The translations under genes were made by a program, and so were the position numbers. A stretch of DNA of 64,000 bases, from assembly GCA_947624505.1 (NCBI GenBank), contig CANQKO010000001.1, positions 8,948 through 72,947 of the forward strand, given 5' to 3'. The stretch comes from an uncultured Bacilli bacterium. GTDB lineage: Bacteria > Bacillota_I > Bacilli_A > RF39 > UBA660. The notes below the pieces were generated by a model that ran no database searches, was not told the origin of the DNA, and saw nothing but the letters and a program-made list of their open reading frames with translations. The stretch's first letter is position 1. Each line of letters begins with the position of its first letter. Of this stretch, positions 1-64,000 are shown piece after piece.

Positions 1-1064
1 TAATTATTCTTTTTAGCCATCATTATTGTTTTAGTCATTTCTGATACTGTACCTATTTGATTAGCTTTAAGTAATATAGCATTACCAGCATTCATTTTAA
101 TTCCTGCTTCTAAAAGAGTTGGATTAGTACAGAAATAATCATCCCCTACTATCATAATTTTATGACCAACAAGTTTAGTTAAAACCGCTAAACTTTCTAA
201 ATCAGTTTCATTAAAAGGATCTTCTATACTAATAATTGGGTAATTAGATATAAGTTTCATATAAAATTTAATTAAATCATTAGCATCAAATAGATTACCA
301 TCAATTTTATAAAGATTACGATTTTTATCATATAATTCACTAGCTGCTACATCAAGAGCAAGTAAAACATCTTTACCAGGATGATAATTAGCTTCATTAA
401 TAGCATCCATTATTAAATCAAGAGCTTCAGTAGTACTACTAACATTAGGGGCAAATCCCCCTTCATCACCTACACCAGTTGAAAGACCTTTTCTTTTTAA
501 AATATTTTTTAAAGTATGATATATTTCACTAGCGGCTTCAATTCTTTTGGCTTCCCCCTTCATAATAGGTACTATCATAAATTCTTGAACATCTAAATTA
601 TTATCGGCGTGAGCACCACCATTAACAATATTTATCATTGGAATAGGTAAAGATACTTTACCATAAGTAACATATTCATATAATTCTTTATTTTGTAATT
701 TTGCTAAACATTTTAAGGTTGCTAAGGATACAGCAAGCATTGCATTAGCTCCTAAAACACTTTTATTTGGGGTGCCATCTAATTTAAGTAATATTTTATC
801 AACTGTTACTTGATCTATTTTTTGACCAATTAAAGCCTTTCTAATTACCGTATTAACATTATTAACAGCTTTTAATACCCCTTTACCTAAATATCTACTG
901 TTATCATTATCTCTTAATTCTAAAGCTTCTCTACTTCCTGTTGATGCTCCACTAGGAACACTGGCAATTGCGGTTATATTATTGGCAAGAACCATCTCAA
1001 CTTCAATTGTGGGGTTACCTCTACTATCTAATATTTCTCTTGCATTTATTTCTTTTATGTTCAT
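1..1064 (-). CDS. eno: Enolase (phosphopyruvate hydratase); C-terminal part lies outside the window
   Basis: Absent from the ORF track because it runs off the window edge. My translation from the ATG at 1064..1062 reads MNIKEINAREILDSRGNPTIEVEMV...SVPSGASTGSREALELRD...VNGGAHADNNLDVQEFMI...GDEGGFAPN, a canonical enolase N-terminus with its motifs. Confidence 0.93.
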   Translation of the reverse strand, partial: MNIKEINAREILDSRGNPTIEVEMVLANNITAIASVPSGASTGSREALELRDNDNSRYLGKGVLKAVNNVNTVIRKALIGQKIDQVTVDKILLKLDGTPNKSVLGANAMLAVSLATLKCLAKLQNKELYEYVTYGKVSLPIPMINIVNGGAHADNNLDVQEFMIVPIMKGEAKRIEAASEIYHTLKNILKRKGLSTGVGDEGGFAPNVSSTTEALDLIMDAINEANYHPGKDVLLALDVAASELYDKNRNLYKIDGNLFDANDLIKFYMKLISNYPIISIEDPFNETDLESLAVLTKLVGHKIMIVGDDYFCTNPTLLEAGIKMNAGNAILLKANQIGTVSEMTKTIMMAKKNN

Positions 1065-1123
1065 AATTTACCACTCTTTTCACTACTACTTTTAGTATAA
1101 ACCAAAAGAATAATAATAAACAA

Positions 1124-1153
1124 TACTAAAAAAGATGTTTGACACATCTTTTT
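1124..1153. terminator. Hairpin terminator downstream of the 1156..1740 gene
   Basis: Stem aaagatgt (1131-1138), loop ttgac, stem acatcttt (1144-1151). A/T runs flank it on both sides, giving a U-run on the minus-strand transcript. Confidence 0.55.
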
Positions 1154-1155
1154 AC

Positions 1156-1740
1156 TTAAGCAATAAAATATTCACTACGATGTCTTAGAAGTAGTGTATC
1201 AATAATATTAATAATTCCATAACCAATGAGACATATTCCTGTTACAACAATAACATTATCACTACTAGTAAAGAATGCTACTATTCCAAGTATCGCATAA
1301 AGAATTCCAACTACCATAATAAATAACCAACTTTTTTCATTAAACTTTTTTAATAATAAACCATAATTTCCTTTTTGAATGCCACTAGTTAAATAATAAA
1401 TACCTAACATAATTGATAATATTTTACCACTAAACATAGAGACAATACCAATAAGTATTAAAATAATTCCAAATATTAAATTATAATTATAAAGTTCTAT
1501 ACCACCTCTTCTTAAATATGAATAAATTGATACAGCTCCATTAAAAATTAATAACAAACCAGTAAATATAGATACTAAAACATTACTTAAATCAGGATTT
1601 GTAAAAAAGATTAAACCAATTACTGCATATAATAAACCTAACCCTAAATCAATATATGTTATAATATTAAATATTCCTTTAGCTCTTCCAAATATATTTT
1701 CAATCATAATAACACTTCCATTCATTAGTAATTGTATCAA
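1156..1740 (-). CDS. Multi-pass membrane protein, DUF308/HdeD-like
   Basis: 194 aa made almost entirely of repeated hydrophobic helices (GLLYAVIGLIFF, GIILILIGIVSMF, GILYAILGIVAFF), typical of HdeD/DUF308 repeats. Exact start is uncertain. Confidence 0.5.
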   Translation of the reverse strand: MIQLLMNGSVIMIENIFGRAKGIFNIITYIDLGLGLLYAVIGLIFFTNPDLSNVLVSIFTGLLLIFNGAVSIYSYLRRGGIELYNYNLIFGIILILIGIVSMFSGKILSIMLGIYYLTSGIQKGNYGLLLKKFNEKSWLFIMVVGILYAILGIVAFFTSSDNVIVVTGICLIGYGIINIIDTLLLRHRSEYFIA

Positions 1741-1802
1741 TTAATTCTTTTTAATTCAAGTTTTTTATGATATAATACCTTTCTAAGAAGAGGTGTTATA
1801 TT

Positions 1803-3041
1803 ATGCATATTAAAACCCTTAATATTGAAGAATTTGAAAATTTTGAAAAAAATCATCCTTTAAGTAGTTTATATCAAACTGTTAACTATGGAATGCTTAA
1901 AGCAGAAATAGGATATGACTATGAACTTATTGGTTTATTAGATGAGGAAAATACCATTATCGCCGCCTCTTTAATCTTAATAAAAAGTATTGGAACTCAA
2001 AGTTATTATGGCTATGCTCCAAGAGGTTTCTTAATTGATTATCAAAATGATTATTTATTAGATATATTTACTAAAAAATTAAAAGAATATTACTTAAATA
2101 AAAGAGTTATCTTTATTAAAGTAAATCCTAATATCCCAATTGGGGAAGTTAATTTAAATAACTACTCTACTACTTATAATGATAATTATCAAATTAAAAA
2201 TAATTTAATAAATTATGATTTTAAAAAATTATTTGATAATTTATATTTTGAGGCTCAATTACCACGTTTTAATGCTTTCGTTAATTTGAAAAATTATGAT
2301 CCATCTAAATTAAATAAAAATACGAGAAATAAAATAAAAAAAGGAATACGTAAAGGTTTAGTCTTTGAAAAAGCTGAAAAAAATGACATTCAAATTTTTG
2401 AAAAGTTATTAAATAACAAAGATATTAAAGAATTTTATTATCAAGATTATTATACAGCTTTTGAAAAAAATAATGCAGTTGATTTATTTTTAATATCTAT
2501 AGATTATGATGAGTTTTTACAAAATAGTCAATATATTTATAATAAAGAATTAGAAAAAAACAATAAGTTAAATGAACGTTTAACAAGAAAAAATACCGAA
2601 CATAATATTAATGCTAAAATGGCTAGTGATAAAGCTTTATTATCTTATAAAAATGATATTATGGAAGCATCTAAAGGTTTAAGTGATAATCATAAAGTAT
2701 ATCTAGCGGGAGCCCTTGTTGTCAAACATAATAATATGGTAACTGTAGTTATGAATGCTTATGATAAAAACTATAAAAGATTTGCTCCTAACTATTTCTT
2801 ATATTATAACATTATTAAATATTATCAAGAAAAATATGAATTCCTTGATTTAAATGGTGTTGTTGGTGATTTTAAAAATAATAACCCTTATTCTGGTTTA
2901 AATAGATTTAAAATAGGTTTTAATCCAAGAATATTTGAATATATTGGTGAATATGATTTTATTATTAATCCCAAAATGTATGAAATATTAAATCATAATG
3001 GTTATTTAGCCAAAGAATTTAATAAAAAAACTGTTAGTTAA
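1803..3041 (+). CDS. FemAB-family peptidoglycan interpeptide-bridge aminoacyltransferase
   Basis: 412 aa. The length, a central coiled-coil insert (LEKNNKLNERLTRK...) and the C-terminal LNGVVGDF...GLNRFKIGFNP resemble FemX/FemA/MurM family proteins. Confidence 0.7.
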   Translation: MHIKTLNIEEFENFEKNHPLSSLYQTVNYGMLKAEIGYDYELIGLLDEENTIIAASLILIKSIGTQSYYGYAPRGFLIDYQNDYLLDIFTKKLKEYYLNKRVIFIKVNPNIPIGEVNLNNYSTTYNDNYQIKNNLINYDFKKLFDNLYFEAQLPRFNAFVNLKNYDPSKLNKNTRNKIKKGIRKGLVFEKAEKNDIQIFEKLLNNKDIKEFYYQDYYTAFEKNNAVDLFLISIDYDEFLQNSQYIYNKELEKNNKLNERLTRKNTEHNINAKMASDKALLSYKNDIMEASKGLSDNHKVYLAGALVVKHNNMVTVVMNAYDKNYKRFAPNYFLYYNIIKYYQEKYEFLDLNGVVGDFKNNNPYSGLNRFKIGFNPRIFEYIGEYDFIINPKMYEILNHNGYLAKEFNKKTVS

Positions 3042-3063
3042 ACTAACAATTTTTTTTATAAAA

Positions 3064-4791
3064 TTACATTTTATCAGGTACTTTTATAGCTAAAATATCG
3101 AGTAAAATATTATTTACTTTATAAACTATACTCGTTAAATATAACCAAGATACTTGTTTTAATTTATCTTTTTCATTTAAAATATAATTTTCTGTATAAA
3201 AACGATTATAACTTGTTGTTAAACGATATAAATATTCCGTAATATCATTTAAAGATTTACCATCAAAACATCTATTTAAAATAGTATCTAAATTATTTAA
3301 AATAATTAATAATTCCCGGTCATAATTATTAGCAATTTTATATATTTTATCATATGTAATATTATTTTCTTTAGCTTTATTTAAAAGCGATTTCATTCTA
3401 ATTGTTGAGTATAAAATATATGGTCCGGTTTTACCTTCTAAATCACAAAACTTTTCAACATCAAAATTGTAATCAGTGGCGATATTTGGTAACATATCAG
3501 CATATTTAATTGCGGACATTGCTATATCTTCAGCAATACTATCCCGATTATCTAAAATATTAGGATTTAATCTTTTTAGGCTTTCTTTTTTTACTTCTTC
3601 AAGTAAATCAAGTAAACGCATTACTCCCCCATCCCGAGTTTTAAAAGGTTTACCATCACTACCATTCATTGTTCCAAAACCTGCAAAGACGAGGTTTGTA
3701 TCTTTAGTTAAGCCACTTTTTTTAGAGGCTCTAAAAACTTGGGTAAAATGTAAGCTTTGTCTTTTATCAACAACATACCATATTTCATCAGGATGATATT
3801 CTTTGACTCTTTCATATATCGTCGCAAGTTCTGTAGTACTATAAAGGATACCCCCATCAGTTTTAATAAGTAACATTGGCGGTATTTCTAATTTATCACC
3901 ATCTTCTTTAACATCAATAACTTTAGCCCCTTCACTTTCATAAACAATATTCAATTTATCTAAATAACTAAGTAATTCTGGAACACAATTTTCGGCATCA
4001 CTTTCCCCTTTATATAAATCAAAATTTGTATTTAATCGATCATAAATTTCTTTAATACTTTTTTTAGAAACTTCCATTATTTTTAACCATAAATCATAAA
4101 TACCTTTTTCTTTATTTTGTAATCTCTTAGTCATTATTTGGGCTTCTTTTAAGTATTCTTCGCTTTCTTTAGCTTTAGCTGATGCATATGGATAAACTTC
4201 TTCTAACAGTTCATTAGTAATAACTACATTTTCACCTTCACCTTTGTAGTCTTCTTTAAAATAACTCCACTCAGGATATCTTTTACTAAGCTCTAAAATA
4301 ACAAGCCCTAAAGGACGGCCAAAATCACCCAAATGGGTATCTGATATTGTTTTATAGCCTAAATAATTACATAATCTTTTTAAAGCTTCCCCAATATTAG
4401 CACTTCTTAAATGACCAACGTGTAAGCTTTTAGCTACATTGGCACCACCATAATCTAAAAATATTAAATGATCATTTTTAGGATAAACATAATCATCAAT
4501 ATTAGCAAAGTTAATTAACGCATCATCACTAATGCTTAAATTAATAAATCCGGGACCAGCCACACTGACATCTTTAAAAAATGGATCTTTTTTTAAAACA
4601 TCAACAACTTCACTCGCAATTTCAATAGGATTTTTATGATAAACTTTTGCTAAAGGCATTATTCCATTAAATTGGTAATCGCCTAAATCTGGACGATTTG
4701 ATTCATTAACAACTACATCATCACATTTATAACCACACGCATCTAAAGAATTTTTTACTTTTTCTTCTAACAACTTATAAAATTTTTTCAT
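3064..4791 (-). CDS. argS: Arginine--tRNA ligase
   Basis: 575 aa. Has the class I HIGH-type motif AKSLHVGHLRS, an anticodon-binding C-terminal domain, and ends in the ArgRS-typical terminal Met. Confidence 0.92.
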   Translation of the reverse strand: MKKFYKLLEEKVKNSLDACGYKCDDVVVNESNRPDLGDYQFNGIMPLAKVYHKNPIEIASEVVDVLKKDPFFKDVSVAGPGFINLSISDDALINFANIDDYVYPKNDHLIFLDYGGANVAKSLHVGHLRSANIGEALKRLCNYLGYKTISDTHLGDFGRPLGLVILELSKRYPEWSYFKEDYKGEGENVVITNELLEEVYPYASAKAKESEEYLKEAQIMTKRLQNKEKGIYDLWLKIMEVSKKSIKEIYDRLNTNFDLYKGESDAENCVPELLSYLDKLNIVYESEGAKVIDVKEDGDKLEIPPMLLIKTDGGILYSTTELATIYERVKEYHPDEIWYVVDKRQSLHFTQVFRASKKSGLTKDTNLVFAGFGTMNGSDGKPFKTRDGGVMRLLDLLEEVKKESLKRLNPNILDNRDSIAEDIAMSAIKYADMLPNIATDYNFDVEKFCDLEGKTGPYILYSTIRMKSLLNKAKENNITYDKIYKIANNYDRELLIILNNLDTILNRCFDGKSLNDITEYLYRLTTSYNRFYTENYILNEKDKLKQVSWLYLTSIVYKVNNILLDILAIKVPDKM

Positions 4792-4909
4792 AATTAATCA
4801 CAAAAATATTTTATCACATCTCTATTTTGATGACAATTAATATCGCTTATTGTCCTCACACTTCTAAATAAGGTAATGATATAATTAATGTATACGAGGT
4901 AATGAAGTA

Positions 4910-5275
4910 ATGGAAGAGATAAAAAAAGAGGTAAAAAGTTTTGATGAAGCATTTGATGAACTATTATATTATGATCCAGATAAATTATTTCGCCAAGGCA
5001 TAGCTTATAATGTCAAAAAAGAATTAGTAATTAAAATGATGAAAAAAAACTATCCTATAAGTGAGATAGTTGAAATTACTGATTTTAAACCCAAACAAAT
5101 AGAGGAAATATGGGAAGCCTATTTAATGGAAGATGCTAATAAGAAAAATGATGATAGTTTAAAAAAATTATTACAAGAATTACTTTCCAAACATCAAGAG
5201 TTAGATTATAAATCATTTATTAGTACTGTTTTACATTTAAGTTGGGAAGAAATAGATGAATTAGTTAAAGAATAA
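4910..5275 (+). CDS. Hypothetical acidic protein
   Basis: 121-aa ORF with an RBS-like gaggtaatgaag upstream and a terminator hairpin right after the stop. No motif recognised. Confidence 0.5.
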   Translation: MEEIKKEVKSFDEAFDELLYYDPDKLFRQGIAYNVKKELVIKMMKKNYPISEIVEITDFKPKQIEEIWEAYLMEDANKKNDDSLKKLLQELLSKHQELDYKSFISTVLHLSWEEIDELVKE

Positions 5276-5302
5276 AACATACCCCCAGAGTATGTTTTAT
5301 TC
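5274..5302. terminator. Bidirectional hairpin between convergent genes
   Basis: Stem aaaacatac (5274-5282), loop ccccaga, stem gtatgtttt (5290-5298), followed by a T-rich run. Confidence 0.6.
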
Positions 5303-5911
5303 TTTAACAACTTTAGTATTTACAATTAAATCTGATACACTTCGTTTATCTTTTCTAAAGATAACAAACATTAAACTAACAATATTTATAATGCCAACAA
5401 TTGTTACTATTAAACTATAAGCATATAAAAATTTAGTACCATTTAAAATATAAACTAAAATAGAATTTAATAATAAAGTTAATACTGAACCAATATAAAT
5501 AAATTGCATTGGTATAGTTCTAATAATAAATTTAAGTAAACTTATATTATTGCCATCATTATTATCAACAACCTTAATTTTCATAATTTTCTTGCCTAAA
5601 GTTTGACCATTATTAAACTTTTGAAAAACACCAAAGTATAATAATAAAAGTGTTAATGTTGCAATATTATAAGCAACACCATATTTATTTAAATCATAAA
5701 AAATATCTTTAAACTCATCTGTTAAAATGTCCATGTTTTCTTCACTTGCATTTTCTACTAGTTCAGAATATTTTTCTTGCGTATCCATATATTTATCATA
5801 ATTTGGATTAATTAGACGAGTATTTAATAAGAAACCCGCTACTATGTAAATAAGCAGAATATCAAGAAGATAGGCAACAAAACGTGTTGAAAACTTAACT
5901 TCATTATTCAT
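5297..5911 (-). CDS. RDD family membrane protein
   Basis: The N-terminal RFVAYLLDILLIYIV and the GQTLGKKIMKIKVV segment are typical of RDD-domain proteins. Several TM helices. Confidence 0.7.
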   Translation of the reverse strand: MNNEVKFSTRFVAYLLDILLIYIVAGFLLNTRLINPNYDKYMDTQEKYSELVENASEENMDILTDEFKDIFYDLNKYGVAYNIATLTLLLLYFGVFQKFNNGQTLGKKIMKIKVVDNNDGNNISLLKFIIRTIPMQFIYIGSVLTLLLNSILVYILNGTKFLYAYSLIVTIVGIINIVSLMFVIFRKDKRSVSDLIVNTKVVKE

Positions 5912-5926
5912 TTTACCAAAACCTTT

Positions 5927-7036
5927 CTAACTATTAGTAATCTTTAGGGAAAGAACTTTTTCTTCTCCTTCTCTTATAACAGTCAATTTAACTGTATCAC
6001 CAATATCATGTTTATTATATAATTCATATCTTAAATAAGCAACATTACTAATTTCTTTATTATTTATTTTCGTAATAACATCCATTGCTTTAATACCAGC
6101 TTTATCAGCAGCTGAATTTTTAGTAACATCCATTACTAATACGCCAGAAGTAACATTATTTTTTCTTAAATAATATGAGAAATAATAGTCACTACTACGA
6201 AGAGCCGTTGAAACATTAACATATTGAATACCAATATTAGGGTATTCGCTTTCATCACCATTTATAATGCCTTCTGCTTTTTCGATAGCATTTTCAATTG
6301 GAATAGCAAAGCCCATTCCTTCAACACCTGTACTACTAATCTTTGCAGATATAACCCCAATAACCTCGCCATTTGAGTTACATAATGGTCCACCAGAGTT
6401 ACCACTATTAACGGCAGCATCAGTTTGTAAAACATTCATAACATAATCGGAATCATTTGAATTATTAATAGATACTTCAACTAATCTTTCTTTACCAGAA
6501 ATAATACCTCTTGTAACAGTCCAAGAATAAACGAAATCAAGGGGAGCACCAACTGTAAAGGTTGTATCGCCAACTCGCAATTCTTCAGTTGTACCAATTT
6601 CTACGGGTTTAATACCTTCTTTAACAGGAACGGCTAAAACTGCTATATCAGCAAATTTATCGCTACCAACTTTAACTGCTTCAACTTCTTCGCCATCAGA
6701 ATAAGTAACTTTAAAACTATCTCCACCATCAATAACGTGATGATTAGTTATAATAAAAAATTTATCATTAGCTTCTTTATATACAAAACCACTACCAGAT
6801 GCATATAATTCTTTGTTTTTATAATTAGATACTATAATAACTGAATCATATACTTTATCTACGGCATCAGCAATTCCATAATCAGTTACCGTTACATCTT
6901 TCTCAATTTTAGTTACTGTTTCTTGAAATAATTTAGGAAATTTATATATAAATCCATAGGCTAAAAATATTCCTAACATTAAAATAAATATTGTATAAAC
7001 TATTACTCTTGTTTTTGAATCACTATTTTGTTTCAT
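5927..7036 (-). CDS. htrA: HtrA/DegP-family S1C serine protease with C-terminal PDZ domain
   Basis: N-terminal TM helix. The catalytic triad contexts TNHHVI, DIAVL and GNSGGPL are present, followed by a PDZ-like C-terminus. Confidence 0.9.
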   Translation of the reverse strand: MKQNSDSKTRVIVYTIFILMLGIFLAYGFIYKFPKLFQETVTKIEKDVTVTDYGIADAVDKVYDSVIIVSNYKNKELYASGSGFVYKEANDKFFIITNHHVIDGGDSFKVTYSDGEEVEAVKVGSDKFADIAVLAVPVKEGIKPVEIGTTEELRVGDTTFTVGAPLDFVYSWTVTRGIISGKERLVEVSINNSNDSDYVMNVLQTDAAVNSGNSGGPLCNSNGEVIGVISAKISSTGVEGMGFAIPIENAIEKAEGIINGDESEYPNIGIQYVNVSTALRSSDYYFSYYLRKNNVTSGVLVMDVTKNSAADKAGIKAMDVITKINNKEISNVAYLRYELYNKHDIGDTVKLTVIREGEEKVLSLKITNS

Positions 7037-7039
7037 TTT

Positions 7040-7972
7040 TTAAATCCTCACTATCTCTTTATAATTTAAAGGAAATCCCATAACTTTTAAAACCTTATCA
7101 ATTTCAATTGTATGCAATTTTCCATCTAAAATATCTAATTCATAACTAATTTCATTCATCATTAAGACAAAATCTTCGTCTTTTAATAATTGTTTCATTA
7201 TAATAATTATGGCAAATAAATCATTAATACCGCAAACATACTCGCCATCTTCATTAATTTCAATATTTAATAAATCGTGATACTTAGTTTTTTCTATTCC
7301 TTTATGTGTTTTATTATTATAACATAAATCTTCATGGGCACATAAATTACGATAATTAGCTAAGATTGGTAAATAATCTATCATATTTCTTATTGATACT
7401 TTATAAATATTAGCTATTTCTTGTTGATCTTCTTTTTGTAAGACTGAATATAACTCTCCCACTATACCAAATGATAGTACTTTAACAACAACCCAAAGAG
7501 GAATATAACCATAATTAGCCATATAATGACTTGTCGCAGCGTGTTGTTTACCATTCACATTTATTTGCCTTTTCATTTTTCTCAGTAAATCATTTATCTG
7601 TCTTCCTTTACTATAATCTTTAACAAAATTATCGGCATTCAAATAATGTTGTTCCTTAAAGCCGTGATTTTTACTCATAACATATGATAATATACTTTTT
7701 AAGTTATTTTCTACAATTAATATATTTTTGAATAAAATATTTCTTAACTGGCGATCAAAGGAAAACATACTATATATTTCTCTAAAATTCGTTCCCCTTA
7801 TGAATTTACGGCTGCCATCATCTTTTAAAAATAAATGTCTATAACCACTTAAAAAAAAGTAATTTTCACGGAGAAGGATTTCCTTGGCATAATCAATATC
7901 ATCAATAACTAAACCTTTATCTTTTAGTATCTCAATTTGTTCATCTAAGGTTTTAAATGTCTTTGACCCCAT
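7040..7972 (-). CDS. Abi_2 (AbiD/AbiF-like) abortive-infection family protein
   Basis: The N-terminus KTFKTLDEQIEILKDKGLVIDD...ILLRENYFFLSGY matches the Abi_2 family signature. A conserved NLCAHEDLCYN-type Cys/His motif is also present. Confidence 0.75.
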   Translation of the reverse strand: MGSKTFKTLDEQIEILKDKGLVIDDIDYAKEILLRENYFFLSGYRHLFLKDDGSRKFIRGTNFREIYSMFSFDRQLRNILFKNILIVENNLKSILSYVMSKNHGFKEQHYLNADNFVKDYSKGRQINDLLRKMKRQINVNGKQHAATSHYMANYGYIPLWVVVKVLSFGIVGELYSVLQKEDQQEIANIYKVSIRNMIDYLPILANYRNLCAHEDLCYNNKTHKGIEKTKYHDLLNIEINEDGEYVCGINDLFAIIIIMKQLLKDEDFVLMMNEISYELDILDGKLHTIEIDKVLKVMGFPLNYKEIVRI

Positions 7973-8104
7973 ATTTTATTCACCTAAATCTAATTATACC
8001 ACAAGAAACATTATAAATATATCTCTTTTTATTGTAATTTTTATATATTTTTAGTGATAATTTTGTGAAATTTGTTATAATTTTATTAGAAAAGAGATGT
8101 TATT

Positions 8105-8998
8105 ATGCCAGCATTATATACTCATTATACATTCGGACAAAATGTATTAAATAAAGTAAATAAAAATTTACAAAAAGAAATAAAAGAAAATATTGATTAC
8201 TATAATATGTTTAATCAAGGTTTTGATAATTTATATTATTATCATTTTAAATGGCAATATTATCGTGACTTTGGTATTCGTTGTCATAAAAAGAAAATAG
8301 ATTTATTCTTTACTAATGCCATTAATTATATTAAAGAAAATAATTTACAAGACAATTCTATTTGCACTAATATGATTTATGGTATTATTAATCATTATAC
8401 TTTAGATACAATTATTCATCCCTTTATTAATTCCCAAGTTGATAATTTAAATATACCCCACACTAAAATAGAATTCATTATTGATTCTTATTTATATAAA
8501 TATATTTCTAATGATAAGTGGCATAATAGTCTTTATAAGACTCTTATTCCTAAATTAAAATTTAATAATGATTTAATTAATTTATTAGATTATACTTTTT
8601 TAAATACTCATAATGAAGAACATATTGGTAAAATATTTAATAGATCTCATAATAACGGCTATTATATTTATCGTTATTTTATTAATGATTATTATGGTAT
8701 TAAAACTAAAATATATAAAATTGTTGATTTTGTTTTAAGAAGAGATGATAACTTCTTTAGTAATGCTACTTTTAGAATTAAAGAATCTAATGATGAAATA
8801 TTAAATATGAACAAAAATACTTGGCACCATCCTAATAACAAAGAAAAAACATATAATTATTCTTTAGAAGAATTATATATTTTTTCTTTAAAAAAAGCTA
8901 TTAAGCTTAATAATTTAGCTTATAAAGTAATTCATAATAAAGAAGACATCAATAAATTAATTAATGAAATAAAACAAATTAATCTTGATAATATTTAA
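8105..8998 (+). CDS. Zinc-dependent phospholipase C-like family protein (tentative)
   Basis: The N-terminal MPALYTHYTFGQ and several His-containing segments (INHYTLDTIIHP) resemble the family annotated as zinc dependent phospholipase C. No signal peptide. Confidence 0.45.
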   Translation: MPALYTHYTFGQNVLNKVNKNLQKEIKENIDYYNMFNQGFDNLYYYHFKWQYYRDFGIRCHKKKIDLFFTNAINYIKENNLQDNSICTNMIYGIINHYTLDTIIHPFINSQVDNLNIPHTKIEFIIDSYLYKYISNDKWHNSLYKTLIPKLKFNNDLINLLDYTFLNTHNEEHIGKIFNRSHNNGYYIYRYFINDYYGIKTKIYKIVDFVLRRDDNFFSNATFRIKESNDEILNMNKNTWHHPNNKEKTYNYSLEELYIFSLKKAIKLNNLAYKVIHNKEDINKLINEIKQINLDNI

Positions 8999-9821
8999 TT
9001 AATTTATTTTTTTCTTTTTCTAATTCTTTAAGACTTTTCTTTGGGGTTGGTAAATCTTCTGGCATTGTTCCTCCTAATCTTTCAATTGTATTACGTACTT
9101 CTTTTCCTACTTCATAATGAGCTTCGTTAGCACCACTTTCATTTTTAATGTTTTCCCTTTTTAACTTTGATTCTGTTTGGACAATTCTAAATAAATTGGC
9201 TGCTAGTTCTTCACTTCCCATATTATCCAAAATATCTTCTCGATATCTTAAACCTTTTCTTTTGGCTATATCATCTGCTGTTTCACCATTATATAATCCT
9301 CTATAACCTGCATTATGAAATTGATCAAAGTTTTTTACTCCCGCATTCCTTGCAGCAATATTTAATGAATAATTACCTTTTCTAGTTAAATTCCTTTGAT
9401 AAAATCTTTTTTCATCTTCTGTTAATTTACCATACTCTTTTTCATTTATTTCTTGCTTTCTTGTTTGGACAGCAAAATATGTTTGGGCTAATGCAATAAC
9501 TTCTTTTCTCGAATCACCATTTTGAGCAATTAAATAACAAGCATATCTTGATAATTTATAATCATTTTGTTTTCTCTTCGCACCAGAACCTATTTTTACC
9601 ATTTTGCCGGTGCCGGCAAAATGGTCAACAATATTATCATTACTTAACTTGCAAGCGTTTTTTGCTTTATCAATAACACCTAGAAAATTACTCCATTTGG
9701 AGTATTCAAGCGCTATCATTAACTCCCGAGCAAACCAGTATTCATTACCATACCTATCAACATGTTTAATATTTTCAAAAGTTGTATTAGTATTTTCCAT
9801 TTTTATAATTTCTTCGTTCAT
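8979..9821 (-). CDS. dinD: DNA damage-inducible protein D homologue
   Basis: FENIKHVDRYGNEYWFARELMIALEYSKWSNF...DHFAGTGKMVKIGSGAKR...DYKLSRYACYLIAQNGD...AQTYFAVQTRKQE is the typical DinD pattern. Confidence 0.8.
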   Translation of the reverse strand: MNEEIIKMENTNTTFENIKHVDRYGNEYWFARELMIALEYSKWSNFLGVIDKAKNACKLSNDNIVDHFAGTGKMVKIGSGAKRKQNDYKLSRYACYLIAQNGDSRKEVIALAQTYFAVQTRKQEINEKEYGKLTEDEKRFYQRNLTRKGNYSLNIAARNAGVKNFDQFHNAGYRGLYNGETADDIAKRKGLRYREDILDNMGSEELAANLFRIVQTESKLKRENIKNESGANEAHYEVGKEVRNTIERLGGTMPEDLPTPKKSLKELEKEKNKLIKYYQD

Positions 9822-9851
9822 TTTCTTTTCCCCCTTACTTGAACCATTATC

Positions 9852-9880
9852 ATTTTATCATTAAAACGTATGTTTGTAAA
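9852..9880 (-). promoter_or_regulatory. Sigma-A-type promoter of dinD with an embedded AAAC-N4-GTTT palindrome
   Basis: On the minus strand: TTTACA (9880-9875), a 17-nt spacer, then TAAAAT (9857-9852). The spacer contains AAACATACGTTT (9864-9875). Confidence 0.45.
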
Positions 9881-9908
9881 CGCTTTTTGATAAAATTTTT
9901 TATTTTTT

Positions 9909-9941
9909 AAAAACGTTTTGCTAATCTTGGCAAAACGTTTT
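9909..9941 (-). terminator. Terminator of cwlD
   Basis: A perfect 11-bp stem, aaacgttttgc / gcaaaacgttt, with an 8-nt loop. It starts at the cwlD stop codon and is followed by a T-rich tract on the minus strand. Confidence 0.65.
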
Positions 9942-10590
9942 ACCCTTGATAATACTTAGCAACTCCTAAAGCAATTGTATCAGCAACCTTTTTTTGATAC
10001 TCCGCAGTTTTAAGTAATTCTCTTTCTCTTCCATTAGATAAAAATCCACACTCAATTAATACACCCTTTATATTTAATTTATTATACATATATGTATCAC
10101 TAGGTATTTTTTTTACTTCTCTATCTCCTTTTAATCTTTCATTCATAACTGCTTGAATTACTTTAGCTAATTCTTCATTTTCTTTATTAAAAAATACTTG
10201 TGGTCCATAATAACTACCATTACTTAAATAATTTAAATGAATACTCAAATATATATCTGAATTACTTTCATTAATCATTTTAATTCGATTATCAAAATCA
10301 CTTTTCTTTCTATATGTTGCATTTGGAGTTGATAAATCATAGTCGCCATTTCTTGTTAATATAACACTAGCTCCTAGTTTACTTAAACTTTTTTCCAAAT
10401 ATAAACTAATACTTAAATTAATATCTTTTTCATATATTTTGCCATAACTAGTTCCTGGGTCTTCTAAACCGTGACCTGGATCTATTATTATAGTTTTACC
10501 TGTAAGAGGTAATACCGCTCTTACCTTAAAGCCATATAATATTATTACACAAATAAAAAAGATAAAAAATACTCTAAACATTCTTTTCAT
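9940..10590 (-). CDS. cwlD: N-acetylmuramoyl-L-alanine amidase, CwlD-like (Amidase_3)
   Basis: Signal/TM N-terminus, then IIIDPGHGLEDPGT, SIHLN and LIECGFLSN, which are the Amidase_3 zinc-ligand contexts. The size is typical of germination-specific CwlD. Confidence 0.8.
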   Translation of the reverse strand: MKRMFRVFFIFFICVIILYGFKVRAVLPLTGKTIIIDPGHGLEDPGTSYGKIYEKDINLSISLYLEKSLSKLGASVILTRNGDYDLSTPNATYRKKSDFDNRIKMINESNSDIYLSIHLNYLSNGSYYGPQVFFNKENEELAKVIQAVMNERLKGDREVKKIPSDTYMYNKLNIKGVLIECGFLSNGRERELLKTAEYQKKVADTIALGVAKYYQG

Positions 10591-10629
10591 ATTAAATATT
10601 ACTCATAATAATTTTATATATGAAAAAAT

Positions 10630-10661
10630 AATTAAAAAATAGGAAGGAATAACTTCCTTCC
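10630..10661 (-). terminator. Terminator of the 612-aa surface protein gene
   Basis: Stem ggaaggaa (10642-10649), loop taac, stem ttccttcc (10654-10661). The minus-strand RNA is followed by UAUUUUUU. Confidence 0.7.
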
Positions 10662-10721
10662 AAAGAGTTAAGTCTATGAGGTTTTTACGAGTTTTCCTTC
10701 TCGAAGTAATTTTAATATATT

Positions 10722-12560
10722 TTAATGTTTTAGTAATGCTTCTTTATAGCATACAAGATTACTTGTTCCACTTCCAGAAAATTCCTTCCATCCAGATTCA
10801 CAGTTATATAACGTTTCATTATAATTTTCTACACTTCCGAGCTGTCCCGTTCCAACGCATCCACTTTCACACTGATTTAAACTAGAATAATCTTCGCCGA
10901 GAACGTCACACCAAAACTTAGTTTCTTCAACCGCGGGAGTGGAGGATTTGCAGAAGACTTCACATGAAGATTTTTTATCGTACAAATCAGTTAGCAAAGA
11001 ACACTTCCACCACGTTTGGTAGCCGGACAACTCACACAAACCCTTCGTCACACATTTCGTTCCGCTCACTTCGCCACCTTGAGGACAACTATAAGACGCG
11101 ACCTGAGAGCAAGTTCCTTTTTTCTCACCTGTGCAAGCCTCTCTTGCTAGTGCTTCTGATTCATATTTTTTTGAAGTATCAACACTACAAGTCCAACGGG
11201 TTACTAATGAAGATTTACCATTGCTTTTACAAATCCATCCCTTCTGCTCATCAAAAACTAAATCTCCACCAACATTGTCACAAGTATATCCAAATTGGGT
11301 GGTAACTTTTACATTTGGATAAATCGTATTCCATCTTCCTGATGCATCTCTTACTCTTCCCTCTATTGTATATTCTGTTCCATCTTTTAATTTTGTTCCA
11401 TCATCTAAACTATTTATTGTACAGTCTCCATTTGTACCTGTATCTTTCCAAGTACTTTGATTATTTATTTTACATTGTCTTCCTATTAATGCTTCTGTTC
11501 CTGTATATCCTACTGTTACTGTTATACTTTCGGTATCGTGTGTTTTTTCACTTATTGTGGCTGTTGGATTTGTTTTATCTAAGGTTATTTTCTTACTTAT
11601 ACTTGCTTCATTTCCTGCCTTATCTTTTACCTTTATTATAACTGTCTTCTCTCCTTCTGTATCACTTAAAGTAAATGCAGTATTTGTAAATGTTTTTGTT
11701 GTAGAACTTACTAAGTTACAAGATGTCTCCCCTATACAATTACTTTCCATATTTGCTTCGGTTATACTTGCTGTATATGTTATATTCTTGGTATGTGTAT
11801 ATGTTTCACTATTACTTAATGTTTGTCCTGTTTCATTTGTTCCTTTTAAGGCAAGTGTTACACTTGGTATTGTCCTATCTACTGTTATTGATTTTGTTTG
11901 AACTGCTGATATATTACCTGCTTTATCTTTGATATATACACTTACATTTTTACTAACACCATTACTACTTGTATATGTATTATTACTTACTGATATTGTT
12001 TTAACACTTTTATCTGTTAATTCTATCCAGTTACTACAACTTGTTGTATCATTTATACAATAACTTACTACATCACTATCTTGCCAATCTATTTTATATG
12101 TTACTGTATTGTTATATGTAAAACCATTTGTTAAGTTTTGATTACCACTTGTTTTTCCGATTATTGTATAATTACTTATACTTGGTTTATCATCTTTATC
12201 AAAATATAAATCACAATAGATTGTTTTATTACTATTTACTGTTATTAAACCATTTATACTTCCTTTTGTTAATTCTTGAGTTACAGGTATTGGTGTAATA
12301 TTTTGATCATTATAACTTTTACATACAGACTTTGTTGTATTAAGTAAATATCCACTTGTTGGAAATGTTGTATCACTTACTGATACATAATCTTTCTTTC
12401 CTGTAGTTTGTTCTTTATATATATTAAATTCTTTTCTTTCTACTTTTATTAATTTACTTTTTTCTATTATATTATTATCTTTCTTTAATACTAAAAATAT
12501 GTTTAATACTATTAATAATATTATTGTTATAATAATTATTACTCTTTTATTCTTTTTCAT
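10722..12560 (-). CDS. Membrane-anchored extracellular protein with Ig-like repeats and a Cys-rich C-terminal domain
   Basis: N-terminal TM helix (VIIIITIILLIVLNIFLVL). Repeated KDKAGN...D(R/K)T.P segments are typical of bacterial Ig-like repeats. The last ~190 aa carry 16 Cys. Confidence 0.75.
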   Translation of the reverse strand: MKKNKRVIIIITIILLIVLNIFLVLKKDNNIIEKSKLIKVERKEFNIYKEQTTGKKDYVSVSDTTFPTSGYLLNTTKSVCKSYNDQNITPIPVTQELTKGSINGLITVNSNKTIYCDLYFDKDDKPSISNYTIIGKTSGNQNLTNGFTYNNTVTYKIDWQDSDVVSYCINDTTSCSNWIELTDKSVKTISVSNNTYTSSNGVSKNVSVYIKDKAGNISAVQTKSITVDRTIPSVTLALKGTNETGQTLSNSETYTHTKNITYTASITEANMESNCIGETSCNLVSSTTKTFTNTAFTLSDTEGEKTVIIKVKDKAGNEASISKKITLDKTNPTATISEKTHDTESITVTVGYTGTEALIGRQCKINNQSTWKDTGTNGDCTINSLDDGTKLKDGTEYTIEGRVRDASGRWNTIYPNVKVTTQFGYTCDNVGGDLVFDEQKGWICKSNGKSSLVTRWTCSVDTSKKYESEALAREACTGEKKGTCSQVASYSCPQGGEVSGTKCVTKGLCELSGYQTWWKCSLLTDLYDKKSSCEVFCKSSTPAVEETKFWCDVLGEDYSSLNQCESGCVGTGQLGSVENYNETLYNCESGWKEFSGSGTSNLVCYKEALLKH

Positions 12561-12619
12561 AACTTATCTCCTCTATCCTAAATAGATTATATAATTAATT
12601 AAAAAGTTAATTTTAAAAG

Positions 12620-12637
12620 TACAAAATATCTTTTGTA
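12620..12637. promoter_or_regulatory. Imperfect palindrome in the divergent intergenic region (possible XRE operator)
   Basis: TACAAAA-tatc-TTTTGTA (7-bp arms) sits between the divergently transcribed 612-aa gene and the XRE gene. Confidence 0.3.
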
Positions 12638-12688
12638 TATATTCTATTTGTAGTTTTAATTATGAGAAAATTTTTATTGGGATAAGCT

Positions 12689-12919
12689 ATGAATATAAAT
12701 AGATTAAAAGAAATAAGAGAAGATAAAGATTTATTACAAAAAGATGTTGCTAAACATTTAAATATTAAGCAACAACAATACTCAGAATATGAAATAGGTA
12801 AAAGGTTAATTCCTATAAATTATTTAAGTGAACTAGCAGATTTTTATAATGTATCTATAGATTATTTATTAAGTAAAACAGACGAAAGAAAACCTTATCC
12901 TAAAAGTAAGATAAGGTAA
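12689..12919 (+). CDS. XRE-family helix-turn-helix transcriptional regulator
   Basis: 76 aa. LKEIREDKDLLQKDVAKHLNIKQQQYSEYEIGKRLIPINYLSELADFYNVSIDYLL is a classic Cro/C1 HTH. Confidence 0.85.
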   Translation: MNINRLKEIREDKDLLQKDVAKHLNIKQQQYSEYEIGKRLIPINYLSELADFYNVSIDYLLSKTDERKPYPKSKIR

Positions 12920-12920
12920 A

Positions 12921-13409
12921 TTATTTTTCTTTGTTGATAACTTTAAAGTTATCAACAATTTTATCAAAAGATATTGCACAATTAGCGGGACTAGTAGAAT
13001 ATAAATAAGTTGCGACAACTTTAGTAGAGGGATAAATATATTTATTATATAAATCATAAGATTTTTTACCTAAAGTATAAATATATTTTATGTTAGTTTC
13101 TTTTAATAATTTATTAATATTATTTACTTTAATATTTTTAATTGATGAATCAGATGATTTATCTATTTCACAAGATTTAATGGTATCCCATAAAGCTATT
13201 TTATGTTTTAATAAAAATTCTTTTTTAGCTTCAATTGTATTATCTTTTATTGTATCATTAAAAACACATTCTAAAATAGGCCAAAATCTATTTTGAGGAT
13301 GCATATAGTAAAAACCTTTTTCTCTTGAAACAATTGATGGCATACTTCCTAAAATAAGTATTTCACTATCAGAATTATAATATGGTTTAATTGGATGTAT
13401 TACTTTCAT
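12921..13409 (-). CDS. DNA-deoxyinosine (hypoxanthine) glycosylase, UDG superfamily
   Basis: ILILGSMPS...REKGFYYMHPQNRFWPIL matches the deoxyinosine glycosylase (family-6-like UDG) N-terminal signature. The 162-aa size also fits. Confidence 0.7.
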   Translation of the reverse strand: MKVIHPIKPYYNSDSEILILGSMPSIVSREKGFYYMHPQNRFWPILECVFNDTIKDNTIEAKKEFLLKHKIALWDTIKSCEIDKSSDSSIKNIKVNNINKLLKETNIKYIYTLGKKSYDLYNKYIYPSTKVVATYLYSTSPANCAISFDKIVDNFKVINKEK

Positions 13410-13425
13410 AATCTTATTATAACCT

Positions 13426-14145
13426 CTATTTAAGATAATTATTTAATCTTTCTATATAAGTATCAGGAATAATACCTTTTATAATGGGATTTTTAGATAC
13501 AAAGAATATAAATTCTTCATTTTTAGTTGCTATTATTTTAGTAAATATATTATCTAAATTTAAGTATTCACTAACTAAAGAAATAAGTTCACAAATATAA
13601 TAACTATCTCTTATTTTTATATAATAATTAGCAATCTTTTCTAAATCAATTTTATTCTCATACTTATTAGCTAAATTCCATAACTCTTCTTTATTATCTT
13701 CTTTAATATAATTATCTATTAATTTATTAAGATATTTATTAAAACTTTTATATTCTTTAATAGATGATGGCCAATTTGGTTTAAAATTTTTTAAATAATC
13801 TAAAAGAAGATCAGCAAACTTTTCTATATTAGGATCATCTACAATTGTATTTAAATATTTATGAACACCTTTTTTTGTATTAACATAATTAATATAAAAT
13901 GCTAAGAGATTAGAATTGCCAACTTTTTCTTTAGCAAGTGATACAATTGATTCTAAACATTCTCTTGTACAACTATAACGTGGTTTAAAAGGGCTAGCAC
14001 TAGTAAACATAATATAAACACAACCAATAAATAATTTATCTGTCCCATCACTTGGAAAAGTTTTCTTAGCAAATTCTATAACACTATCTAAATTACCACT
14101 GTTCTCATAATCATCATATAATTCCATTAAAATTCTATTTATCAT
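13426..14145 (-). CDS. Hypothetical protein, helical, no recognisable motif
   Basis: 239-aa ORF. It starts 15 nt after the methylase stop, and its own stop lies 16 nt before the glycosylase start. Confidence 0.6.
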   Translation of the reverse strand: MINRILMELYDDYENSGNLDSVIEFAKKTFPSDGTDKLFIGCVYIMFTSASPFKPRYSCTRECLESIVSLAKEKVGNSNLLAFYINYVNTKKGVHKYLNTIVDDPNIEKFADLLLDYLKNFKPNWPSSIKEYKSFNKYLNKLIDNYIKEDNKEELWNLANKYENKIDLEKIANYYIKIRDSYYICELISLVSEYLNLDNIFTKIIATKNEEFIFFVSKNPIIKGIIPDTYIERLNNYLK

Positions 14146-14160
14146 TTTTTAAATCTCTCT

Positions 14161-15192
14161 TTATTTTTCTAAACAATGAATATATTCTATAGTATATTTT
14201 TTAGAATACTTTCTTTTGGTATCTGCTTTATATCTTCGATGATTCTTTTCATAACATTTGTAATGACCATATTTAGACATTACTTTTTTTATATCTTCAA
14301 TAGATATTATTCCTTCATCATTATAACTTAATAATATATATTTAAAATTGGCATTTTTTATTAAATCTTCTAAAGCATTTAAAGCATCTTTTTTAATGCA
14401 ATATTTACTTTTTTTATTTTCTTCTACTCTTACCCCTGCTTTTCCTTTTATTAAAGGATTATCATATAAAGCAATAGTTTCTAACATATGATAATTAGTA
14501 TCATACTTTCTCGTATTATATGGTGGATCTAAATATAAAATATCCCCTTTTATTTCTTTTATTAAAACATTTGCATCTTTATTATAAGCTTTAAAAGTTT
14601 TATTAGGATAAATATTAATATCTAAAGGTTTTAATTCCATTTTTTTACTTGCTGATCCTTTTAATTTTTTTAAAAATGCTTCATAAACTGACGCTGTATT
14701 GGCTACTTTATCCGCGGCTTCAATTAAAGAAGCAATTAAATAATCATATTCTTTACTATTTATTTTATTTAAGTTTTTCCACTCTTCAATTTTAAGTCTA
14801 ATAGCATCTATTTTTAAAGCATTTTCATCAGAAAAAAATTGTCTAACTATTTCCTTGTCCTTAGTTCCCCCATTAGCATAGTTATTATAAATAAATCCTT
14901 CAACACCCTTTAAATTATTTAAATAAGAAAATGGTTCAATACCATCTTTTTTTAATTCTAAAAATGTTAATTCTTCATTATTTTCAATAATTGCTTTAGC
15001 AGTTATATAACTAAAATATAAAATATCATTAGATATAATATTATAACCTTTTCTTTTAAAATATTTACCTACTATATTTGTACCTGAAAAGATATCACAA
15101 AATATAATATTTTTTTTCTTTAGTTTACAAAAGTCATCTACTACATAATCAATATAATCTAATATTGAATACTTTGACCCGATATAATTCAT
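14161..15192 (-). CDS. D12-class N6-adenine DNA methyltransferase
   Basis: N-terminal MNYIGSKY, SAM-binding DIFSGT, and the catalytic YLDPPYN followed by RKYDTNYHMLE. Confidence 0.85.
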   Translation of the reverse strand: MNYIGSKYSILDYIDYVVDDFCKLKKKNIIFCDIFSGTNIVGKYFKRKGYNIISNDILYFSYITAKAIIENNEELTFLELKKDGIEPFSYLNNLKGVEGFIYNNYANGGTKDKEIVRQFFSDENALKIDAIRLKIEEWKNLNKINSKEYDYLIASLIEAADKVANTASVYEAFLKKLKGSASKKMELKPLDINIYPNKTFKAYNKDANVLIKEIKGDILYLDPPYNTRKYDTNYHMLETIALYDNPLIKGKAGVRVEENKKSKYCIKKDALNALEDLIKNANFKYILLSYNDEGIISIEDIKKVMSKYGHYKCYEKNHRRYKADTKRKYSKKYTIEYIHCLEK

Positions 15193-15246
15193 CTATATAT
15201 CACCTTATTAATTGTATCATGTTTTAAATAATTAAGCATTTATAAT

Positions 15247-16350
15247 TTATTTTTCTTCCCTAAATATTAATTTATCATCTTCTAATTTAAAAGAAATATA
15301 TCTTGTTTTAGACACAATATCATTATCAATATTTAAGTTAATTGATTTTATTTTTTCTTTTACTCTATCAGTTGGAGCTGGGGCCACAATAGTAGGATGA
15401 ATTAAAACCTTACCTTTAATATTAGGAACAACATATTGGCATAGCCACCACACATATTTTTGTAACTGTTCTTTTATATCAACATTAATTTGGACGCTTT
15501 TTAATTCACAAACTACAATATGCGTTGTTAAATCCTCTTTTTGAAAAAAGACAACATCGATACTTTGCATCCCCACACCACAAGACATTTCATTGCCAAT
15601 CCAACTTATACTTTTATCAACTACTTTTAAAGGGGCTATTTCTTCTAAATGTTGCATTAAATAAGCTTGTAAATGAACTTCATAAGCATTCTTCTTTTGA
15701 TATTTATATTTTAATCTATTAAAAATATCTAACTTTTTTATCTCTCCTAAATAATTATAGGATTGCTTACTTTTAATTATTTTATAATTTTTACTATCAT
15801 AAGCTAAATAATTGGCATCCAATTTTTGACTTTTATTCTTTTTTCTAATTTTATTCATTATAAATTCATATTCATAATCCGTTATCATTGTACAACCACG
15901 ATTAGCGCGTAATTTACGATAAATTAAACTCCAACATAATTCATAAGGTTTATTTATACCTTCTAAACTATCCAAACAATCTCTTTCCGTAATACCATTT
16001 TCATATACTTCATAGGGATTTATTTTAACTCGAAAAGGAAGTTTTTTATGTAATTCCTTTTGTAAATAATCATCACTTGCTAAAAAGGGTGTATCACTGA
16101 CAATAAAAGATCCAAAAAACAAACCATCGGTATCACCATATTTTTGTAAATAAAAAAGTATTTTATCGCCTTTTCTAATTCTAGAGATATCCGCTACCAT
16201 CTCGGTTAACATTTTTTCAACTATACCATAAATTAAAGCATTATTATCCCATAAGTAATTACAATTATATTCTTTAGCACCTGTACCAGCAAATAAATAT
16301 TTTAAATGAATATCAAAAGTTTTCTCATCAACAATAAAAACGTGAGCCAA
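15247..16350 (-). CDS. Putative restriction endonuclease with a NucS/DUF91-like PD-(D/E)xK C-terminal domain and an uncharacterised, possibly PUA/EVE-like, N-domain
   Basis: The C-terminal half EVHLQAYLMQHLEEI...GNEMS...SIDVVFF...HIVVCELKSV...QLQKYVWWL follows the NucS-type nuclease pattern (D265, E282, K284 by my count). The N-domain has an RKGDKILFY motif. The gene lies directly upstream of the methylase. Confidence 0.6.
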   Translation of the reverse strand: MAHVFIVDEKTFDIHLKYLFAGTGAKEYNCNYLWDNNALIYGIVEKMLTEMVADISRIRKGDKILFYLQKYGDTDGLFFGSFIVSDTPFLASDDYLQKELHKKLPFRVKINPYEVYENGITERDCLDSLEGINKPYELCWSLIYRKLRANRGCTMITDYEYEFIMNKIRKKNKSQKLDANYLAYDSKNYKIIKSKQSYNYLGEIKKLDIFNRLKYKYQKKNAYEVHLQAYLMQHLEEIAPLKVVDKSISWIGNEMSCGVGMQSIDVVFFQKEDLTTHIVVCELKSVQINVDIKEQLQKYVWWLCQYVVPNIKGKVLIHPTIVAPAPTDRVKEKIKSINLNIDNDIVSKTRYISFKLEDDKLIFREEK

Positions 16351-16413
16351 TTAAAACACCTCTTTTTATATATTCTATAACTAATTATTTTTAATTGCAA
16401 TATTTTCTAATAT

Positions 16414-16443
16414 CAAAAAAAGCCCGAATATATCGAACTTTTT
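16414..16443 (-). terminator. Probable terminator after rpsI
   Basis: The minus-strand RNA reads AGUUCG-auauauu-CGGGCU (6-bp stem including two G-U pairs), followed by UUUUUUU. Confidence 0.5.
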
Positions 16444-16458
16444 AAATATTGTATAATA

Positions 16459-16878
16459 TTAACGTTTACTAAATTGTGGAGCACGACGGGCTTTCTTTAA
16501 ACCATATTTTTTACGTTCTTTAACTCTTGGATCTCTTGTAACAAATCCAGCTGTTTTTAAAATATGTCTATAACTATCTTCTCTTGTTTGATCAGTTGTA
16601 CTATCAAAATCAAGTAATGCTCTAGTTATAGCAAGTCTAATGGCACCAGTTTGGCCATCAAATCCACCACCATTAACTTTTACAGTAATATCAAATCTGT
16701 TTTCATTATTAGTAGCTACTAAAGGTTGTTTTAAATCCATTACTAATGTAGATGATGGCATATATTCATCAACATCTCTACCATTAACAGTAATTTTTCC
16801 TGTTCCACCAACTAATTTAACTTGAGCAACAGCACTTTTTCTTCTACCTGTTGCAGTCCATACTTGTTTATTTGCCAT
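16459..16878 (-). CDS. rpsI: 30S ribosomal protein S9
   Basis: 139 aa. [10 protein letters not shown]...[19 protein letters not shown]...[25 protein letters not shown]. Confidence 0.97.
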
Positions 16879-16886
16879 AAGTCCTC

Positions 16887-17318
16887 CTAATCAATCTTTA
16901 CTTCTACAGGCTTTTGAGCTGTATGTTTATGTTCACTACCAGCATAAACATATAACTTTTTACCCATAGCTCTACCTAATCTATTATGGGGAAGCATTCC
17001 TTTAATGGCTCTTTCAACCATTTCTTCTGGATATTCTTCAACCATAACTTTAGCAGATCTTTCTCTTAAACCACCAGGGAATCCTGAATGATTATAATAT
17101 TTTTTGTCTGTTAACTTTTTACCTGTTAGTTTAACTTTAGAAGCGTTAATAACTATAACATTATCTCCACAGTCAACATATGGAGTGTAAGTTGGTTTAT
17201 GTTTGCCACTTAAAATATGTGCAGCTTTAGTTGCTAGACGACCTAAAGTTTGACCATCAGCATCAATAACATACCAACCTCTTTCAATTGTTTCTTTTTT
17301 TTGCATAAATGATTTCAT
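16887..17318 (-). CDS. rplM: 50S ribosomal protein L13
   Basis: 143 aa. [32 protein letters not shown]...GMLPHNRLG. Confidence 0.97.
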
Positions 17319-17400
17319 AATTTCAATAACCTTTCCTTATGTTATCTATTAAACTTTCCCAGGGCTTAATAAACTTCATAAATAAAATGTACCATATTAA

Positions 17401-17429
17401 ATTATATGGCACTATAGTCTATTTGTCAA
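17401..17429 (-). promoter_or_regulatory. Consensus sigma-A promoter of rplM-rpsI, followed by a ~75-nt leader
   Basis: Minus strand: TTGACA (17429-17424), a 17-nt spacer, then TATAAT (17406-17401). Both hexamers are perfect. Confidence 0.75.
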
Positions 17430-17455
17430 ACAAAATCTTCCATCTTATGCTATTT

Positions 17456-18256
17456 TTAGTCATTATTTTTATATTTAAATAAGACCGAAGGCCGATGTCC
17501 TCCCCCTGTTTGCATTTTATCTGTTTTTTCAACTTTACTCGCTATCATTCTTCTAAAAGCTGGATCTAATAATTTTTTCCCTAAAATAACTTCATATACT
17601 TGTTGTAATTCTCCTAAAGTAAAATATTCAGGCATCATATTAAAAACAACATCAGTATATTCTAATTTGTTTTTTAAGCGAGAAATACCACTTACAATTG
17701 CTAAAGGATGATCAAATGCTATTTTATCATTTTCTAATATGGTATATTTATAACGATCAGTCGTTTTTTCTTTTAATGTTTTACCAATTTTAAATTTAAT
17801 TTCTTCATTATCATTATTTAAAGTAACATAAATAGATTCTTTATCTTCAATTGTCATAATATTAAACCAAGAAGCATTAGTGGGTATTTGTTCATTAAGA
17901 GTATTTTTATCAATTAAGGCTAAATAAGCTGTTGATACTACACGCATCCTTGGATCACGATGAGGATTACTAAAAGTATATAATTGCTCTAAATAAATAT
18001 CGTGTAAATTAACTTCACTAGTAAGAATTCTTTTGGCAGCATCTTCAATGTCTTCATCTACTTTAACAAAATCACCCGGTAAAGACCATTTATCTTTAAA
18101 AGGGCTTTTATCTCTTTTCATAAGTAGAACGCTAAAATGTTTTTTATTTAGTTTTCGATAATTACTTTGAATTTCATCGGAAACACTAAAAATTAAAATA
18201 TCTGCAGATATAGATAATTTTTCCGTCTTCGCGCTATCATTAGTTTTACTTTTCAT
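17456..18256 (-). CDS. nrtR: NrtR-like Nudix-related transcriptional regulator of NAD metabolism
   Basis: The N-terminal Nudix fold has a degenerate Nudix box (PGDFVKVDEDIEDAAKRILTSEVNL). The C-terminal winged helix reads FTLGELQQVYEVILGKKLLDPAFRRMI. The gene is last in an NAD gene operon. Confidence 0.75.
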   Translation of the reverse strand: MKSKTNDSAKTEKLSISADILIFSVSDEIQSNYRKLNKKHFSVLLMKRDKSPFKDKWSLPGDFVKVDEDIEDAAKRILTSEVNLHDIYLEQLYTFSNPHRDPRMRVVSTAYLALIDKNTLNEQIPTNASWFNIMTIEDKESIYVTLNNDNEEIKFKIGKTLKEKTTDRYKYTILENDKIAFDHPLAIVSGISRLKNKLEYTDVVFNMMPEYFTLGELQQVYEVILGKKLLDPAFRRMIASKVEKTDKMQTGGGHRPSVLFKYKNND

Positions 18257-18302
18257 CTAAACACCTCATATAAGTCTTATTAACAATATGATTTTAACAT
18301 TT

Positions 18303-19325
18303 TTAAACTTTATTTTCAATATTTGCCAAAATGAAATTGCTAATTTTAGAAGCGTTTTCTTCTAAAAAATAACTCATATTTTCTTTCCACTCTATAAAGT
18401 CAAAATATTTTTGATCATTAGTTTCTAAATATTTTTGATACCGATAATTACTAGTTAAAATTTGATATAAAAATAAATAAGGCATTAATTTAAGATCTTT
18501 TATATTTAAAGGAAATTCTTCTAAATAAGCTCTAACGTATTTGCAAAACAAATCATAATTAAATACATTTCCCTTCTTACAAGCTTCAGTAGAAATAAAA
18601 AATGATCTTATTAATTCCCAAGAAGCGGGATATAAATTAGCATCAGAGAAATCTAATAAATAAATATTACCATTATTATCTTTTAATAAATTTCTTTTTG
18701 AATAATCACCATTTGTCATTACATAAGTTAAACCATTAAAAATAGTATTCATTTTTTTAAGCTCAGGGAGCATTCTTATTTTATGATTAATGGCCTTATT
18801 AATTAATTCAATATTAGAATTATTAGGAAAATTTTCTAAATACTTTAAAAGATTATTTAAATCATTAAATTCTTTTTCAACATTTAAGTTTTGCCAATAA
18901 ACTTCTTTATTAATATCTACATACCTCTTATTTAATACTTGGTGTATTTTGCCAAGTATTTTAGCTGTATTAATTAATTCACTATCTTCTAAATTAACAT
19001 CTTCTAAAGATATACCTTCAATAAATTTTTCTAAAAATATATAGTGATTAAAAATATTTATATAAATATCCTCATCTTTAGTTTTAATAATCCTTGGAAC
19101 ATTAAAGTCTTCTTTTCTTAAAAATTTTAATAATTCATCTTCTCTTTTTATTCTTTTAACATCTTCTAAGTTATTAAATACTTTAACAAAATATTTATTA
19201 TCACTAAATATAATATAACAATCAGAAAAAGAATGATTAATTTTCTCTATTTTCTTTATTTTAATACCATAATATTTAAATATCATTTTTTTAAAATTAT
19301 TTTTAGATAAATTATCATTCTTCAC
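18303..19325 (-). CDS. APH/choline-kinase-fold phosphotransferase (CotS-like?)
   Basis: 340 aa. Has a Brenner-type catalytic segment NGDYSKRNLL and the metal-binding LLDFSDA. Confidence 0.6.
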   Translation of the reverse strand: MKNDNLSKNNFKKMIFKYYGIKIKKIEKINHSFSDCYIIFSDNKYFVKVFNNLEDVKRIKREDELLKFLRKEDFNVPRIIKTKDEDIYINIFNHYIFLEKFIEGISLEDVNLEDSELINTAKILGKIHQVLNKRYVDINKEVYWQNLNVEKEFNDLNNLLKYLENFPNNSNIELINKAINHKIRMLPELKKMNTIFNGLTYVMTNGDYSKRNLLKDNNGNIYLLDFSDANLYPASWELIRSFFISTEACKKGNVFNYDLFCKYVRAYLEEFPLNIKDLKLMPYLFLYQILTSNYRYQKYLETNDQKYFDFIEWKENMSYFLEENASKISNFILANIENKV

Positions 19326-19338
19326 TAATATACCTTCT

Positions 19339-19797
19339 TTATTTTTTTAATATTGTTTTTAATTCTTCAATTATTTCTTTAATAATTATTTCTTTATTTA
19401 AAGAGCGTAACTTATTTGTTAATGTAATTTTTTTATTAACAAATACATCTTTAGCTTTTTCATAAATACTTACATAAACATAATTATATTCTTTTTCCTT
19501 TGTAAAACTTAATTCCCCTGTAATGCCAATACCAATATCTGAATCAGTAAATTTAGAAATATTTTTACTCATTTCAGCAGCAGTTTCCGTACTATAAACT
19601 GAATATTTACTTATTATATCTTTATTAACACCCATCTTAATTTTAAATTCATTAGCGTATGTTACTGCTCCAAATTTAAAAACTTGACTTGCCCCTTCAA
19701 TATTGGTAATAGTATTTGCTAAATAACCTCCTGTACAAGATTCCATTGTACTAATTGTTTTATTTTGCATCTTTAATAATTCAATAACTTCTTCCAT
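19339..19797 (-). CDS. pncC: Nicotinamide-nucleotide amidohydrolase (CinA C-terminal/PncC domain)
   Basis: 152 aa. STMESCTGGYLAN, followed by ...GIGITGE, is typical of the PncC domain. Confidence 0.8.
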   Translation of the reverse strand: MEEVIELLKMQNKTISTMESCTGGYLANTITNIEGASQVFKFGAVTYANEFKIKMGVNKDIISKYSVYSTETAAEMSKNISKFTDSDIGIGITGELSFTKEKEYNYVYVSIYEKAKDVFVNKKITLTNKLRSLNKEIIIKEIIEELKTILKK

Positions 19798-19801
19798 TTA
19801 A

Positions 19802-20377
19802 TCACCTTTTACTATATAACTTTCTTCTTTTTATATAATTTAGCACTTCCGAATCCAAATCTATTGCTTCTTCACCATTTATTAATCTATTTCTAATTTT
19901 AGTTGAAGAAGTATCCTGTGTAATTATATTAGTTATAATTATACTATTTTTATTTAATTTTTTCAAAATATCTTCGATGTTATCATTATTTCTTTTAACT
20001 ACTAATAATTTATAATTATTTAATATATATTCATAGTTTTTCCAAGTAGTTATTTCTTTTAAATTATCGGTCCCACAGATAAAATATATTTCATCATTTG
20101 GATATAGATTTTTAAAATAATCTAAAGTTTGATAGGTATAAGTTAATACATTTTTAACTTCATAATCTGCCACCAATAAATTTTCATTATTTCTAGTCAT
20201 TATTTTTAACATTTCTACTCTATCAAAAGCATCAATTAAATCTTTCTTATTGTATTTATTACCAGTGGGTACATAGATAACTTCATTAACATACCCGTTA
20301 CTAATTAAATCAAGAGCAATACTTTTATGATTTCGATGGGGTGGATTAAAAGAGCCCCCAAAAATACCTATCTTCAT
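19802..20377 (-). CDS. nadD: Nicotinate-nucleotide adenylyltransferase
   Basis: GIFGGSFNPPHRNH (HxGH-type motif) plus a C-terminal SSTKIR motif. Confidence 0.9.
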   Translation of the reverse strand: MKIGIFGGSFNPPHRNHKSIALDLISNGYVNEVIYVPTGNKYNKKDLIDAFDRVEMLKIMTRNNENLLVADYEVKNVLTYTYQTLDYFKNLYPNDEIYFICGTDNLKEITTWKNYEYILNNYKLLVVKRNNDNIEDILKKLNKNSIIITNIITQDTSSTKIRNRLINGEEAIDLDSEVLNYIKRRKLYSKR

Positions 20378-20386
20378 TAGCTACTC

Positions 20387-21145
20387 CTAACTTTTTTTAA
20401 ATGTTGGAGTATAAAATTTATGGGCATTTTTTTGATGTAAATTATAAATTCTTTTTCTTGCTTCTTCACTGGTCTTTTCCCCATTATTATCAATTACATC
20501 AGCAATTTCTCTATATTTAACGCCTAGTTTATCTTCATCACTAAGACCACTTAAACCATCATCAGGTGTTTTATGCACGATATGATCAGGAACCCCAATT
20601 GCTTCACCAACAAGAATAACTTCATCAACTGTTAAATCGGCTAAAACTTGAATATCAGCAATATTATCGCCACCCTTAGTAAAATAACCAACATATATTT
20701 CACACTTATTACTTGTACCTGCAACTAAATATAGACCTTTATTTTTCTTGCTTAAATAGGCAGCATTATAATATAAAGTTGCCATTCTAAGACGAGGTTT
20801 AATATTGATATTAGAATCAACTAAATCAGCCATATCGGGATTATATAATGCTTTTACTTCATTTACATAATTATCATAAAGGCTGGTTAAATCAAATTCT
20901 TTTAATTCAAAACCAAAGTGATTAGCTAAATCTACTGCATTCTTTTTATCTTCTTCTTTAGAGTGACAAGGCATCCAAATACCTGTAACATTTTCTTTAC
21001 CTAAAGCCTTCGTAAATAAGCCAGCCACAACAGCTGAATCTTTTCCTCCACTAATACCAACAACAACCCCTTTAATGTTATTCTTTTCATAATAGTCTTT
21101 AATAAAGGCAATTATTTCATCGGCTGTTTTTTTACCATCAAACAT
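20387..21145 (-). CDS. nadE: NH3-dependent NAD+ synthetase
   Basis: Has the PP-loop GISGGKDSAV. I place the start at the internal Met (MFDGKK...), which has the RBS GAAGAGGA 4 nt upstream. The ORF-track start at 21196 lies inside the palindromic leader. Confidence 0.88.
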   Translation of the reverse strand: MFDGKKTADEIIAFIKDYYEKNNIKGVVVGISGGKDSAVVAGLFTKALGKENVTGIWMPCHSKEEDKKNAVDLANHFGFELKEFDLTSLYDNYVNEVKALYNPDMADLVDSNINIKPRLRMATLYYNAAYLSKKNKGLYLVAGTSNKCEIYVGYFTKGGDNIADIQVLADLTVDEVILVGEAIGVPDHIVHKTPDDGLSGLSDEDKLGVKYREIADVIDNNGEKTSEEARKRIYNLHQKNAHKFYTPTFKKS

Positions 21146-21173
21146 ACTATCCTCTTCTTTCTTTGTTTTTAAT

Positions 21174-21258
21174 CTTTTGTTAATAACAAAAGGCATTTTT
21201 TAACAAGTTATTAATTACTTGTTAATATCATTTTATTAAAAACATCATAATTTGTCAA
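21174..21258 (-). promoter_or_regulatory. Promoter of the NAD operon plus two palindromic candidate operators
   Basis: Minus strand: TTGACA (21258-21253), a 17-nt spacer, then TAAAAT (21235-21230). Two palindromes follow: TAACAAGT-N8-ACTTGTTA (21201-21224) and CTTTTGTTA-t-TAACAAAAG (21174-21192). Confidence 0.55.
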
Positions 21259-21268
21259 GTAGTTTTAA

Positions 21269-21973
21269 TTAATATTTTACTTTAACGAGATAAAGACCAT
21301 TAGGGCTTACGGTAGGAAGCCTTTTTTCTGTTTCTCTCTTAAGCATCATTTTTATAGTTTCGGCATTTACTTTACCTTTGCCTACTTCCACTAAAGCTCC
21401 AACTAAATTACGAACCATATACCGATAAAAACCATATCCTTCGAATTTTAAATAAATAATTTTATTAAATTGCCAAATTTTTATTTTTTTAATTGTACTA
21501 GTATAATCATCACGATAACCCGCCGTAAAATTACAAAAATCATTGGTGCCTAAAAATAATTTACTAGCATTTTGCATTTTACCAAGATCTAAATAATAAT
21601 TAACATTTAAATAATAATCACTATTTCTTTTATTAGATAGATCAATTTTATATAGATATATTTTTTCTTTAACAGCAAAACGCGAATGAAAATTATCATC
21701 AACTTTTTTTACTTTTTTAATATGAATATCTTTTAGACATTTATTTAATTTATATTTTAAATTATTTATCTTTTTATCTGTTTCAAAATGAACTACTTGG
21801 CCTTTAGCGTGAACCCCACGATCAGTTCGTCCTGCCCCTTTAATTAATATTTCTTCATCATATATTTTACTTAAAACTTTTTCTAATTCTCCTTGAATAT
21901 TTCTTACATTATTTTGTCTTTGAAAGCCCTTAAACTTAGAGCCATCATAACTAATTACCATTTTTATTTTCAT
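21269..21973 (-). CDS. truA: tRNA pseudouridine(38-40) synthase
   Basis: YDGSKFKGFQRQ...GAGRTDRGVHAKGQVVHF, which includes the catalytic Asp motif. Confidence 0.93.
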   Translation of the reverse strand: MKIKMVISYDGSKFKGFQRQNNVRNIQGELEKVLSKIYDEEILIKGAGRTDRGVHAKGQVVHFETDKKINNLKYKLNKCLKDIHIKKVKKVDDNFHSRFAVKEKIYLYKIDLSNKRNSDYYLNVNYYLDLGKMQNASKLFLGTNDFCNFTAGYRDDYTSTIKKIKIWQFNKIIYLKFEGYGFYRYMVRNLVGALVEVGKGKVNAETIKMMLKRETEKRLPTVSPNGLYLVKVKY

Positions 21974-22530
21974 TAAACACTCCGATAAATATCTTTTATG
22001 AGTTCATATATATCAATTGTTTTATTTAATATAACTTTTGAAGAATTAACTTCATTTATAAAAGAAATTATTTTAGGACATTTAGTATATTTATATAAAT
22101 TATTATCAAAAAAATCATTAGTGGTATACAAGACCTTTTTATCTTTTATCACTACTATCATTTTAACTAAATTAAAAAACACTTTAATATCATTATCAAT
22201 AACGACTATTTTTTTATGATAACTATTATTTAATTTTAATAATAATTTTTTAAAATACTCAATATCTTTATAATTTAAATATTTAGATAAATTCCCCACT
22301 ACGATAAGATCATTATTAAATTTAGTTAATAAATCAATTTTAAATAGTTCATTTAAAGTCAAATCACTTATTTTTTTATCTAAATAACTATCATCAAGAA
22401 GAACCATTTTTAAAGCTTTCGATATATCTTTAATACTTAAATCTTTAACATAACCATCTTTTATCTTTAATTCATAACTACTAATTAAACCAATTATTTC
22501 ATATTCTTTTAGTAAACTATTTATTTCCAT
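21973..22530 (-). CDS. Truncated, catalytically degenerate EcfA'-like (ABC ATPase C-terminal half) protein
   Basis: 185 aa. DLTLNELFKIDLL...LIVVGNLSKYLN...KKIVVIDNDIKVFF...IVVIKDKKVLYTTNDFF lines up with the LSGGQ / Walker B / H-loop / C-terminal region of ECF-transporter ATPases, but every catalytic residue is replaced. There is no Walker A half. Confidence 0.5.
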   Translation of the reverse strand: MEINSLLKEYEIIGLISSYELKIKDGYVKDLSIKDISKALKMVLLDDSYLDKKISDLTLNELFKIDLLTKFNNDLIVVGNLSKYLNYKDIEYFKKLLLKLNNSYHKKIVVIDNDIKVFFNLVKMIVVIKDKKVLYTTNDFFDNNLYKYTKCPKIISFINEVNSSKVILNKTIDIYELIKDIYRSV

Positions 22531-22973
22531 AATATTCCTTTCAAAGTTTTATTATCTAAATATATATTATCAACTAAATTATAATCTTTTAATAAAAGAG
22601 ATAATTCAACCATAAAAGGTAGTGATAAGCCAATTCTTTTTAATAACTTTTCATTTTTTAAAACTTCCATAGTTGGTCCTTCAATTAAAATATTTTCTTT
22701 ATCATAAATAATTAAATACTTAGTTAATAAAGCTTCTTCCATATTATTAGTATAATTTATAAATAGTATCTGATGATCTATAAGTATTTGATATATTTCT
22801 TTTATTTTATCTTCTTCTAATTCATTAAAAACATTAAAGAAAATAATCTTTTGTTTATTTAATAAATCTTCTATTTTAAAACTTTTATCAATAACATAAT
22901 AATCTTGATACTTTTTTAATAAATCTTTATTTATATTGGTACTAACTAAAGTAACGTTTGTTATTATATTCAT
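22521..22973 (-). CDS. Truncated, catalytically degenerate EcfA-like protein
   Basis: 150 aa. KIIFFNVFNELEEDKIKEIYQIL...ILFINYTNNMEEALLTKYLIIYDKENILIEGPTMEVL...LKRIGLSLPFMVELSLLLKDYNL...LKGILW parallels the EcfA segment ILILDE...ITHD...GTPEEIF...IGLDLPF...ELW. Confidence 0.55.
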   Translation of the reverse strand: MNIITNVTLVSTNINKDLLKKYQDYYVIDKSFKIEDLLNKQKIIFFNVFNELEEDKIKEIYQILIDHQILFINYTNNMEEALLTKYLIIYDKENILIEGPTMEVLKNEKLLKRIGLSLPFMVELSLLLKDYNLVDNIYLDNKTLKGILWK

Positions 22974-22977
22974 AATA

Positions 22978-23883
22978 CTATCTCTTTTCTTTATTTAAAA
23001 AACTCTCTTTTATTTGTTTTAATTTACGAAAGTGATGATTAATACCTGATTTACCAACTTTATAATCGGTTTCTAAAGATATAATTTGAGCTAGTTCTTG
23101 GTATGATACTTCAGGATATTTTTTACGATAAGTAATCACTAATTGCATTTTTTCATCCATCAAAGGTATTAAATTATTTTCTTCTAAAAAGTGTATATCT
23201 TCTAATTGTGATAAACCACTTTTGATGGTTTTCTCTTGATTTGCAAGTTCACAATTATTAAGGCGATTAACCATATTTTTATGATCACGATAGATTCTTG
23301 TATCTTCAAATTCAAACAAAGAATTAATAGCCCTAAACATCTTGATTAAATCACTAATACTTTCACTCATTTTAATATAAGCAATATATTTATAACCTCT
23401 TTTAATTACTTTAGCATTAAGATGAAAATAATTAAGTAATTTAGCAATATATTTAGCATCAGTTTCTTTATCTAAAATAAACTCTAAATGATAACCACTT
23501 GTTTTGGGGTTAGAAACATTACCAACACCTAAGAAAGCTCCTTTTAAAAAAGCAATTTTTTCTTCATCACTATCAAGAAGCGGTAATTCTTTAATATTAA
23601 TAAATTCTTTTATGTATTCGATTTTATCATATACTTCTAAAATATATATTTGTTTTACCCGAAATCTTTTTTGAATTCTGACAATTATTTTAGGCCTTAC
23701 TTCAAATACTTCTTTTAAAATGGTATAGATAAGTCTAGTAACGGAAGCATTTTCTAAAGTAATAGTTAATTTATCTTTTATTAATGAATTATATCTTAAA
23801 AATCCTTCAATAATGGCTCTCTTTTCAATTTCATTATTATCTAGTTTACTTATTTCTTCTTTTAATCTAGTTGTAAATGTCAT
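22978..23883 (-). CDS. whiA: DNA-binding sporulation/cell-division regulator WhiA
   Basis: MTFTTRLKEEISKL..., LAGLIDADG-like degenerate repeats (FLKGAFLGVG) and a C-terminal HTH (SYQELAQIISLETDYKVGKSGINHHFRKL). I prefer the start at 23883 over the ORF-track 23895. Confidence 0.88.
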   Translation of the reverse strand: MTFTTRLKEEISKLDNNEIEKRAIIEGFLRYNSLIKDKLTITLENASVTRLIYTILKEVFEVRPKIIVRIQKRFRVKQIYILEVYDKIEYIKEFINIKELPLLDSDEEKIAFLKGAFLGVGNVSNPKTSGYHLEFILDKETDAKYIAKLLNYFHLNAKVIKRGYKYIAYIKMSESISDLIKMFRAINSLFEFEDTRIYRDHKNMVNRLNNCELANQEKTIKSGLSQLEDIHFLEENNLIPLMDEKMQLVITYRKKYPEVSYQELAQIISLETDYKVGKSGINHHFRKLKQIKESFLNKEKR

Positions 23884-23979
23884 ATTTATTCCCATTCCTT
23901 TTTATATAGATTATTTTAACATAATTAATATTTAATGAAAACAAAAAATGTTGAATTATTGCATCAACATTTTTATATT

Positions 23980-25191
23980 CTAACGACCATAGAAATATTG
24001 GCCTAAGCCAGGAAATCCTGGAGGATTAATTAAATAAGAATTAAACTTAGATAAAGCTTTATCACCTGCTGCCCCAAACCAATGGCCTTCAGAAATACCA
24101 AAGTGTAAGTGTGGACCAGTAGTACAAGTATCATAACCATAACTTCTTCCCCCACTTAACGCTACGACATCATTAACGCTAACTTCATCACCAACTTTAA
24201 CATTTATACTTTTTAAATGTAAGTATGCATAAGTATATTTTTTACCTTTAACAGTGGTCCAAATATAAACTTTATTACCACCACAAGATGATTTTAAAAC
24301 AATTGCTCCCACTATGCCATTAGCTGCGGCATAAACTTTAGTACCCTCAGAAACGCCAATATCGATACCAGTATGATTATTACCGGTTGTTGGTGTTGGA
24401 GCAGTACGATAACCAAATAAACTTGTAATAACACCTTTAGTAACAGGTTTTAACCATCCTTCATTATTACTATTTTTCGCTGCCACACAAACAGATAATA
24501 TATCATCATCTTTACAACCATAATTAGTATAATAATCAATTAAACTTTGGGTATTTCTAATTTCTTCATCAATAGTTACAGCACTTTCATTCATCTCTGC
24601 TAAATCATCACCAAGTTCATCAGCAATTTTTTCATATTCTTCTCTCTTTTTAGCTAACTCTTCTTGATATTTTTCTAATGATTTATTTAATTTTTTATTA
24701 TTATCCGTTAGTAGTTCTAATTCTTTTAATTTACTATTATTATAACTAGTAAGCATATCAATCATATCACTACGCATTATTAACTCAGTCATTGTTGATG
24801 CTCCCGTTATATAAGATAAATAAATATTTTCTGATTCTGTTTTTTGATTTAATATAAGTAACTCAGCACTTTCTTTTTTAACATTTTCAATCTCCGCATT
24901 AGTTCTTTCAATATTTTTATTTACCTCATCTATATCTTGTGATGCTTTAATTATATCTAACTGTGCTTTTTCACTTTTGGCCTTATAATCTTTTATTTGT
25001 GCTTCCGTCAATTTCTTTTTATTATCTTGTTCTTTCTTTTTATTTTTTAAAGTCGTTAATTGATTTTTTAAATCTCGAAGTGTTTCATTACTTTCTGCAA
25101 CGACATTCATATCATAAATAGAAAATATACTCATAAATATAATAGCAAAGCATAGGATACTTCTAATAAAATAATTTACTTTCTTCATCAT
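23980..25191 (-). CDS. Coiled-coil M23 (LytM) peptidoglycan metalloendopeptidase, EnvC/PcsB-like partner of FtsEX
   Basis: Signal peptide and a long coiled coil, then the M23 motifs NHTGIDIG and GPHLHFGI. Its start overlaps the ftsX stop by 4 nt. Confidence 0.85.
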   Translation of the reverse strand: MMKKVNYFIRSILCFAIIFMSIFSIYDMNVVAESNETLRDLKNQLTTLKNKKKEQDNKKKLTEAQIKDYKAKSEKAQLDIIKASQDIDEVNKNIERTNAEIENVKKESAELLILNQKTESENIYLSYITGASTMTELIMRSDMIDMLTSYNNSKLKELELLTDNNKKLNKSLEKYQEELAKKREEYEKIADELGDDLAEMNESAVTIDEEIRNTQSLIDYYTNYGCKDDDILSVCVAAKNSNNEGWLKPVTKGVITSLFGYRTAPTPTTGNNHTGIDIGVSEGTKVYAAANGIVGAIVLKSSCGGNKVYIWTTVKGKKYTYAYLHLKSINVKVGDEVSVNDVVALSGGRSYGYDTCTTGPHLHFGISEGHWFGAAGDKALSKFNSYLINPPGFPGLGQYFYGR

Positions 25192-26081
25192 ATCTTCAAA
25201 TACTTTCTAACCGCTAGTAAACTTCCTACCATACCTATTAGTGAACCTAAAGCCATAATAATTAGGGCAATATAGAAGACAAAATAGTAAGGACTAGCTA
25301 GTTTAATTAATTCCACAATAACATAACCATTTAATCTATCATAAGCAATAATATAACCATAAATCGTAATAATAATGGGAATTATTGAACCAAGAAGACC
25401 AATAACAAAGCCTTCAATAACAAATGGTAATTTAATAGCGATATTACTACTACCAACTAAACGCATTATTTCAATTTCATTTCTTCTTGAATATATTGTT
25501 AATTTAATTGTATTAGTAATTAAGAATGCTGTGACAAAGATAAGGGCAATAACTACAACAAGGGTTACTTTTTCAATTAAATCAAATACAGATACAATAG
25601 TAGTAACGGCATCTTTGCCATAACTAGCACTTTCAATATTATCTAATTTTTTAATATCATTAGTAACACTTTCTAAACTTTTTACATCTTTAACATACAC
25701 TACAAAGGAATCTAAAAGAGGATTCTCACTATAATTATCAAATAAACTACCATAAGATGAATCATATTCACTCATTTCATTTTTCCATTCTTCTTTACTT
25801 TTATATGTAACACTTTCAACATTATTCATTGCCGTAATTGTTGATTTTAAAAACTCCGCATCTTCTTCTGTCGCACTTTTCTCTAAATAAACAACTATCG
25901 TTAATTCTTTTTCTAAATTTTTGGTAACGTCTTCAACATTACCCGCAATAACTAAAGATACCGCTACTACTAAAAGAGTTATGGTTGCACATAATATTGA
26001 TGCCATACTTAAACTAAAATTACGAAAAACACTTTTAAAAGCATCTCTAAAACTACGACCTATTATTCTAAATACTTTCAT
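25188..26081 (-). CDS. ftsX: Cell-division ABC transporter permease-like protein FtsX
   Basis: 297 aa with four TM segments and a large extracellular loop. Overlaps ftsE. Confidence 0.88.
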   Translation of the reverse strand: MKVFRIIGRSFRDAFKSVFRNFSLSMASILCATITLLVVAVSLVIAGNVEDVTKNLEKELTIVVYLEKSATEEDAEFLKSTITAMNNVESVTYKSKEEWKNEMSEYDSSYGSLFDNYSENPLLDSFVVYVKDVKSLESVTNDIKKLDNIESASYGKDAVTTIVSVFDLIEKVTLVVVIALIFVTAFLITNTIKLTIYSRRNEIEIMRLVGSSNIAIKLPFVIEGFVIGLLGSIIPIIITIYGYIIAYDRLNGYVIVELIKLASPYYFVFYIALIIMALGSLIGMVGSLLAVRKYLKI

Positions 26082-26769
26082 GTGACTTATAACTTCCTTT
26101 CAAGTAATCTCCCGTTAATACACCGTGTTCAATTAAAAGAACTCTTTTCTTCATTCTATTAACGATTTCTTTATCGTGAGTAGCCATTATAACCGTGGTT
26201 TTTAAATCTTTATTAATATTATCGATTACTTTCATTATTTCTTTAGAAGTATCAGGATCTAAGTTACCAGTTGGTTCATCACATATAAGTAATTTTGGCT
26301 CATTAACTATAGCTCTTGCAATACATACTCTTTGTTGTTCACCACCAGATAATTGATGAGGAAAACTGCGCACCTTTTCTTTTAAACCAACGATTTCAAT
26401 AGCTTTCATAACTTTAGGTCTTATTTCTTTAGCGGATACTCCTAAACACTCTAAAGCAAAAGCTACATTTTCATAAACAGTTAATTTAGGAAGCAATTTA
26501 AAGTCTTGAAAGACAACACCAATTTTTCTTCTTAACTTATAAACTTTACCATTTCTAAGTTTAGCAACATTAACACCCCCAACAATGACACTACCCTTAG
26601 TCGGTTTTTCTTCTCTATAAAGCATTTTAATAAACGTTGATTTACCACTTGCAGTATGACCAATGACAAAAACGAATTCGCCCTTTTCAATCTCTACTGA
26701 TAAATCAGCTAAAGCCGTAACACCCGTTGAATAAGTTTTATTAACATTTTTTAATTCAATAAACTTCAT
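26068..26769 (-). CDS. ftsE: Cell-division ATP-binding protein FtsE
   Basis: Walker A GHTASGKST, signature LSGGEQQRVCIARA and Walker B LLICDEPTGNLD. Confidence 0.92.
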   Translation of the reverse strand: MKFIELKNVNKTYSTGVTALADLSVEIEKGEFVFVIGHTASGKSTFIKMLYREEKPTKGSVIVGGVNVAKLRNGKVYKLRRKIGVVFQDFKLLPKLTVYENVAFALECLGVSAKEIRPKVMKAIEIVGLKEKVRSFPHQLSGGEQQRVCIARAIVNEPKLLICDEPTGNLDPDTSKEIMKVIDNINKDLKTTVIMATHDKEIVNRMKKRVLLIEHGVLTGDYLKGSYKSHESI

Positions 26770-26806
26770 ATTTTTACTCCTAATTAATTATATCAAAATA
26801 TTACTA

Positions 26807-27697
26807 TTATATAAATGGTAAATTTGACCTTTTTATTCCACCCTTAACCTCATAACAGTCACTAACAACAAAGAAGGCTTTGGGGTCCACATCAAGAATG
26901 CGATCTTTAAATAAATTAACATCACGATTACTTATAACACACATAATCATAACCCCATTAATGTGAGAATAACCTCCCACTGTAGGGAATATTGTAAAAC
27001 CAGTATAAAATTCTTTTTCAATTATTTTCTTAATTTTATTTGATTCTCTGGTATATATCATAAATTTCTTACTATCAGAGATACCTAGAAGGATCTTATC
27101 AACAAGAATAGATTCAATTACTAAAATAATAACGCCATAAACAACATTATCAATACCAAAAACTAAGCCACCAGCAATTATTATAAAAATGTTAAATATT
27201 AAAACTCCTTTTCCTTCACTTAAATGAAGATATTTTCTTCCCATTTTAACAATTACATCACTACCTCCTGTTGAAAAACCGAATTTATATACTAAACCAT
27301 TACTAAAACCATACATTAATCCTGATAAGATAACCATAACGAGTACTTCTTGAAAACTTAAGTAAGGAATTAAAAATTCCGCTAAAGGAACAGTAAGGGT
27401 AATAAACAAAGGATAAAGAAAAGTCCCTATGACTACTCTTTTAGTTTCTTCTTTACCTAAAAATATATAACTAATTATTAATAAACCAATATTCATAATA
27501 TAAATAAATACTTCGGGATTGATATCTAGTAAATGTTGAAAAATAATGGCAAGACCAGATACGCCCCCAACAACTAAATTATTAGGAATAAAAAACAAAT
27601 TATAACATAATGCTAATAAAAATGTACCAAAGACAAAAGAAACACCTGTTATTATCGTTTCCTTTAATTCTTTATTTTTATCCTTCTTATTCTTCAT
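26807..27697 (-). CDS. YitT-family membrane protein (DUF161 repeats plus DUF2179)
   Basis: The multi-TM N-terminus (ALCYNLFFIPNNLVVGGVSGLAII) and the soluble C-terminal domain ending VKGGIKRS are typical of YitT. Confidence 0.8.
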   Translation of the reverse strand: MKNKKDKNKELKETIITGVSFVFGTFLLALCYNLFFIPNNLVVGGVSGLAIIFQHLLDINPEVFIYIMNIGLLIISYIFLGKEETKRVVIGTFLYPLFITLTVPLAEFLIPYLSFQEVLVMVILSGLMYGFSNGLVYKFGFSTGGSDVIVKMGRKYLHLSEGKGVLIFNIFIIIAGGLVFGIDNVVYGVIILVIESILVDKILLGISDSKKFMIYTRESNKIKKIIEKEFYTGFTIFPTVGGYSHINGVMIMCVISNRDVNLFKDRILDVDPKAFFVVSDCYEVKGGIKRSNLPFI

Positions 27698-27790
27698 TAT
27701 TATCTATCCTTCATATTAATTATACAAAATTATCATTAACTATGCAATTATTTAATTTATTTTAACTTACTTTCATATATTTAATTAGAG

Positions 27791-28168
27791 GTGATTTATA
27801 TAAACGGTAATTATTATCAAAACCCAACATTTCCAACTAATACCACGCCAATTCCACAAGCAACTCCATCTAGTCCCCCTGGCAATATTTCTTCAGTTAG
27901 CTTAATGAATACAGAACAAAGCTATATCGAAAATATTTTAAGATTAAATAAGGGCAAAAGAGTAAATGCTTATGTTTCATATCCTGATAGTACTGAATGG
28001 CAAAATAAGATTTATTCGGGTATTATAGAAGAAGCAGGAAGAGATCATTTAATTATCAGTGATCCTGTAACTGGCAACTGGTATTTAATTCGAATGATTT
28101 ATCTTGATTATGTAGAATTTATGGAAAGAATTAATTATTCTCATTCCTATTCAGAAAAAACTTATTAA
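27791..28168 (+). CDS. gerQ: Spore coat protein GerQ
   Basis: SYIENILRLNKGKRVNAYVSYPDSTEWQNKIYSGIIEEAGRDHLIISDPVTGNWYLIRMIYLDYVEF is the GerQ core. The start is uncertain because the GTG at 27791 sits inside the RBS-like AGAGGTGA. Confidence 0.8.
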   Translation: MIYINGNYYQNPTFPTNTTPIPQATPSSPPGNISSVSLMNTEQSYIENILRLNKGKRVNAYVSYPDSTEWQNKIYSGIIEEAGRDHLIISDPVTGNWYLIRMIYLDYVEFMERINYSHSYSEKTY

Positions 28169-28263
28169 TAAAAATACTATTTTTTAGTATTTTTTTGTTG
28201 GCAAGATATGGAAGTATAACATTGCTTAGAAAAATCAAAATATTAGTGGAAAGGATGTTAAAA

Positions 28264-29013
28264 ATGTTTAAGAAAACAATGATGATTTTTCTAATGTTGT
28301 TAGCTTTTATACCATTTATGGTAGATGCTAAAACTATCCTAGTAGGTAGTCAAGCAGAATTACTTGAAGCCCTAAAAGATAGTGAAGCAGATACCATTAA
28401 ATTAAGCAAAGACATTGAGACTACCGAAAAAATTAATATTACAAGACCGGTTACAATTGATGGCGATAATCACACAATCAAATATGTTGGAACATTTGGT
28501 AGTGATAACTCTAAATCAAATACTGTCTGGGGCGGAATTTATGTCCTACATTTTTATAAAACTACCGGTACAGTTAAAGATATTAAACTTACTGGTGGAA
28601 ATGCAGCCCTTTTACTTAATGGTTCAAAAGTAAATCTTGAAGGTACAATCGATGTTTCTGGTAATGGTTTTGGTGGTATCGAACTTGGTAAAGGTTCAGG
28701 GGTAACTGAAGCACCTGCCTTAACTTTAGCAAAAGATATCAACATTGTTAATACAACAGAAAAAGGAACTGCTCCAACAATATGGGTAGCTAAAGATGGT
28801 GCGGACGGTACAATTACTTTGAATGGTATAACTAAAACATTAGATGAAGGCGAAGAATTTTCAATTACAGAAATTGAAAAAGTTCTCGGATTAGATATTA
28901 CGGAAAATCCTAACACTGGCGATAATATTATATTATACGTCACATTACTAGTAGTAAGCTTAATCGGTACTACGACAGTATGTCATTTTATTCATAAAAA
29001 AGAATTATGTTAA
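28264..29013 (+). CDS. Secreted surface protein with a C-terminal NPNTGD sorting-signal-like tail
   Basis: I place the start at 28264 (RBS GGAAAGGA 9 nt upstream). Signal peptide MFKKTMMIFLMLLAFIPFMVDA. The C-terminus carries NPNTGD, a hydrophobic helix and then HKKELC. Confidence 0.7.
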   Translation: MFKKTMMIFLMLLAFIPFMVDAKTILVGSQAELLEALKDSEADTIKLSKDIETTEKINITRPVTIDGDNHTIKYVGTFGSDNSKSNTVWGGIYVLHFYKTTGTVKDIKLTGGNAALLLNGSKVNLEGTIDVSGNGFGGIELGKGSGVTEAPALTLAKDINIVNTTEKGTAPTIWVAKDGADGTITLNGITKTLDEGEEFSITEIEKVLGLDITENPNTGDNIILYVTLLVVSLIGTTTVCHFIHKKELC

Positions 29014-29017
29014 AAAA

Positions 29018-29048
29018 ATTCATCTCTAATATAGAGGTGAATTTTTTT
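29018..29048 (+). terminator. Rho-independent terminator
   Basis: 10-bp stem attcatctct / agaggtgaat (one G-U pair), loop aatat, then TTTTTT. Confidence 0.75.
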
Positions 29049-29051
29049 AAG

Positions 29052-29080
29052 CAAACAAAAAGTAGCTGAGCTACTTTTTG
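29052..29080 (-). terminator. Rho-independent terminator of tuf
   Basis: Stem agtagc (29061-29066), loop tga, stem gctact (29070-29075). The minus-strand RNA is followed by UUUUUGUUUG. Confidence 0.75.
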
Positions 29081-29084
29081 TTAA

Positions 29085-30254
29085 TTATTTAATTATTTCT
29101 GATACTACACCAGCACCAACAGTACGTCCACCTTCACGAATTGAGAATTTAGTACCATTTTCAAGTGCTACTGGAGCAATTAGTTCTACTGTCATATCAA
29201 CATTATCACCAGGCATAACCATTTCAACACCAGCAGGTAACTCGATAACACCAGTTACATCTGTAGTACGGAAATAGAATTGTGGACGATAATTTGAGAA
29301 GAATGGAGTATGACGTCCACCTTCTTCTTTAGATAGAACATAAACGCTAGCTTTAAACTTAGTATGTGGAGTAACACTGCCTGGTTTAGCAAGTACTTGT
29401 CCACGTTCAACGTCTTCACGAGCAATACCACGTAATAATACACCAGCATTGTCTCCTGCTTCAGCATAATCAAGTGTTTTACGGAACATTTCAATTCCAG
29501 TAACAACTGATTTTTGAGTAGGTTTTAAACCAACGATTTCAACTTCGTCATTAAGATTTAATCTACCACGTTCAACACGTCCTGTAACAACAGTACCACG
29601 TCCTGAAATAGTAAATACATCTTCGATACTCATTAAGAATGGTTTATCAGTATCTCTTACTGGAGCGTCAATATAACTATCAACAGCAGCCATTAAATCA
29701 CGAATACTTTGAGCAGCAGCTTCATCACCTTCAAGAGCTTTTAAAGCACTACCACGAATAATTGGACATTCAGTATCAAATCCATATTCACCAAGTAATT
29801 CTCTGATATCCATTTCAACTAAGTCTAATAGTTCAGGATCATCTACTTGATCGCATTTATTCATATAAACAACAATCTTAGGCACACCAACTTGACGAGA
29901 AAGTAAAATATGTTCTCTAGTTTGTGGCATTGGACCGTCTGCAGCAGATACTACAAGAATAGCACCATCCATTTGAGCAGCACCAGTAATCATGTTTTTA
30001 ACATAATCGGCATGTCCTGGACAGTCAACGTGAGCATAATGACGTTTTTCAGTTTCATACTCAACGTGAGCAGTATTAATTGTAATACCTCTTTCCCTTT
30101 CCTCTGGAGCTTTGTCGATATTTTCATATGCAACAAATTCTTTTCCAAAATATTTTGTGATCGCAGCAGTTAATGTAGTTTTACCGTGGTCAACGTGGCC
30201 AATAGTACCTATATTAACGTGTTCTTTAGAACGATCAAATTTTTCTCTTGCCAT
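29085..30254 (-). CDS. tuf: Elongation factor Tu
   Basis: 389 aa. [30 protein letters not shown]. Confidence 0.99.
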
Positions 30255-30286
30255 ATAATATTTTCTCCTTTCATATATACTATTAT

Positions 30287-30315
30287 ATTTTATCTAATGC
30301 TTGAAATTTTTTCAA
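30287..30315 (-). promoter_or_regulatory. Possible internal promoter for tuf
   Basis: Minus strand: TTGAAA (30315-30310), a 17-nt spacer, then TAAAAT (30292-30287), followed by the RBS AAAGGAGAAAA. Confidence 0.45.
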
Positions 30316-30347
30316 GTATTATTCTAAATTAATCTGCTAATTTATTA

Positions 30348-32423
30348 TTAGTTAACACTATTTTTCTTAATAATTTCATCAGCAATATTTTTTGGTACTT
30401 CTTCATAATGATCAAGTGTCATTGTAAATGTACCACGTCCTTGGGAATTAGAACGAAGTGTTGTGGCATAACCAAACATTTCAGCTAAAGGAACCATTGC
30501 ATTAATAGATAAAGCATTTCCTCTTGATTCATTACCTAGAGGTTTACCTCTTCTACTAGTTAAGTCTCCCATAACATTACCCATATATTCTTCAGGAACA
30601 ACTACTTCAACCTTCATAATTGGTTCAAGTAATACTGGTTTACATTTTTTAGCAGCTTCTTTTAAAGCCATAGATGCAGCAATTTTGAAGGCCATTTCTG
30701 ATGAGTCAACATCGTGATAAGAACCATCAAATAATGTTGCTTTAACATCAACAACTGGATAACCAGCAATCATACCACCAGCCATTGCTTCTTGTAACCC
30801 TTTATCAGTTACAGGAATGTATTCACGAGGAACTACACCACCAACAATAGCATCAACGAATTCATAACCTTTATCGTGATTAGGTTCAAATTTAACCCAA
30901 ACGTGTCCATATTGTCCACGACCACCAGATTGTTTAATATATTTACCTTCACAATCAGCAGCTTGGGTAATTGTTTCACGATAAGCAACTTGTGGACGAC
31001 CAATATTAGCTTCAACGTTGAATTCATCTTTCATTCTTCTTACTAAAACTTCAAGATGTAATTCACCCATACCACTTATAACTGTTTGACCAGTTTCAAC
31101 ATCAGTTTTATATCTAAATGTTGGATCTTCTTCAGCTAATTTTTGTAAAGCTTGGCCAAGTTTATCTTGATCAGCTTTGCTTTTTGGTTCAATTGCTTCA
31201 TCAATTACTGGATCAGGGAATTCCATACCATTCATAATTACGGGATTTTTTTCATCACAAAGGGTATCAGCAGTAGTAGTATTCTTAAGTCCTACTAAAG
31301 CCGCAATTTCACCTGTATAAACATCAGTAATTTCTTTTCTTTGATTAGCGTGCATTTGTAAAATACGGCCAACTCTTTCTTTAACATTCTTAGTACTATT
31401 TAAAATATAAGAACCACTAGTTAAATGTCCAGAATAGACACGGAAGAAAGCTAATCTACCAACATAAGGGTCAGTCATAATTTTAAATGCCATTGCCGTA
31501 AACGGTTCTGAATCACTAGGATGTCTTTTTACTATATTACCTTTTTCATCAGTACATTCGATAGCTTCAATATCTGTAGGAGCTGGCATATAATCAATGA
31601 CTGCATCAAGGGCTAATTTAACACCAGTATTAGATAAGGCACTACCACATAGCACTGGGAAAAATTCAGCTTTTAAAACACCTTTTCTAATTGCTCCTTT
31701 AATTTCTTCTACAGTTAATTCTTCACCACTTAAATATTTTTCCATTAAAGCATCGTCAAATTCAACAGCCTTTTCGATTAATTCTAATCTTTTTTCAGCA
31801 ACTAAATCTAACATATCTTCAGGAATAGGAATTTCTTTATAATTTTCATGTTCATCAGCACGATCAAAAGTATAAGCCTTTTGTTCAATTAAATCGATGA
31901 TTCCGTGAAAATCATTTTCAGCTCCAATTGGCCATTGAATAGGAGCATAATTAACACCTAATCTTTTACCAATTGTATCAAGTGAAAATTTAAAATCAGC
32001 ACCAAGTTTATCCATTTTATTAACGAAGATCATTCTTGGAACTTTATATTCCGTAGCTTGACGCCATACTGTTTCTGATTGCGGTTCAACACCTGCATTA
32101 CCATCAAGTAAACAAATAGAACCATCAAGTACTCTTAAACTTCTTTGAACTTCAATGGTAAAGTCAACGTGTCCTGGGGTATCAATGATATTTAAACGAT
32201 ATCCTTTCCAATGAGCAGTAGTTGCAGCACTAGTAATAGTAATACCACGTTCTTTTTCTTGTTCCATCCAGTCCATTTGTGACTCACCATCATGTGTTTC
32301 ACCTATTTTATGTGTAATACCGGTATGAAATAAAACTCTTTCTGTAAAAGTAGTTTTACCAGCATCAATATGTGCCATTATACCAATATTACGAACTTTA
32401 TCAATTGTAACATCTCTTCCCAT
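30348..32423 (-). CDS. fusA: Elongation factor G
   Basis: [25 protein letters not shown]..., [13 protein letters not shown] start at 32423 gives the canonical N-terminal length. The ORF-track start at 32435 would overlap rpsG. Confidence 0.98.
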
Positions 32424-32428
32424 ATCAA

Positions 32429-32896
32429 TTACCATCTATAATGAGCAAATGCTTTATTAGCTTCAGCCATCTTATGTGTATCTTCACGTTTTTTAACCGC
32501 ACCACCTACACCATTACTAGCATCAATAATTTCATTTGCTAAGTTTATAGCCATACCCTTTCCATTTCTTAATTTTGCATAATTAACTAACCAACGAAGT
32601 GCTAAAGTTTGAGCTCTTTCATCACTAACTTCCATTGGCACTTGATAGTTTGATCCACCAACACGGCGAGATTTAACTTCTAATGCTGGGCTAATGTTTT
32701 TCAAAGCTTCTTTATAAACTTCCATTGGGTCTTTACCTGTTTGTTTTTTAACTATATCAAAAGCTTCATATAAAATCTTTTGCGCAGTACCTTTTTTACC
32801 ATCTAACATAATTGCATTAACAAGTTTTGTAACAACTTTAGAATTATATATAGGATCTGGTAAAACGTCTCTTTTTATAGCTCTTCTTTTACGCAT
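32429..32896 (-). CDS. rpsG: 30S ribosomal protein S7
   Basis: 155 aa. [14 protein letters not shown]...[15 protein letters not shown]...AHYRW. Confidence 0.98.
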
Positions 32897-32929
32897 AATT
32901 TATTCCTCCTTCTTTATATTTTTTTAATA

Positions 32930-33340
32930 TTATTTACCTTTTTTGGTACCATATCTACTTCTTGCTTGTTTACGATTTTCTACACCGTGTGTATCAAGTG
33001 TTCCACGTACAATGTGATAACGTACACCGATTAAGTCTTTAACACGACCACCACGAACAAGTACAACGCTGTGTTCTTGTAAGTTATGTCCTTCACCAGG
33101 AATGTAAGCATCGATTTCTTTACCATTAGAAAGTCTTACACGCGCATATTTACGTAATGCTGAGTTAGGTTTCTTTGGTGTTTTAGTTCCAACACGCGTA
33201 CATACTCCTCTTTTTTGTGGACTTTTAACATCAGTTGTTTTTCTTTCTAGAGTATTAAATCCAACATTAAGTACAGGACTTTTACTTTTCTTTGTTTTCT
33301 TACTACGATTTTTCTTAACTAATTGATTAATTGTAGGCAT
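32930..33340 (-). CDS. rpsL: 30S ribosomal protein S12
   Basis: MPTINQLV...[24 protein letters not shown]...[20 protein letters not shown]. Confidence 0.98.
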
Positions 33341-33399
33341 CTTTTTTCTCTCCTCTCCATTAACACGAATCCAAGTGTGTCATATTTCCCTTTAAATGA

Positions 33400-33468
33400 G
33401 GTTCTACCTTAGGTAGAACCCAAATAAAATGCGTTATTAATATACCATTTTATTATATGTTTTGTCAA
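33400..33468 (-). promoter_or_regulatory. rpsL-operon promoter and 5'-UTR hairpin
   Basis: Minus strand: TTGACA (33468-33463), an 18-nt spacer ending in TGg, then TATATT (33444-33439). A perfect 9-bp hairpin GGTTCTACC-taa-GGTAGAACC follows at 33400-33420 with no U-run after it. Confidence 0.6.
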
Positions 33469-33488
33469 CATATTTTATTTATTTTTTA

Positions 33489-33869
33489 TTAATTTATTTT
33501 TGTAATATAATTATTGCACGTAATAAATCCATTATAATAATTGATATTATTTATTCTACTTACGAGAACATAACCATTACAATCACTATTATCTTTATCT
33601 TTTAAACTATTGATATAACCATTTTCTTTTAATAATTCATAGCTTATTTGATAACTACTTGTAATATTGATATTCTTATCCTCCACATATTTTCTGCCAG
33701 CATCTGCTAATTTATTTTCTAAATCATTATATATTCTATTACTATTTGCATTAGCAAATGAACCATATAATTTAGAAATAAAGAATATTGATACAATTAA
33801 CGCTAATAATAAAATTAAACTAATAAGTATCATTTCTAGGGTTCCCCAACCATTTTTATTTAACTTCAT
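33489..33869 (-). CDS. Pseudopilin-like protein with a class III (prepilin-type) signal
   Basis: MKLNKNG|WGTLEMILISLILLLALIV has a Gly at -1, a Glu at +5 and then a hydrophobic helix. There is a C-terminal Cys pair (DCNGYV...ITCNNY). Confidence 0.55.
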   Translation of the reverse strand: MKLNKNGWGTLEMILISLILLLALIVSIFFISKLYGSFANANSNRIYNDLENKLADAGRKYVEDKNINITSSYQISYELLKENGYINSLKDKDNSDCNGYVLVSRINNINYYNGFITCNNYITKIN

Positions 33870-33870
33870 C

Positions 33871-34137
33871 TTAATCTAAACTTTCCTTTACTTTTATAAA
33901 TATATGCCCAAATTGCTTACCATATAAGCTCTTTCTTTCATAAGTTATTGATTTATATCCTAAGCCATAATAAATATATACGTGGCCATCATCATAATTT
34001 TTAGTTTCTTCTTTTAAGACAATTAACATTGGTTCATCTTTTTGATAACGAAAATATTCCACAAAAATTAAACTAATATAGCCAACCACGATACCAATTA
34101 TTATTGCTCTAAACATAATACTTAAGGTTTTCTTCAT
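33871..34137 (-). CDS. Small single-pass membrane protein
   Basis: I place the start at 34137 (MKKTLSIMFRAIIIGIVVGYISLIF, RBS GGTGAT). Its stop lies 1 nt from the next gene's start. Confidence 0.5.
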   Translation of the reverse strand: MKKTLSIMFRAIIIGIVVGYISLIFVEYFRYQKDEPMLIVLKEETKNYDDGHVYIYYGLGYKSITYERKSLYGKQFGHIFIKVKESLD

Positions 34138-34180
34138 TGTATCACCATTAATAATTATAAAGGAAGACGTGAAAAAAAGC

Positions 34181-34216
34181 AATAAAAGATAAAAGCCAAT
34201 GCTTTCACATTGACTT
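34181..34216 (-). terminator. Terminator after the E/K-rich protein gene
   Basis: Minus-strand RNA: AAGUCAAUG-ugaaag-CAUUGGCUU (9 bp, one G-U pair), followed by UUAUCUUUUAUU. Confidence 0.6.
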
Positions 34217-34228
34217 AAATTGTTTTAA

Positions 34229-35797
34229 TTATATTTTTTTATAAGTAGCTTTATAACCAGTTATGGTTAAACCGTGGATAGTTGAAGAGGTTTTTACCCA
34301 TTCATCAAATACATAACCAGCTTTTGCTTTAGGAGCATACATTGTTATACTAGAAATGCTTCCTCTTCTACCAATATAAACTTCACCAGTTAATTTATTA
34401 GATCCAGGAGCAACAAAACCTTCACATTCACTCATATCACAAGTAAAATAAGCAAACCATATATAACCATCATCAGACGAATATTCATTGCTGCGATCTA
34501 CTGTTATTGGATGATCAGTTCCCGAAGAGTTAGCACTCGCTCCAACATATTTTTTTACCTTTGCTAAAGCTTCTTGTAATTTTTCATATTCTTCTATTCT
34601 TTTACGAGTCTCTTCTTCTTCCTTTAATCTTTGTTTTAAACTTTCTGTTGATTCTCTAGCTCTTCTTTCAGCTTCTTCTTTTTCTTCTTGTTCCTTTTTA
34701 GCTTGTTCTTCGGCTTCTCTTGCTGCCTTCTTTTTGGCTGCTTCATCTTTTATAGCTTGTTCTTTCTTTGCTTGTTCTTCTTTATCTAATTGTTCACCTT
34801 TTGCAGCTTGTTTTAACATATATTCAAGTTGTTCTGGGGTTAGGGAACCATTTGATTTTTCACTAGTGCTCTTTTCTTCTACTTTTTTAGTTTCCGTCTT
34901 AGGTGTTTCTTGAGTGGTACTTTTAGTAGTACTGTTTGTCTCTTTCTTTGCCTCTTCTTTTACTGTATTACTTGTAGTACTTTCGCTTTCCTTTGCCGTC
35001 TCTACTTTTTTTGCTTCAGTAGTTTTTTCTGAAACTTTCTTAGTTTCCTCTTCTACCTTTTTAACTTCTTCTGCTTTATTAGGAGTCTCTTTTATTTTCT
35101 CTTTATTAGCTTCTTCTAAAGCCTTTCTTTCAGCTTCTTTTCTTTCTTCAGCAATTCTTTTCTCTTCTTCTTCGATTCTCTTTGCTTCTTCGATTGCTTT
35201 TTTCTCTTCTTCAATTCTTTTGGCTTCTTTTAAAGCAGCTTGTCTAGCTTCTTCAGCTTTTCTTGCTTTTTCCTCAGCTAATCTCTTAGCTTCTTCGGCC
35301 TTTTTAGCTTTTTCTTCGGCTTCTAAAGCTTTCTTAGCAGCTTCTTCCCTGTCAGCATTAGCTCTCTTAACTTCTTCATCAACAGCTTTAACTTTTTCTA
35401 AAGCCTCTTTTTTCTCCTCTTCTGTTTTAGCATTTTCAACTAAAACTTCGGCTTGAACTTTAGCCTCTTCAGCTTTTTTAACTGTTTCTTCTAAAGCTTT
35501 AACCTCTTTATCAGCATTTTCCTTTTCTATAGTAGCTTCTTCTATTTTTTTACTAGCTGTTTCTACTTCAACTTTGGCTTCATTCGCATCATTTTCAGCT
35601 TGCGCTAATTTTTTAGCATTTTCCGCTTCAGCTATTTCGTTTTCAGATAATCCTAAATTAATTTCTCCTCTCGTAGCAATGGTGTTATCTAATGCTTTGT
35701 TACTATTAGTATGTAACATAAGCCCACATACACCAGCAGTGGCTACACCAGATGCTATAACTATGCCTTTAACAGCTTTCATAGATACTTTTTTCAT
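34229..35797 (-). CDS. Membrane/signal-anchored E/K/A-rich coiled-coil protein with a globular C-terminal domain
   Basis: I place the start at 35797 (MKKVSMKAVKGIVIASGVATAGVCGL, RBS AGGAGA). About 350 aa are EEAKK/AEE-type low complexity with a central S/T-rich patch. The C-terminal ~90 aa contain a GYVFDEW-type beta-rich motif. Confidence 0.7.
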   Translation of the reverse strand: MKKVSMKAVKGIVIASGVATAGVCGLMLHTNSNKALDNTIATRGEINLGLSENEIAEAENAKKLAQAENDANEAKVEVETASKKIEEATIEKENADKEVKALEETVKKAEEAKVQAEVLVENAKTEEEKKEALEKVKAVDEEVKRANADREEAAKKALEAEEKAKKAEEAKRLAEEKARKAEEARQAALKEAKRIEEEKKAIEEAKRIEEEEKRIAEERKEAERKALEEANKEKIKETPNKAEEVKKVEEETKKVSEKTTEAKKVETAKESESTTSNTVKEEAKKETNSTTKSTTQETPKTETKKVEEKSTSEKSNGSLTPEQLEYMLKQAAKGEQLDKEEQAKKEQAIKDEAAKKKAAREAEEQAKKEQEEKEEAERRARESTESLKQRLKEEEETRKRIEEYEKLQEALAKVKKYVGASANSSGTDHPITVDRSNEYSSDDGYIWFAYFTCDMSECEGFVAPGSNKLTGEVYIGRRGSISSITMYAPKAKAGYVFDEWVKTSSTIHGLTITGYKATYKKI

Positions 35798-35945
35798 AAT
35801 ATCTCTCCTTTTTATACGTATAGTATAAATTATTATATGCTTAAAATCAAGATTTGTCTTGCATTTTACCCTTTTTTTGTAAATATTACCAATTAAAAAA
35901 GAAATGATCGTAAAAATCACTTCTTTTAGCTAATTTGCACTAAAA

Positions 35946-36311
35946 TTATGCAAGTTCTACTTCAGCACCAGCTTCAGTTAATTGATCAGCAATAGCTTTA
36001 GCTTCATCAGCAGGAATATTTTCTTTAATATTTCCACCATTATCAGCGATAGCTTTAGCTTCAACTAAACCTAAACCAGTAATTTCTTTAATGATTTTAA
36101 TTACAGCAATTTTATTGCCACCAGCAGATTTTAATACTACTGTTTGAGTGCTTGGTCCCTCTTCAACTGCTTGAGCAGCTGGAGCAGCAACAGCAACAGC
36201 AGATGGATCAACACCAAATTCTTCTTTCATTGCATCAACTAATTCTTTTACTTCAAGAATAGTCATTTCTTTTAATGCACTTATAAATTCATCTCTAGTT
36301 AATTTTGCCAT
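35946..36311 (-). CDS. rplL: 50S ribosomal protein L7/L12
   Basis: 121 aa. An Ala-rich hinge, then KIAVIKIIKEITGLGLVEAKAIAD...AEVELA. Confidence 0.98.
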   Translation of the reverse strand: MAKLTRDEFISALKEMTILEVKELVDAMKEEFGVDPSAVAVAAPAAQAVEEGPSTQTVVLKSAGGNKIAVIKIIKEITGLGLVEAKAIADNGGNIKENIPADEAKAIADQLTEAGAEVELA

Positions 36312-36314
36312 TTT

Positions 36315-36812
36315 TTATTCCTTCCCTTCTAATTGTTCGGCATAAAGATTTAAACCTATTGATAATTCTTTAACATATTCTATCATACCACCTGCAAGCA
36401 TAGTAAGTAATCCTTCTCTTGACGGAATACTTGCATAATCTTTTATTGTCTCTAAGCTTGCAACATCACCGCTAATTATTCCAACACGAATGTTTAATTT
36501 ATTATGATCTTTAGCATAATTTGCAATAATCTTAATTGGTTCAAGTAAACTTTCACCAAATAATATTGCATTAGGACCATCTAAAAAATCATTCATATCA
36601 ATCTTAAGTTCATCTAATGCTCTTTTTAAAAGCGTATTCTTATAAACTTTAACTTTAGAATTAACTTCATTAAGTTGGTTTCTAAGTTCACTCATTTCTG
36701 CAACAGTTAAACCTTGATATTCAAATAAAATAACGGATTCGCTAGATTTGATATTATCAATAATTTCACTTACGATAGCTTTCTTTTCATTAAGAATTTT
36801 TTCGCTTGCCAT
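36315..36812 (-). CDS. rplJ: 50S ribosomal protein L10
   Basis: 165 aa. Sits directly upstream of rplL, with the typical FEYQGLTVAEMSELRNQL. Confidence 0.96.
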   Translation of the reverse strand: MASEKILNEKKAIVSEIIDNIKSSESVILFEYQGLTVAEMSELRNQLNEVNSKVKVYKNTLLKRALDELKIDMNDFLDGPNAILFGESLLEPIKIIANYAKDHNKLNIRVGIISGDVASLETIKDYASIPSREGLLTMLAGGMIEYVKELSIGLNLYAEQLEGKE

Positions 36813-36969
36813 TTTTCCTCCTTATATATTTTTAAGAAAAGCCTCCGTTTAGGGAAGCTTAAAAAGTTAAAGTTCCCCTCGGTAGGATTTTTAAAAGTAA
36901 AACTTTCCTACTGTCTTCGGTGTTTCTTTTCTTAAATTGTATTATAAACTACAACGCTTAATTATGCAA
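36813..36969 (-). promoter_or_regulatory. rplJ promoter plus L10-leader-like structured 5' UTR
   Basis: Minus strand: TTGCAT (36969-36964), a 17-nt spacer, then TATAAT (36946-36941). A ~120-nt leader follows with a long hairpin CAGUAGGAAAGUUUUACUUUUAAAAAUCCUACCG (about 36880-36913). Its position and CCGAAGACAGUAGG...CCUACCGAGG flavour match Firmicute L10 leaders. Confidence 0.6.
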
Positions 36970-36976
36970 GTCCAAA

Positions 36977-37675
36977 TTATAGTTCAAAAGTATTTTTGTC
37001 TACTTTTACACCTGGACCCATAGTAGTTGAAAGAGTTATCTTATCAATAAAGATTCCTTTAACTGCTTGTGGTTTAGCTCTATTAATAGTCTTAACTACA
37101 TAATCAAGATTTTCAAGTAACTTATCTTCTTTAAAAGATACTTTACCAATAATAGTATGAACATTTCCATAAGAATCAGTCTTATATGTTACCATACCAC
37201 TTTTTAAATCTTTAATAACATCAGCAACTTTAGTTGTAACAGTACCAGTTTTAGGGTTAGGCATTAATCCCTTAGGCCCTAAAATGTTACCAATTTTACC
37301 AACTTCTGGCATCATATCTGGAGTAGCAACGATAACATCGAAATCAAACCAATTTTCAGTTTTAATCTTATCAAGCATATCTTTATCGCCAACATAATCA
37401 GCGCCAGCTTTTTTCGCTTCAGCAGCATAATCACCTTTAGCAATAACTAAAACTTTTTTACTCTTACCTGTACCATTTGGCATAACAAGTGATCCACGTA
37501 ATTGTTGATCAGTTTTTTTAGCATCAATATTAAGTTTAATTGCTACTTCAACCGTACTATCAAATTTAGTAGTAGATGTCTTTTTAACTAAACTAACTGC
37601 TTCTTCTTTTGTATATAGTTTATCGCTTTCAACAAGTTTTGAAGCTTCCACATATTTTTTACTATGTTTTCTCAT
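36977..37675 (-). CDS. rplA: 50S ribosomal protein L1
   Basis: 232 aa. [25 protein letters not shown]...[26 protein letters not shown]. Confidence 0.98.
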
Positions 37676-37730
37676 AAATTCCCTCCTAACTGTGGTTTAT
37701 TAGCGGACTTTTTATTTAATAAATTATTTA

Positions 37731-38333
37731 TTATTCTTGTTCTTCAGATTCGTCTTTATCTTTATCTTCATCACCAATTACTGGTACATCAACTGGAGCG
37801 TCAGCTTTAGCTTCTTCTTCCATAGCTTCAAGTTCAGCTTCACGTTTTTGCATTTCTTTTTCTTCTGCTTCAGCTTCTTTAGCTTGTTCAGCTAATTCTT
37901 TATCGTTACGACCAGCAATAGCAATACCCATATTACGAGCAGTACCCTCAATAATATTCATTGCTTCTTCAACAGTGTAAGCATTTAAATCTGGAAGTTT
38001 AGTTTCAGCTATACTTCTTAAATCTGCTTCACTAATTGTAGCAACAATTTGATTTGCTCCTTTAGCACTACCTTTATTAATTTTAGCAATTTTCTTAAGT
38101 AAGAAACCTGCTGGTGGAGTTTTTAGAACAAAATCAAATGTTCTATCATCATAGATAGAAATTTCACAAGGAACAACATCTCCCATTTTATCACGAGTTG
38201 CATCATTAAATTTAGTACAGAACTCTTGTAAATTAATACCAGCTGGCCCAAGTACAGTTCCGACTGGTGGAGCTGGTGTTGCTTTACCTGCTTCAATTTC
38301 AAGTTTAATTTTCTTTACGACTTCTTTCGCCAC
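37731..38333 (-). CDS. rplK: 50S ribosomal protein L11 with a ~59-aa acidic C-terminal extension
   Basis: GTG start at 38333 with AGGAGG 8 nt upstream. [34 protein letters not shown]...[12 protein letters not shown] is a full-length L11. The ORF then continues as [33 protein letters not shown]...DESEEQE. Confidence 0.93.
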
Positions 38334-38439
38334 GAAAACACCTCCTAATAATTTTCTTTGCAATGTGTTAAACGCGTGTGGTATAGGGCAAATCCGCATT
38401 CCCTCCCACAAATAACAATTAATACAAATTGCATGTCAA

Positions 38440-38468
38440 ATGATACCATAGATTTCCATAATATGCAA
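38440..38468 (-). promoter_or_regulatory. rplK-rplA promoter (extended -10)
   Basis: Minus strand: TTGCAT (38468-38463), a 17-nt spacer ending in TGg, then TATCAT (38445-38440). This leaves a ~100-nt 5' UTR containing UGUGG-GAGGGAAUGCGGAUUUGCCCUAUA-CCACA. Confidence 0.5.
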
Positions 38469-38616
38469 GGTAAATCTACTAAATTTTATCCTAATATTTC
38501 AAAAATATTATTTAATTATACTTAATGTCAAATAATTTTTAAATTATAAATAAAATAATAGCATTTTTCAGTATATTATGTTATGATTGAATTATATTAA
38601 GGATAGAGGTTTTACT

Positions 38617-39645
38617 ATGGCAAAAAAATTTTTTTATGATAAAGTACATAATACTAAGAAAACAATTATTCATCTAATTATTATTGGTGTTTGTGTAATA
38701 GGTATAATTATCTGTTTTGTAATCACATCAAACTTCCAAGGTGAAAATAAAAAAGGTGAAGTAAGTTTAAAAAGTGAAGTCACAATTGAAGTAAATGAAG
38801 AATACACTAATGAAATTTTCTTTTCTAAGATTGAAAATGTTGATATTAATACAATTAATGTAAAGTATCCTAATACCTTTGATCCAAGTACACCAGGGGA
38901 ATATACTGTTACTATTAATATTGATGGTAATGATTATGATACTAAATTAATAGTTGTTGATACAATTAAACCAAATTTACTTTTAAAAGAATTAACTATT
39001 AAAGAAAACGAGCCTTATAACGCTCAAGATTTTGTTACAAGTTGTAGCGATAACAGTGGCAAAGATTGTATTATTGAATTTTACAGTGATGGAACTGATG
39101 AAGATGGTAATCCGCTTGATTATTCTATTTATAAAGAAGAAGGTATTTACCCAATTAAGATATCTGCAAGTGATTATTCTGATAATCAAAATATTCTAGA
39201 GACAATATTAATTGTTGAAAAAGAAAGTGAAGTAATACCACCTGACCCTGGAACCGAACCTGAGATACCAACAGTTTGTAAATATGGTAACAATGATTAT
39301 GATAAAGAAAACTATTTATTAGCTCTTGATATTACAAGTGGGGGATGTGCTATTAGCTTAGATTTATATAATCAAAATGAAGAAATAAAGAAAATAATGG
39401 AAACGGAAACAACGAGAATAGTTAAAGATGTTCAAAAATTAAACATAACTGGTACATTATATTTAGATAGAAGAATTTCTGCTATTACTAACTTAACTGC
39501 TACTGGTTTAGTTGGTTATGAACTTAGAATGGTTTATACTTTTGATGATGGTAATGGTGGTGAACAACAAACTATTGCGGACTATAAATTAAATTCTGCA
39601 GGTAAAAGAGTATTCATAACTAACAATTATAATTTAGGTGAATAA
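38617..39645 (+). CDS. N-terminally anchored extracellular protein with Ig-like (DUF5011/HYR-type) domains
   Basis: I place the start at 38617 (RBS GGATAGAGG). TM helix IIHLIIIGVCVIGIIICFVI. PGEYTVTINIDGNDYDTKLIVVDTIKPNL and ISASDYSDNQN resemble Ig-like repeat motifs. Confidence 0.6.
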   Translation: MAKKFFYDKVHNTKKTIIHLIIIGVCVIGIIICFVITSNFQGENKKGEVSLKSEVTIEVNEEYTNEIFFSKIENVDINTINVKYPNTFDPSTPGEYTVTINIDGNDYDTKLIVVDTIKPNLLLKELTIKENEPYNAQDFVTSCSDNSGKDCIIEFYSDGTDEDGNPLDYSIYKEEGIYPIKISASDYSDNQNILETILIVEKESEVIPPDPGTEPEIPTVCKYGNNDYDKENYLLALDITSGGCAISLDLYNQNEEIKKIMETETTRIVKDVQKLNITGTLYLDRRISAITNLTATGLVGYELRMVYTFDDGNGGEQQTIADYKLNSAGKRVFITNNYNLGE

Positions 39646-39677
39646 AAAAATTATAGGTTTCAATAATCTATAATTTT

Positions 39678-40487
39678 TTATTTACCTTTTTTAATTAACT
39701 TAGCATGAATAACAATTCTGTTACCTTTATAATCATAACAAGTTGATAAAGTTAATATTTTATCTTGGATATTAACGGATGCTTTAAAATCAAAAATACT
39801 TCTTTTTTGCATATCTTCTAAAAATTCTTTATATAATTTATCAGTTTTAAATTTAGTTGCTAGATAATAACTTTCTTGTTCTATCTTATAAACACTAAAT
39901 ATTTGCCAAATCGTATTTTCTTTTTCATTAGCTAATTTTATAATACGATTATCTTCATTTTTAAACCATTCTTCAGTTAAAACATTTTTTAAAGATGTAA
40001 ACATTGTACCATCATTTCTTTTATGGCCATAAATAATGGTGTTATTTTGATAATCATATGCATCATTACGATAATCCATAAAGATCCAACCTGCTTTATT
40101 ATAAGATTTATCAAAAGAATGTCTTAAATAATATTTATTATCGGTTGTTTTGACGACTGGGTATTTAACACTTGTCCCCGGTACTTCTATATATGAAACT
40201 ACATCGCTATTGATCTTTTTAAGTTCTGTAAAATCTATATTTAAAAAATCACTATTAATATATTTATAATAAGAATCATTTTTATCATCGGGGAGATTTA
40301 CTAATTCATAAGTAATCTTATTTATATCTTCTTTAACATCTTTAATTTTTACCGCATCATTAACTAAAGTTATTACTTTTTTGGTATTTTTACTATCAAT
40401 AAACCATATCATTATATTAAATGTACTTATGATAATTCCAATGATAAATATCGAAACTAATATTTTTAATATAAGTTGTTTTTGCAT
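39678..40487 (-). CDS. srtB: Class B sortase
   Basis: N-terminal TM, then YPVVKTTDNKYYLRHSFDKSYNKAGWIFMDYRN, NTIIYGHKRNDGTMF, LTLSTC and RIVIHAKLI. All are hallmark SrtB segments. Confidence 0.85.
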   Translation of the reverse strand: MQKQLILKILVSIFIIGIIISTFNIMIWFIDSKNTKKVITLVNDAVKIKDVKEDINKITYELVNLPDDKNDSYYKYINSDFLNIDFTELKKINSDVVSYIEVPGTSVKYPVVKTTDNKYYLRHSFDKSYNKAGWIFMDYRNDAYDYQNNTIIYGHKRNDGTMFTSLKNVLTEEWFKNEDNRIIKLANEKENTIWQIFSVYKIEQESYYLATKFKTDKLYKEFLEDMQKRSIFDFKASVNIQDKILTLSTCYDYKGNRIVIHAKLIKKGK

Positions 40488-40544
40488 TATACCACCCTTA
40501 TTATTATGAATTATTTTTGGTATAATATTTATTAGGTGATTGAT

Positions 40545-41669
40545 TTGAAAAAAATTATTTTTGCTGTTTTAATAATATTAATATTTATTAGTATATATTT
40601 TTCCCTTAATTTTTTTACTTTAGATAAATTTAAAGATGATTCTAAAAATGAATCTAAAGAACTTTTTAGTGACTATTATACTAAGGCCCAAAAATTATTA
40701 GATACTTTAAATATCAATGAAAAAATTGGGCAAATATTACTCGTAAGACATCCTGATACGCTTGATGTAACATTTCAAAAAAATTATCAATTTGGGGGTA
40801 TCTTATTTTTTGCAAGAGACTTTAAAGATAAAACAAAAGAAGAAGTAATTAAAATGATCCAAGACTTGCAAAAGGTATCAAATATTCCTATACTTACAGC
40901 GATTGATGAAGAGGGAGGAATAGTATCAAGACTTAGTAGTAATAAAAACTTAGTAAGTGTTCCTTTTAAATCCCCTCAAGATTTATATAAAGAAAATGGT
41001 TATCAAGCAATATATGATGATGTAATAAATAAGAGCAATATTCTAACTAATCTGGGTCTTAATTTAAATCTAGCTCCGGTTGTTGATGTTTCTACTAATA
41101 AAGATGATTATATTTATAAAAGAACGTTAGGAATGGATACAGAGCATACTAGTATATATGCTAAAACAGTTATTGAAGCCAGCAAAATGACAAAAGTATC
41201 ATATACTCTTAAACATTTTCCTGGTTATGGTAGTAACAAAGATACCCACATTACCTCATCTATTGATGATAAAACTTATGAAGATATTTTAAAATATGAT
41301 TTACCACCTTTTATAGCAGGCATAGCTAGTGGAGCTGAAGCTGTAATGGTTAGCCATAATATTATTAGTTCAATAGATAATATTAATCCCTCTAGTCTAT
41401 CGCTTCCTGTTCATAATATATTATTACAAGATTTAAATTTTAAAGGTATTATTATAACTGATGATATAAGTATGAATGCTTTAAAAGATATTGACGATAT
41501 TGAAATAAAAGCTATTAAAGCCGGGAATGATCTTTTAATTACCTCCGATTATGAAAAGAGTTTTAATAATATTAAAAAAGCTTTAGAAAATAATACTATT
41601 TCAGAAGAAGAAATTAATAGTAAAGTATTAAAAATATTAGCTTGGAAGTATTATAAAAAATTAATTTAA
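40545..41669 (+). CDS. Glycoside hydrolase family 3 N-terminal-domain protein (NagZ-like beta-N-acetylhexosaminidase), membrane anchored
   Basis: KIGQILLVR, AIDEEGGIVSRL and KHFPGYG. Probable TTG start at 40545 after the RBS AGGTGAT (the ORF track begins at the in-frame 40536). An extended -10 TGgTATAAT lies at 40518-40526. Confidence 0.8.
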   Translation: MKKIIFAVLIILIFISIYFSLNFFTLDKFKDDSKNESKELFSDYYTKAQKLLDTLNINEKIGQILLVRHPDTLDVTFQKNYQFGGILFFARDFKDKTKEEVIKMIQDLQKVSNIPILTAIDEEGGIVSRLSSNKNLVSVPFKSPQDLYKENGYQAIYDDVINKSNILTNLGLNLNLAPVVDVSTNKDDYIYKRTLGMDTEHTSIYAKTVIEASKMTKVSYTLKHFPGYGSNKDTHITSSIDDKTYEDILKYDLPPFIAGIASGAEAVMVSHNIISSIDNINPSSLSLPVHNILLQDLNFKGIIITDDISMNALKDIDDIEIKAIKAGNDLLITSDYEKSFNNIKKALENNTISEEEINSKVLKILAWKYYKKLI

Positions 41670-41695
41670 CATATATTTTATTAGGTGATTTTTGT

Positions 41696-42148
41696 TTGAA
41701 TAATATTGTTAAGAAATTATTTTATATCTTCTTTCCCTTAATTATGGGCACTTTTGTTGGTTTAATTATTTCTAGTTATCAAGATTATGCTTTTTTAGTT
41801 AAACCACTACTATCTCCTCCTAGTTATCTTTTTCCAATTGTCTGGTCAATCTTATATCTTCTTTTAGGAATATCTTTCTTTTTATATCGTAAAAATAATA
41901 ACAATAGTAAAACCATTAAAATATATTATCTTAGTTTATTTGTTAATCTTTTCTGGAGTATTTTCTTTTTTGTTTTAAAATGGTATCTATTTACTATTTT
42001 CTGGACTATTTTATTATTAATACTTGTTATCTATCTATTATATTTATTTTATCAAGAATATAAACCAGCATTATATTTAAATATACCTTATTTAATATGG
42101 CTTATCTTTGCTACTTATTTAACTATTAATATTTATATATTAAATTAA
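41696..42148 (+). CDS. tspO: TspO/MBR family tryptophan-rich sensory protein
   Basis: 150 aa with five TM helices. PPSYLFPIVWSILYLLLGIS and the Trp-rich helices are typical. TTG start after the RBS AGGTGA. Confidence 0.75.
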   Translation: MNNIVKKLFYIFFPLIMGTFVGLIISSYQDYAFLVKPLLSPPSYLFPIVWSILYLLLGISFFLYRKNNNNSKTIKIYYLSLFVNLFWSIFFFVLKWYLFTIFWTILLLILVIYLLYLFYQEYKPALYLNIPYLIWLIFATYLTINIYILN

Positions 42149-42151
42149 TTT

Positions 42152-42189
42152 AAAAAAGATAATTAGATCGATTTTTAATTATCTTTTTT
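42152..42189. terminator. Bidirectional terminator between tspO and the convergent four-gene operon
   Basis: 12-bp stem aaaaagataatt / aattatcttttt with the loop agatcgattttt. T-runs are present on both strands. Confidence 0.7.
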
Positions 42190-42190
42190 A

Positions 42191-42433
42191 TTATCTATCA
42201 TCATCTTTATAATAATCATCTTCATCTAGATCTTCATCCACTGAATCTTCAAAATTATAAACATCATAATTCCCATTTCTAACTTCTTCTTTTTCATAAT
42301 CATCCAGATTATGCCAAGCCATTTCTTGTTCTATTCTTTTTTCTTTTTCTTGCTTTTCATTTTCTCTTCTTTCTTCATCTAATCCTAATAAAAAACTAAA
42401 TAATCCCATAATATCACCTAAATTTATTAACAT
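42191..42433 (-). CDS. Small highly acidic protein
   Basis: 80-aa ORF, probably starting at MGLFSFLLGL. The rest is E/D-rich and ends DEDDYYKDDDR. It starts 12 nt after the upstream gene. Confidence 0.5.
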   Translation of the reverse strand: MLINLGDIMGLFSFLLGLDEERRENEKQEKEKRIEQEMAWHNLDDYEKEEVRNGNYDVYNFEDSVDEDLDEDDYYKDDDR

Positions 42434-42445
42434 TTATAACTTAAT

Positions 42446-44107
42446 TTATTTATCAATAAGACAAAATAATTCATCATTTTCAATAACTTTCTTTACTTCT
42501 TTAGCATTCTTTCCTTTTATAATAACATATTCATTATTATCAGCTAAAATAAATTTCTTTAATTTTTGGTTGTTATTTATTTTTGTTTTCAAATCATTAC
42601 TAAATTCTAAAACAGTTACTTCCTTTATTTTTACTTTATTAAGTATCGTTTCATAATATTTAAATTTATCAATTAACGCATTTGGCATGTCTTCAGCATT
42701 ATCTTGCAAATAATTTAATATTTCTTCTAAGGTAATACCTAAATCAACTGCTTTAGCAATATTTTTAAATGATAAATCATAAATTATATAATTACTATCT
42801 TTTTCTCTAGTTAAGAAACGATCAAAAAATAATTGGTGTTCCAAAGAAATTGAATCATTTGGCACATATATTTTATTATTTTTAATTTCTATAGGAATAT
42901 TATTTATTATAACAGCTTCTTCAACTTCTGTTAAATTAAGTATTCCCGCCCCAAAAGGGGTAAGTTTAATATAATTTGCACACAAAAATTCTCGATACCC
43001 GCGATCATCTTCTGTAACATCAAAACATACATCAATAATTCCTAAAGCACCAAAAAAGTGAATTAAACAAATATCAATAAAAGGATATTCAAATTCATCA
43101 TAGCTAGCAGGATAAAACCAATTGTCATATTCATCTTTCCTATATACTCTACCTATATCATCACGAATAAAATCACTATTTTTCATTCTTATTTGTTCAA
43201 TAAAATCTTCAACACTTATCCATTTATCAATTTCTAATTTTTTTATAGCATCTAAAATAAAATCTCGAGCTGAAGAAAAATCATTATCATTATATCTGTA
43301 TATTCCCGAATTCATTAAATCAATTTCATTTATCAAGTCTGTTTCTAAATAGCAATTTAATAAAAATCTAATTTTTTCATATTTATTTAATTTGATATAA
43401 TTTTTATAATTTTTACCTAATTCTAAATACTCGTGTGAATTATTAATAACCCCCGCCGCTACAAGCAATTCAAATAAGCCAAGCAAGACCACCGTATCTT
43501 CCATATCATTAATTTCAAAAATGCTTTTATTAACATTTCTACTAAAATCCAACAGATTACTTTTAACTAAAAATTCTGAACAATTTTTCTTTGGCAACAT
43601 TTTTTTCTTATTAGTTAATTTTATTTTTTTATCGTTGACATATTTAATAAATTCATCAACATATAAAACAGTATTATCTTGAAGATCAATAAATCCATAA
43701 TGATCATTTAAAGACACATTATCAACATAGTTGTGATATTCAATTTCATAAGGTGGTATTAAAGAATCTAATTCTCTTCTTATACTAAATGGTACCTCTT
43801 TTTTTATAAAGAAAATGTTTAAAGATTTTAATTTAAAATATGATTTTTGATATTTTTGATCGATTTCTTTTAAACTTTTTTCCATTGGATTATACTTTTG
43901 TTTAACAATGACTTCTAAATATTCTTTTTCATAAGGATTCAAATTATCAAAAGTATTTTTTACCAAATCAGGTTCAATATAAAATGCGATTAATCGATTA
44001 ATTAATTCATTCTTATTACCACTACATTTTACTCCTATTTTTTTAGCGTGCTCACTAAGTTCATAAGTTCGCATACCATCAAAAATCAGTTCTAGTTCTT
44101 CTTGCAT
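42446..44107 (-). CDS. Hypothetical 553-aa protein with an N-terminal SAP/Rho_N-like motif
   Basis: YELSEHAKKIGVKCSGNKNELINRLIAFY fits the SAP/Rho_N helix-extended-helix pattern. The C-terminal ITLEEILNYLQDNAEDMPNALIDKF vaguely recalls the helicase-associated domains found next to XPB-type helicases. No catalytic motif seen. Confidence 0.6.
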   Translation of the reverse strand: MQEELELIFDGMRTYELSEHAKKIGVKCSGNKNELINRLIAFYIEPDLVKNTFDNLNPYEKEYLEVIVKQKYNPMEKSLKEIDQKYQKSYFKLKSLNIFFIKKEVPFSIRRELDSLIPPYEIEYHNYVDNVSLNDHYGFIDLQDNTVLYVDEFIKYVNDKKIKLTNKKKMLPKKNCSEFLVKSNLLDFSRNVNKSIFEINDMEDTVVLLGLFELLVAAGVINNSHEYLELGKNYKNYIKLNKYEKIRFLLNCYLETDLINEIDLMNSGIYRYNDNDFSSARDFILDAIKKLEIDKWISVEDFIEQIRMKNSDFIRDDIGRVYRKDEYDNWFYPASYDEFEYPFIDICLIHFFGALGIIDVCFDVTEDDRGYREFLCANYIKLTPFGAGILNLTEVEEAVIINNIPIEIKNNKIYVPNDSISLEHQLFFDRFLTREKDSNYIIYDLSFKNIAKAVDLGITLEEILNYLQDNAEDMPNALIDKFKYYETILNKVKIKEVTVLEFSNDLKTKINNNQKLKKFILADNNEYVIIKGKNAKEVKKVIENDELFCLIDK

Positions 44108-44129
44108 ATATATTCCTTTCTATCATTTA

Positions 44130-45686
44130 TTATAGATGATAATATTTAATAGACTTGTTATATTCTTCATCCACTATTTTTATAAAATTATTTCCCAAAT
44201 CAATAGCAAAATTTAATATTATTCCATCATAAACCAAATTGTTTTTAAAAGGAATAATTGAGGTTATTGTAGGCACTGGTAAATCTTTATAAGAAATAAT
44301 ATTATCTAAGTTATCATTTATACCTTTAATCATATATACTTTATCAATACATATAACACCAGTATATTCTTTTTCAAATCTAGCAATTATAACTATACTT
44401 CTAAAACCTTTTTTAAAATCACTAGCTATATTTAATTCTTCTTTATTAAAATTATAAGGGTTATTTTGACAAAATTCTAAAACAACTTTTTCTTTATTAT
44501 TCCAAAAGCATTCTATGATATCTTGTAATTCTTGAAGATTAAGATGATTTCTATTATATATTTTTAAACCTTTTTTAATTTTATATTTATTATTAGTAAA
44601 TTCTAATAAAGCAAAGTATATTTTATAAAAAGTCTTAGCATCTTCCTTTGATAAGCAAGCATTTTCTTGCTTTTCGTATTTTTTAGTTTTTTCATATTTA
44701 ATTAATTCACTTTCAGCTTTTAATTCTACTGCCTGATTTGGTGTTAAACCATTTAGGGCTCCTGAGGGCATCTCATCCATTGCTTCATCCATTATCTTAA
44801 AAAAATTTTTAAGATCATAATTTTTTAAATTAGGGACATTTGAGATACTTTCTTTTAATGGATTACGATCAATATTTAGAGTGGCAAAATATCTAACTTC
44901 ATTAAGAGCATTATTCCAAAAAAATGGCAACTTCTTAATTTCATTTAAAAATTTTTTAATTTTTTTATTATTTATATCAAAATCATTATAAAAATAAGTT
45001 TTAAGTGTATCTATATCGATAGGTAAAGTAGCAGCTAAGCCTTGCTTTTGTCTTTCTTTTTCTAATCTATCTTCAATATGATAATAATCTTGATAAACTG
45101 CAATAGGTATATCATTACCAAGGGAATCAAAATCTTTGTCATAAATATAAACATAATAATTAAAAACTTTATTATAATACATATGAGTAATGAGATCATC
45201 TTCATTTATACCAGTTAGTAAAGAGCCATAACTAGCAACACTAAAAAGAATAGCAGAACCCTGAATTTTACAATAACTAACTAGTATTTCATTCACAGTA
45301 TCTAATTTTTTAGCTACATCCCATTTAACATTTTTTAGAGCAAGTTTAACATTATCTATTATCTCATCCGGAACAAATACATTATCTATATCATTAGCTA
45401 TCAAAAATTTATTTGCTAACGCTTTTCTTTCCCATTCATATTTTTCACTTAATAAATCTTCCATTTTGGTTTGTTTATCAAATAACTTTTTTAAATATTT
45501 TAATTCTCTTACTGTACAAATATCAATAATATTTTTATAATCACTATAAACTTTATATATTGCCTCCAACATTTTCTTTTTTGAAATATTATCATAATTT
45601 TTAAAACTAGGCACTATTCTTGAATAGTGATCGTGAACATAATCTTTTCTAAACCAATTTATTCTTTCATTCATCTTTGTAACCAT
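44130..45686 (-). CDS. Hypothetical 518-aa protein
   Basis: A long uninterrupted ORF in an AT-rich background, with 18- and 22-nt gaps to its neighbours. No motif recognised. Confidence 0.6.
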   Translation of the reverse strand: MVTKMNERINWFRKDYVHDHYSRIVPSFKNYDNISKKKMLEAIYKVYSDYKNIIDICTVRELKYLKKLFDKQTKMEDLLSEKYEWERKALANKFLIANDIDNVFVPDEIIDNVKLALKNVKWDVAKKLDTVNEILVSYCKIQGSAILFSVASYGSLLTGINEDDLITHMYYNKVFNYYVYIYDKDFDSLGNDIPIAVYQDYYHIEDRLEKERQKQGLAATLPIDIDTLKTYFYNDFDINNKKIKKFLNEIKKLPFFWNNALNEVRYFATLNIDRNPLKESISNVPNLKNYDLKNFFKIMDEAMDEMPSGALNGLTPNQAVELKAESELIKYEKTKKYEKQENACLSKEDAKTFYKIYFALLEFTNNKYKIKKGLKIYNRNHLNLQELQDIIECFWNNKEKVVLEFCQNNPYNFNKEELNIASDFKKGFRSIVIIARFEKEYTGVICIDKVYMIKGINDNLDNIISYKDLPVPTITSIIPFKNNLVYDGIILNFAIDLGNNFIKIVDEEYNKSIKYYHL

Positions 45687-45704
45687 ATTGTATCTCTCCT
45701 CATT

Positions 45705-46181
45705 TTATTTAAAATTATATATTTTTTTTAAATCTTCTAATATATTATAAACTACTGGGCAGATTCTACTATTTTGAACTATAGTTAACAGGCTATATAA
45801 TCTCTCATCTTTATTTGTATATGGGTAATCTTTACATGTTGCTGGTAAACAATCTTTAATTTGACAACTGTTATCATCATTTAAAAATGGACAAGGTGAT
45901 GCAACATATTCACCATATTTTTCTTTTAATTGTTTTTTTAATTTAGCCATATCCCAATTATAATATTTACATATTTTATTCAATTCGTTTTCACTAAGAG
46001 AAATTCCCAAAGTTTTGCAACAATTTCGGCATTTACTACAATCAATATTTTTAAAATGCTTATTATGTAATTCTTTAAATTGTTTATCTAGAGTTTTTTC
46101 ATCAGCATTATTTTTTAAATAAACTCTAAATTTATAATTTTCATCTAGCTTTTTTTCACTTATTTCTTTTACTTCAATCAT
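45705..46181 (-). CDS. YkgJ-family CxxCxxCC zinc/iron-chelating domain protein
   Basis: The CSKCRNCC motif plus the downstream PCPFLNDDNSCQIKDCLPATCKDYP Cys cluster. Confidence 0.75.
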   Translation of the reverse strand: MIEVKEISEKKLDENYKFRVYLKNNADEKTLDKQFKELHNKHFKNIDCSKCRNCCKTLGISLSENELNKICKYYNWDMAKLKKQLKEKYGEYVASPCPFLNDDNSCQIKDCLPATCKDYPYTNKDERLYSLLTIVQNSRICPVVYNILEDLKKIYNFK

Positions 46182-46216
46182 AATTACTCCTTACATAAAA
46201 GTTTTTTCCTAAATTT

Positions 46217-46245
46217 ATTATATCTATTTTTACTAAGAATGTAAA
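46217..46245 (-). promoter_or_regulatory. Promoter of the four-gene operon
   Basis: Minus strand: TTTACA (46245-46240), a 17-nt spacer, then TATAAT (46222-46217). Confidence 0.6.
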
Positions 46246-46258
46246 CTTAATTTTTACA

Positions 46259-46290
46259 TTAAAAAACTGCTCACTTCCATATGAACAGTT
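46259..46290 (-). terminator. Terminator of the sortase/substrate unit
   Basis: Minus-strand RNA: ACUGUUC-auauggaag-GAGCAGU (7 bp, one G-U pair), followed by UUUUUU. Confidence 0.6.
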
Positions 46291-46297
46291 CACTAAA

Positions 46298-47062
46298 TTA
46301 ATTTAAGATTCTTTTTTTAATACAAAATAAACCTATTCCACTAATAATGGCAAGACCAACATAGAGAAAAACATTAATATCTGAGGTATCAGGATTTACT
46401 GGTTTTGGGGGAAGTGTTGTATAAATATCAACACCATAAACTGCTTTAATATTACAAGCCCATAGGTATCTTACATCACTTGCGTTAGATGCATCATCAA
46501 CTTTTAACTCAATAAAATCAGTAGCACCAATTTCTTTACCATAATCTAAAACCGTAAATCTAACTTTAATTTTATTATCATCTTTTTTAAATTCCCATCT
46601 ATAGGTATATACTCCATCAGTGTCAATGGTGGCAATTGGATTATTTTCTTTATTCCACCCTGCTGTTATCACAAATTTATCCCCACTTTTTTGGGTCATC
46701 ACAATTGCTTCAGTTAAATATTCAGCATCTTTATTATCTTCTTTTTTATTTATTGCAATAGATAATTCAAATAATTCCCCATTTTCATAGTTATCTTTAT
46801 TTAATCCTACAAAAACTTCTTCTTTAATTCCATCACTTAGTTTAGCTTTACTAGCTTTATTAAATGGTCCTACTTTCATTCCCTCATCTTCTTCTTTTTC
46901 ACCCTTAAGATTAGTTATATTAGAAGATACTTTAGTTTTAGATCCATAATTAGTACCAGCTTGCCAATCTTCATACTTCCAAACTGTCATCGCCTTAACA
47001 TTTAATATAAACAAAAAACAAAAAGAAACAAAAAATAGGCTAAAGCTTAAAATTTTTTTCAT
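46298..47062 (-). CDS. Secreted protein with a C-terminal NPDTSD sorting-signal-like tail (candidate SrtB substrate)
   Basis: Signal peptide MKKILSFSLFFVSFCFLFILNVKA. The C-terminus reads PPKPVNPDTSD, then INVFLYVGLAIISGIGLFCI, then KKRILN. Confidence 0.7.
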   Translation of the reverse strand: MKKILSFSLFFVSFCFLFILNVKAMTVWKYEDWQAGTNYGSKTKVSSNITNLKGEKEEDEGMKVGPFNKASKAKLSDGIKEEVFVGLNKDNYENGELFELSIAINKKEDNKDAEYLTEAIVMTQKSGDKFVITAGWNKENNPIATIDTDGVYTYRWEFKKDDNKIKVRFTVLDYGKEIGATDFIELKVDDASNASDVRYLWACNIKAVYGVDIYTTLPPKPVNPDTSDINVFLYVGLAIISGIGLFCIKKRILN

Positions 47063-47139
47063 AAATTCACTTCTTCATCACCTTTTAAATGATGATACTC
47101 CTTTCATTTACTAAACTATATGTTAAATATTTATGTTTA

Positions 47140-47997
47140 TTATTCAATTTTTCGCATTTTTATTAATTTAGCGTGAATAACAATTCTTCCACCCCTAGTA
47201 TCTAAACAAGTTGATAATGTTAAAAACTTATCATTAATATTAACCTCGGCATTTAAGGAAGCAATATTTCTATTTTGCATTCTTTCAATCCATTTTTGCT
47301 TTTCTTCCTTAGTACTAAAACTCGTCTTTAAATAATAAGTTTCTTCTTTAATCGTATATATTGAAAATATTTGAAATAACATATTTTCTTTTAAAGTTTT
47401 AAAATATATAACATAATTATCTTTATTTTCTTGCCAAGATGATAATAAAGTATTTCTTAGTGAAGCAAACATTGTTCCATCTTTTCTACTATGTCCATAA
47501 ATAATTGTATTATCACTTAGTTCATTAATACTATTTCGATAATCCATAAAGATAGACCCAGCACTATTTTTCTTATTATCAAAAGAATGATTAAGATAAT
47601 AACTATTATCACTACCCTTAACAACTGGATAGTTTATAATCGTATTTTTGATATTAATAAACCCGACAGTATCTTTATTTTGAGAAATTAATTTGGAAAA
47701 ATCAACATCATATAAAGGAAATGATGCATAGTAGTAATAATTACTATTTTTATCAAGGGGAGGATTTACTAACTCACCATCTAAAGTATCACTACCTATT
47801 TCTATATTACTAGCTATTTCCTTATTTAACTTATGAATTTTAAAATTATCAATATTCCACTTAATAATTTTAAGTAAAGAGAAAGTAAATATTAATAAAC
47901 AACAACCTAAAAGAAAATAACCCCCAATATTATGCTTACGTTTAGGTTTATTTTCTTCTTGTTTTAAATATTTTTCAATCGATATATATTTCTTCAT
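47140..47997 (-). CDS. srtB: Class B sortase (second copy)
   Basis: YPVVKGSDNSYYLNHSFDNKKNSAGSIFMDYRN, NTIIYGHSRKDGTMF, LTLSTC and RIVIHAKLI. Confidence 0.85.
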   Translation of the reverse strand: MKKYISIEKYLKQEENKPKRKHNIGGYFLLGCCLLIFTFSLLKIIKWNIDNFKIHKLNKEIASNIEIGSDTLDGELVNPPLDKNSNYYYYASFPLYDVDFSKLISQNKDTVGFINIKNTIINYPVVKGSDNSYYLNHSFDNKKNSAGSIFMDYRNSINELSDNTIIYGHSRKDGTMFASLRNTLLSSWQENKDNYVIYFKTLKENMLFQIFSIYTIKEETYYLKTSFSTKEEKQKWIERMQNRNIASLNAEVNINDKFLTLSTCLDTRGGRIVIHAKLIKMRKIE

Positions 47998-48076
47998 TCA
48001 TTTAATATTACTATAAAAATTATTAATTTATGAACTTACTTTAATTAAAATGTTATAATATAGATAAGGAGTATAT

Positions 48077-48829
48077 ATGGCTAAAATTTTTTATTATAAA
48101 ACTTTTGAAGATGATTTTATTAATACCTCAAATGAAGAATATAAGTTAAAAGAAAATTATAAATGGATTAATGCTAATATTTTTTATAGAATCTTATCTT
48201 TCCTTCTTTATCTTTTAGTTTTAGTATTTTCATTTATATATACTAAGTTATTTTTAAGAGTGACAATTAAGAATAAAAAAATCTTAAAAGGTGAAAAAGG
48301 TTATTTTCTATATTGTAATCATACCCAAATGCTTGGTGATGTATTTAATCCTTTTTTAATAAGTTTCCCGCATCATCCTTATATTATTTGTAGCCAAGCA
48401 AATTTAGGTATACCTATTCTAGGTAAAATACTCCCTCTAGGTGGTGCATTACCTATTCCAAATAATATTAAAGATCTATTAAAATTTACGGACGCAATTA
48501 GTTATTACGGAAAAAAACACCCCATAGTTATTTATCCTGAAGCTCATCTTTGGCCTTATGCAACATTTATTAGAGATTTTAAAACCTCTTCTTTTCACTA
48601 TCCCATAAATGAAAATAAAAAAGTTTTTACAGCCACGACTACATATACGAAATCAAAGATATTTAAAAAACCTAAAATTACTATTTATATTGATGGCCCT
48701 TTTGAAAAAGAGGAAAACTTAACTAAAAAAGAAAATATTAATAAAATTAAAGATGAGGTATATAAAACAATGGTTAAAAGAAGTAAATTAAATAATTACG
48801 AATATATCACATACAAAAAGAAAGATTAA
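48077..48829 (+). CDS. PlsC/LPLAT-like acyltransferase (variant H-x5-D box)
   Basis: TM segment, then YCNHTQMLGD and IYPEAHLWPY, reminiscent of lysophospholipid acyltransferase blocks I and III. Confidence 0.55.
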   Translation: MAKIFYYKTFEDDFINTSNEEYKLKENYKWINANIFYRILSFLLYLLVLVFSFIYTKLFLRVTIKNKKILKGEKGYFLYCNHTQMLGDVFNPFLISFPHHPYIICSQANLGIPILGKILPLGGALPIPNNIKDLLKFTDAISYYGKKHPIVIYPEAHLWPYATFIRDFKTSSFHYPINENKKVFTATTTYTKSKIFKKPKITIYIDGPFEKEENLTKKENINKIKDEVYKTMVKRSKLNNYEYITYKKKD

Positions 48830-48833
48830 CTAA

Positions 48834-49697
48834 CTAATCTTCCTTTTTTAAACCAGCAATATCACTAAATTCAAAAGTATAATCAAGTTTTTTATGATAA
48901 GCTTTCTCATAAGCTTCTACTTTTTGTTTATAATCAACTTCGGCCATTATCTTACTATTTTCTCTAACTGATTTACTAGGATCTAAGTAAATTGGTTTTA
49001 AAACGTGAACAATATATTCAACTTCCTTAAATTCTTCATTATCATCATTTTCTTTATCGATTATTTCAGTAAAGCAGGAAATAACAGGCACATTATTTTC
49101 GCAAGCAAATTCATAAGCCCCTCTTTTACAAGGTCTTGGCAAACGATAATTAAACCACATTTCTTCTTCAGGGTAAATTAAAACATAATTATTTTTTTCT
49201 AATACTTTTTTAAGTTCCGGTTTAAAGGTTTTAATAATATAATTAGGACTTTTACATAAAGGAATCGTATGTAAACTATTCATTAAGTAACCTAAAAAAC
49301 CAGGCATTGCTAAATTAGTATCTTGAATAACAATAAATGGATTCTTTTTATAGCGTTTCTTTACTAATTTTCTAATTAATAAATTATCTAGTGGATTAAA
49401 ATGATTACTGGTTACAATTGCCCCCTTATTAATATCTTTGATATTTTCTAAACCATCTATTTTAATATTTTTATCTAATTTTCTTGCTACCATACTAACA
49501 TATAAAAAAGCTAAACGACTTTCTAAAAAATAAAATATTTTATTTTTTCTAAGACTATAAAACTTATTTAAAACCCTATTAAGTTCTTCTTCACTTAATT
49601 TTGGATCATTTACTTCGACTTTTTTATTTAATTCATTATCTAAAATATTTTGTTTAATATTTTTAATAACTTCTTTTTTACTCCCACCAATAATCAT
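48834..49697 (-). CDS. 1-acyl-sn-glycerol-3-phosphate/lysophospholipid acyltransferase family protein
   Basis: VTSNHFNPLDN (HX4D) and IYPEEEMW blocks. Confidence 0.7.
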   Translation of the reverse strand: MIIGGSKKEVIKNIKQNILDNELNKKVEVNDPKLSEEELNRVLNKFYSLRKNKIFYFLESRLAFLYVSMVARKLDKNIKIDGLENIKDINKGAIVTSNHFNPLDNLLIRKLVKKRYKKNPFIVIQDTNLAMPGFLGYLMNSLHTIPLCKSPNYIIKTFKPELKKVLEKNNYVLIYPEEEMWFNYRLPRPCKRGAYEFACENNVPVISCFTEIIDKENDDNEEFKEVEYIVHVLKPIYLDPSKSVRENSKIMAEVDYKQKVEAYEKAYHKKLDYTFEFSDIAGLKKED

Positions 49698-49703
49698 CTT
49701 TAT

Positions 49704-50657
49704 TTAAAACCTTTTTTCTAAATTACTTTCAAAAACTTTTTTAAAAGTTACCTCACTATGCATAATTTCTTCTGCTCTTTTTACTAATACTTCCAAGGCT
49801 TTAGTTGCTTCTTCCTCATCTTCTTTAGTAAAGCTCTCTTTTTCTTTTAAAATGTCTTCTTTAAATAGACTATTCTTAGCATATTCCCAAAAATATTCTT
49901 CGTAATCCACCCCATCATAATGCCAAGGTTTTAAAAATAAATTATAATGGACTATTTTAGGATGATCAAAAACTTTCTTACCACCGGTTGGCATTGCATC
50001 CCATTCATTAGGTAAATGCAATATTTTGCCATAAGCCATTGCATTAATATAATCTTGATCAGGACAAACAGTATCAAAATGATATTTATTAAGTAAATAT
50101 AAGAAATGTTTTTCAAATCCTACTTCTCTTAACTTTTTCATATTCATTAAAAGAACTCCAGAATTAATATATTCATTAATACTAACTCCCGCATTAAGGC
50201 GAAAATACTCACATAATATAGGGTTGTCAGCACAAGAAATATCTGTACAACCACCAAATAAATTATCTTTTAAATCATAATTATATAACTCTGATATATC
50301 ACCAGGAATACAAGTATCACTATCAATATAAATGGCTTTATCATATTCAGGAAACATTGTAGGAATAAATATTCTAAAGTATATTGTTAAGGTAAAAAAA
50401 TCAGCTTTAAGTAAATTTTCTTTACGATTAGTTATACTTTCTAATCCATCTTTCATTTTGGTAAATATTATTTTAGCATTATCGGTTTCTAATGTTTTTA
50501 ATTTATTTATAGCATCCTCAGTTATTGATTCATAAACAATGTGTATATGATAATCATAATCTTTAGAGGCATTACGAATCAAAGAAGCAAGTGCTACAGA
50601 CAAATAAGGAGCATACCCCGCATCTATTGTAAAAAATATTGGTATTATTTCTTTCAT
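49704..50657 (-). CDS. Glycosyltransferase family 8
   Basis: IPIFFTIDAGYAPYLSVALASL, the DxD motif in YIDSDTCI, and NSGVLLMNMKKLRE. Confidence 0.8.
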   Translation of the reverse strand: MKEIIPIFFTIDAGYAPYLSVALASLIRNASKDYDYHIHIVYESITEDAINKLKTLETDNAKIIFTKMKDGLESITNRKENLLKADFFTLTIYFRIFIPTMFPEYDKAIYIDSDTCIPGDISELYNYDLKDNLFGGCTDISCADNPILCEYFRLNAGVSINEYINSGVLLMNMKKLREVGFEKHFLYLLNKYHFDTVCPDQDYINAMAYGKILHLPNEWDAMPTGGKKVFDHPKIVHYNLFLKPWHYDGVDYEEYFWEYAKNSLFKEDILKEKESFTKEDEEEATKALEVLVKRAEEIMHSEVTFKKVFESNLEKRF

Positions 50658-51482
50658 TTACTTCATCCTTCCCATAACCAATTTATATTCATCTAATATA
50701 TCGTCAAAAGAGTGAACTTTTAAGACTTTATGTAACTTATCTATTTGCCAAGGTTTAATTGTTTGCTTTTGAATCTTTGGCCAAAACTTAAATGTGGTCG
50801 TAAAATGTCTAAAAACAGTATCATCACTTTCACTTTTTTGTTCATTGTAGATACGATCAACAATTAATTTCTTTTTAACATACCAATTAATCGCGGATTG
50901 ATCTGGTAAAAGCATTTTATTTTTTTGACATAAATGCCGACACTTTTCAAAAAGTTTGGTTTTTCTTATTAAATCTAAATTTAAAAGTAAAACTCCCGAA
51001 TTAAGATAATCTTTTATTACAACTTTCTTTTTATAAAAATGACTACCATAATAATCTAAGACCCCTGCTACTTCATATGAAGTATTATCAATATTATAAA
51101 AATCACTTGGATTTTTTAAACAAACAACATCATTATCTAAATAAAGAATTTTACTAGGTAAATCACTTACTAGATCAGCATATAATCTAAGCATACAATA
51201 AGGAGTAAAAAAAGTATCAATATTGGCAAGAGGTAAACATTCATTAACAATATCTGTAACATCAAATAACTTAACAAAACTATCTTTATTTTTTTCTTTA
51301 ACTATTTCATCAAGAATACTTATTTCTTTATTTGTTAAGGGTTTATAAGTTTTATTTTCATTTTGATACTTCATTGTCAAAACATAAATACATAATTTAT
51401 CTTGTCCATTTTTTAATAATGACAAAATTGATATTACTAAACCATCAATGATGTTAGCATCTCCACAATAAAGCACATTCAT
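50658..51482 (-). CDS. Glycosyltransferase family 8
   Basis: DANIIDGLVISILSLL, the DxD motif in YLDNDVVC, and NSGVLLLNLDLIR. Confidence 0.8.
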   Translation of the reverse strand: MNVLYCGDANIIDGLVISILSLLKNGQDKLCIYVLTMKYQNENKTYKPLTNKEISILDEIVKEKNKDSFVKLFDVTDIVNECLPLANIDTFFTPYCMLRLYADLVSDLPSKILYLDNDVVCLKNPSDFYNIDNTSYEVAGVLDYYGSHFYKKKVVIKDYLNSGVLLLNLDLIRKTKLFEKCRHLCQKNKMLLPDQSAINWYVKKKLIVDRIYNEQKSESDDTVFRHFTTTFKFWPKIQKQTIKPWQIDKLHKVLKVHSFDDILDEYKLVMGRMK

Positions 51483-51493
51483 TTTTTACCTCC

Positions 51494-51940
51494 TTAATTA
51501 TTTAAATCATCACCATATATTGCTATATAATAATCATCTATTTTTTTAACTATAAAATTATTTAAACTTAAAGTATGCACATTTTCTAATCCGTAAGCTA
51601 AACCCATCCCTAAATATTTGACATAGCTTTCTTTTTTAACCCATATTTTAGTAAAGTCTTCATCACTTTTAATTAACTTCTTTTCATCTTCATCAAATAC
51701 TTTTTCCATAACTTTGGAACGCATCGTTATTTTTTCAATATCTACTCCTACTTCTTTATTTGAAATAACTAATACAGTATATTCGTAAGAATGACTAATA
51801 TTAAAATATAATTCATTATTTTTTAAATATGGTTTACCATAAGAATTATAAATTATTTCTTTTTTAATTTTATATTCATCTAATACTTTTTTTAATAATT
51901 CTTTTGATGATGTATTTTTTTCAATATATAATTTATACAT
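51494..51940 (-). CDS. 4'-phosphopantetheinyl transferase (short Sfp/AcpS-superfamily member)
   Basis: GVDIEKI and WVKKESYVKYLG motifs. Overlaps the ACP gene stop by 8 nt. Confidence 0.7.
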   Translation of the reverse strand: MYKLYIEKNTSSKELLKKVLDEYKIKKEIIYNSYGKPYLKNNELYFNISHSYEYTVLVISNKEVGVDIEKITMRSKVMEKVFDEDEKKLIKSDEDFTKIWVKKESYVKYLGMGLAYGLENVHTLSLNNFIVKKIDDYYIAIYGDDLNN

Positions 51941-52160
51941 GCTTACTTTCTATGTATTTAACAATATCATCAACGGTTTGTAAATTTTTAATATCTTTAT
52001 CTAATATTTCAATATTATATTTTTTTTCAAATGCTGCGATTAAATCAACTAAATCTAGTGATTCTAATTCTAAATCTCTAATTAAGTTAGCATTCTCCTT
52101 TATATTTTCTTTAGGTATTTCTAATACCTCACTTATTATATTAATTATCTCTTCTTTCAT
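51933..52160 (-). CDS. Acyl/peptidyl carrier protein
   Basis: 75 aa. DLELESLDLVDLI contains the phosphopantetheine-attachment Ser context. Confidence 0.8.
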   Translation of the reverse strand: MKEEIINIISEVLEIPKENIKENANLIRDLELESLDLVDLIAAFEKKYNIEILDKDIKNLQTVDDIVKYIESKHV

Positions 52161-53731
52161 TATTCTTCTCCTATTCTATTTCTTAATATTTTACCATTAT
52201 GATTTTTAATAAATTCTTTACTTCTTAATTTAAACATAGCAATTTGATGATTTTTAGGTCGATTCTTATTATAATTATAAATAAGATTTTCAAAATATTC
52301 TTCATTTCCTAAATATTCTTCATTAGGATAAATACTCGCTACTAATTTATTACCATCTTCATAAACAATGACTTCACAAATTGCTTTATCTTTCATTAAT
52401 TCACTTTCAATTTGCTCAGGGCTAATATTTTCTCCATTACTTAAAATAATAATATTCTTTTTTCTTCCGGTAATAAATAAGAACCCATCATTATCTAGAT
52501 ATCCTAAATCGCCGGTATAAAAGTAACCATCTTTTACTACGGCATTCGTTGATCCTTTATCTTTATAATAACCTTTCATTACTATATCGCCACCAACACA
52601 TATCTCACCATCAATAATTTTTACAGTTACATCCCGACAAACTTGACCAATACTGCCATCTTTATAATAATGATTACGATTTACTGAAACCACTGGTGAG
52701 CACTCGGTAATCCCATATCCATTTAAGATATTGATTCCTAAATCTCTAAACCATTCAACATATTTTTGATCTAAGTAAGCTCCCCCACAAATAATATGAT
52801 GAAGATTACCCCCAAATTCATTTAAGATATCTTTAAATAATTTATTTCTAATATCGATATTTATTTTTAATAAATAATGACTTAACTTTAAAGAATTTTT
52901 TAATAATTTTTCTTTATGCGCTAGCCTCGCATTCTTCCATATTTGCTTATAAAATGTTTCAATAAAAGCGGGAACTACAAAAATGGTATCCGGTTTATTT
53001 TCTTTTAAATCTGAAACAGCATATTTTAAACTTTTATTTAAGAATATTTCTTTACCATAATATAAGGGTTTTAAAATGCCAGTGATTATTCCAAAAGCGT
53101 GATGAAATGGTAAAAGGCTTACAACTGAACCATCGGGTTTAAATAATGATGATGCCCCGTATATATCACTTGCAATATTTTTTTGGGTTAAAACAACGGG
53201 CTTACTGGCCCCGGTTGTTCCTGATGTAAAGAAGATAGCGGCATCTTTATCATTATCAATAGCTATTTTTTTATCTTTAATTTTATTTACTTCGTAATTT
53301 ACAACTTCATCTATGGCCATTACTTTATAAGGCATATCTTTGACAAATAAATTATAAGAAGCTGAATAACAAATAATTTTTGTATCACTTTTTTTAAGGA
53401 GACTTGTTAAATCAGTTTCATTTATATCTTTATCCATTACAACACAGACATTATCACTTAATATAATTGCTAAAAAGATAACTACCCAGTTATAACTATT
53501 TTCACCAATTAAAGCAATATGTTTATTATGAAAATTATTTCTAAAATACTTGCTTACAGAGTAAACATCATTATAAACATCTTTAAATGTTTTTTTAACT
53601 TTTTCATTATCAATTTTATAACTAAATGCTATATCATTAGCATAACTTTTAAGCATTAATTCTAATAATTCACTAATATTATTGATTTTAGTGTGGGGAT
53701 AATAATCATAATCTTTATTCTGCACTTTCAT
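52160..53731 (-). CDS. AMP-dependent (ANL-family) synthetase/ligase
   Basis: FFTSGTTGASKPVVLTQKN (A3 core), GYGITE, YFYTGDLG and GRKKNIIILSNGENISP. Its stop overlaps the ACP start by 1 nt. Confidence 0.85.
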   Translation of the reverse strand: MKVQNKDYDYYPHTKINNISELLELMLKSYANDIAFSYKIDNEKVKKTFKDVYNDVYSVSKYFRNNFHNKHIALIGENSYNWVVIFLAIILSDNVCVVMDKDINETDLTSLLKKSDTKIICYSASYNLFVKDMPYKVMAIDEVVNYEVNKIKDKKIAIDNDKDAAIFFTSGTTGASKPVVLTQKNIASDIYGASSLFKPDGSVVSLLPFHHAFGIITGILKPLYYGKEIFLNKSLKYAVSDLKENKPDTIFVVPAFIETFYKQIWKNARLAHKEKLLKNSLKLSHYLLKINIDIRNKLFKDILNEFGGNLHHIICGGAYLDQKYVEWFRDLGINILNGYGITECSPVVSVNRNHYYKDGSIGQVCRDVTVKIIDGEICVGGDIVMKGYYKDKGSTNAVVKDGYFYTGDLGYLDNDGFLFITGRKKNIIILSNGENISPEQIESELMKDKAICEVIVYEDGNKLVASIYPNEEYLGNEEYFENLIYNYNKNRPKNHQIAMFKLRSKEFIKNHNGKILRNRIGEE

Positions 53732-53864
53732 TTTCTAATCTCCTCATCCTTAACTACTATTATACCATATATTAATATATTTGAAAAAGAATACTAATTA
53801 AAATAATTATGACTATAAAAAGATAATTCTTTAATTGTAAAATTATTAAAAATTGTAAATTGCA

Positions 53865-54692
53865 TTAAACTGTTAACTGTTCTTTAGACAAATTTTTTAT
53901 ATATTCTAATACACAAGTTATTGCATCACTAATTGGTATATCAAGCCAATTGTTTTTAGGGTTTTTTAAATTACTTTTATAAATATCTGAATTAAATATT
54001 TTTTTTAGCCTTGAATAAATACCATCTATTGTTTTTTCTCGCATGTTATTATCATTAAATATTATTATTTGAAATGCTTTTAATAATTTTATAGCATCTA
54101 TTTCTTTAGAAGTTATTAAGTAATAAAAATCAAATAAATCCTTATATCTGGTTGATCTAATTCCTAATTTAAGTAATGATTTTAATTTTTCTGTAAAAAT
54201 TTGTTCTGGAGAATTAATAAGTAAACTAACGCCATCATTTAAGGCATCTAAATTAAAGTAATAATTATCTTGTTCTAATTCAAATAATTTATGAACGCCT
54301 ATATCCAATTTAGTATCAATTACATAATTATAATTATCCACCAATTCTATATAAACTCTTTTTCCATTATAATCTTGGTGATGTAATTCTTCTATAGGAG
54401 ATTTTATTTTAATATTAATATTATCACTCGTTGAATTAAGTTTATTTATAAATTCTTTTATAGAGTTATCTTCTAAAGAATATTTGATAAAGTCTAAATC
54501 TAAATCGCGAGTTGCTCTTCTAGTCGAATGAGATATACTATGCATTACTACTCCACCTTTAATAGTAATATTATCTTTAAATTTACTTTTAGCAATTTTA
54601 TTTAAAATAACATCTTGACTAGCTTTAGATCTTGCGTCGATCAATTCATAGCCCAAAGCAACATTATTTCTCACTATTTCCTCTAAATTCAT
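53865..54692 (-). CDS. abiEii: AbiEii/AbiGii-family nucleotidyltransferase toxin (type IV TA)
   Basis: 275 aa. ITIKGGVVMHSISHSTRRATRDLDLDF matches the GG...T.D(L/I)D NTase motif of the DUF1814/AbiEii family. Its start overlaps the upstream stop by 1 nt (TAATG). Confidence 0.8.
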   Translation of the reverse strand: MNLEEIVRNNVALGYELIDARSKASQDVILNKIAKSKFKDNITIKGGVVMHSISHSTRRATRDLDLDFIKYSLEDNSIKEFINKLNSTSDNINIKIKSPIEELHHQDYNGKRVYIELVDNYNYVIDTKLDIGVHKLFELEQDNYYFNLDALNDGVSLLINSPEQIFTEKLKSLLKLGIRSTRYKDLFDFYYLITSKEIDAIKLLKAFQIIIFNDNNMREKTIDGIYSRLKKIFNSDIYKSNLKNPKNNWLDIPISDAITCVLEYIKNLSKEQLTV

Positions 54693-55264
54693 TAGAAAAC
54701 CTCTCGCATTAAAGCATTAGCTAAATTTGTACCGTTTTTATATAATGATAGATATTCTTCTATTTTATACATATCTAAATCATCAACAATTTTTCGATAA
54801 TTTAAAATTATTTCTTTATAATAATCAAAAGGAATTTGATTTCTTTTTCTGATTAATTCAACTAATAATCTTTCTTTATTATATATTTTTACTTTTTCTC
54901 CATCAATTATAATCTCTTCTTTACCTGCATTTAACTTTTCCTTAGGAACCCACGTTTGATCAACCTTATTATCTTTTATAATATTGGAATTTCTGCTAGT
55001 AGCAATATAAGTTTTGTTTGGAATAACATCAGTTAAATCATAATAATAAAATGCTGAGTCCATTGTTATAATTGAACTAGGATACTTTTTGGCTACTGCA
55101 ACTACTGGATTTACTAAATCTTTATCAGAATAAATTCCACGTTTAATTTTAAATACCTCTTTTTTGACTAAGGCTTTTGCTAAATTATATCTAGTCCCAT
55201 ATTTTTTTAAAATTTCTTTTCCTGTATAAAGCATAATATCACTCCTTTTCAAAATACCGTACAT
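54692..55264 (-). CDS. abiEi: AbiEi-family antitoxin/transcriptional regulator
   Basis: GKEILKKYGTRYNLAKALVKKEVFKIKRGIYSD is the AbiEi_4 N-terminal wHTH pattern. The ~190-aa size fits. The start could be Met1 or Met11. Confidence 0.78.
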   Translation of the reverse strand: MYGILKRSDIMLYTGKEILKKYGTRYNLAKALVKKEVFKIKRGIYSDKDLVNPVVAVAKKYPSSIITMDSAFYYYDLTDVIPNKTYIATSRNSNIIKDNKVDQTWVPKEKLNAGKEEIIIDGEKVKIYNKERLLVELIRKRNQIPFDYYKEIILNYRKIVDDLDMYKIEEYLSLYKNGTNLANALMREVF

Positions 55265-55276
55265 TTTTTTAATTCT

Positions 55277-55381
55277 TGTATGGCGTTTTGCAAATCAATA
55301 TTAGTATAACATTACATTGAAAAAAAGTAAATATTTTTTTACAAAACACCATACAACTTTTGCGTTTCTGTATGGTGTTTT
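55277..55381 (-). promoter_or_regulatory. abiE promoter flanked by three copies of a TGTATGG(C/T)GTTTT repeat
   Basis: Repeat copies lie at 55277-55290 (direct), 55342-55355 (inverted) and 55369-55381 (direct). On the minus strand, TTTACT (55331-55326), a 17-nt spacer and TATACT (55308-55303) sit between the first two copies. Confidence 0.6.
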
Positions 55382-55392
55382 AAAAAAGTTAT

Positions 55393-58300
55393 TTATTTAA
55401 CCAAAAGATTATTATTATCAAAATCAATTAAATTTTTAATATCTTCTTCTGTTAAAGAAGATAAAGAAACATTACCATCAGTACCTTTTTCAATTAATTT
55501 ATCAGCCAATATTTGTTTTTTCTTTTGCAATTCCAATATTTTTTCTTCAATTGTTCCATTCGCAATTAATTTTATAACTTCTACTTTTTTCGTTTGACCT
55601 ATGCGGTGAGCTCTATCCGTTGCTTGATTTTCAACTTGCGGATTCCACCATAAATCTAAGTGGATTACTACATCAGCACTAGTTAAGTTAAGACCCGTGC
55701 CTCCACTTTTAAGGGTTATTAAAAACACATTAGTTTTATCCGTATTAAATTTATCAACTAAATCTTGTCTTACTTTGCCTTTAACACTACCATCAATTTG
55801 ATAAAAAGTTACATTATTTTCCTTAAATTTATCTCTAACTATATCTAAAGCTTTTTTAAAACTAGTAAAGATTAATATTTTATGACCATTAGCAATACTT
55901 TCTAAAACTGTTTTTGTTAATTCATCAATTTTGGAACTAGCACCATCATAGTTTTCGTAAACTAATTTTGGATCAATACATATTTGTCTTAAACGCATCA
56001 AAAGGGTAATTATCTCAACTCTTTTGCTACTAAAACTTCCCTCTTTTAAAAGCTCATTAATCTTTTCTTTAACATTTTTAACTTCCATTGCATAAACTTT
56101 CTTTTGTTTTTCATCTAAATCTATAAAAATATTATTTTCTATTTTATCGGGTAATTCCTTTACTACATCACTCTTTTTTCTTCTTAAAATAAAAGGTGAT
56201 GTTAAAGCTTTTAAGTTAGCAATTTTTTGGCTTGCTAACTCATCTAAATCTTTAAAATGATATTTTTCATTAAAACGACTAGTACTGCTTAAATATCCTG
56301 GCATTATAAAATCAAAAATACTCCATAACTCTAAAATGGAATTTTCAAGAGGAGTCCCCGTTAGAGCAATTTTAGTTTTTGCCATTATACTTTTAACAGA
56401 TTTAGTTATTAAAGCATTAGGGTTTTTAATATTTTGAGCTTCATCAATAACACATACCTCAAAATTAAAATCTTGATATAGGGATATGTCCTCTCTTAAA
56501 GTACCATAAGAAGTAATAAATACTTCTCCATCTTGAGCATTTATCATTTTAATTCGACTATCTTTATTACCAGTTAAAACTTTAACATTAAACATTTTAT
56601 CAAAAAGAGTAAATTCTTTTAACCAATTATAAACAAGAGAAGTAGGACAAACAACTAAAAATTTACTATCTTTCTTTTGTTCATAAATTTTTCTAAAAAA
56701 GTAAATAGTTTGAATTGTTTTACCAAGGCCCATTTCATCAGCCAAAATTCCTCCTAAATCACACATATAGATGTTATATAACCACTCAACTCCGGTTATT
56801 TGATAAGGTCTTAACAATTCTTTTTCTTCTTTTTTAAAAGTTAATTTACTATCTTTATATTCATTAAAATTATTAATAAAATTATCAAATAAATTATTAG
56901 TTTTTATATTGGGATATTTCTTTCTTTTTAAATAATCCAAATAAATGGCTTGATACTTTGGTATTACGCCTTCATTATCTTTTAAAGGAATATCCAAATC
57001 ATCTAATAAATTACTTAAATCATTAATGGCTTCATCTTCTAAAGAGACAATATCCCCATTTTTTAAACGGTAATATTTTTGTTTATTTCTTAAAGATTTA
57101 ACTAAATTAGATATTTCTTCATCATTTATATTATCAATACTAAACGAATAATGCATTATATTATCTTCCCCAATAGAGAAATTACTATTAACATTGACTT
57201 TCTTTTTAATATTAGTATTTTTAATTTTTTCTGATGTATATACTTCATATTTTTCCGCTAATTCAGGTAACCCGTTTTCTAAAAAATTAACAATTAATTC
57301 TAAATCATCTAAATAAATTTTATTATTTTCAACTTTAAAATAATAGCTTTCAATATTATTTAATACCTCGTATTCATATTCTATATCACGAAGCAAATCT
57401 TTTGTATCAGCAAAATAATCTATTTCCGTATTATTATAGATAAACTTAATTTGACACATTATTTCATTGGCAAGCATATCAAAATACAATTTGGCATTTG
57501 GTTTCATAAAAGACATTACTTCTTTTAAATCATCATCTACTTTTAGATCATTTTTAATAATTGGTAATATTCCTTTATTAAAATTATCTAAATCATCTTT
57601 AGAAAATTCTAAGTTACTAATGTTATTTTCATCAAGTAATTTTAATAATTTTTGATAATCCTTATTATTATAATATATTTCATTTTTATATAATACATAT
57701 TCATAATTATTAGTAAGAGGTAAAATATTTTCATTATTAAAACTTAAATTATATAGATCATCTTTTTTACTTAAATTTATATCAATGGGTAAATTATCTT
57801 TAATACCATTAACAAGGCCAATATCTTCAACATAAAAACTTCTATTTTTTAAAAGCTTTAAAAGTTTTAAAGCATTAGCGTTTTCAAAAGTTAATTGACC
57901 ATAGTTATAATTACCATTATCGATAATAAAATTTAATAATTCTTCATCTTCTTTAGTAAAATAATATTCGTCTTTATTATATTTAAAAGATTTACCAAAT
58001 AATACTTCGCCTTCCCCATCTTCATATACTCTAATAAATTGATTATACTTGGAATTAACAGCATATAAACGATCATAACCAATTTTTAATTTTAAATATA
58101 TATATGTCCGATAATAATTATTAATATCCAAAGAATATTCTACTTTCAACTCTTTTTTCACTAATTTCTTAGCACTAGAAAAACTATTCAAAATCATTTT
58201 GGAAATACTTTTATTATCTGTTTTAACACTTTCAAATACTTCTGAATTCATTATAACGGCCGGAATATGAGCACAAGAATGAAATCGACCAAAATCATAA

Positions 58301-58536
58301 CAATTGCAATAAAAAGTTCTTATTTGGTCATTATACATTGTTATTTTGACAGTTGATAAAGAAGAATAATAATTAGCTTCAGATACTTTAAATGTATAGC
58401 CTTTAATAAAGCCTGTATCACTTTTGGTTACTAATTCAATATCTTCATAATCATAATATTTAGCTTCTTTAATATGCCTATCTAAAATATACCCATCTAT
58501 TTGATCTAATAATTTTTCTCTCATATTTAACCTCAA
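55393..58536 (-). CDS. SNF2-family helicase/ATPase with an N-terminal SWIM zinc finger (YwqA/RapA-like)
   Basis: SWIM motif CNCYDFGRFHSCAH. SNF2 motifs LRPYQITGVEWL, ADEMGLGKT, DEAQNIKN, LTGTPLENS and DLWWNPQVENQATDRAHRIGQ. Confidence 0.9.
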   Translation of the reverse strand: MRLNMREKLLDQIDGYILDRHIKEAKYYDYEDIELVTKSDTGFIKGYTFKVSEANYYSSLSTVKITMYNDQIRTFYCNCYDFGRFHSCAHIPAVIMNSEVFESVKTDNKSISKMILNSFSSAKKLVKKELKVEYSLDINNYYRTYIYLKLKIGYDRLYAVNSKYNQFIRVYEDGEGEVLFGKSFKYNKDEYYFTKEDEELLNFIIDNGNYNYGQLTFENANALKLLKLLKNRSFYVEDIGLVNGIKDNLPIDINLSKKDDLYNLSFNNENILPLTNNYEYVLYKNEIYYNNKDYQKLLKLLDENNISNLEFSKDDLDNFNKGILPIIKNDLKVDDDLKEVMSFMKPNAKLYFDMLANEIMCQIKFIYNNTEIDYFADTKDLLRDIEYEYEVLNNIESYYFKVENNKIYLDDLELIVNFLENGLPELAEKYEVYTSEKIKNTNIKKKVNVNSNFSIGEDNIMHYSFSIDNINDEEISNLVKSLRNKQKYYRLKNGDIVSLEDEAINDLSNLLDDLDIPLKDNEGVIPKYQAIYLDYLKRKKYPNIKTNNLFDNFINNFNEYKDSKLTFKKEEKELLRPYQITGVEWLYNIYMCDLGGILADEMGLGKTIQTIYFFRKIYEQKKDSKFLVVCPTSLVYNWLKEFTLFDKMFNVKVLTGNKDSRIKMINAQDGEVFITSYGTLREDISLYQDFNFEVCVIDEAQNIKNPNALITKSVKSIMAKTKIALTGTPLENSILELWSIFDFIMPGYLSSTSRFNEKYHFKDLDELASQKIANLKALTSPFILRRKKSDVVKELPDKIENNIFIDLDEKQKKVYAMEVKNVKEKINELLKEGSFSSKRVEIITLLMRLRQICIDPKLVYENYDGASSKIDELTKTVLESIANGHKILIFTSFKKALDIVRDKFKENNVTFYQIDGSVKGKVRQDLVDKFNTDKTNVFLITLKSGGTGLNLTSADVVIHLDLWWNPQVENQATDRAHRIGQTKKVEVIKLIANGTIEEKILELQKKKQILADKLIEKGTDGNVSLSSLTEEDIKNLIDFDNNNLLVK

Positions 58537-58578
58537 TTTCCATTACTATAACAAATGTTTGTAGAAATGTAAATGCTT

Positions 58579-59385
58579 TTAATTATTATTTTTAAAATTA
58601 TTGTACCAATCACTTAATTTGTCTTTAATACTTTCAAAAAGTGAACTACCAACATCTTTAAGAAGTGATAAAGCATCTTTAGTATATTTAACAAATTCAT
58701 CTTTAGCATTAATGATATCTTGATAATATTCTTCCCCAAGCATTTCTTTACTAAAGTTTTTAATATTTTCACTACCTTTTTTTATTAATTCACTTGCCTT
58801 ATTAAAAGCATTTTTTGTTTTATCAGTAATATTTTCTTTATAATTAGGAAAATGTTTTTCAATTTTTTCATCTATTTTGTTAATTAAACTTAAAACCTTT
58901 TCTTGGCCTTTTTCCGTTAATTCATCAAATGTAATTCCTTTTATTTTTCCATCATAAAAAACAAAGTCAACTAAAGTAATAAATATTCCCTTAACTTTAC
59001 TTTTACTATCTTCACTTTTATCTTTAAGTAATAAGTTATCTACTTCAGTATCAATTTCCTCAATTTTATTAATTACAGTAATATCTTTAGTTGAATAAAT
59101 TACTTCTTCATTTGGTTTATTATCATCTTTAGAAGTATTATTTACATCATTATTGCTAGAAGTATTTTCTTTTTGATCTGAATCATTATTATTGATATCA
59201 TTATTATTAATATCATTTTCTTGTATACTTTCATCAACATATTTATCTTCATTCATATCTTGAATAACACTAGCACTATTATTTATATTATCTTGCTTTA
59301 CGCTCGTATAATTTTCTTTTGCACCAGAACAGCCAGTTAAAAAAATAGTTAAAATTAAAATTAAAATAAAATTTTTCATAAACAT
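58579..59385 (-). CDS. Lipoprotein with an N/D-rich low-complexity linker
   Basis: Lipobox ILTIFLTGCSG. Has an NDINNNDINNNDSD repeat region and a helical C-terminal domain. Confidence 0.75.
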   Translation of the reverse strand: MFMKNFILILILTIFLTGCSGAKENYTSVKQDNINNSASVIQDMNEDKYVDESIQENDINNNDINNNDSDQKENTSSNNDVNNTSKDDNKPNEEVIYSTKDITVINKIEEIDTEVDNLLLKDKSEDSKSKVKGIFITLVDFVFYDGKIKGITFDELTEKGQEKVLSLINKIDEKIEKHFPNYKENITDKTKNAFNKASELIKKGSENIKNFSKEMLGEEYYQDIINAKDEFVKYTKDALSLLKDVGSSLFESIKDKLSDWYNNFKNNN

Positions 59386-59429
59386 CGACCATATTGTACC
59401 ATAATTTTATAAAAAACAAAATATTTAGT

Positions 59430-59459
59430 TTGACAATAACGTGCCGCACGTGTTACAAT
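59430..59459 (+). promoter_or_regulatory. Promoter with a GC-rich palindrome in the spacer
   Basis: TTGACA (59430-59435), an 18-nt spacer, then TACAAT (59454-59459). The spacer contains ACGTGC-c-GCACGT (59439-59451). Confidence 0.6.
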
Positions 59460-59485
59460 TATATTAAGAAAGGAGATGAAAAAAA

Positions 59486-59980
59486 ATGAACAATAAAATA
59501 ATTGCGGAAATCAGAAAGAAACAAGATGAATTAATAGTGATGATTAATACTACTTTTGATCAAATTGTTAATGATGTTAGCAAATTAAAAAACATTAATA
59601 ATGCTAATAACCAATATGAACTTATTTATCCTTTAACAAACGCTGGTGGTTTTAAAGGTAAAAAAGTTATTGCTGTTATCATCAATAACAAAAGATATAT
59701 CGCTGCCACTTGGAAAAACGCAGTTAAAATAATTCTCGAAGATGCTCTTTCCGACAAACAAACAAAGAAAAAAATAATGGATTTACGAGATATTATTTTA
59801 GGGCGAACAAGAAACAGACTATCAAAAAGTTCTACAGGAATGCGCAGTCCTATAGAACTTGATAAAAATCTATATATCGAAACTCATTATGATACTGAAT
59901 CGTTAATTAAACTACTATTAGAAATATTAAATGATGTTTCTTATGATTACAGTAACATTAGAATTGTTATTAAAAATTAG
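59486..59980 (+). CDS. Hypothetical 164-aa protein
   Basis: ORF with the RBS AAAGGAGATGA upstream and a strong terminator downstream. No family recognised. Confidence 0.6.
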   Translation: MNNKIIAEIRKKQDELIVMINTTFDQIVNDVSKLKNINNANNQYELIYPLTNAGGFKGKKVIAVIINNKRYIAATWKNAVKIILEDALSDKQTKKKIMDLRDIILGRTRNRLSKSSTGMRSPIELDKNLYIETHYDTESLIKLLLEILNDVSYDYSNIRIVIKN

Positions 59981-59986
59981 TATATG

Positions 59987-60015
59987 TGAATAACCTATTG
60001 GTTATTCATTTTTAT
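59987..60015. terminator. Bidirectional terminator
   Basis: Stem tgaataacc, loop tatt, stem ggttattca, then TTTTTATTTT. Confidence 0.7.
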
Positions 60016-60517
60016 TTTCGTTAATATTTTGATATTTTTGATTAAAGTTTCTAATTAAAACAATAAAGGCACAAATAAATGTAATGGTATACATTAGTAA
60101 AAAAACAAACTCCCAAATATTTTCTAACAAATGATTTGTAGTTAAAATCTCTATATAATTGTAACCAATATCTCTGATTAAATCAAACGGTAACTTTAAC
60201 AAAATCAAAATCAAAACAGTATAAATAATTTCCCAAATCATTTTCTTTCTAATCTTAGCATCTTTATTGGCAAAGACCCCTCTTAAATCATTAATTGTAT
60301 TCATTATATTATTAAATAAACCTTTATCTAACTTTTGATAATCAATACCCCTACTTTGGTATACATCTTTGGCAATCTTTTTAATTTCAACTTTTTCATC
60401 ATTCAATGCTAAATCATATTTAGTTATTTCTTTTTTTCTTTCCTCTTCTAATAAAAATCTTAATTCCTTATTTAATTTTTTTATATTTTCTTCTTTCATT
60501 ATCATCAACCCAATCAT
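60002..60517 (-). CDS. Membrane protein, possibly DUF1700/HAAS-like
   Basis: The N-terminal soluble helical region (LNKELRFLLEEERKKEITKY...IKKIAKDV) resembles the DUF1700 N-terminus. Two C-terminal TM helices. Start is ambiguous. Confidence 0.4.
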   Translation of the reverse strand: MIGLMIMKEENIKKLNKELRFLLEEERKKEITKYDLALNDEKVEIKKIAKDVYQSRGIDYQKLDKGLFNNIMNTINDLRGVFANKDAKIRKKMIWEIIYTVLILILLKLPFDLIRDIGYNYIEILTTNHLLENIWEFVFLLMYTITFICAFIVLIRNFNQKYQNINENKNE

Positions 60518-60561
60518 ATTATATCAAATATATTTCCTTAAAAAAAGTAGATTTCTCTACT

Positions 60562-61179
60562 TTAATTTTTCTTACTAATAAGAATTAAACCAACAAAGCC
60601 ACCGATTAAAACAACACAGACACTAACAATGATGATTATATCACTTGTTTCTAATTTATTAGTTTCAGTAGTAGGCATAATATCACAACTAGCAGCACCA
60701 TGTTCTTTAACCATTGCTGATAAGTCATAGTTTTTTTCTGTAGCTTTAGCACTAACTTCATCTTTATATTTTTTATTGCTTTGTTCTTTAATTATTCTAT
60801 CATATAAATCGTCTAAGTTATCAGCTCCAACTTGTAAGTAATCACCAACAACAATTGTAGGGGTTGCAAGTCTTTCTGTATCTTCATCGTGCAACTCTAA
60901 CATATCTTGCATTAATGATAAAGCATCTTCATTTCCTAATATCCAAGTAGCATTATTTGGATTAGTATAATCAGTTCCACACCATACTTCAACATTGACA
61001 AGTTCAAAAGCATCGGGATTTTCTTCTAATTTACCTTCAAAATATTTGAAAGCTTCTTCACAAGCTGTACAACCATTTTTAGTAAACATATATACTTTAA
61101 CATCGTTTTTAGCATAACTATATGGTATAAAAATAATTAATGAGAGCAACGCTACTAAACTAAAATATATTTTTTTCAT
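60562..61179 (-). CDS. Secreted, C-terminally anchored thioredoxin-fold protein (CxxC)
   Basis: Signal peptide, then the redox motif KNGCTACEEAF, and a C-terminal TM helix IIIIVSVCVVLIGGFVGLILI. Confidence 0.6.
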   Translation of the reverse strand: MKKIYFSLVALLSLIIFIPYSYAKNDVKVYMFTKNGCTACEEAFKYFEGKLEENPDAFELVNVEVWCGTDYTNPNNATWILGNEDALSLMQDMLELHDEDTERLATPTIVVGDYLQVGADNLDDLYDRIIKEQSNKKYKDEVSAKATEKNYDLSAMVKEHGAASCDIMPTTETNKLETSDIIIIVSVCVVLIGGFVGLILISKKN

Positions 61180-61222
61180 TTTTTACCTCCATACCCAAAT
61201 TATAACAAATATACTTTTAGTT

Positions 61223-61777
61223 TTAAAGTTTTTTCTCTAATGTTTTATATATTTTCACAATTCTTACGATAATTTCTTTATCATCTATATCAATTTTATT
61301 AGTACTAATTAATGTTGCTAGACCATTTGCATATAACCATATGTGCATAAATAAATCTTTAGCTTCAACAAAAGTGTAACCCTGTTTATTAACTAAATTA
61401 ATAATAGCCCCTTGATTCCATTTTTCATTTAAAACATCATCAATACTTTCCCATTTTAAATTATTAGCTAAAAATAAGCTATTAAATAAATTTTTATAAT
61501 ATTTAGCAAATTCAACATAAGCAACACATAAAGTAACTAAAGCTTTTTTATTATCAACTCGACTAGTTATAAATTCATCATATTGTTTATATATTTCTTT
61601 GTAAATATCTTCTTTTATTTCATCCATATTTTGATAGATACGATATAATGGTTTAGTCGATATCTTTAATTCTTTGGCTAAATCTCTAGCATTAAGTGAA
61701 TCCCAACCTTTTTTATTGATCATAACAACAGCTTTTTTAATTATAGTCTCTTTTTCTAACTTGCAACTTGCTGGCAT
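61223..61777 (-). CDS. TetR/AcrR-family transcriptional regulator
   Basis: KETIIKKAVVMINKKGWDSLNARDLAKELKISTKPLYRIY is the TetR N-terminal HTH. Confidence 0.85.
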   Translation of the reverse strand: MPASCKLEKETIIKKAVVMINKKGWDSLNARDLAKELKISTKPLYRIYQNMDEIKEDIYKEIYKQYDEFITSRVDNKKALVTLCVAYVEFAKYYKNLFNSLFLANNLKWESIDDVLNEKWNQGAIINLVNKQGYTFVEAKDLFMHIWLYANGLATLISTNKIDIDDKEIIVRIVKIYKTLEKKL

Positions 61778-61790
61778 ATTATCACCCCTC

Positions 61791-61839
61791 TAGTAACTAT
61801 TGTTACCATAATTATAATATCTTTATTTCTACTTGTCAA
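61791..61839 (-). promoter_or_regulatory. tetR promoter and overlapping inverted-repeat operator
   Basis: Minus strand: TTGACA (61839-61834), a 17-nt spacer, then TATAAT (61816-61811). The inverted repeat TGGTAAC-aata-GTTACTA (61808-61791) starts 2 nt after the -10. Confidence 0.6.
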
Positions 61840-61875
61840 ACTTTTACTTTTGAAATTTGGAACATATAAAATTAA

Positions 61876-61904
61876 TTGACATTAAGGCCATCTTATGGTA
61901 AAGT
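61876..61904 (+). promoter_or_regulatory. Promoter of the J-domain protein gene
   Basis: TTGACA (61876-61881), a 17-nt spacer ending in TGg, then TAAAGT (61899-61904). The ORF-track TTG start is the -35 box itself. Confidence 0.6.
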
Positions 61905-61935
61905 AGCAAACGTTTATAAAAAAGGGGGAAATTAT

Positions 61936-63585
61936 ATGAATTTTTATGAAACCTTAAATATATTTGGATTAAATAGTAATTATACAGAAGAAGAATTAAA
62001 TAAAAAATATTACGCTCTAGCTAAAAAATATCACCCAGATGCTTTAGCTAAAAAATCAGTAGAAGAACAAGCATCATCGACTGAGAAATTTAAAAAAATA
62101 AATGAAGCTAAAGATATTTTAAGTAAAGCTTTAAAAGGCGAAAAGAACCGAACTGAAAGAAAAAAAGATAATTATAATTACACCAGTTATAATTATGATC
62201 CGAAAAAGAATTATGAAGATTTAAAAAAATATAAAGGTGAAATTCTAGATTTTATTGGGAAAAATTCCTTTGTAAGTAGGGAAGTTAAAGATGAATATAG
62301 TAAAATTATATATGATTTTATAACCTTTGTTTCGGAATATAAAATGTTTATCACAAAAGAATATGATAAAGATTTAATAGATGATTTACATAAGAGATAT
62401 AAAACAAAGCTTAGAGAATGGTATCAAAGATTTAAAGAAGATTTTTTTACTAAGCATAATATTCTTTTAGAGGTACCTTTTGATATTAATATTAATTTGT
62501 CTATTAATGCATTTTATGAAAATTTAATAAAGTTTGAACATAATTATAATAATGTTATAAAAGAAATTGATGATATAATATATCCTTTTAAACATTATGC
62601 TTATTATGATGAGATTAAAGACGAAATTGAAAAATTAAGAAAAAAAACAATTATTGACATTTGTGATAACTATAATAAAAAACATTATTGCTATCAAAAT
62701 TTACAAGATGATATTAAAAATTTATTTGAATTTTATTCTAGTAATAAACCCCTATATTTAGAATTAGAAGAAATAATAAATAAAGATAATTTACCTTTTT
62801 ATGCCCAACTTGAAGAACTTAAAGGAAACATTTATAAGCCAATATTTCAACTTTATTATATGAAGTTAAAGTTGGAAGTTAATCGTTTAGGGGGTATACT
62901 TAATCATTACGGTGAAATAAGGGAAATTGAAAATAATCTAACTATTAAATATAATGACGCCATAAAAAATACAAAAGATAAAATGGCTAGAGATATGATA
63001 GGTTACTTATACAATAAGATAATTAATTTTTTAGGAAGAAAAATTGAGACAAGTTTTGAAAGTCTTCAACTACTTAATAAAATTAATTTTGTTAATTATG
63101 AAGAAACTTTAAATATTTATGAAAGTGTTGATAAATTTTTAATTACTGATAAAAAAGTTGAAATTTATTTAAGAACAAATAGCACCGATACGGTAGCGGA
63201 CAAACACATTAAAATTGACAGTGAAGAATATGATATAGCATTTATTAACAATGAAAAAGTAATAAATGAAATTTATAATAATGTAGAAACTAGCATTATA
63301 TCTTTAGATGAATTTATGAATCTTGCCAGTGAATTTTTTGTAACATTTGATTGGAATGGTGAACACTGTGTGGGACTTTACCGTGTTAGTGGTTTAGTTT
63401 TATGTATCTATAGAGGTCATTTAGAATTTTTAAATGGTGTTATGATTTCAAATATCGAATTTCCTGAAGAAAAAGACTTTGGTAAACTACGATGGAAAAA
63501 ATTTATTAAAAGTTTAATTATTAATGAATCTTACCAAGATATTGAAAAATTTAAAAATAATAATAAAATGAAAATTGTAAGATAA
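61936..63585 (+). CDS. J-domain (DnaJ-like) protein with a ~480-aa uncharacterised C-terminal region
   Basis: I place the start at 61936 (RBS AAAGGGGGAA). NFYETLNIFGLNSNYTEEELNKKYYALAKKYHPD...KFKKINEAKDIL is a J domain with an intact HPD. There is no Gly/Phe region or zinc-finger domain. Confidence 0.8.
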   Translation: MNFYETLNIFGLNSNYTEEELNKKYYALAKKYHPDALAKKSVEEQASSTEKFKKINEAKDILSKALKGEKNRTERKKDNYNYTSYNYDPKKNYEDLKKYKGEILDFIGKNSFVSREVKDEYSKIIYDFITFVSEYKMFITKEYDKDLIDDLHKRYKTKLREWYQRFKEDFFTKHNILLEVPFDININLSINAFYENLIKFEHNYNNVIKEIDDIIYPFKHYAYYDEIKDEIEKLRKKTIIDICDNYNKKHYCYQNLQDDIKNLFEFYSSNKPLYLELEEIINKDNLPFYAQLEELKGNIYKPIFQLYYMKLKLEVNRLGGILNHYGEIREIENNLTIKYNDAIKNTKDKMARDMIGYLYNKIINFLGRKIETSFESLQLLNKINFVNYEETLNIYESVDKFLITDKKVEIYLRTNSTDTVADKHIKIDSEEYDIAFINNEKVINEIYNNVETSIISLDEFMNLASEFFVTFDWNGEHCVGLYRVSGLVLCIYRGHLEFLNGVMISNIEFPEEKDFGKLRWKKFIKSLIINESYQDIEKFKNNNKMKIVR

Positions 63586-63608
63586 AAAAGCTGATTATTT
63601 TGGTATAA

Positions 63609-63863
63609 TCAGTCTTTTTTATTATTTTTTGTTAACGTTCTACTCATAGGTTTTTCTTGCTCTACTTCTTCACTAGCCCCCACAATGGAAATTGGAGATC
63701 CAAAAGTATCATACTCATAGTATGCTCGGTACATTCCCGGGGTATATTTAGACTTTTGCAAATAAAAACTATTTTTTTCACTTGTACCGATGGTTAAATG
63801 CTGAGGCCTATATGTGAGTTTACTATAATCAATATTTGGATGTTTAATTTTTTTATCTTCCAT
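63609..63863 (-). CDS. Hypothetical 84-aa protein
   Basis: ORF whose RBS AAGGAGGG (63866-63873) abuts the pheT stop codon. No motif recognised. Confidence 0.45.
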   Translation of the reverse strand: MEDKKIKHPNIDYSKLTYRPQHLTIGTSEKNSFYLQKSKYTPGMYRAYYEYDTFGSPISIVGASEEVEQEKPMSRTLTKNNKKD

Positions 63864-63872
63864 AAACCCTCC

Positions 63873-64000
63873 TTACTTATCTCTAATCGTGGCGTTATAT
63901 TTATGACAAATATTATCAATTATTTTATTAAATATAGTCATTACTTCTTCTTCGGTTAAAGTTCTTGTTTTATCTTCAAATGTTAAATTATACGCAATGG
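63873..64000 (-). CDS. pheT: Phenylalanine--tRNA ligase beta subunit, C-terminal end only
   Basis: My minus-strand translation gives ...AYNLTFEDKTRTLTEEEVMTIFNKIIDNICHKYNATIRDK*. This is the typical FDX-ACB domain end of PheT (S..F.L.F.d..rTLtdeEv). Confidence 0.75.
   Translation of the reverse strand, partial: IAYNLTFEDKTRTLTEEEVMTIFNKIIDNICHKYNATIRDK

Follow-up and report, generated by a model that had tools for sequence, protein, structure and literature searches.

A likely reduced, mobile CATG restriction–modification cassette with an EVE-like reader nuclease beside a resident DNA glycosylase gene

Do four closely packed genes in the window, a 64,000-nt stretch of DNA from an uncultured Bacilli bacterium, act together as one defence module, or does a restriction–modification (R-M) pair stand next to unrelated chromosomal genes? 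The four ORFs share the minus strand (Table 1) and are separated by gaps of 54 nt (ORF1-ORF2), 15 nt (ORF2-ORF3), and 16 nt (ORF3-ORF4). By consensus scan, no terminator-like hairpin is found between them, while such hairpins lie 3′ of rpsI (16443–16417) and 3′ of ORF4 (12917–12892), and a promoter-like TTGCAA-17-TAGAAT precedes ORF1 at 16400–16372. ORF coordinates and hairpin scan thus agree with the layout, spacing, and absence of an internal terminator given in the preliminary description, whose quoted motifs are likewise all present (GNEMS, SIDVVFF, VVCELKSV, QLQKYVWWL, RKGDKILFY, YIGSKY, DPPYN, ILILGSMPS, and GFYYMHPQNRFW). The 54-nt spacer additionally contains the extended −10-like element TGATACAAT, promoter-like when read by eye, which suggests that ORF2 and the genes downstream probably have a promoter of their own. 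Read-through transcription may extend into ORF3 and ORF4, which are not members of the R-M system.

Table 1. Coordinates of the gene string and its borders in the window
Feature	Position	Strand	Description
ORF1 ("NUC")	15247–16350	minus	367 aa; TTG start; AGAGGTG RBS
ORF2	14161–15192	minus	343 aa; D12-class N6-adenine DNA methyltransferase
ORF3	13426–14145	minus	239 aa; all-alpha protein
ORF4	12921–13409	minus	162 aa; DNA-deoxyinosine (hypoxanthine) glycosylase
ORF1-ORF2 spacer	15193–15246	minus	deleted-IceA junction; extended −10-like TGATACAAT; CATG at 15218
Upstream unit boundary	16372–16443	minus	rpsI hairpin, then promoter-like site before ORF1 (consensus scan)
Terminator-like hairpin directly 3′ of ORF4	12892–12917	minus	end of co-directional string
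HTH_3 protein, convergent	12689–12919	plus	76 aa; PF01381 at 4.7e-14

The most interesting part of the region is ORF1, which represents an unannotated family of reader-domain nucleases tied to a methylase. An N-terminal EVE-like domain of the PUA superfamily (~165 aa) is connected via a helical linker to a C-terminal PD-(D/E)xK nuclease (AF2 model, pLDDT 88.7). In Foldseek searches, the N-domain matches PH1033, THYN1, and 2eve (E 2.5e-6, TMt 0.69–0.75) and also resembles YTH structures. Moreover, the family profile matches PH1033 at 6.5e-5, so that the earlier guess of an EVE-like N-domain holds. The C-domain shows the Cap4/AF1548 nuclease fold (Foldseek); all 98 homologues compared share its residues E254, D265, E282, K284, Q295, and Y299, which would form the active site, with E282-x-K284 as the ExK element. 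While this PD-(D/E)xK core is solid, there is weak support for the NucS kinship in the original label "NucS-type": against ORF1, NucS_C reaches 16.5 bits where its cut-off is 24, and it matches one out of 36 family members. More than 2,100 ORF1 homologues were found; PADLOC, PHROGs, and PDB contain no sequence match for ORF1.

ORF2 matches PF02086 (5e-44) and PADLOC MTase_II (1e-104), which confirms its assignment as a D12 adenine methylase. It is predicted to be M.NlaIII/M.HpyI-like and would modify the A of CATG. A D12 homologue of ORF2 (E 1e-87 to 1e-164) adjoins the ORF1 homologue in 69 of 80 ORF1-anchored loci, spanning at least seven phyla, and some methylase lies next to it in 73 of the 75 informative genome loci, which bears out the fallback reading of the preliminary description, namely an R-M system. 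In L007 and in L002, which also carries IceA, no methylase is found near the ORF1 homologue, and one elsewhere in the MAG is possible. Throughout the surveyed loci, the partner of ORF1 always comes from one methylase subfamily, and no other R-M type takes its place. The same subfamily also partners PF05315 IceA REases, and ORF2-type methylases pair interchangeably with IceA, ORF1-type, c6, or REII12 nucleases, in the manner of isoschizomer R genes. ORF1 and ORF2 are thus usual partners and form a pair.

In its usual form, the cassette encodes a C-protein, an IceA/NlaIII-type HNH REase, and an ORF1-type nuclease, in this order in one operon, together with two methylases, the D12 m6A enzyme and a second amino-methylase of ~262 aa (bM). 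PF05315 IceA (E 6e-70) occurs in 59 of the 80 ORF1-anchored loci and is translationally coupled to the ORF1 homologue (median spacing 1 nt; ≤10 nt in 42 of 50 pairs), and in 31 loci the first gene of the nuclease operon encodes an R-M controller protein (PADLOC Control_protein, 5e-21). The cassettes are widespread and horizontally mobile and occur with serine recombinases across phyla. At 21 loci, the ORF1-type protein is the sole recognised nuclease, and the E-D-ExK-Q-Y residues are kept in all of them. Further, a deep clade of eight loci with 34–85% pairwise identity has a compact bM>NUC>D12> operon, so that in this old clade of M-R-M operons no nuclease other than the ORF1-type protein is encoded.

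The window copy is reduced relative to this set. At the same rpsI-flanked site, the sister-species locus L001 carries NUC-IceA-D12-ORF3-UDG. By blastn, L001 1–1283 corresponds to window 16534–15251 and L001 1932–4316 to window 15247–12860; the 648-bp IceA gene between the two blocks is present in L001 alone and is precisely the segment missing from the window. No trace of IceA was detected anywhere in the window by tblastn. This alignment shows a clean deletion of the IceA gene, with the junction inside the ORF1-ORF2 spacer. The second methylase and the cassette C-protein are also absent from the window copy. The convergent HTH_3 protein gives a generic match only to the cassette C-protein HMM, and in L093 a related HTH gene follows the glycosylase; the window protein is probably resident here, as a neighbour of the glycosylase, rather than being the cassette C-protein. 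The loss of a conventional REase (IceA/NlaIII type) from the window had escaped the preliminary description.

Motif avoidance points to the target. CATG is the most depleted of the 16 four-base palindromes in the window, with 18 occurrences observed against 124.8 expected (O/E 0.14, z −9.6, ~7-fold), and the copy in the ORF1-ORF2 spacer is the only one within 12.6–16.6 kb. The flanks of ORF1 loci have a median CATG O/E of 0.40, compared with 0.82 for GTAC, while the loci of cassette-free relatives reach 0.71–1.07. Based on this avoidance and on the IceA association, CATG is probably the target of the ORF1/ORF2 cassette. Where an ORF1-type protein is the only nuclease, depletion in the flanks is weaker (O/E 0 to 0.94, mostly 0.44–0.94; n = 10), and the avoidance could be a legacy of the recently lost IceA enzyme.

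The two downstream genes have a different history. ORF4 exceeds the TIGR04274 cut-off for DNA-deoxyinosine glycosylases (124 vs 80 bits), in agreement with its earlier placement in the UDG superfamily, and the identity of its orthologues in Bacilli MAGs is graded from 98 down to 60%, which looks vertical. Three relatives (L091, L092, and L093) show the order rplM-rpsI-variable gene(s)-glycosylase without R-M genes there, their glycosylases being 80, 72, and 68% identical to ORF4. As the position after rplM-rpsI is kept in relatives without R-M, ORF4 is a resident chromosomal repair gene whose adjacency to the R-M genes is accidental, and the cassette has its place between rpsI and this glycosylase gene, in a slot of variable content. 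ORF3, described earlier as having no motif, indeed lacks a family match in profile searches. Its model (AF2, pLDDT 89) is all-alpha, with no enzymatic fold, and no PDB structure matches it below E 0.017. The N-terminal ~145 aa belong to a family restricted to Bacilli/Erysipelotrichales, and the C-terminal ~95 aa are TPR-like and confined to the closest relatives; the 288 homologues are mostly ~146 aa long and occur in varied non-R-M contexts. ORF3 is therefore a lineage-specific neighbour in the insertion slot and not a conserved part of the cassette. It accompanies the ORF1-ORF2 pair in two species and may have a local functional link to it.

Taken together, the region is best explained as a reduced mobile CATG R-M cassette (ORF1 and ORF2) beside a resident glycosylase, with ORF1 most likely a methylation-blocked restriction enzyme; we hold this reading as a whole to be probable, though well short of certain. 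Starting from what is directly observed (domain identities, gene linkage, IceA deletion, CATG avoidance, and glycosylase synteny), we infer a mechanism in which ORF2 would methylate the adenine of CATG and ORF1 would act as a second, independent restriction endonuclease, cutting DNA without this mark. The EVE-like pocket of ORF1 probably serves to check the target base once it is flipped out, and productive binding or cleavage would be blocked by N6-methylation. With ORF1 being methylation-blocked, ORF1 and ORF2 would still be a working two-gene R-M system.

The composite defence module proposed in the preliminary description, in which nuclease and glycosylase would act against foreign, modified, or deaminated DNA and self would be recognised by its methylation, is very improbable and largely refuted by synteny, also with ORF3 cast as an adaptor. 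The co-directional, tightly spaced layout without an internal terminator would suit such a module, and the gene order recurs in a second species (L001) and on another three contigs of the same species. However, L001, the only other species with the four genes as a block, represents the orthologous chromosomal site and is not independent, and ORF3 and ORF4 are missing from 78 of 80 ORF1-anchored and from all 80 D12-anchored loci. The conserved glycosylase position in R-M-free relatives, the vertical-looking identity series, the lack of an enzymatic fold in ORF3, and the lack of PADLOC matches for ORF3 and ORF4 also speak against it. Of the outcome set against the module at the outset, an ordinary R-M pair beside a repair gene, the usual methylase partner and the missing co-conservation of ORF3 and ORF4 are found, while membership of ORF1 in a characterised REase family is not.

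More serious, though still doubtful, is a Type IV-like role for ORF1 as a modification-dependent nuclease which rides with and complements a CATG Type II system: IceA would cut unmodified CATG, ORF1 would cut phage DNA that escapes through base modification (such as 5mC, 5hmC, or dense m6A), and what remains in the window would be a Type IV enzyme and an orphan methylase. Characterised EVE, SRA, or YTH nuclease fusions are all modification-dependent and none is modification-blocked (PMC6765204, PMC7641849, PMC12707154); a modification-blocked use of the ORF1 reader is therefore without precedent. The fold matches to THYN1 bound to 5mC DNA and to YTH m6A readers, together with the weaker CATG avoidance where the ORF1-type protein is the only nuclease, point the same way, as does its optional nature, since just 25 out of 80 metagenome loci anchored on D12 carry it, and among the 30 well-flanked ones seven contain IceA and bM alone. 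Yet a Type IV enzyme needs no methylase, and solo ORF1 copies are almost absent. Its confinement to one methylase subfamily, its position flanked by two methylase genes in a compact operon that diversified long ago and has no other nuclease, and its control by a C-protein, like a toxic REase, also speak against this reading. The window copy could also be a decaying, non-functional remnant, with an orphan methylase and an inactive or unexpressed nuclease gene, as the loss of IceA, C-protein, and bM and the common pseudogenisation of components in related loci (L005, L018, L024, L063, L065, L068, and L077) would allow. We consider this unlikely: ORF1 is full length, keeps every family-invariant residue, shows 99% identity between three or more independent contigs of this species, and has an RBS and a promoter-like site, and loci with NUC and D12 only recur elsewhere (L049, L159, and L161). 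Quite unlikely, finally, is an accessory nuclease that recognises the m6A mark without being a restriction enzyme, either as a MutH-like nickase for hemimethylated sites or as a processor of IceA breaks kept off self DNA by the mark. A YTH/EVE-like fold compatible with m6A reading, the obligate linkage to an m6A methylase, the translational coupling to IceA, and a NucS-like nuclease domain would fit this role. Against it stand the sub-threshold NucS_C similarity, the persistence and diversification of the ORF1 type as the only nuclease beside methylases, and its spread on serine-recombinase cassettes across phyla, which is more in keeping with selfish or defence genes than with host repair.

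Among known systems, NlaIII and HpyI (iceA1-hpyIM) are Type IIP R-M systems for CATG that combine an HNH REase (PF05315) with a D12-class m6A methylase; Type II systems typically have a controller protein and R and M genes in convergent or co-directional arrangement. The window shares the methylase class and the strong CATG avoidance of the host, and the REase family is found in 59/80 related cassettes and at the sister-species locus. It differs by the lost IceA REase, and the cassette adds a non-homologous EVE-PD-(D/E)xK nuclease and, in most cases, another methylase, neither of which is known from the classical NlaIII and HpyI systems. Two methylases per site, the D12-class DpnM and the N6_N4-class DpnA, characterise DpnII/MboI/LlaDCHI-type systems. 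The full cassette likewise has a D12 methylase and a ~262-aa amino-methylase beside its nuclease gene(s), but its target is predicted to be CATG instead of GATC and it carries two, sometimes three, unrelated nucleases, while the window copy lacks the second methylase. ORF4, above the equivalog cut-off and at a conserved chromosomal position, resembles housekeeping TIGR04274 base-excision repair glycosylases and is distinguished solely by its accidental adjacency to the R-M insertion.

With NucS/EndoMS (PF01939, NF003270), ORF1 shares the D...ExK...Q...Y signature of the PD-(D/E)xK core and the combination of an N-terminal domain handling flipped bases with a C-terminal RecB-like nuclease. In contrast, its scores (16.5 vs 24 and 23 vs 216 bits) are far below the thresholds, an EVE-like domain replaces the NucS N-domain, and its context is mobile R-M and not replication or repair. 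Modification-dependent Type IV/IIM fusions include VcaM4I/TspA15I (EVE-HNH), TagI/ScoA3IV (SRA-HNH), and MspJI/AspBHI (SRA-like plus PD-(D/E)xK). Like these, ORF1 joins an N-terminal beta-barrel of the base-flipping reader type to a C-terminal nuclease; MspJI appears among weak whole-chain structure matches only, and sequence similarity to PADLOC REase models was not detected. PUA-nuclease fusions rarely lie near DNA methylases (<6% within 3 kb; PMC6765204), whereas ORF1 homologues almost always stand next to one methylase subfamily, often in its operon and under C-protein control. This tight methylase linkage therefore sets the ORF1 family apart from ordinary modification-dependent enzymes.

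The four minus-strand genes ORF1 to ORF4 are spaced by 54, 15 and 16 nt, exactly as the preliminary description had claimed; every motif quoted there was found, and a consensus scan likewise placed no terminator between ORF1 and ORF4. Close co-directional spacing alone is no evidence for a functional module, and the composite four-gene defence module that had been proposed does not exist as a working entity. The complete block occurs just in the window species (L085-L087) and at the orthologous site of its sister species (L001), in no independent genome. Moreover, neither ORF3 nor ORF4 occurs in the remaining 78 loci anchored on ORF1 homologues or in 80 metagenome loci anchored on the D12 methylase ORF2.

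Features in and around the ORF1-ORF4 string (window positions)
Feature	Position	Strand	Description
ORF1	15247-16350	minus	EVE-like domain and PD-(D/E)xK nuclease
ORF2	14161-15192	minus	D12 N6-adenine methylase, PF02086
ORF3	13426-14145	minus	no family match
ORF4	12921-13409	minus	DNA-deoxyinosine glycosylase, TIGR04274
ORF1-ORF2 spacer	15193-15246		54 nt; holds extended -10-like TGATACAAT and CATG at 15218
Hairpin after upstream rpsI	16443-16417		terminator-like, consensus scan
Hairpin after ORF4	12917-12892		terminator-like, consensus scan
Ig-like protein	10722-12560	minus	612 aa, secreted, Big_13/Big_3_2
Downstream neighbours	8979-10590	minus	Bro-N protein (280 aa) and N-acetylmuramoyl-L-alanine amidase-like protein (216 aa)

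ORF4 is a deoxyinosine glycosylase, as had been recognized from its motifs: it scores 124.2 bits with the TIGR04274 equivalog, whose cut-off is 80, and matches no PADLOC v2 family at E<=0.1. Its orthologues in Bacilli MAGs form a smooth identity series from 98 to 60%. In three of these loci the glycosylase lies at the same place, 3' of rplM-rpsI, with no restriction-modification (R-M) genes and with different genes in between, namely a 144-aa ORF in L091 (glycosylase 80% identical), RelB/YafQ toxin-antitoxin pairs in L092 (72%) and an HD-domain protein in L093 (68%). Because these loci are syntenic with other contents, the interval between rpsI and the glycosylase (window 12921-16458) represents a variable slot into which an R-M cassette has been inserted. 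ORF1-type cassettes also lie directly 3' of rplM-rpsI in L002 and L065. Further, serine recombinases flank several cassette copies, and one IMG/VR contig carries a complete cassette adjoining a serine recombinase. A mobile R-M insertion can thus be told apart from the resident repair genes of the window. On the far side of the slot, the amidase comes straight after the glycosylase in L091, which marks the HTH and Ig-like genes of the window as extra insertions. The Ig-like protein is only 56-87% identical among L085-L087, where the genes beside it are 97-100% identical, and this divergence gives it the appearance of a hypervariable surface protein.

ORF3 is as devoid of motifs as had been stated, with no Pfam, NCBIfam, PHROGs or PDB sequence match and a chance-level match in PADLOC. 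The family of its N-terminal ~145 aa (288 matches) is confined to Bacilli and Erysipelotrichales and occurs in varied contexts. By AF2, ORF3 is predicted to be all-helical and TPR-like, and Foldseek returned no significant structural neighbour (best E 0.017). On these grounds, a hidden restriction endonuclease (REase) or other enzyme was rejected, as was a regular association of ORF3-family genes with UDG genes. A fusion with the 131-aa gene located 3' of the ORF3 homologue in L081 was discarded for lack of similarity.

What recurs around ORF1 homologues is an R-M cassette. The 80 ORF1-anchored loci were obtained by scanning species-representative genomes, and the cassette emerged when their neighbouring ORFs were clustered and the loci searched with HMMs built from the clusters; the loci stem from Bacilli, Clostridia, Patescibacteria, Bacteroidota, Melainabacteria, Deferribacterota and Proteobacteria. 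The assignment of ORF2 as a D12 N6-adenine methylase holds (PF02086, 5e-44; PADLOC MTase_II, 1e-104), and a close homologue is present in 69 of the 80 loci. An IceA1/NlaIII-type HNH REase of ~204 aa (IceA; PF05315 ICEA, E 6e-70) and a second amino-methylase of ~262 aa (bM; PF01555; PADLOC MTase_II, 5e-103) are found in 59 loci each, and 48 loci combine the ORF1-type nuclease (NUC), D12, IceA and bM. In 31 loci, the nuclease operon is headed by a small HTH protein that matches PADLOC Control_protein (5e-21), the putative R-M controller or C-protein. IceA and ORF1-type genes are translationally coupled (median spacing 1 nt or -1 nt, depending on which comes first), and ORF1-type genes are likewise coupled to the methylase genes (D12->NUC, 1 nt; bM->NUC, 4-nt overlap). 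The ORF1-type protein is the sole recognizable nuclease in 21 loci, all of which retain its catalytic residues. Eight loci with pairwise identities of 34-85% form a deep clade that has the compact operon bM>NUC>D12>; since the ORF1-type gene is held between two methylase genes over this divergence, it behaves like an R gene.

Some loci carry alternative or extra nucleases. These are c6, a 206-aa protein with a D..D-x-K-like motif and no family match (L003, L013, L021, L028, L059, L165, L168 and L171), and REII12, a PADLOC REase_II-like protein of ~240 aa (L030, L037, L044, L061, L115, L143, L155 and L160). Both add to or replace IceA beside the same methylase subfamily, which looks like an arrangement of one methylase with many nucleases. 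Additionally, a GIY-YIG/DUF4357 protein (PADLOC candidate PDC-S14, 3e-109) is repeatedly joined to the methylase operon of the cassette, 3' of D12 (L022, L026, L073, L090, L098, L103 and L134). In L002, an ORF1-IceA pair without adjacent methylase (9831-11899) is followed by a 236-aa protein of no assigned function and by the abortive-infection protein Abi_2 (PF07751, 9e-43), suggesting a small defence island after rpsI. The exact IceA, bM and D12 proteins of L020, the cassette of [Lactobacillus] rogosae / Lachnospira pectinoschiza, can be found on 1,000 or more public contigs, from which we conclude that this cassette is very common in human-gut metagenomes. Public records wrongly label bM as 'TRM11 family', a name that belongs to an RNA methylase.

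The window copy is a reduced version of this cassette. In L001, ORF1 is 83% identical and the gene order is NUC-IceA-D12-ORF3-UDG (the last being the ORF4 glycosylase); as this locus begins within rpsI, it represents the same chromosomal site. By blastn, the window is missing exactly the 648-bp IceA gene of L001, with the junction at 15247-15251, and tblastn detected no IceA/PF05315 remnant in the 64-kb window. bM and the C-protein are missing from the window as well. The convergent HTH gene was considered as the cassette C-protein and dismissed, since its match is of a generic HTH_3 level, its position and orientation are wrong, and it resembles the HTH gene 3' of the glycosylase in L093. A comparison of L001 with window 12860-16534 gives a nucleotide identity of 85% over rpsI-ORF1 and 95% over ORF2-ORF3-ORF4; the switch coincides with the IceA deletion junction and suggests recombination or mosaicism at this point. 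Within the ORF1-ORF2 spacer, the extended -10-like sequence makes it probable that ORF2 and the downstream genes are driven by their own promoter; another promoter is predicted at about 16372-16400, 5' of ORF1. The CATG in the spacer, the sole one in 12.6-16.6 kb, overlaps this candidate promoter just 5' of ORF2, so that expression of the methylase could be autoregulated in a methylation-sensitive way.

ORF1 combines a reader domain with a nuclease, as seen by AlphaFold and Foldseek. An EVE-like N-domain had been guessed from a short motif, and the fold is confirmed. By sequence, ORF1 scores 14 bits against the Pfam cut-off of 23 for EVE (PF01878) and matches NF002008 at 2.4e-6, far under that model's cut-off; 10 of 36 family members match PF01878 at E<=0.01 (best 6.2e-6). 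The AlphaFold model, computed with 36 homologues as input, reached a pLDDT of 88.7. In Foldseek, its N-domain aligns with PH1033 (2hd9/1wmm; E 2.5e-6, TMt 0.69-0.75) and further with 2eve, THYN1 (5j3e) and YTHDF2, and the family profile matches the PH1033 sequence at 6.5e-5. The N-domain of the model is thus placed in the EVE fold class by structure, not by Pfam threshold. The C-domain had been described as NucS-type; its PD-(D/E)xK character stands, whereas the NucS label, matched at NucS_C by 1 of 36 members, has to be softened to PD-(D/E)xK. None of the 98 full-length homologues examined deviates at E254, D265, E282-x-K284, Q295 or Y299, and Foldseek matches the C-domain to the Cap4 nuclease and AF1548 folds. 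ORF1 therefore belongs to the PD-(D/E)xK superfamily by both its conserved acidic/lysine motif and its restriction-endonuclease-like fold.

More than 2,100 ORF1 homologues were found in the protein collection, publicly labelled 'hypothetical' or 'DUF91'. ORF1 matched no PADLOC v2 family at E<=0.1 and no PHROGs or PDB sequence, and tblastn found no homologue in PLSDB plasmids or INPHARED phages. A fold search of BFVD for a chlorovirus R.CviAII-like relative returned just generic EVE or PD-(D/E)xK matches. Searches of the accessible literature, REBASE excepted, on EVE/NucS/DUF91 restriction, NlaIII/iceA and FatI/CviAII turned up no account of the ORF1 family or of a two-nuclease, two-methylase CATG cassette.

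IceA/NlaIII enzymes (PF05315) recognize CATG. In the window, this site occurs 18 times against 124.8 expected (O/E 0.14, z -9.6) and is the most depleted of the 16 four-base palindromes; host avoidance of CATG, a feature of NlaIII/HpyI-type systems, is thus evident. The flanks of ORF1-bearing loci have a median CATG O/E of 0.40 (GTAC, 0.82), compared with 0.71-1.07 in cassette-free loci of related Bacilli. These values are consistent, if indirectly, with ORF2 marking CATG and the cassette restricting it. GATC (O/E 0.70) and TGCA (0.74) are also low in the window. Together with the ~7-fold under-representation of CATG across positions 1-64000, this suggests long restriction pressure in the lineage. 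The ORF1-ORF2 pair would act as a Type II R-M system descended from an NlaIII/HpyI-type CATG cassette.

How ORF1 would contribute to such a system can be read in several ways. We lean towards a methylation-blocked REase, which has a somewhat better than even chance on the genomic context. The ORF1-type gene is near-obligately tied to a single methylase subfamily and never accompanies R-M systems of other types. It stands under C-protein control and is coupled to a bona fide REase or to methylases, and the same methylase subfamily swaps IceA, ORF1-type, c6 and REII12 partners like isoschizomeric R genes. All characterized EVE, SRA and YTH nucleases are modification-dependent, however, and ORF1 may be a Type IV-like partner of this kind. 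Methylation-blocked cleavage is also disfavoured by the optional nature of ORF1 for the methylase (an ORF1-type nuclease in 25 of the 80 D12-anchored metagenome loci), the weaker CATG avoidance at loci with the ORF1-type protein as only nuclease, and the ORF1 homologues of L002 and L007, which have no methylase nearby. Against the Type IV-like reading stands the stand-alone hallmark of such enzymes: a DNA methylase is located near published PUA-nuclease fusions in <6% of cases (PMC6765204), whereas D12 or bM lies beside the ORF1 homologue in 73 of 75 informative loci, a count to which L007 was added by hand. We consider a modification-dependent ORF1 rather improbable. An m6A-reading accessory role and a decaying remnant jointly take up the remaining probability.

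A methylation-blocked ORF1 might use its EVE reader in reverse, such that the unmethylated adenine of CATG licenses cleavage by the PD-(D/E)xK domain, with ORF1 acting either alone with the methylase(s) or as a second, coupled nuclease; we put the chances of this mechanism slightly short of even. Methylation-blocked cleavage would represent a second use of reader domains in self/non-self discrimination, and biotechnology would gain a new family of CATG-specific enzymes. With a modification-dependent ORF1, the cassette would hard-wire Type II and Type IV together under one controller protein. Current reviews treat PUA/EVE nuclease fusions solely as methylase-independent, modification-dependent enzymes, and the ORF1 family, spread over at least seven phyla with its reader-domain nuclease nearly always wired to one methylase subfamily, breaks with that view. 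Gut Firmicutes, Lachnospira among them, commonly carry the two-nuclease, two-methylase CATG cassette with its C-protein control. The wide distribution of this cassette in abundant gut bacteria bears on their genetic tractability, for which CATG-free or pre-methylated vectors come into consideration. While the arrangement in the window is largely explained, the ORF1 family deserves experimental follow-up.

Among known systems, NucS/EndoMS (PF01939/NF003270) does not accommodate ORF1, which scores 16.5 bits against a cut-off of 24 for NucS_C and 23 bits against 216 for NF003270, and which has an EVE-like N-domain in place of the NucS one. Type IV reader-nuclease fusions share reader and nuclease with ORF1 but not its link to a methylase. 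The Ureaplasma CATG enzyme UpaP162 is accompanied by a methylase of a different class (PMC6191088). NlaIII/HpyI has in common with the window the adjacent D12-class methylase, here ORF2, and CATG avoidance, whereas its defining PF05315 REase is missing from the locus. What the window really contains in ORF1-ORF2 is a reduced form of an undescribed variant, within a type of system that is itself known.

Follow-up and report, generated by a model that had tools for sequence, protein, structure and literature searches.

ECF transporters are the chief vitamin-uptake route of Firmicutes, and to our knowledge their ATPases have so far been viewed purely as motors. In these bacteria ecfA1-ecfA2-ecfT often lie immediately upstream of truA, and in the established ECF structures the Q-loop and helical subdomain of the ATPases form the groove for the coupling helices of EcfT. 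The structures of reference include Lactobacillus delbrueckii ECF-FolT/PanT (PDB 5JSZ, 5D3M and 8BMS) and those of L. brevis (4HUQ), T. maritima EcfA-A' (4HLU) and CbiO (5X3X/4MKI). A full-text search of the literature turned up no account of EcfA pairs that are truncated or without EcfT. In the window, that is, the whole 64,000-nucleotide stretch of DNA analysed here, two neighbouring genes, ORF1 and ORF2, are homologous to the ECF group-II EcfA1/EcfA2 (EcfA/EcfA', CbiO-type) ATPases, and their predicted structures share with them the core strands of the RecA-like fold and the C-terminal helical domain peculiar to ECF ATPases. However, ORF1 has only about 55% and ORF2 about 65% of the normal length, both are without the P-loop, catalytic Glu, LSGGQ, H-loop His and Q-loop, ORF1 is also without the helical subdomain, and no EcfT or S-component was found in the window's genome. 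We consider it fairly likely that both are real protein-coding genes derived from ecfA1 and ecfA2, whose products now form an ATP-independent A1'-A2' heterodimer with a non-transport role.

The gene order is whiA–ORF1–ORF2–truA, and all coordinates given here are on the minus strand. The upstream neighbour of the pair in this genus is whiA (22978..23895, with Pfam WhiA domains); it is followed by ORF1 (A1'; 22521..22973, 150 aa), a miniaturised, motif-dead descendant of EcfA1, ORF2 (A2'; 21973..22530, 185 aa), the corresponding descendant of EcfA2 (EcfA'), and truA (tRNA pseudouridine synthase A; 21269..21973, Pfam PF01416, E=2.7e-31). The coordinates and junctions of the two intact frames agree with their first description in an earlier note: 4 nt separate the whiA stop from the ORF1 start, the two ORFs overlap by 10 nt, and ORF2 overlaps truA by 1 nt, the last A of its TAA stop being shared with the truA ATG. 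The 10-nt overlap, ATGGAAATAA (22521..22530), reads W-K-stop in the ORF1 frame and M-E-I in the ORF2 frame, and suggests translational coupling of the two genes. Of the 59 family locus architectures listed, 52 have this A/A' junction, canonical EcfT-bearing ecfA-ecfA' pairs included; these canonical pairs have both the overlap and the gene order ecfA-ecfA'-(ecfT)-truA in common with the window pair, which thus occupies the canonical Bacillota position. As the earlier note had pointed out, EcfT is missing from that position: nothing lies between ORF2 and truA in the genus.

Frames of 150 and 185 stop-free codons had been judged unlikely by chance, and indeed only 0.003 and 0.00008, respectively, are expected in 64 kb over six frames at the base composition of the window, so these are not chance frames. 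Two other origins were considered and rejected. A single frameshifted full-length gene does not fit, as ORF1 matches A1 and ORF2 its A2 paralogue, and the 10-nt overlap between them goes back to the ancestral A/A' junction. A split gene with its Walker-A half elsewhere fails as well, as the genome's N-terminal-only P-loop matches all lie inside frames of 626-943 aa, which are taken to be other P-loop proteins.

Family membership becomes apparent only with sensitive models. Pfam ABC_tran (PF00005) matched neither ORF at E<=10, and homology surfaced only with NCBIfam full-length models and profiles, at scores well short of the curated cut-offs (TIGR04520, 35.9 bits vs 315; PRK13635, 41.2 bits vs 392; overall 36-41 vs 315-392). 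Annotation pipelines give some of these genes as 'hypothetical' and mislabel others as ABC ATPases. For ORF1, the genus profile aligns with the canonical EcfA1 profile (hhalign, 99.8%, E=2e-28; residues 44-150 on 167-277), NCBIfam places residues 57-150 on positions 180-274 of a 279-position ECF ATPase model (E=1.1e-10), and a PDB profile matches EcfA1 (E=1.6e-11). Its AF2 model (pLDDT 91.5) finds its best Foldseek matches in CbiO and EcfA1 (TMq ~0.6; 114-118 aligned columns, gaps included). The view that the pair are relics of an ECF energising module, for which a profile-profile comparison had been proposed as the check, is therefore upheld by both alignments and predicted folds.

The reading of ORF1 as the C-terminal half of an ECF ATPase holds for residues 44-150, but not for the first 43. 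These consist of a conserved strand-loop-helix and hairpin, traceable via intermediates in related genera to a degenerate Walker-A element. Residues 7-22 (VTLVSTNINKDLLKKY; 22908..22955) form a dead Walker-A strand-loop-helix remnant without the Gly-rich loop or GK[ST], with STNINKD at the site of GxxGxGK[ST]; they are almost invariant across the genus, and AF2 predicts a strand at 7-11 and a helix at 16-22. This stretch is left unaligned by hhalign, and we infer its Walker-A ancestry from a series of homologous sequences that runs from FLTGVSAAGKTALLKEI (locus L049) through IILGTPKKTKNSLNEEL (L083) and TIISTNYNYHDDIIFFL (L080) to the window ORF1. Because the first 43 residues trace to Walker A, the shrinkage of ORF1 would be mainly an internal deletion (Q-loop, helical subdomain and signature region) combined with loss of the N-terminal β subdomain; 'truncated', as the pair had been called, is too simple for ORF1. 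Likewise, the catalytic motifs had been described as missing or substituted and are all lost, although ORF1 does retain this degenerate Walker-A remnant.

Alignments by HMMER, MAFFT and hhalign reproduced the by-eye assignments made earlier for the Walker B and H-loop of ORF1 and for the signature, Walker B and H-loop of ORF2. In ORF1, the Walker-B strand remnant (residues 42-53, KIIFFNVFNELE; 22815..22850) reads KIIFFN in place of hhhhDE, Asp-Glu and with it the catalytic Glu having become Phe-Asn; the H-loop remnant NYTNN (residues 73-77; 22743..22757) has Asn for His, and the LSGGQ signature is missing. The ECF-type C-terminal helical domain (residues 101-150, …LLKRIGLSLPFMVELSLLLKDYNL…LWK; 22524..22673) is the most constrained segment, with dN/dS of 0.07 and 22 of 50 columns at least 90% conserved; it is kept family-wide, with or without EcfT, and aligns to L. 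delbrueckii EcfA1. ORF2 has lost its Walker-A loop by deletion, and residues 11-17 (EIIGLIS; 22480..22500; AF2 strand 12-16) may, judging by the series of homologues, be what is left of the pre-Walker-A strand. Its signature remnant is LTLNELFK (residues 57-64; 22339..22362), with LTLNE for LSGGQ; its Walker-B remnant (residues 75-86, LIVVGNLSKYLN; 22273..22308) reads LIVVGN, Asp-Glu having become Gly-Asn, and its H-loop remnant IDND (residues 111-114; 22189..22200) again has Asn for His. The Q-loop is missing from both proteins. The C-terminal domain of ORF2 (residues 141-185, …P-K-I-I-x-F-I…D-I-x-E-L-I-K-D-I-Y-R-S-V; 21976..22110) is also of ECF type and conserved across the family. Against the canonical EcfA2 profile, the ORF2 genus profile reaches 99.6% (hhalign, E=3.4e-24; residues 34-185 on 123-282); identity to ABC_tran proteins of 262-276 aa is 36-43%, and the AF2 model (pLDDT 93.8) has ECF ATPases as its best Foldseek matches (TMq 0.67-0.73; 190-210 aligned columns, gaps included). 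Both AF2 models thus contain a RecA-like core and an ECF-type C-terminal helical domain, that is, only part of a full NBD.

The missing P-loop predicts that neither protein binds nucleotide and, judged by their sequences, ORF1 and ORF2 should be unable to bind or hydrolyse ATP, dock EcfT or act as transporter motors. The rest of a transporter is also missing from the genome, which is 94.5% complete: it contains no intact ECF ATPase above cut-off, no CbiQ/EcfT (PF02361) match at E<=0.1, and no match to PF12822 and PF07155, the S-component families for which the whole genome was searched. Of 20 small membrane proteins with at least five hydrophobic segments that were screened, none belongs to an ECF family. 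The four congeneric genomes within the EcfT and PF12822 samples have neither family, and PF07155 is missing from 29 of the 31 genus genomes, the window's own included. These searches, a check proposed in the earlier note, revealed no functional ecfA1A2T elsewhere in this genome. Could the dead dimer nonetheless still dock on a membrane protein that has diverged beyond recognition, be it another permease or a cryptic EcfT/S-like partner, and serve there as a cap or gate of structural kind rather than as a motor? The genome does encode at least four small polytopic membrane proteins without a Pfam family, its assembly falls short of complete, and in several related genera a protein of 4-5 TM segments sits at the EcfT position beside dead full-length pairs, with no CbiQ signal in Pfam. 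However, ORF2 and truA have no gene between them in this genus, the groove-forming Q-loop and helical subdomain are gone from ORF1, no CbiQ, PF12822 or PF07155 protein was found, and there is no energy input without a P-loop; we hold such a continued association with transport to be unlikely.

Within the genus, the pair evolves as a pair of genes under selection. Intact, syntenic ORF1 and ORF2 are present in 23 of 24 congeneric species, with steady lengths of 148-156 and 185-188 aa, and the whiA-A1'-A2'-truA order with its -10 overlap was seen in 20/20 genus loci examined. At 90% identity, 76 (ORF1) and about 94 (ORF2) distinct clusters are known. For unsaturated comparisons, dN/dS of the pair is 0.04-0.23 (0.06-0.23 for ORF1) vs 0.07-0.22 for truA, and segment values along both proteins range from 0.07 to 0.28, all below 0.3. 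Since orthologues are intact, constant in length, syntenic and constrained to a degree similar to truA, this does not look like neutral decay and, as the earlier note had supposed, these are not simple pseudogenes. With enzyme-family homology, no catalytic residues and purifying selection, they are putative pseudoenzymes. There are signs of looser constraint too: the GC content of the pair is 17% vs 24-30% in its neighbours (13-14% vs 24-33% at second positions), and its long-range amino-acid divergence is above that of whiA and somewhat above that of truA, both of which fit comparatively weak constraint. A mirror-tree comparison did not single out A1' and A2' as co-evolving (partial r 0.32, vs 0.42 for whiA-truA).

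The wider family, probably the order RF39 of small-genome gut Bacilli, places this state in a series. Across 60 loci we can line up, in turn, A+A'+T, A+A' with a membrane protein without a CbiQ match, dead A+A' of full length, pairs of intermediate length and finally 150+185. Of 121 genomes, 102 encode A1-like and 85 A2-like proteins, while EcfT exceeds the cut-off in only 28. A1' and A2' are always retained together and lost together, and both C-terminal domains are the family-wide conserved part of A1 and A2. EcfT-bearing members already combine one consensus and one degenerate site, as at L062, with LNNST for the signature of A1 and Asn in the H-loop of A2. The pair has been cleanly deleted in at least four lineages: one genus (G090), placed by the truA tree beside the clade of the window (SH-aLRT 94), has whiA and truA adjacent, and six other genomes have an SDR gene next to truA. 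These outright deletions imply that the function of the pair is dispensable in some backgrounds.

Perhaps, then, both ORFs are relics in slow decay, heading for deletion, that look conserved only because they diverged recently or because truncated products do harm and are selected against. The one-way series ending in clean deletion, the continuum of protein lengths from 149 to 300 aa across lineages and the strong AT shift are what such decay might leave behind. However, synonymous divergence among the congeneric species is 0.2-1 and more, and over this distance frames free of stops and frameshifts, lengths that vary by only 1-3 residues and low omega throughout are hard to reconcile with decay: random codons being stops at a rate of about 0.1, frames under no selection would soon break. 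The 150+185 architecture is moreover common to a single clade of three genera (SH-aLRT 100), about 0.5 substitutions per site apart, and is one that has been maintained for long, and both proteins are predicted to adopt compact, confident folds. We therefore judge slow decay highly improbable.

A different possibility is that the ORFs are kept only as a path for ribosomes, whose read-through supports truA translation or mRNA stability, and that the proteins themselves have no role. Several features of the locus would suit this. In 57 of the 59 listed architectures truA comes next after the pair or after the EcfT-position gene, usually with an overlap of 1 or 4 nt; the truA Shine-Dalgarno GGAG (21980..21983), read directly from the sequence, lies within the last codons of ORF2 (CGG AGT), which encode a conserved Arg-Ser at its C-terminus; and between whiA and truA we found no terminator-like site on the same strand and no convincing internal promoter. 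The promoter scan returned 79 promoter-like sites vs 80 expected from shuffles. Yet a spacer would constrain only an open frame and its final codons, whereas omega is low along the whole of both proteins, the strongest constraint falls in the ORF1 C-terminal domain, some 560-710 nt upstream of truA, and the predicted folds are confident. Nor does truA need the pair, since it stands directly behind whiA or the SDR gene in the lineages that deleted it. A mere expression spacer thus seems very unlikely to us.

The reading we favour, an ATP-independent A1'-A2' heterodimer of ECF descent, would unfold in steps, read across related lineages. The pair still occupies the ancestral ecfA-ecfA'-(ecfT)-truA position of a group-II ECF vitamin transporter in which one ATP site would have degenerated first; EcfT and the S-components would then have been lost, followed by the remaining catalytic residues and, finally, by most of the Walker-A loop, the Q-loop and the helical subdomain. 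What is left of each protein would be a compact RecA-like core remnant and the ECF-specific C-terminal domain. The conserved 10-nt overlap would provide 1:1 synthesis of A1' and A2', and the two would form the same constitutive heterodimer as EcfA/EcfA', held by their C-terminal domains; the conservation of these domains, the coupling overlap and the joint retention and loss of the genes all point to this. Such a nucleotide-independent dimer would serve a binding, scaffold or regulatory role, one that would already have been present in the full-length pair and that would be useful but not indispensable, given that some lineages deleted it. A bolder extension, which we regard as rather unlikely, is that EcfA-EcfA' of Bacillota in general has a second, transport- and nucleotide-independent function in its C-terminal dimerisation module and RecA-core remnant, of which the window pair would be the minimal form. 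This function might bear on TruA or translation, as ecfA-ecfA' and truA are still linked after EcfT loss and, if true, the same moonlighting role would be expected in the canonical EcfAA' of cultivated Firmicutes.

Taken at its face, the locus documents a radiation of abundant uncultured gut Bacilli in which the transporter was dismantled while both ATPase genes were kept and in which, in three genera, these genes persist at between about one half and two-thirds of their usual size, without an ATP site and still under purifying selection. This amounts to a natural deletion experiment, showing that the part of EcfA/EcfA' worth keeping without transport is the C-terminal dimer module and a core remnant. 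The compact protein pair could be expressed as bait in a search for partners, and one may ask by what route these reduced, auxotrophic genomes obtain their vitamins.

Close to the window pair stand the full-length, motif-dead pairs without EcfT in sister genera (e.g. L064, L095-L097), which belong to the same lineage, lie at the same locus, have the same conserved C-terminal domains and have lost the Walker-B Glu and H-loop His in the same manner. In Ca. Faecenecus gallistercoris (L060), the pair is motif-dead but the T-position membrane protein is still present. The A1 of the sister genera (248-270 aa), on the other hand, still has every subdomain and a GxNxxGKT loop resembling Walker A, and might still bind nucleotide; as the window pair is without this loop, the selected property would be nucleotide-independent. 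Further afield, asymmetric ABC heterodimers such as TM287/288 and CFTR NBD1, which have one degenerate ATP site, and pseudoenzymes at large, have likewise lost catalytic residues while keeping their fold and remaining under selection. TM287/288 and CFTR NBD1, however, retain at least one working site and are still transporters, whereas in the window pair both sites and at least a third of each domain are gone. In MalK, MetN and ModC, an extra C-terminal domain provides constitutive dimer contacts and binds regulators or ligands. Its fold family differs from that of the ECF C-terminal domain, for which we know of no regulator or ligand; by analogy only, these proteins set a precedent for a non-catalytic role in the very part that is best conserved here.

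The pair of short genes between whiA and truA descends from ecfA1 and ecfA2. Neither ORF1 nor ORF2 has a Pfam match; in NCBIfam, residues 57-150 of ORF1 match positions 180-274 of 279 in an ECF ATPase model (E=1.1e-10), and ORF2 gives only a marginal ABC match. In the PDB, an ORF1 profile built from 70 orthologues finds L. delbrueckii EcfA1 at residues 178-277 (E=1.6e-11), and an ORF2 profile from 88 orthologues finds the ABC cassette MJ0796 at residues 125-222 (E=3e-7). With hhalign, using canonical EcfA1 and EcfA2 profiles drawn from the same family and class, residues 44-150 of ORF1 fall on 167-277 of EcfA1 (99.8%, E=2e-28) and residues 34-185 of ORF2 on 123-282 of EcfA2 (99.6%, E=3.4e-24). 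ORF2 is also 36-43% identical to PF00005-bearing proteins of 262-276 aa. Both AlphaFold2 models are confident (ORF1, pLDDT 91.5, pTM 0.83; ORF2, pLDDT 93.8, pTM 0.86), and their closest PDB folds are ECF ATPases: CbiO (5X3X, 4MKI), EcfA1/A2 (5D3M, 8BMP/8BMS) and EcfA-A' (4HLU).

On the minus strand, the window reads ftsX, an M23 peptidase gene, whiA (22978-23895), ORF1 (150 aa, 22521-22973), ORF2 (185 aa, 21973-22530) and truA (21269-21973), with no terminator in a scan of the stretch from ftsX to truA; truA is followed by a promoter-like site, then by the nadE operon. The two ORFs and overlaps described in the earlier note were reproduced exactly: the whiA stop lies 4 nt from the ORF1 start, the 10-nt ORF1/ORF2 overlap is ATGGAAATAA (W-K-stop in one frame, M-E-I in the other), and the truA ATG has one A in common with the ORF2 stop TAA. 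The truA Shine-Dalgarno GGAG sits within the final ORF2 codons. The earlier note's view that these frames are no chance effect also holds, since at a random-codon stop rate of ~0.1 only 0.003 (ORF1) and 0.00008 (ORF2) open frames this long are expected in the whole window. The interval 21973-22973 marks an AT shift (GC 17% vs 24-30% in the neighbours); second-position GC in the ORFs is 13-14% vs 24-33%, and 45-48% of their residues are F, Y, I, N or K.

Every catalytic motif, together with large subdomains, has been lost from both proteins. Aligned to canonical relatives, ORF1 has no P-loop and that of ORF2 is deleted; the Q-loop is absent from both; the LSGGQ signature is absent from ORF1 and reads LTLNELFK in ORF2; Walker B is KIIFFN in ORF1 (canonical IIIFDE) and LIVVGN in ORF2 (canonical VIVLDE); and the H-loop is NYTNN (canonical SITHD) and IDND (canonical VTHD), respectively. 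Judging from these sequences, neither product should be able to bind or hydrolyse ATP via the established ABC mechanism. ORF1 had been read as the C-terminal half of such an ATPase: the ECF C-terminal match stands, but this is not a plain half, as residues 1-43 appear to trace to the Walker-A element. These residues are conserved in the genus (omega 0.22; conservation of at least 90% in 13/43 columns) and predicted by AlphaFold2 to form two strands (7-11 and 26-28) alternating with two helices (16-22 and 34-37), and intermediates from sister genera tie VTLVSTNINKDLLKKY of ORF1 to the Walker-A strand-loop-helix, running from FLTGVSAAGKTALLKEI through IILGTPKKTKNSLNEEL and TIISTNYNYHDDIIFFL to the window. 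From this series and the conserved first 43 residues, ORF1 would be a mini-NBD with RecA-core strands, its N-terminal β subdomain gone and its Q-loop, helical subdomain and signature probably removed by an internal deletion. In ORF2, the pre-Walker-A strand (IIGLI) appears to survive, as do the last part of the helical subdomain, the helix of the signature, the core and the C-terminal domain. The N-termini of both were not aligned by hhalign, and it is their mapping that we infer.

The whole length of ORF1 and ORF2 is under purifying selection. Both are intact in 23 of the 24 other species of the genus (51-72% identity), and all 20 loci examined have the order whiA-A1'-A2'-truA with the -10 overlap, at lengths of 148-156 aa (ORF1) and 185-188 aa (ORF2). 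Two ORF1 orthologues (L020, G005:C2; L027, G002:C42) have no ATG, GTG or TTG at the N-terminus of an open, conserved frame, where AAGGAG then ATT/ATA suggests a non-canonical start codon. The dN/dS comparison proposed in the earlier note (computed pairwise by the Nei-Gojobori method, on a genome of extreme AT content) gave, for unsaturated pairs with dS 0.2-0.6, 0.06-0.23 for ORF1 and 0.04-0.21 for ORF2, alongside 0.07-0.22 for truA and 0.02-0.10 for whiA. By segment from N- to C-terminus, with four independent pairs pooled, the values are 0.22, 0.21 and 0.07 in ORF1 and 0.28, 0.12, 0.12 and 0.23 in ORF2. Long-range constraint is looser on the pair (median pN 0.27 vs 0.15-0.23 in the neighbours). 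Set beside these values, neutral decay of the pair seems highly improbable, and it clashes with at least one of our results.

The transporter partners are absent from the assembly, a 1.23 Mb, 60-contig MAG that is 94.5% complete: searches for ECF ATPases, CbiQ, PF12822 and PF07155 detected no functional ecfA1A2T elsewhere in it, a possibility the earlier note had raised. No ECF ATPase exceeded the cut-off, the top match (window 26116-26760) being taken to be FtsE because it adjoins ftsX. CbiQ/EcfT gave nothing at E<=0.1, and neither of the two S-component models searched, PF12822 and PF07155, found a member. A membrane screen of 20 of the 29 plausible ORFs (130-340 aa, at least 5 hydrophobic segments) contained no ECF-family member. 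Four of those screened (189-302 aa, at least 5 hydrophobic segments) lack any credible match to a Pfam family, the sole hit being E=0.0085 on one: C12:16423-17097(-), C17:10404-11312(+), C25:6511-7362(-) and C26:5739-6308(+). These orphans occur in a genome without a recognisable vitamin ECF transporter. EcfT and PF12822 are also missing from the other three genus genomes in the order-level sample, and across family f1 a PF12822 S-component is above cut-off in only 1 of 121 genomes. That the pair caps a cryptic membrane partner is unlikely, and at odds with at least one result of this analysis.

The family probably lies within RF39, because Ca. Faecenecus gallistercoris, which is GTDB CAG-988 of order RF39, family CAG-611 (PMC8035907), nests inside its tree; rabbit-gut MAGs listed as 'uncultured Bacilli bacterium' are the other named relatives. 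Of the 121 genomes sampled (73 genera, 0.6-1.6 Mb), 28 have an EcfT above cut-off, 102 an A1-like protein and 85 an A2-like one; six loci were retrieved from genomes that matched A1 and not A2, and every one of them contains an A2. Sixty loci form a graded series of six states, the -10 A1/A2 overlap being retained throughout. In the first, A1 (254-300 aa) and A2 (260-283 aa) precede EcfT and truA, one ATP site often already degenerate; the second has instead a 4-5-TM protein without CbiQ signal at the T position, between A2 and truA; in the third, truA directly follows full-length A1 and A2, A1 keeping a GxNxxGKT loop with catalytic Glu and His gone, and A2 carrying a 3-residue P-loop deletion. 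The fourth has intermediate lengths (197-252 and 198-229 aa), the fifth a short A1 (161-193 aa) with a long A2 (263-265 aa), and in the sixth both are short (149-172 and 181-191 aa). The part conserved in all states is the C-terminal domains, with consensus G-x-x-LPF-x-x-[DE]-LS…LWK in A1 and P-x-I-x-x-F…[DE]-L-[IL]-K-x-[IV]-Y-R in A2. Searched exhaustively, a set of 1.84 billion representatives yielded 421 proteins at E<=1e-10, the best 150 of which spread continuously in length from about 150 to 270 aa.

Apparently functional, EcfT-bearing modules (L062, L107-L113) are asymmetric nonetheless. L062, for example, combines an A1 signature reading LNNSTKQK and an Asn in the A2 H-loop with intact A1 Walker A/B/H motifs and an intact A2 signature, which pairs a consensus ATP site with a degenerate one ahead of EcfT loss. 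The T-position proteins (178-228 aa, 4-5 TM; L060, L098, L100, L103, L104, L106, L121) show no CbiQ even at E<=1, several have an R-[FL]-Y-N motif in common near the C-terminus, and they may be extremely diverged EcfT.

In a family tree of concatenated truA and A1 and A2 C-termini (quick-search, as were all trees, with SH-aLRT support only), the window's state is a single clade with SH-aLRT 100. It spans the genera g1, g36 and g68, and the short pair has been maintained long-term in all three. The tree indicates repeated shortening, with at least one more independent origin of the doubly short pair (L122). Another independent miniature, L137 (G144:C6, genus g73), consists of A1 (166 aa), A2 (168 aa), a 163-aa membrane protein and truA. 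A second A1/A2/truA locus in a MAG of the window's genus (L049, G020:C42:2197-3548; 243+209 aa, 40% and 33% identity to the window's ORFs) is in a different state and lies on a 10-kb contig; rather than a paralogue, it is probably a co-binned contig of another genus (bin contamination 2%).

The pair can also be lost. Among genomes without A1 or A2 match, truA directly follows whiA in G090, the 6-nt gap (L126, G090:C4:128781-132479) representing clean deletion of the whole pair, and directly follows an SDR gene, which precedes A1 in other loci, in G045, G051, G071, G073, G101 and G108. On a truA-only tree, G090 joins the window's short clade (SH-aLRT 94), and there are at least four losses, three forced by strongly supported branches alone. 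A1' and A2' were lost together in every case; they are co-retained and co-lost. With truA next to whiA or the SDR gene, truA can evidently do without the pair; the idea that the pair is a translated spacer for truA is very unlikely, and some result of this analysis, at least one, contradicts it. The repeated deletion means that some backgrounds can dispense with whatever the pair does.

In solved ECF structures, the constitutive dimer contact is made by the C-terminal domains. We posit that the products of ORF1 and ORF2 probably form an EcfA-EcfA'-type heterodimer via these domains, with stoichiometric synthesis through the 10-nt overlap, and that the dimer would serve in nucleotide-independent binding or as a scaffold, a role handed down from the full-length pair. 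In the full-length dead pairs of sister genera, A1 could still bind ATP, whereas the window's ORF1 is without a P-loop; nucleotide sensing should therefore not be the selected property, and this is what the window's pair adds beyond its full-length counterparts.

Follow-up and report, generated by a model that had tools for sequence, protein, structure and literature searches.

Plasmids of beer-spoilage Lactobacillaceae carry a set of genes flanking horA that forms a conserved, horizontally transferred block and is highly transcribed in beer (PMC3765258, PMC4394401, PMC6533708). Transcripts of the four flanking genes lie >3-fold above the horA level in beer (PMC3765258). Their function has been called unknown (PMC3765258, PMC4394401), and they have been grouped loosely with 'phospholipid or cell wall biosynthesis' genes (PMC4394401).

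Several characterised systems share parts of the chemistry considered here. E. coli Aas, in which a 2-acyl-GPE acyltransferase and an acyl-ACP synthetase are fused, and the chlamydial AasC/LpaT, in which the two are split, both use an ANL-family ligase to load free fatty acid on ACP and an LPLAT acyltransferase to transfer it to lipid. In the DltA-DltC system, translational coupling links the adenylating enzyme with its small carrier. The LPLAT fold is also found in mycobacterial PatA, which acylates a mannose of PIM glycolipids with acyl-CoA as the donor, and in LpxM, a lipid A late acyltransferase; both enzymes act on glycolipid sugar hydroxyls at the membrane surface.

A seven-gene locus and its closest counterpart

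We analysed a cluster within a 64,000-nucleotide stretch of DNA (the window) from an uncultured gut bacterium of the Bacilli. It lies on a contig of 100 kb, and the genome, at 1.23 Mb, is reduced. ORF coordinates and Pfam domains agree with an initial annotation that described six tightly coupled minus-strand genes (ligase, 75-aa carrier protein, short PPTase, two GT8 enzymes and an HX4D LPLAT protein), and the motifs it quoted are all present: TSGTTGASKP, DND (LYLDNDV in GT8a), DSD (IYIDSDT in GT8b) and HX4D (NHFNPLD in AT1). The locus is organised as follows:

53732-53864, minus strand: intergenic gap 5' of LIG, holding a promoter-like element and an RBS
52160-53731, minus strand: LIG, ligase, 523 aa
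51933-52160, minus strand: ACP, carrier protein, 75 aa; 1 nt is common to the LIG stop and the ACP start
51494-51940, minus strand: PPT, phosphopantetheinyl transferase, 148 aa; overlaps ACP by 8 nt
50658-51482, minus strand: GT8a, family-8 glycosyltransferase
49704-50657, minus strand: GT8b, family-8 glycosyltransferase; its start abuts the GT8a stop
48834-49697, minus strand: AT1, LPLAT acyltransferase with HX4D
48077-48829, plus strand: AT2, LPLAT paralogue, convergent with AT1 across a 4-nt gap

No terminator-like sites were found within the seven-gene block. On the minus strand 5' of LIG lies a promoter-like TTTTCA-17-(TG)TATAAT (53787-53759), and the RBS AGGATGAGGAG precedes the LIG ATG. 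The promoter-like element carries little weight, because the whole scan that includes it was not enriched over shuffles (53 found versus 49.4 expected).

The closest described counterpart of the locus is the horA-flanking set, which provides one-to-one orthologues of GT8a (46% identity), AT2 (39%), GT8b (40%) and AT1 (41%). Each match is specific to the corresponding gene and the gene order is the same, with examples on Pediococcus claussenii pPECL-8 and in Levilactobacillus brevis, P. damnosus and S. paracollinoides. The plasmids differ from the window in that an inserted horA, encoding a 583-aa ABC exporter and running on the opposite strand, separates GT8a from AT2, and in that they lack the ligase, ACP and PPTase, which the window adds. 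No ABC exporter or horA was found in or beside the window cluster, which does not share the plasmid location, and among 102 loci only 7 have a HorA-like exporter close to the module. The initial annotation could match the gene combination to no described pathway; this holds, as no characterised locus fits and the horA-flanking set is the nearest.

Conservation and two-part structure

About 28 distinct loci contain all seven genes side by side, and about 11 further loci lack the PPTase alone. The set is kept together in about 40 species, and these counts, the identities (50% to 99%) and the differing flanks place the adjacency beyond chance. The genes are thus strongly co-conserved, a point on which the initial annotation had made its reading depend. 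Each of the seven proteins has intact domains and catalytic motifs, which are preserved in its orthologues (45-89 compared). Across loci, no further gene family was found linked to the seven genes, and no flippase, phosphatase or acceptor-specific gene was found linked to the module. AT2 had been noted initially only as a convergent gene 4 nt away; the position is correct, but AT2 is no mere neighbour, since in all core-only Firmicutes, and at locus L017 too, it is co-directional with the core and part of its operon.

The system divides into a four-gene core and a LIG-ACP(-PPT) add-on. The core, AT2-GT8a-GT8b-AT1, is widespread and forms a stand-alone operon among unrelated neighbours in Levilactobacillus, Muricomes, Lachnospiraceae, Ruminococcus and Oscillospiraceae. 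The add-on joins it only in reduced genomes, those of RF39-like Bacilli and Saccharibacteria-labelled MAGs, and in about 40 loci LIG-ACP was never seen without the GT8/AT core, not even in the rearranged L016, L017 and L130. The CAG:956 subclade has GT8a fused to GT8b and no AT2, which makes a second acylation dispensable.

Presence of the add-on depends on the host. Ketoacyl synthase (KS) and PlsX were each found in 0 of 21 add-on hosts, versus 14 of 24 and 24 of 24, respectively, in core-only Firmicutes (Fisher p 2.6e-13); the PlsX association corresponds to one split in the module tree, so that the 45 hosts reflect, in effect, a single evolutionary event or a few and are not independent. 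In the AT1 tree, a single branch (support 98/99) parts the add-on and core-only forms. Two Saccharibacteria-labelled MAGs carry the core without a nearby LIG-ACP and also lack PlsX. The window genome itself contains no detected FASII, KS, PlsX, PlsY, FakB or DegV, and the organism is unable to make fatty acids; the cluster provides its sole PPTase and its sole AcpP-type carrier, and 96 of the 121 genomes of the order have no PPTase. The dedicated unit for acid activation, carriage and carrier priming proposed in the initial annotation is well supported by this distribution, with LIG-ACP(-PPT) confined to hosts without an ACP-linked acyl pool, in a lineage mostly devoid of PPTase. Elsewhere in the window genome we also noted a PAP2 phosphatase, by motif.

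Being the only carrier and PPTase in a genome without FakB, PlsX and FASII, the add-on might instead be a housekeeping salvage route that supplies the whole of phospholipid synthesis with exogenous fatty acids, its adjacency to the GT8 and AT genes being incidental. Firmicute PlsC enzymes use acyl-ACP, which would suit such a role. We regard this explanation as very improbable: the cluster occurs in only about 8 of the order's 121 genomes and in 2 of 4 within its genus, LIG-ACP is never uncoupled from the core, and another ligase of the window genome, which is FadD-like, is paired with a PlsC-type gene. The cluster is accessory, given its presence in so few genomes of the order, and mobile.

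Predicted enzymes of the add-on and the core

LIG represents a distinct ANL subfamily. It shows the family hallmarks, namely an AMP-binding domain (PF00501, 176 bits) with a P-loop-like TSGTTG motif and a catalytic lysine in the C-terminal part, and both TSGTTGASKP and the A10 lysine (NGKILR) are kept across 56 orthologues. Its best NCBIfam scores, for MenE (179 bits, cut-off 330) and long-chain FA-CoA ligase (176 bits, cut-off 476), and its partial matches to Aas models (114-121 bits, cut-offs 1221 and 1349) all stay below threshold, so that none of the curated equivalog cut-offs (Aas, FadD, MenE) is reached. Across the compared loci, the ACP gene always directly follows LIG. This pairing, the 1-nt overlap and the restriction to hosts lacking KS and PlsX suggest indirectly that holo-ACP, and not CoA, would receive the acyl group. 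We predict LIG to be a fatty acyl-ACP synthetase of the ANL family and infer that the acid loaded is most likely a scavenged fatty acid; the initial annotation had allowed for 'a fatty acid or something else', and the former is strongly favoured.

ACP is, by profile, a dedicated AcpP-type acyl carrier protein (PF00550, 50.6 bits), passing the NCBIfam 'acyl carrier protein' model NF002148 (72.2 bits, cut-off 71) and failing the DltC model (19.9 bits, cut-off 68). Its attachment serine lies in LESLD, of which ESLD is conserved in at least 95% of orthologues. PPT is likewise assigned from its motifs as a short Sfp/AcpT-like phosphopantetheinyl transferase (PF01648, 47.4 bits), with an 80-bit AusB-like match covering profile positions 68-168 of 205. 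The Sfp-type motifs GxD and W..KE.y.K are kept in 45 orthologues, all of 142-154 aa, and the two-half pseudo-dimeric Sfp architecture (~200-240 aa) is absent from the 148-aa PPT.

These assignments set the locus apart from its ligase-carrier parallels. Unlike Aas, the window enzymes are separate proteins, with no LPLAT-ligase fusion; the cluster has its own ACP and PPTase, whereas Aas uses host AcpP; and the two GT8 enzymes are obligatorily linked, with no LplT-type transporter. Compared with DltA-DltC, the carrier fits AcpP models (72 bits) and not DltC, and the window cluster contains neither an MBOAT protein (DltB) nor DltD.

GT8a and GT8b are predicted retaining family-8 glycosyltransferases (PF01501, 71.1 and 162.8 bits, respectively; cut-off 24.3) without predicted TM segments. 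Conservation covers LYLD.D, NSGvLL, PDQ and HF...KPW across 79 GT8a orthologues, and IY.DsD, NSG, PDQDY and H...KPW across 85 GT8b orthologues. PDB relatives of GT8b are the WbbM GT8 domain, LgtC and GlyE.

AT1 is, on domain and model evidence, a soluble or peripheral LPLAT acyltransferase (PF01553, 61.8 bits) with a helical N-terminal extension and no predicted TM segment. In its HX4D motif, H99 is invariant and D104 conserved in at least 90% of orthologues, and its block III reads YPEEEMWFNYR, not FPEGTR. For the AF2 model (pLDDT 90), top Foldseek matches include PatA (E 6e-7), PlsC (2e-6) and plant and algal GPATs, with probability 1.00 for PatA, PlsC and GPAT. AT2 falls just below the PF01553 cut-off (21.8 versus 23 bits), and its homology to AT1 (hhalign probability 99%, E 7.5e-18, 217 columns) and PlsC-like predicted fold nevertheless place it in the LPLAT superfamily. 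H82 and D88, invariant in 57 sequences, give an H-X5-D spacing instead of HX4D, and the block III equivalent is YPEAH.W (YPEAHLWP in the window). One TM helix is predicted at residues 35-53. The AT2 model (pLDDT 91.9) matches PlsC best (TM 0.58), then LpxM (7e-5) and PatA (2e-4), and its profile weakly matches GPAT1. Resemblance to PatA and LpxM is distant (identity to AT1/AT2 only 11-15%, TM-scores 0.45-0.5), and the fold does not discriminate between acceptors, as PlsC and GPATs score equal to or better than PatA and LpxM.

Candidate acceptors, product and role

In PlsC and GPAT enzymes, the FPEGTR block III binds the glycerol-phosphate acceptor. The window genome's two other PF01553 proteins carry FPEGTR or FPEGTF; because neither AT1 nor AT2 has this block, their acceptor is probably not a lysophospholipid. 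The same feature bears on a de novo glycerolipid route, in which AT2 and AT1 would be acyl-ACP-dependent glycerol-3-phosphate and lysophosphatidate acyltransferases supplying a dedicated phosphatidate/diacylglycerol pool, from which the GT8 enzymes make ordinary diglycosyl-diacylglycerol with no sugar acylated. The PlsC and GPAT resemblances of AT2 and AT1 suit this route, as does the PAP2 phosphatase, and a lineage without PlsX and PlsY needs some glycerol-3-phosphate acyltransferase. We nevertheless consider the route unlikely. Besides the missing FPEGTR, canonical PlsC-type genes are present elsewhere in the genome, and 113 of the 121 genomes of the order lack both the cluster and PlsY, so this lineage does not rely on the cluster for its phosphatidate. 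The two enzymes would also be redundant in core-only hosts, all of which have PlsX (24/24; PlsY and PlsC presumed), and the CAG:956 subclade manages with one acyltransferase.

The explanation we prefer, with moderate confidence, is a two-part accessory system in which a private acyl-ACP supply feeds a module for an acylated alpha-diglycosyl membrane lipid. In the first part, the PPTase would turn apo-ACP into holo-ACP, and the ligase would adenylate an exogenous fatty acid and then thioester it to the cluster ACP. In the second, GT8a, GT8b, AT1 and AT2 would work as a self-contained module at the cytoplasmic membrane face, AT2 held by its single TM helix and AT1 peripheral. The two retaining GT8 enzymes may add two alpha-linked hexoses in turn to an acceptor lipid, most simply diacylglycerol, and AT1 and AT2 would then move acyl chains to the glycolipid, with acyl-ACP the presumed donor. 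The product may be an extra-acylated diglycosyl membrane lipid, which is a guess. The initial annotation had likewise proposed acyl transfer to a glycosylated acceptor. Its reading is supported overall; that the acceptor would be a glycosylated lipid we infer. Known bacterial glycosyl-diacylglycerol synthases belong to GT4, GT28 and GT2; to our knowledge, no GT8 enzyme has this function, which counts against our explanation.

The PDB relatives of GT8b, which act on O-antigen, lipooligosaccharide and serine-rich-repeat proteins, raise the alternative of a non-lipid acceptor: the GT8 enzymes and acyltransferases might modify a polymer or protein such as the precursor of a teichoic acid, a polysaccharide of the wall or a surface protein anchored by sortase. 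An SrtB-substrate pair adjoins the cluster in the window and in L002/L089, and the loose filing of the horA-flanking genes (PMC4394401) would accommodate such a function. However, this SrtB neighbourhood is confined to a few close relatives, and the loci have in common no polymerase, flippase, undecaprenyl-phosphate enzyme or substrate protein. All four core enzymes are predicted to be cytoplasmic or at the inner leaflet. LPLAT enzymes typically use lipid acceptors, a further argument against this alternative, to which we give little credence.

For the acylated diglycosyl lipid that we prefer, analogy with the horA-side orthologues suggests that the module likely hardens the membrane against membrane-active compounds, such as the hop acids of beer or, in the gut, bile or fatty acids. 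More tentatively, and with rather less confidence than in the two-part system itself, the core may make an undescribed class of membrane lipid, a GT8-built alpha-diglycosyl lipid with 1-2 extra acyl chains on its sugars that acts as a transferable 'membrane armour', protecting against compounds with protonophoric or detergent-like action. If so, this lipid would account for part of the plasmid-borne hop tolerance of brewery bacteria and, in gut Firmicutes, RF39 and Saccharibacteria, for tolerance of bile or fatty acids. LIG-ACP-PPT would then be the first mobile lipid pathway with its own complete acyl-ACP system, which would let it run in hosts that have lost ACP altogether.

As a separate observation, the window genome also carries, away from the cluster, a Dlt-like operon.

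Gene layout and protein families

The cluster at 48077-53731 of the window comprises an add-on of ligase, carrier protein and PPTase and a core of two family-8 glycosyltransferases and two acyltransferases. ORF coordinates bore out the six coupled minus-strand genes and the convergent LPLAT-like gene 4 nt away that had been described in the initial annotation, and each of its domain identities was confirmed by Pfam and NCBIfam.

Genes of the cluster (positions in the window)
52160-53731, minus strand: LIG, ANL-family ligase, 523 aa
51933-52160, minus strand: ACP, carrier protein, 75 aa; 1 nt common to its start and the LIG stop
51494-51940, minus strand: PPT, PPTase, 148 aa; overlaps ACP by 8 nt
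50658-51482, minus strand: GT8a, family-8 glycosyltransferase
49704-50657, minus strand: GT8b, family-8 glycosyltransferase; start abuts the GT8a stop
48834-49697, minus strand: AT1, LPLAT acyltransferase
48077-48829, plus strand: AT2, LPLAT-like; convergent with AT1, gap of 4 nt

The carrier passes the curated NCBIfam AcpP model (72.2, cut-off 71) and scores only 19.9 against the DltC model, while AT2 falls slightly below the PF01553 cut-off (21.8 against 23). A promoter and terminator scan, weak in that it was not enriched as a whole over shuffles, placed a promoter-like TTTTCA-17-TG-TATAAT element and an RBS upstream of LIG and saw no terminator-like site within the block.

The proteins retain intact catalytic motifs, which are conserved in 45-89 orthologues. 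These include the P-loop motif and A10 lysine of LIG, the ESLD serine of ACP, GxD and W..KE..K in PPT, and DxD, NSG, PDQ and H...KPW in both GT8a and GT8b. PPT is a shortened Sfp/AcpT-like enzyme whose length of 148 aa is the same in all orthologues. The only transmembrane helix is found in AT2 (residues 35-53), and the system is cytoplasmic or located at the inner leaflet.

AT1 and AT2 are paralogues (hhalign probability 99% over 217 columns) that form a distinct LPLAT sub-family. AT1 carries an HX4D motif and AT2 an invariant H-X5-D, and both have YPE-x-(E/H)-x-W in place of the FPEGTR block of PlsC and GPAT. Neither has a significant PDB sequence or profile match, and they were placed by fold comparison only. 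Using Foldseek on AlphaFold models (pLDDT 90 for AT1 and 92 for AT2), we found PatA, PlsC and plant GPATs to be roughly equally close to AT1, and PlsC to be closest to AT2 (TM 0.58), followed by LpxM and PatA. The modelled folds are of the LPLAT type and do not discriminate the acceptor. We regard a dedicated GPAT/LPAAT route giving an ordinary glycolipid as unlikely.

Conservation and modularity of the system

We mapped the seven proteins by tblastn and phmmer onto ~100 related loci, counting distinct loci throughout. Complete seven-gene adjacency was found at ~28, the PPTase alone was missing at ~11, and the four-gene core AT2-GT8a-GT8b-AT1 stood alone at ~26. Rearranged loci retain every part of the system: one sub-module is inverted in L016 and L130, and in L017 GT8a-GT8b-AT1-AT2 form a single co-directional operon. 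AT2 is therefore a member of the system, which divides into two sub-modules, LIG-ACP-PPT and GT8a-GT8b-AT1-AT2. The system is real and well conserved, and general fatty-acid salvage with incidental adjacency is the least probable of the alternatives that we consider.

Genes flanking the module vary from locus to locus, and all-against-all clustering of flanking ORFs found no eighth, universally linked family, yielding only lineage-specific synteny and a recurrent response regulator and histidine kinase pair. This pair lies directly upstream of the module, co-directionally, at ~9 loci (for example L018:5986-7918, L105:2180-3902, L136:3624-5416 and L158:3624-5422) some with the LIG-ACP form and some with the core-only form of Clostridia. 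It is absent from the window and hints at stress-regulated, sensor-controlled expression of the module.

In a subclade that includes 'Mycoplasma sp. CAG:956' (L105:6247-8001, L112, L113, L121 and L122), GT8a and GT8b are fused in one ORF of ~585 aa and no AT2 was found within the loci; this form is a trimmed system with one acyltransferase. Clostridia loci L026-L033, with a ligase at 33-38% identity, were rejected as instances of the same system because all other cluster genes are absent.

Host distribution of the ligase and carrier add-on

The gut is rich in RF39-type Bacilli and Saccharibacteria, which are uncultured and unable to make fatty acids. Searching a genome collection with an AT1 profile returned >580 relatives. 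The core alone, as a co-directional operon, is present in four species of Levilactobacillus and in Muricomes intestini DSM 29489, and likewise in many Lachnospiraceae, Ruminococcus, Oscillospiraceae and Clostridia MAGs, beside unrelated neighbours (GH30, TetR, ArsD, IS elements, MucBP and amino-acid ABC transport). LIG-ACP, with or without PPT, was found only in small genomes of 0.7-1.4 Mb labelled Bacilli, Tenericutes, Mycoplasma sp. CAG:956, Clostridium sp. CAG:609 or Candidatus Saccharibacteria/Nanosyncoccaceae. Nine Saccharibacteria-labelled loci (L101, L104, L109, L110, L114, L116, L130, L140 and L149) have LIG-ACP and the core but no PPTase gene.

Ketoacyl synthase and PlsX in the genomes behind 47 loci
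Add-on hosts, 21 genomes: ketoacyl synthase 0/21, PlsX 0/21
Core-only Firmicutes, 24 genomes: ketoacyl synthase 14/24, PlsX 24/24
Core-only Saccharibacteria-labelled MAGs, 2 genomes (exceptions): ketoacyl synthase 0/2, PlsX 0/2

The add-on form is present in two unrelated lineages lacking FASII, and none was seen in a PlsX-positive host. At the two exceptions, L098 and L106, LIG-ACP is missing beside the core, and the genomes lack both PlsX and ketoacyl synthase. Because a single branch of the maximum-likelihood AT1 tree divides the two forms (UFBoot 98, SH-aLRT 99), the add-on need have been gained or lost only once, and for the same reason the Fisher test of add-on against PlsX (p 2.6e-13) overstates independence. 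The simplest reading of this distribution is that the core acyltransferases draw on acyl-ACP and that, in hosts without an ACP-linked acyl pool, the module supplies a ligase for fatty acids and an ACP, in most cases with a PPTase as well.

The window's own genome is a MAG of an uncultured rabbit-gut Bacilli bacterium (1.23 Mb, 94.5% complete, 26% GC), in which we found no ketoacyl synthase, PlsX, PlsY or DegV/FakB; loss of fatty-acid synthesis is described for RF39-type gut Bacilli (PMC6784871), the group to which this genome probably belongs. Its sole PPTase and sole AcpP-type carrier both lie inside the cluster. These absences, together with the sole ACP and PPTase, raised the suspicion that the cluster is an essential phosphatidate route and part of core lipid metabolism. 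This was ruled out, as 0/121 genomes of the order have PlsY, yet only ~8/121 carry the cluster, judged by AT1 orthologues (2/4 within the same genus). Since so few genomes of the order carry it while PlsY is missing throughout, the cluster is accessory. It is also mobile. Just 25/121 genomes of the order have any PPTase at all, and wherever the cluster is present a PPTase gene lies next to it; the cluster thus has its own PPTase because the lineage mostly lacks one.

Elsewhere, motifs identify CdsA, two CDP-alcohol phosphatidyltransferases and a PAP2 phosphatase, along with the following genes on contigs outside the window.

Further lipid genes of the genome, outside the window
C19:636-3028: FadD-like ligase of 577 aa, then a canonical PlsC-type acyltransferase and murF
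C2:11707-12285: second PlsC-type gene, adjoining murE

At C7:36351-41774, also outside the window, lies a Dlt-like operon with an extra PLP-dependent decarboxylase/racemase-like gene, in the order DltA-like ligase, PLP-dependent gene, 76-aa carrier, then MBOAT and DltD-like genes. As PPT is the only PPTase of the genome, this carrier may depend on it. An 80-aa ACP-like ORF adjoins a CocE/NonD-like hydrolase on C58 (2957 bp), which has a GC content of 32% against 26% for the genome and is possibly of foreign origin or mis-binned.

horA plasmids and a proposed pathway

An unexplained gene set around the beer-spoilage marker horA has been known for ~20 years. AT1 matched 22 plasmid sequences, mainly from beer-spoilage Lactobacillaceae, with a Roseburia megaplasmid in addition. 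Plasmids pPECL-8 and pL11994-7 carry, in this order, GT, horA (opposite strand, a 583-aa ABC exporter), AT, GT8 and LPLAT, and the genes flanking horA are specific orthologues of GT8a (46%), AT2 (39%), GT8b (40%) and AT1 (41%). This four-gene block consistently surrounds horA and is horizontally acquired (PMC4394401), belongs to the plasmid genes that only beer-spoiling L. brevis carries (PMC6533708, Table 6), and is transcribed >3-fold above horA during growth in beer, with the authors urging study of its role (PMC3765258).

A general role of HorA as a flippase dedicated to the product is not supported, since HorA-like exporters were near the module in only 7/102 other loci; the horA association is therefore specific to brewery plasmids. 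As the best plasmid match to AT1 is on the Roseburia megaplasmid, the core is plasmid-borne in gut Clostridia too, beyond brewery lactobacilli. That match lies at 133934-134776 of NZ_CP135163.1 (Roseburia sp. 831b, 242 kb), with 50% identity and an adjoining GT8.

The enzyme families and the ligase/ACP/LPLAT logic are already known from Aas and AasC/LpaT, and the core from the surroundings of horA. Full-text literature searches yielded no biochemical characterisation of the module, and we found described nowhere its seven-gene form, its two-part architecture, the rule that the add-on goes with the lack of an acyl-ACP pool in the host, or its spread over RF39-like Bacilli and Saccharibacteria-labelled genomes. 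We propose that PPTase would activate ACP, onto which LIG would load exogenous fatty acid. GT8a and GT8b would place two alpha-linked hexoses on a lipid acceptor, probably diacylglycerol, and AT1 (peripheral) and AT2 (anchored) would move acyl-ACP chains to that glycolipid. A polymer or protein acceptor seems quite improbable. The acylated diglycosyl lipid that we favour could make the membrane less permeable to hop acids, bile or free fatty acids.

The locus offers a concrete, testable route for activating scavenged fatty acids in reduced gut bacteria, with a ligase, a private ACP and a PPTase, as well as a candidate explanation for the genes neighbouring horA. The comparative pattern points to dependence of the core on an acyl-ACP pool, which limits the donor chemistries to be considered, and Levilactobacillus, Pediococcus and Muricomes intestini are cultured, tractable core hosts suited to identifying the product. 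A new acylated glycolipid, if that is the product, would be relevant to membrane stress tolerance and brewery quality-control markers, and possibly to host recognition of gut bacterial glycolipids.

Two genes adjoin AT2 at 46298-47997 of the window, with divergent promoters within a 79-nt gap. One encodes a class B sortase (TIGR03064, 160 bits), the other a secreted protein of 254 aa whose C-terminal sorting signal is NPDTS-like. This pair lies ~2 kb from the cluster in L002 and L089 and is missing at most other loci. Directly upstream of the cluster are an AbiEi/AbiEii-like toxin-antitoxin pair (53865-55264) and a SWIM-SNF2 helicase (55393-58536). In L005 and L021 the SNF2 gene is found on the opposite side of the cluster, in keeping with a variable, rearranging genomic neighbourhood.
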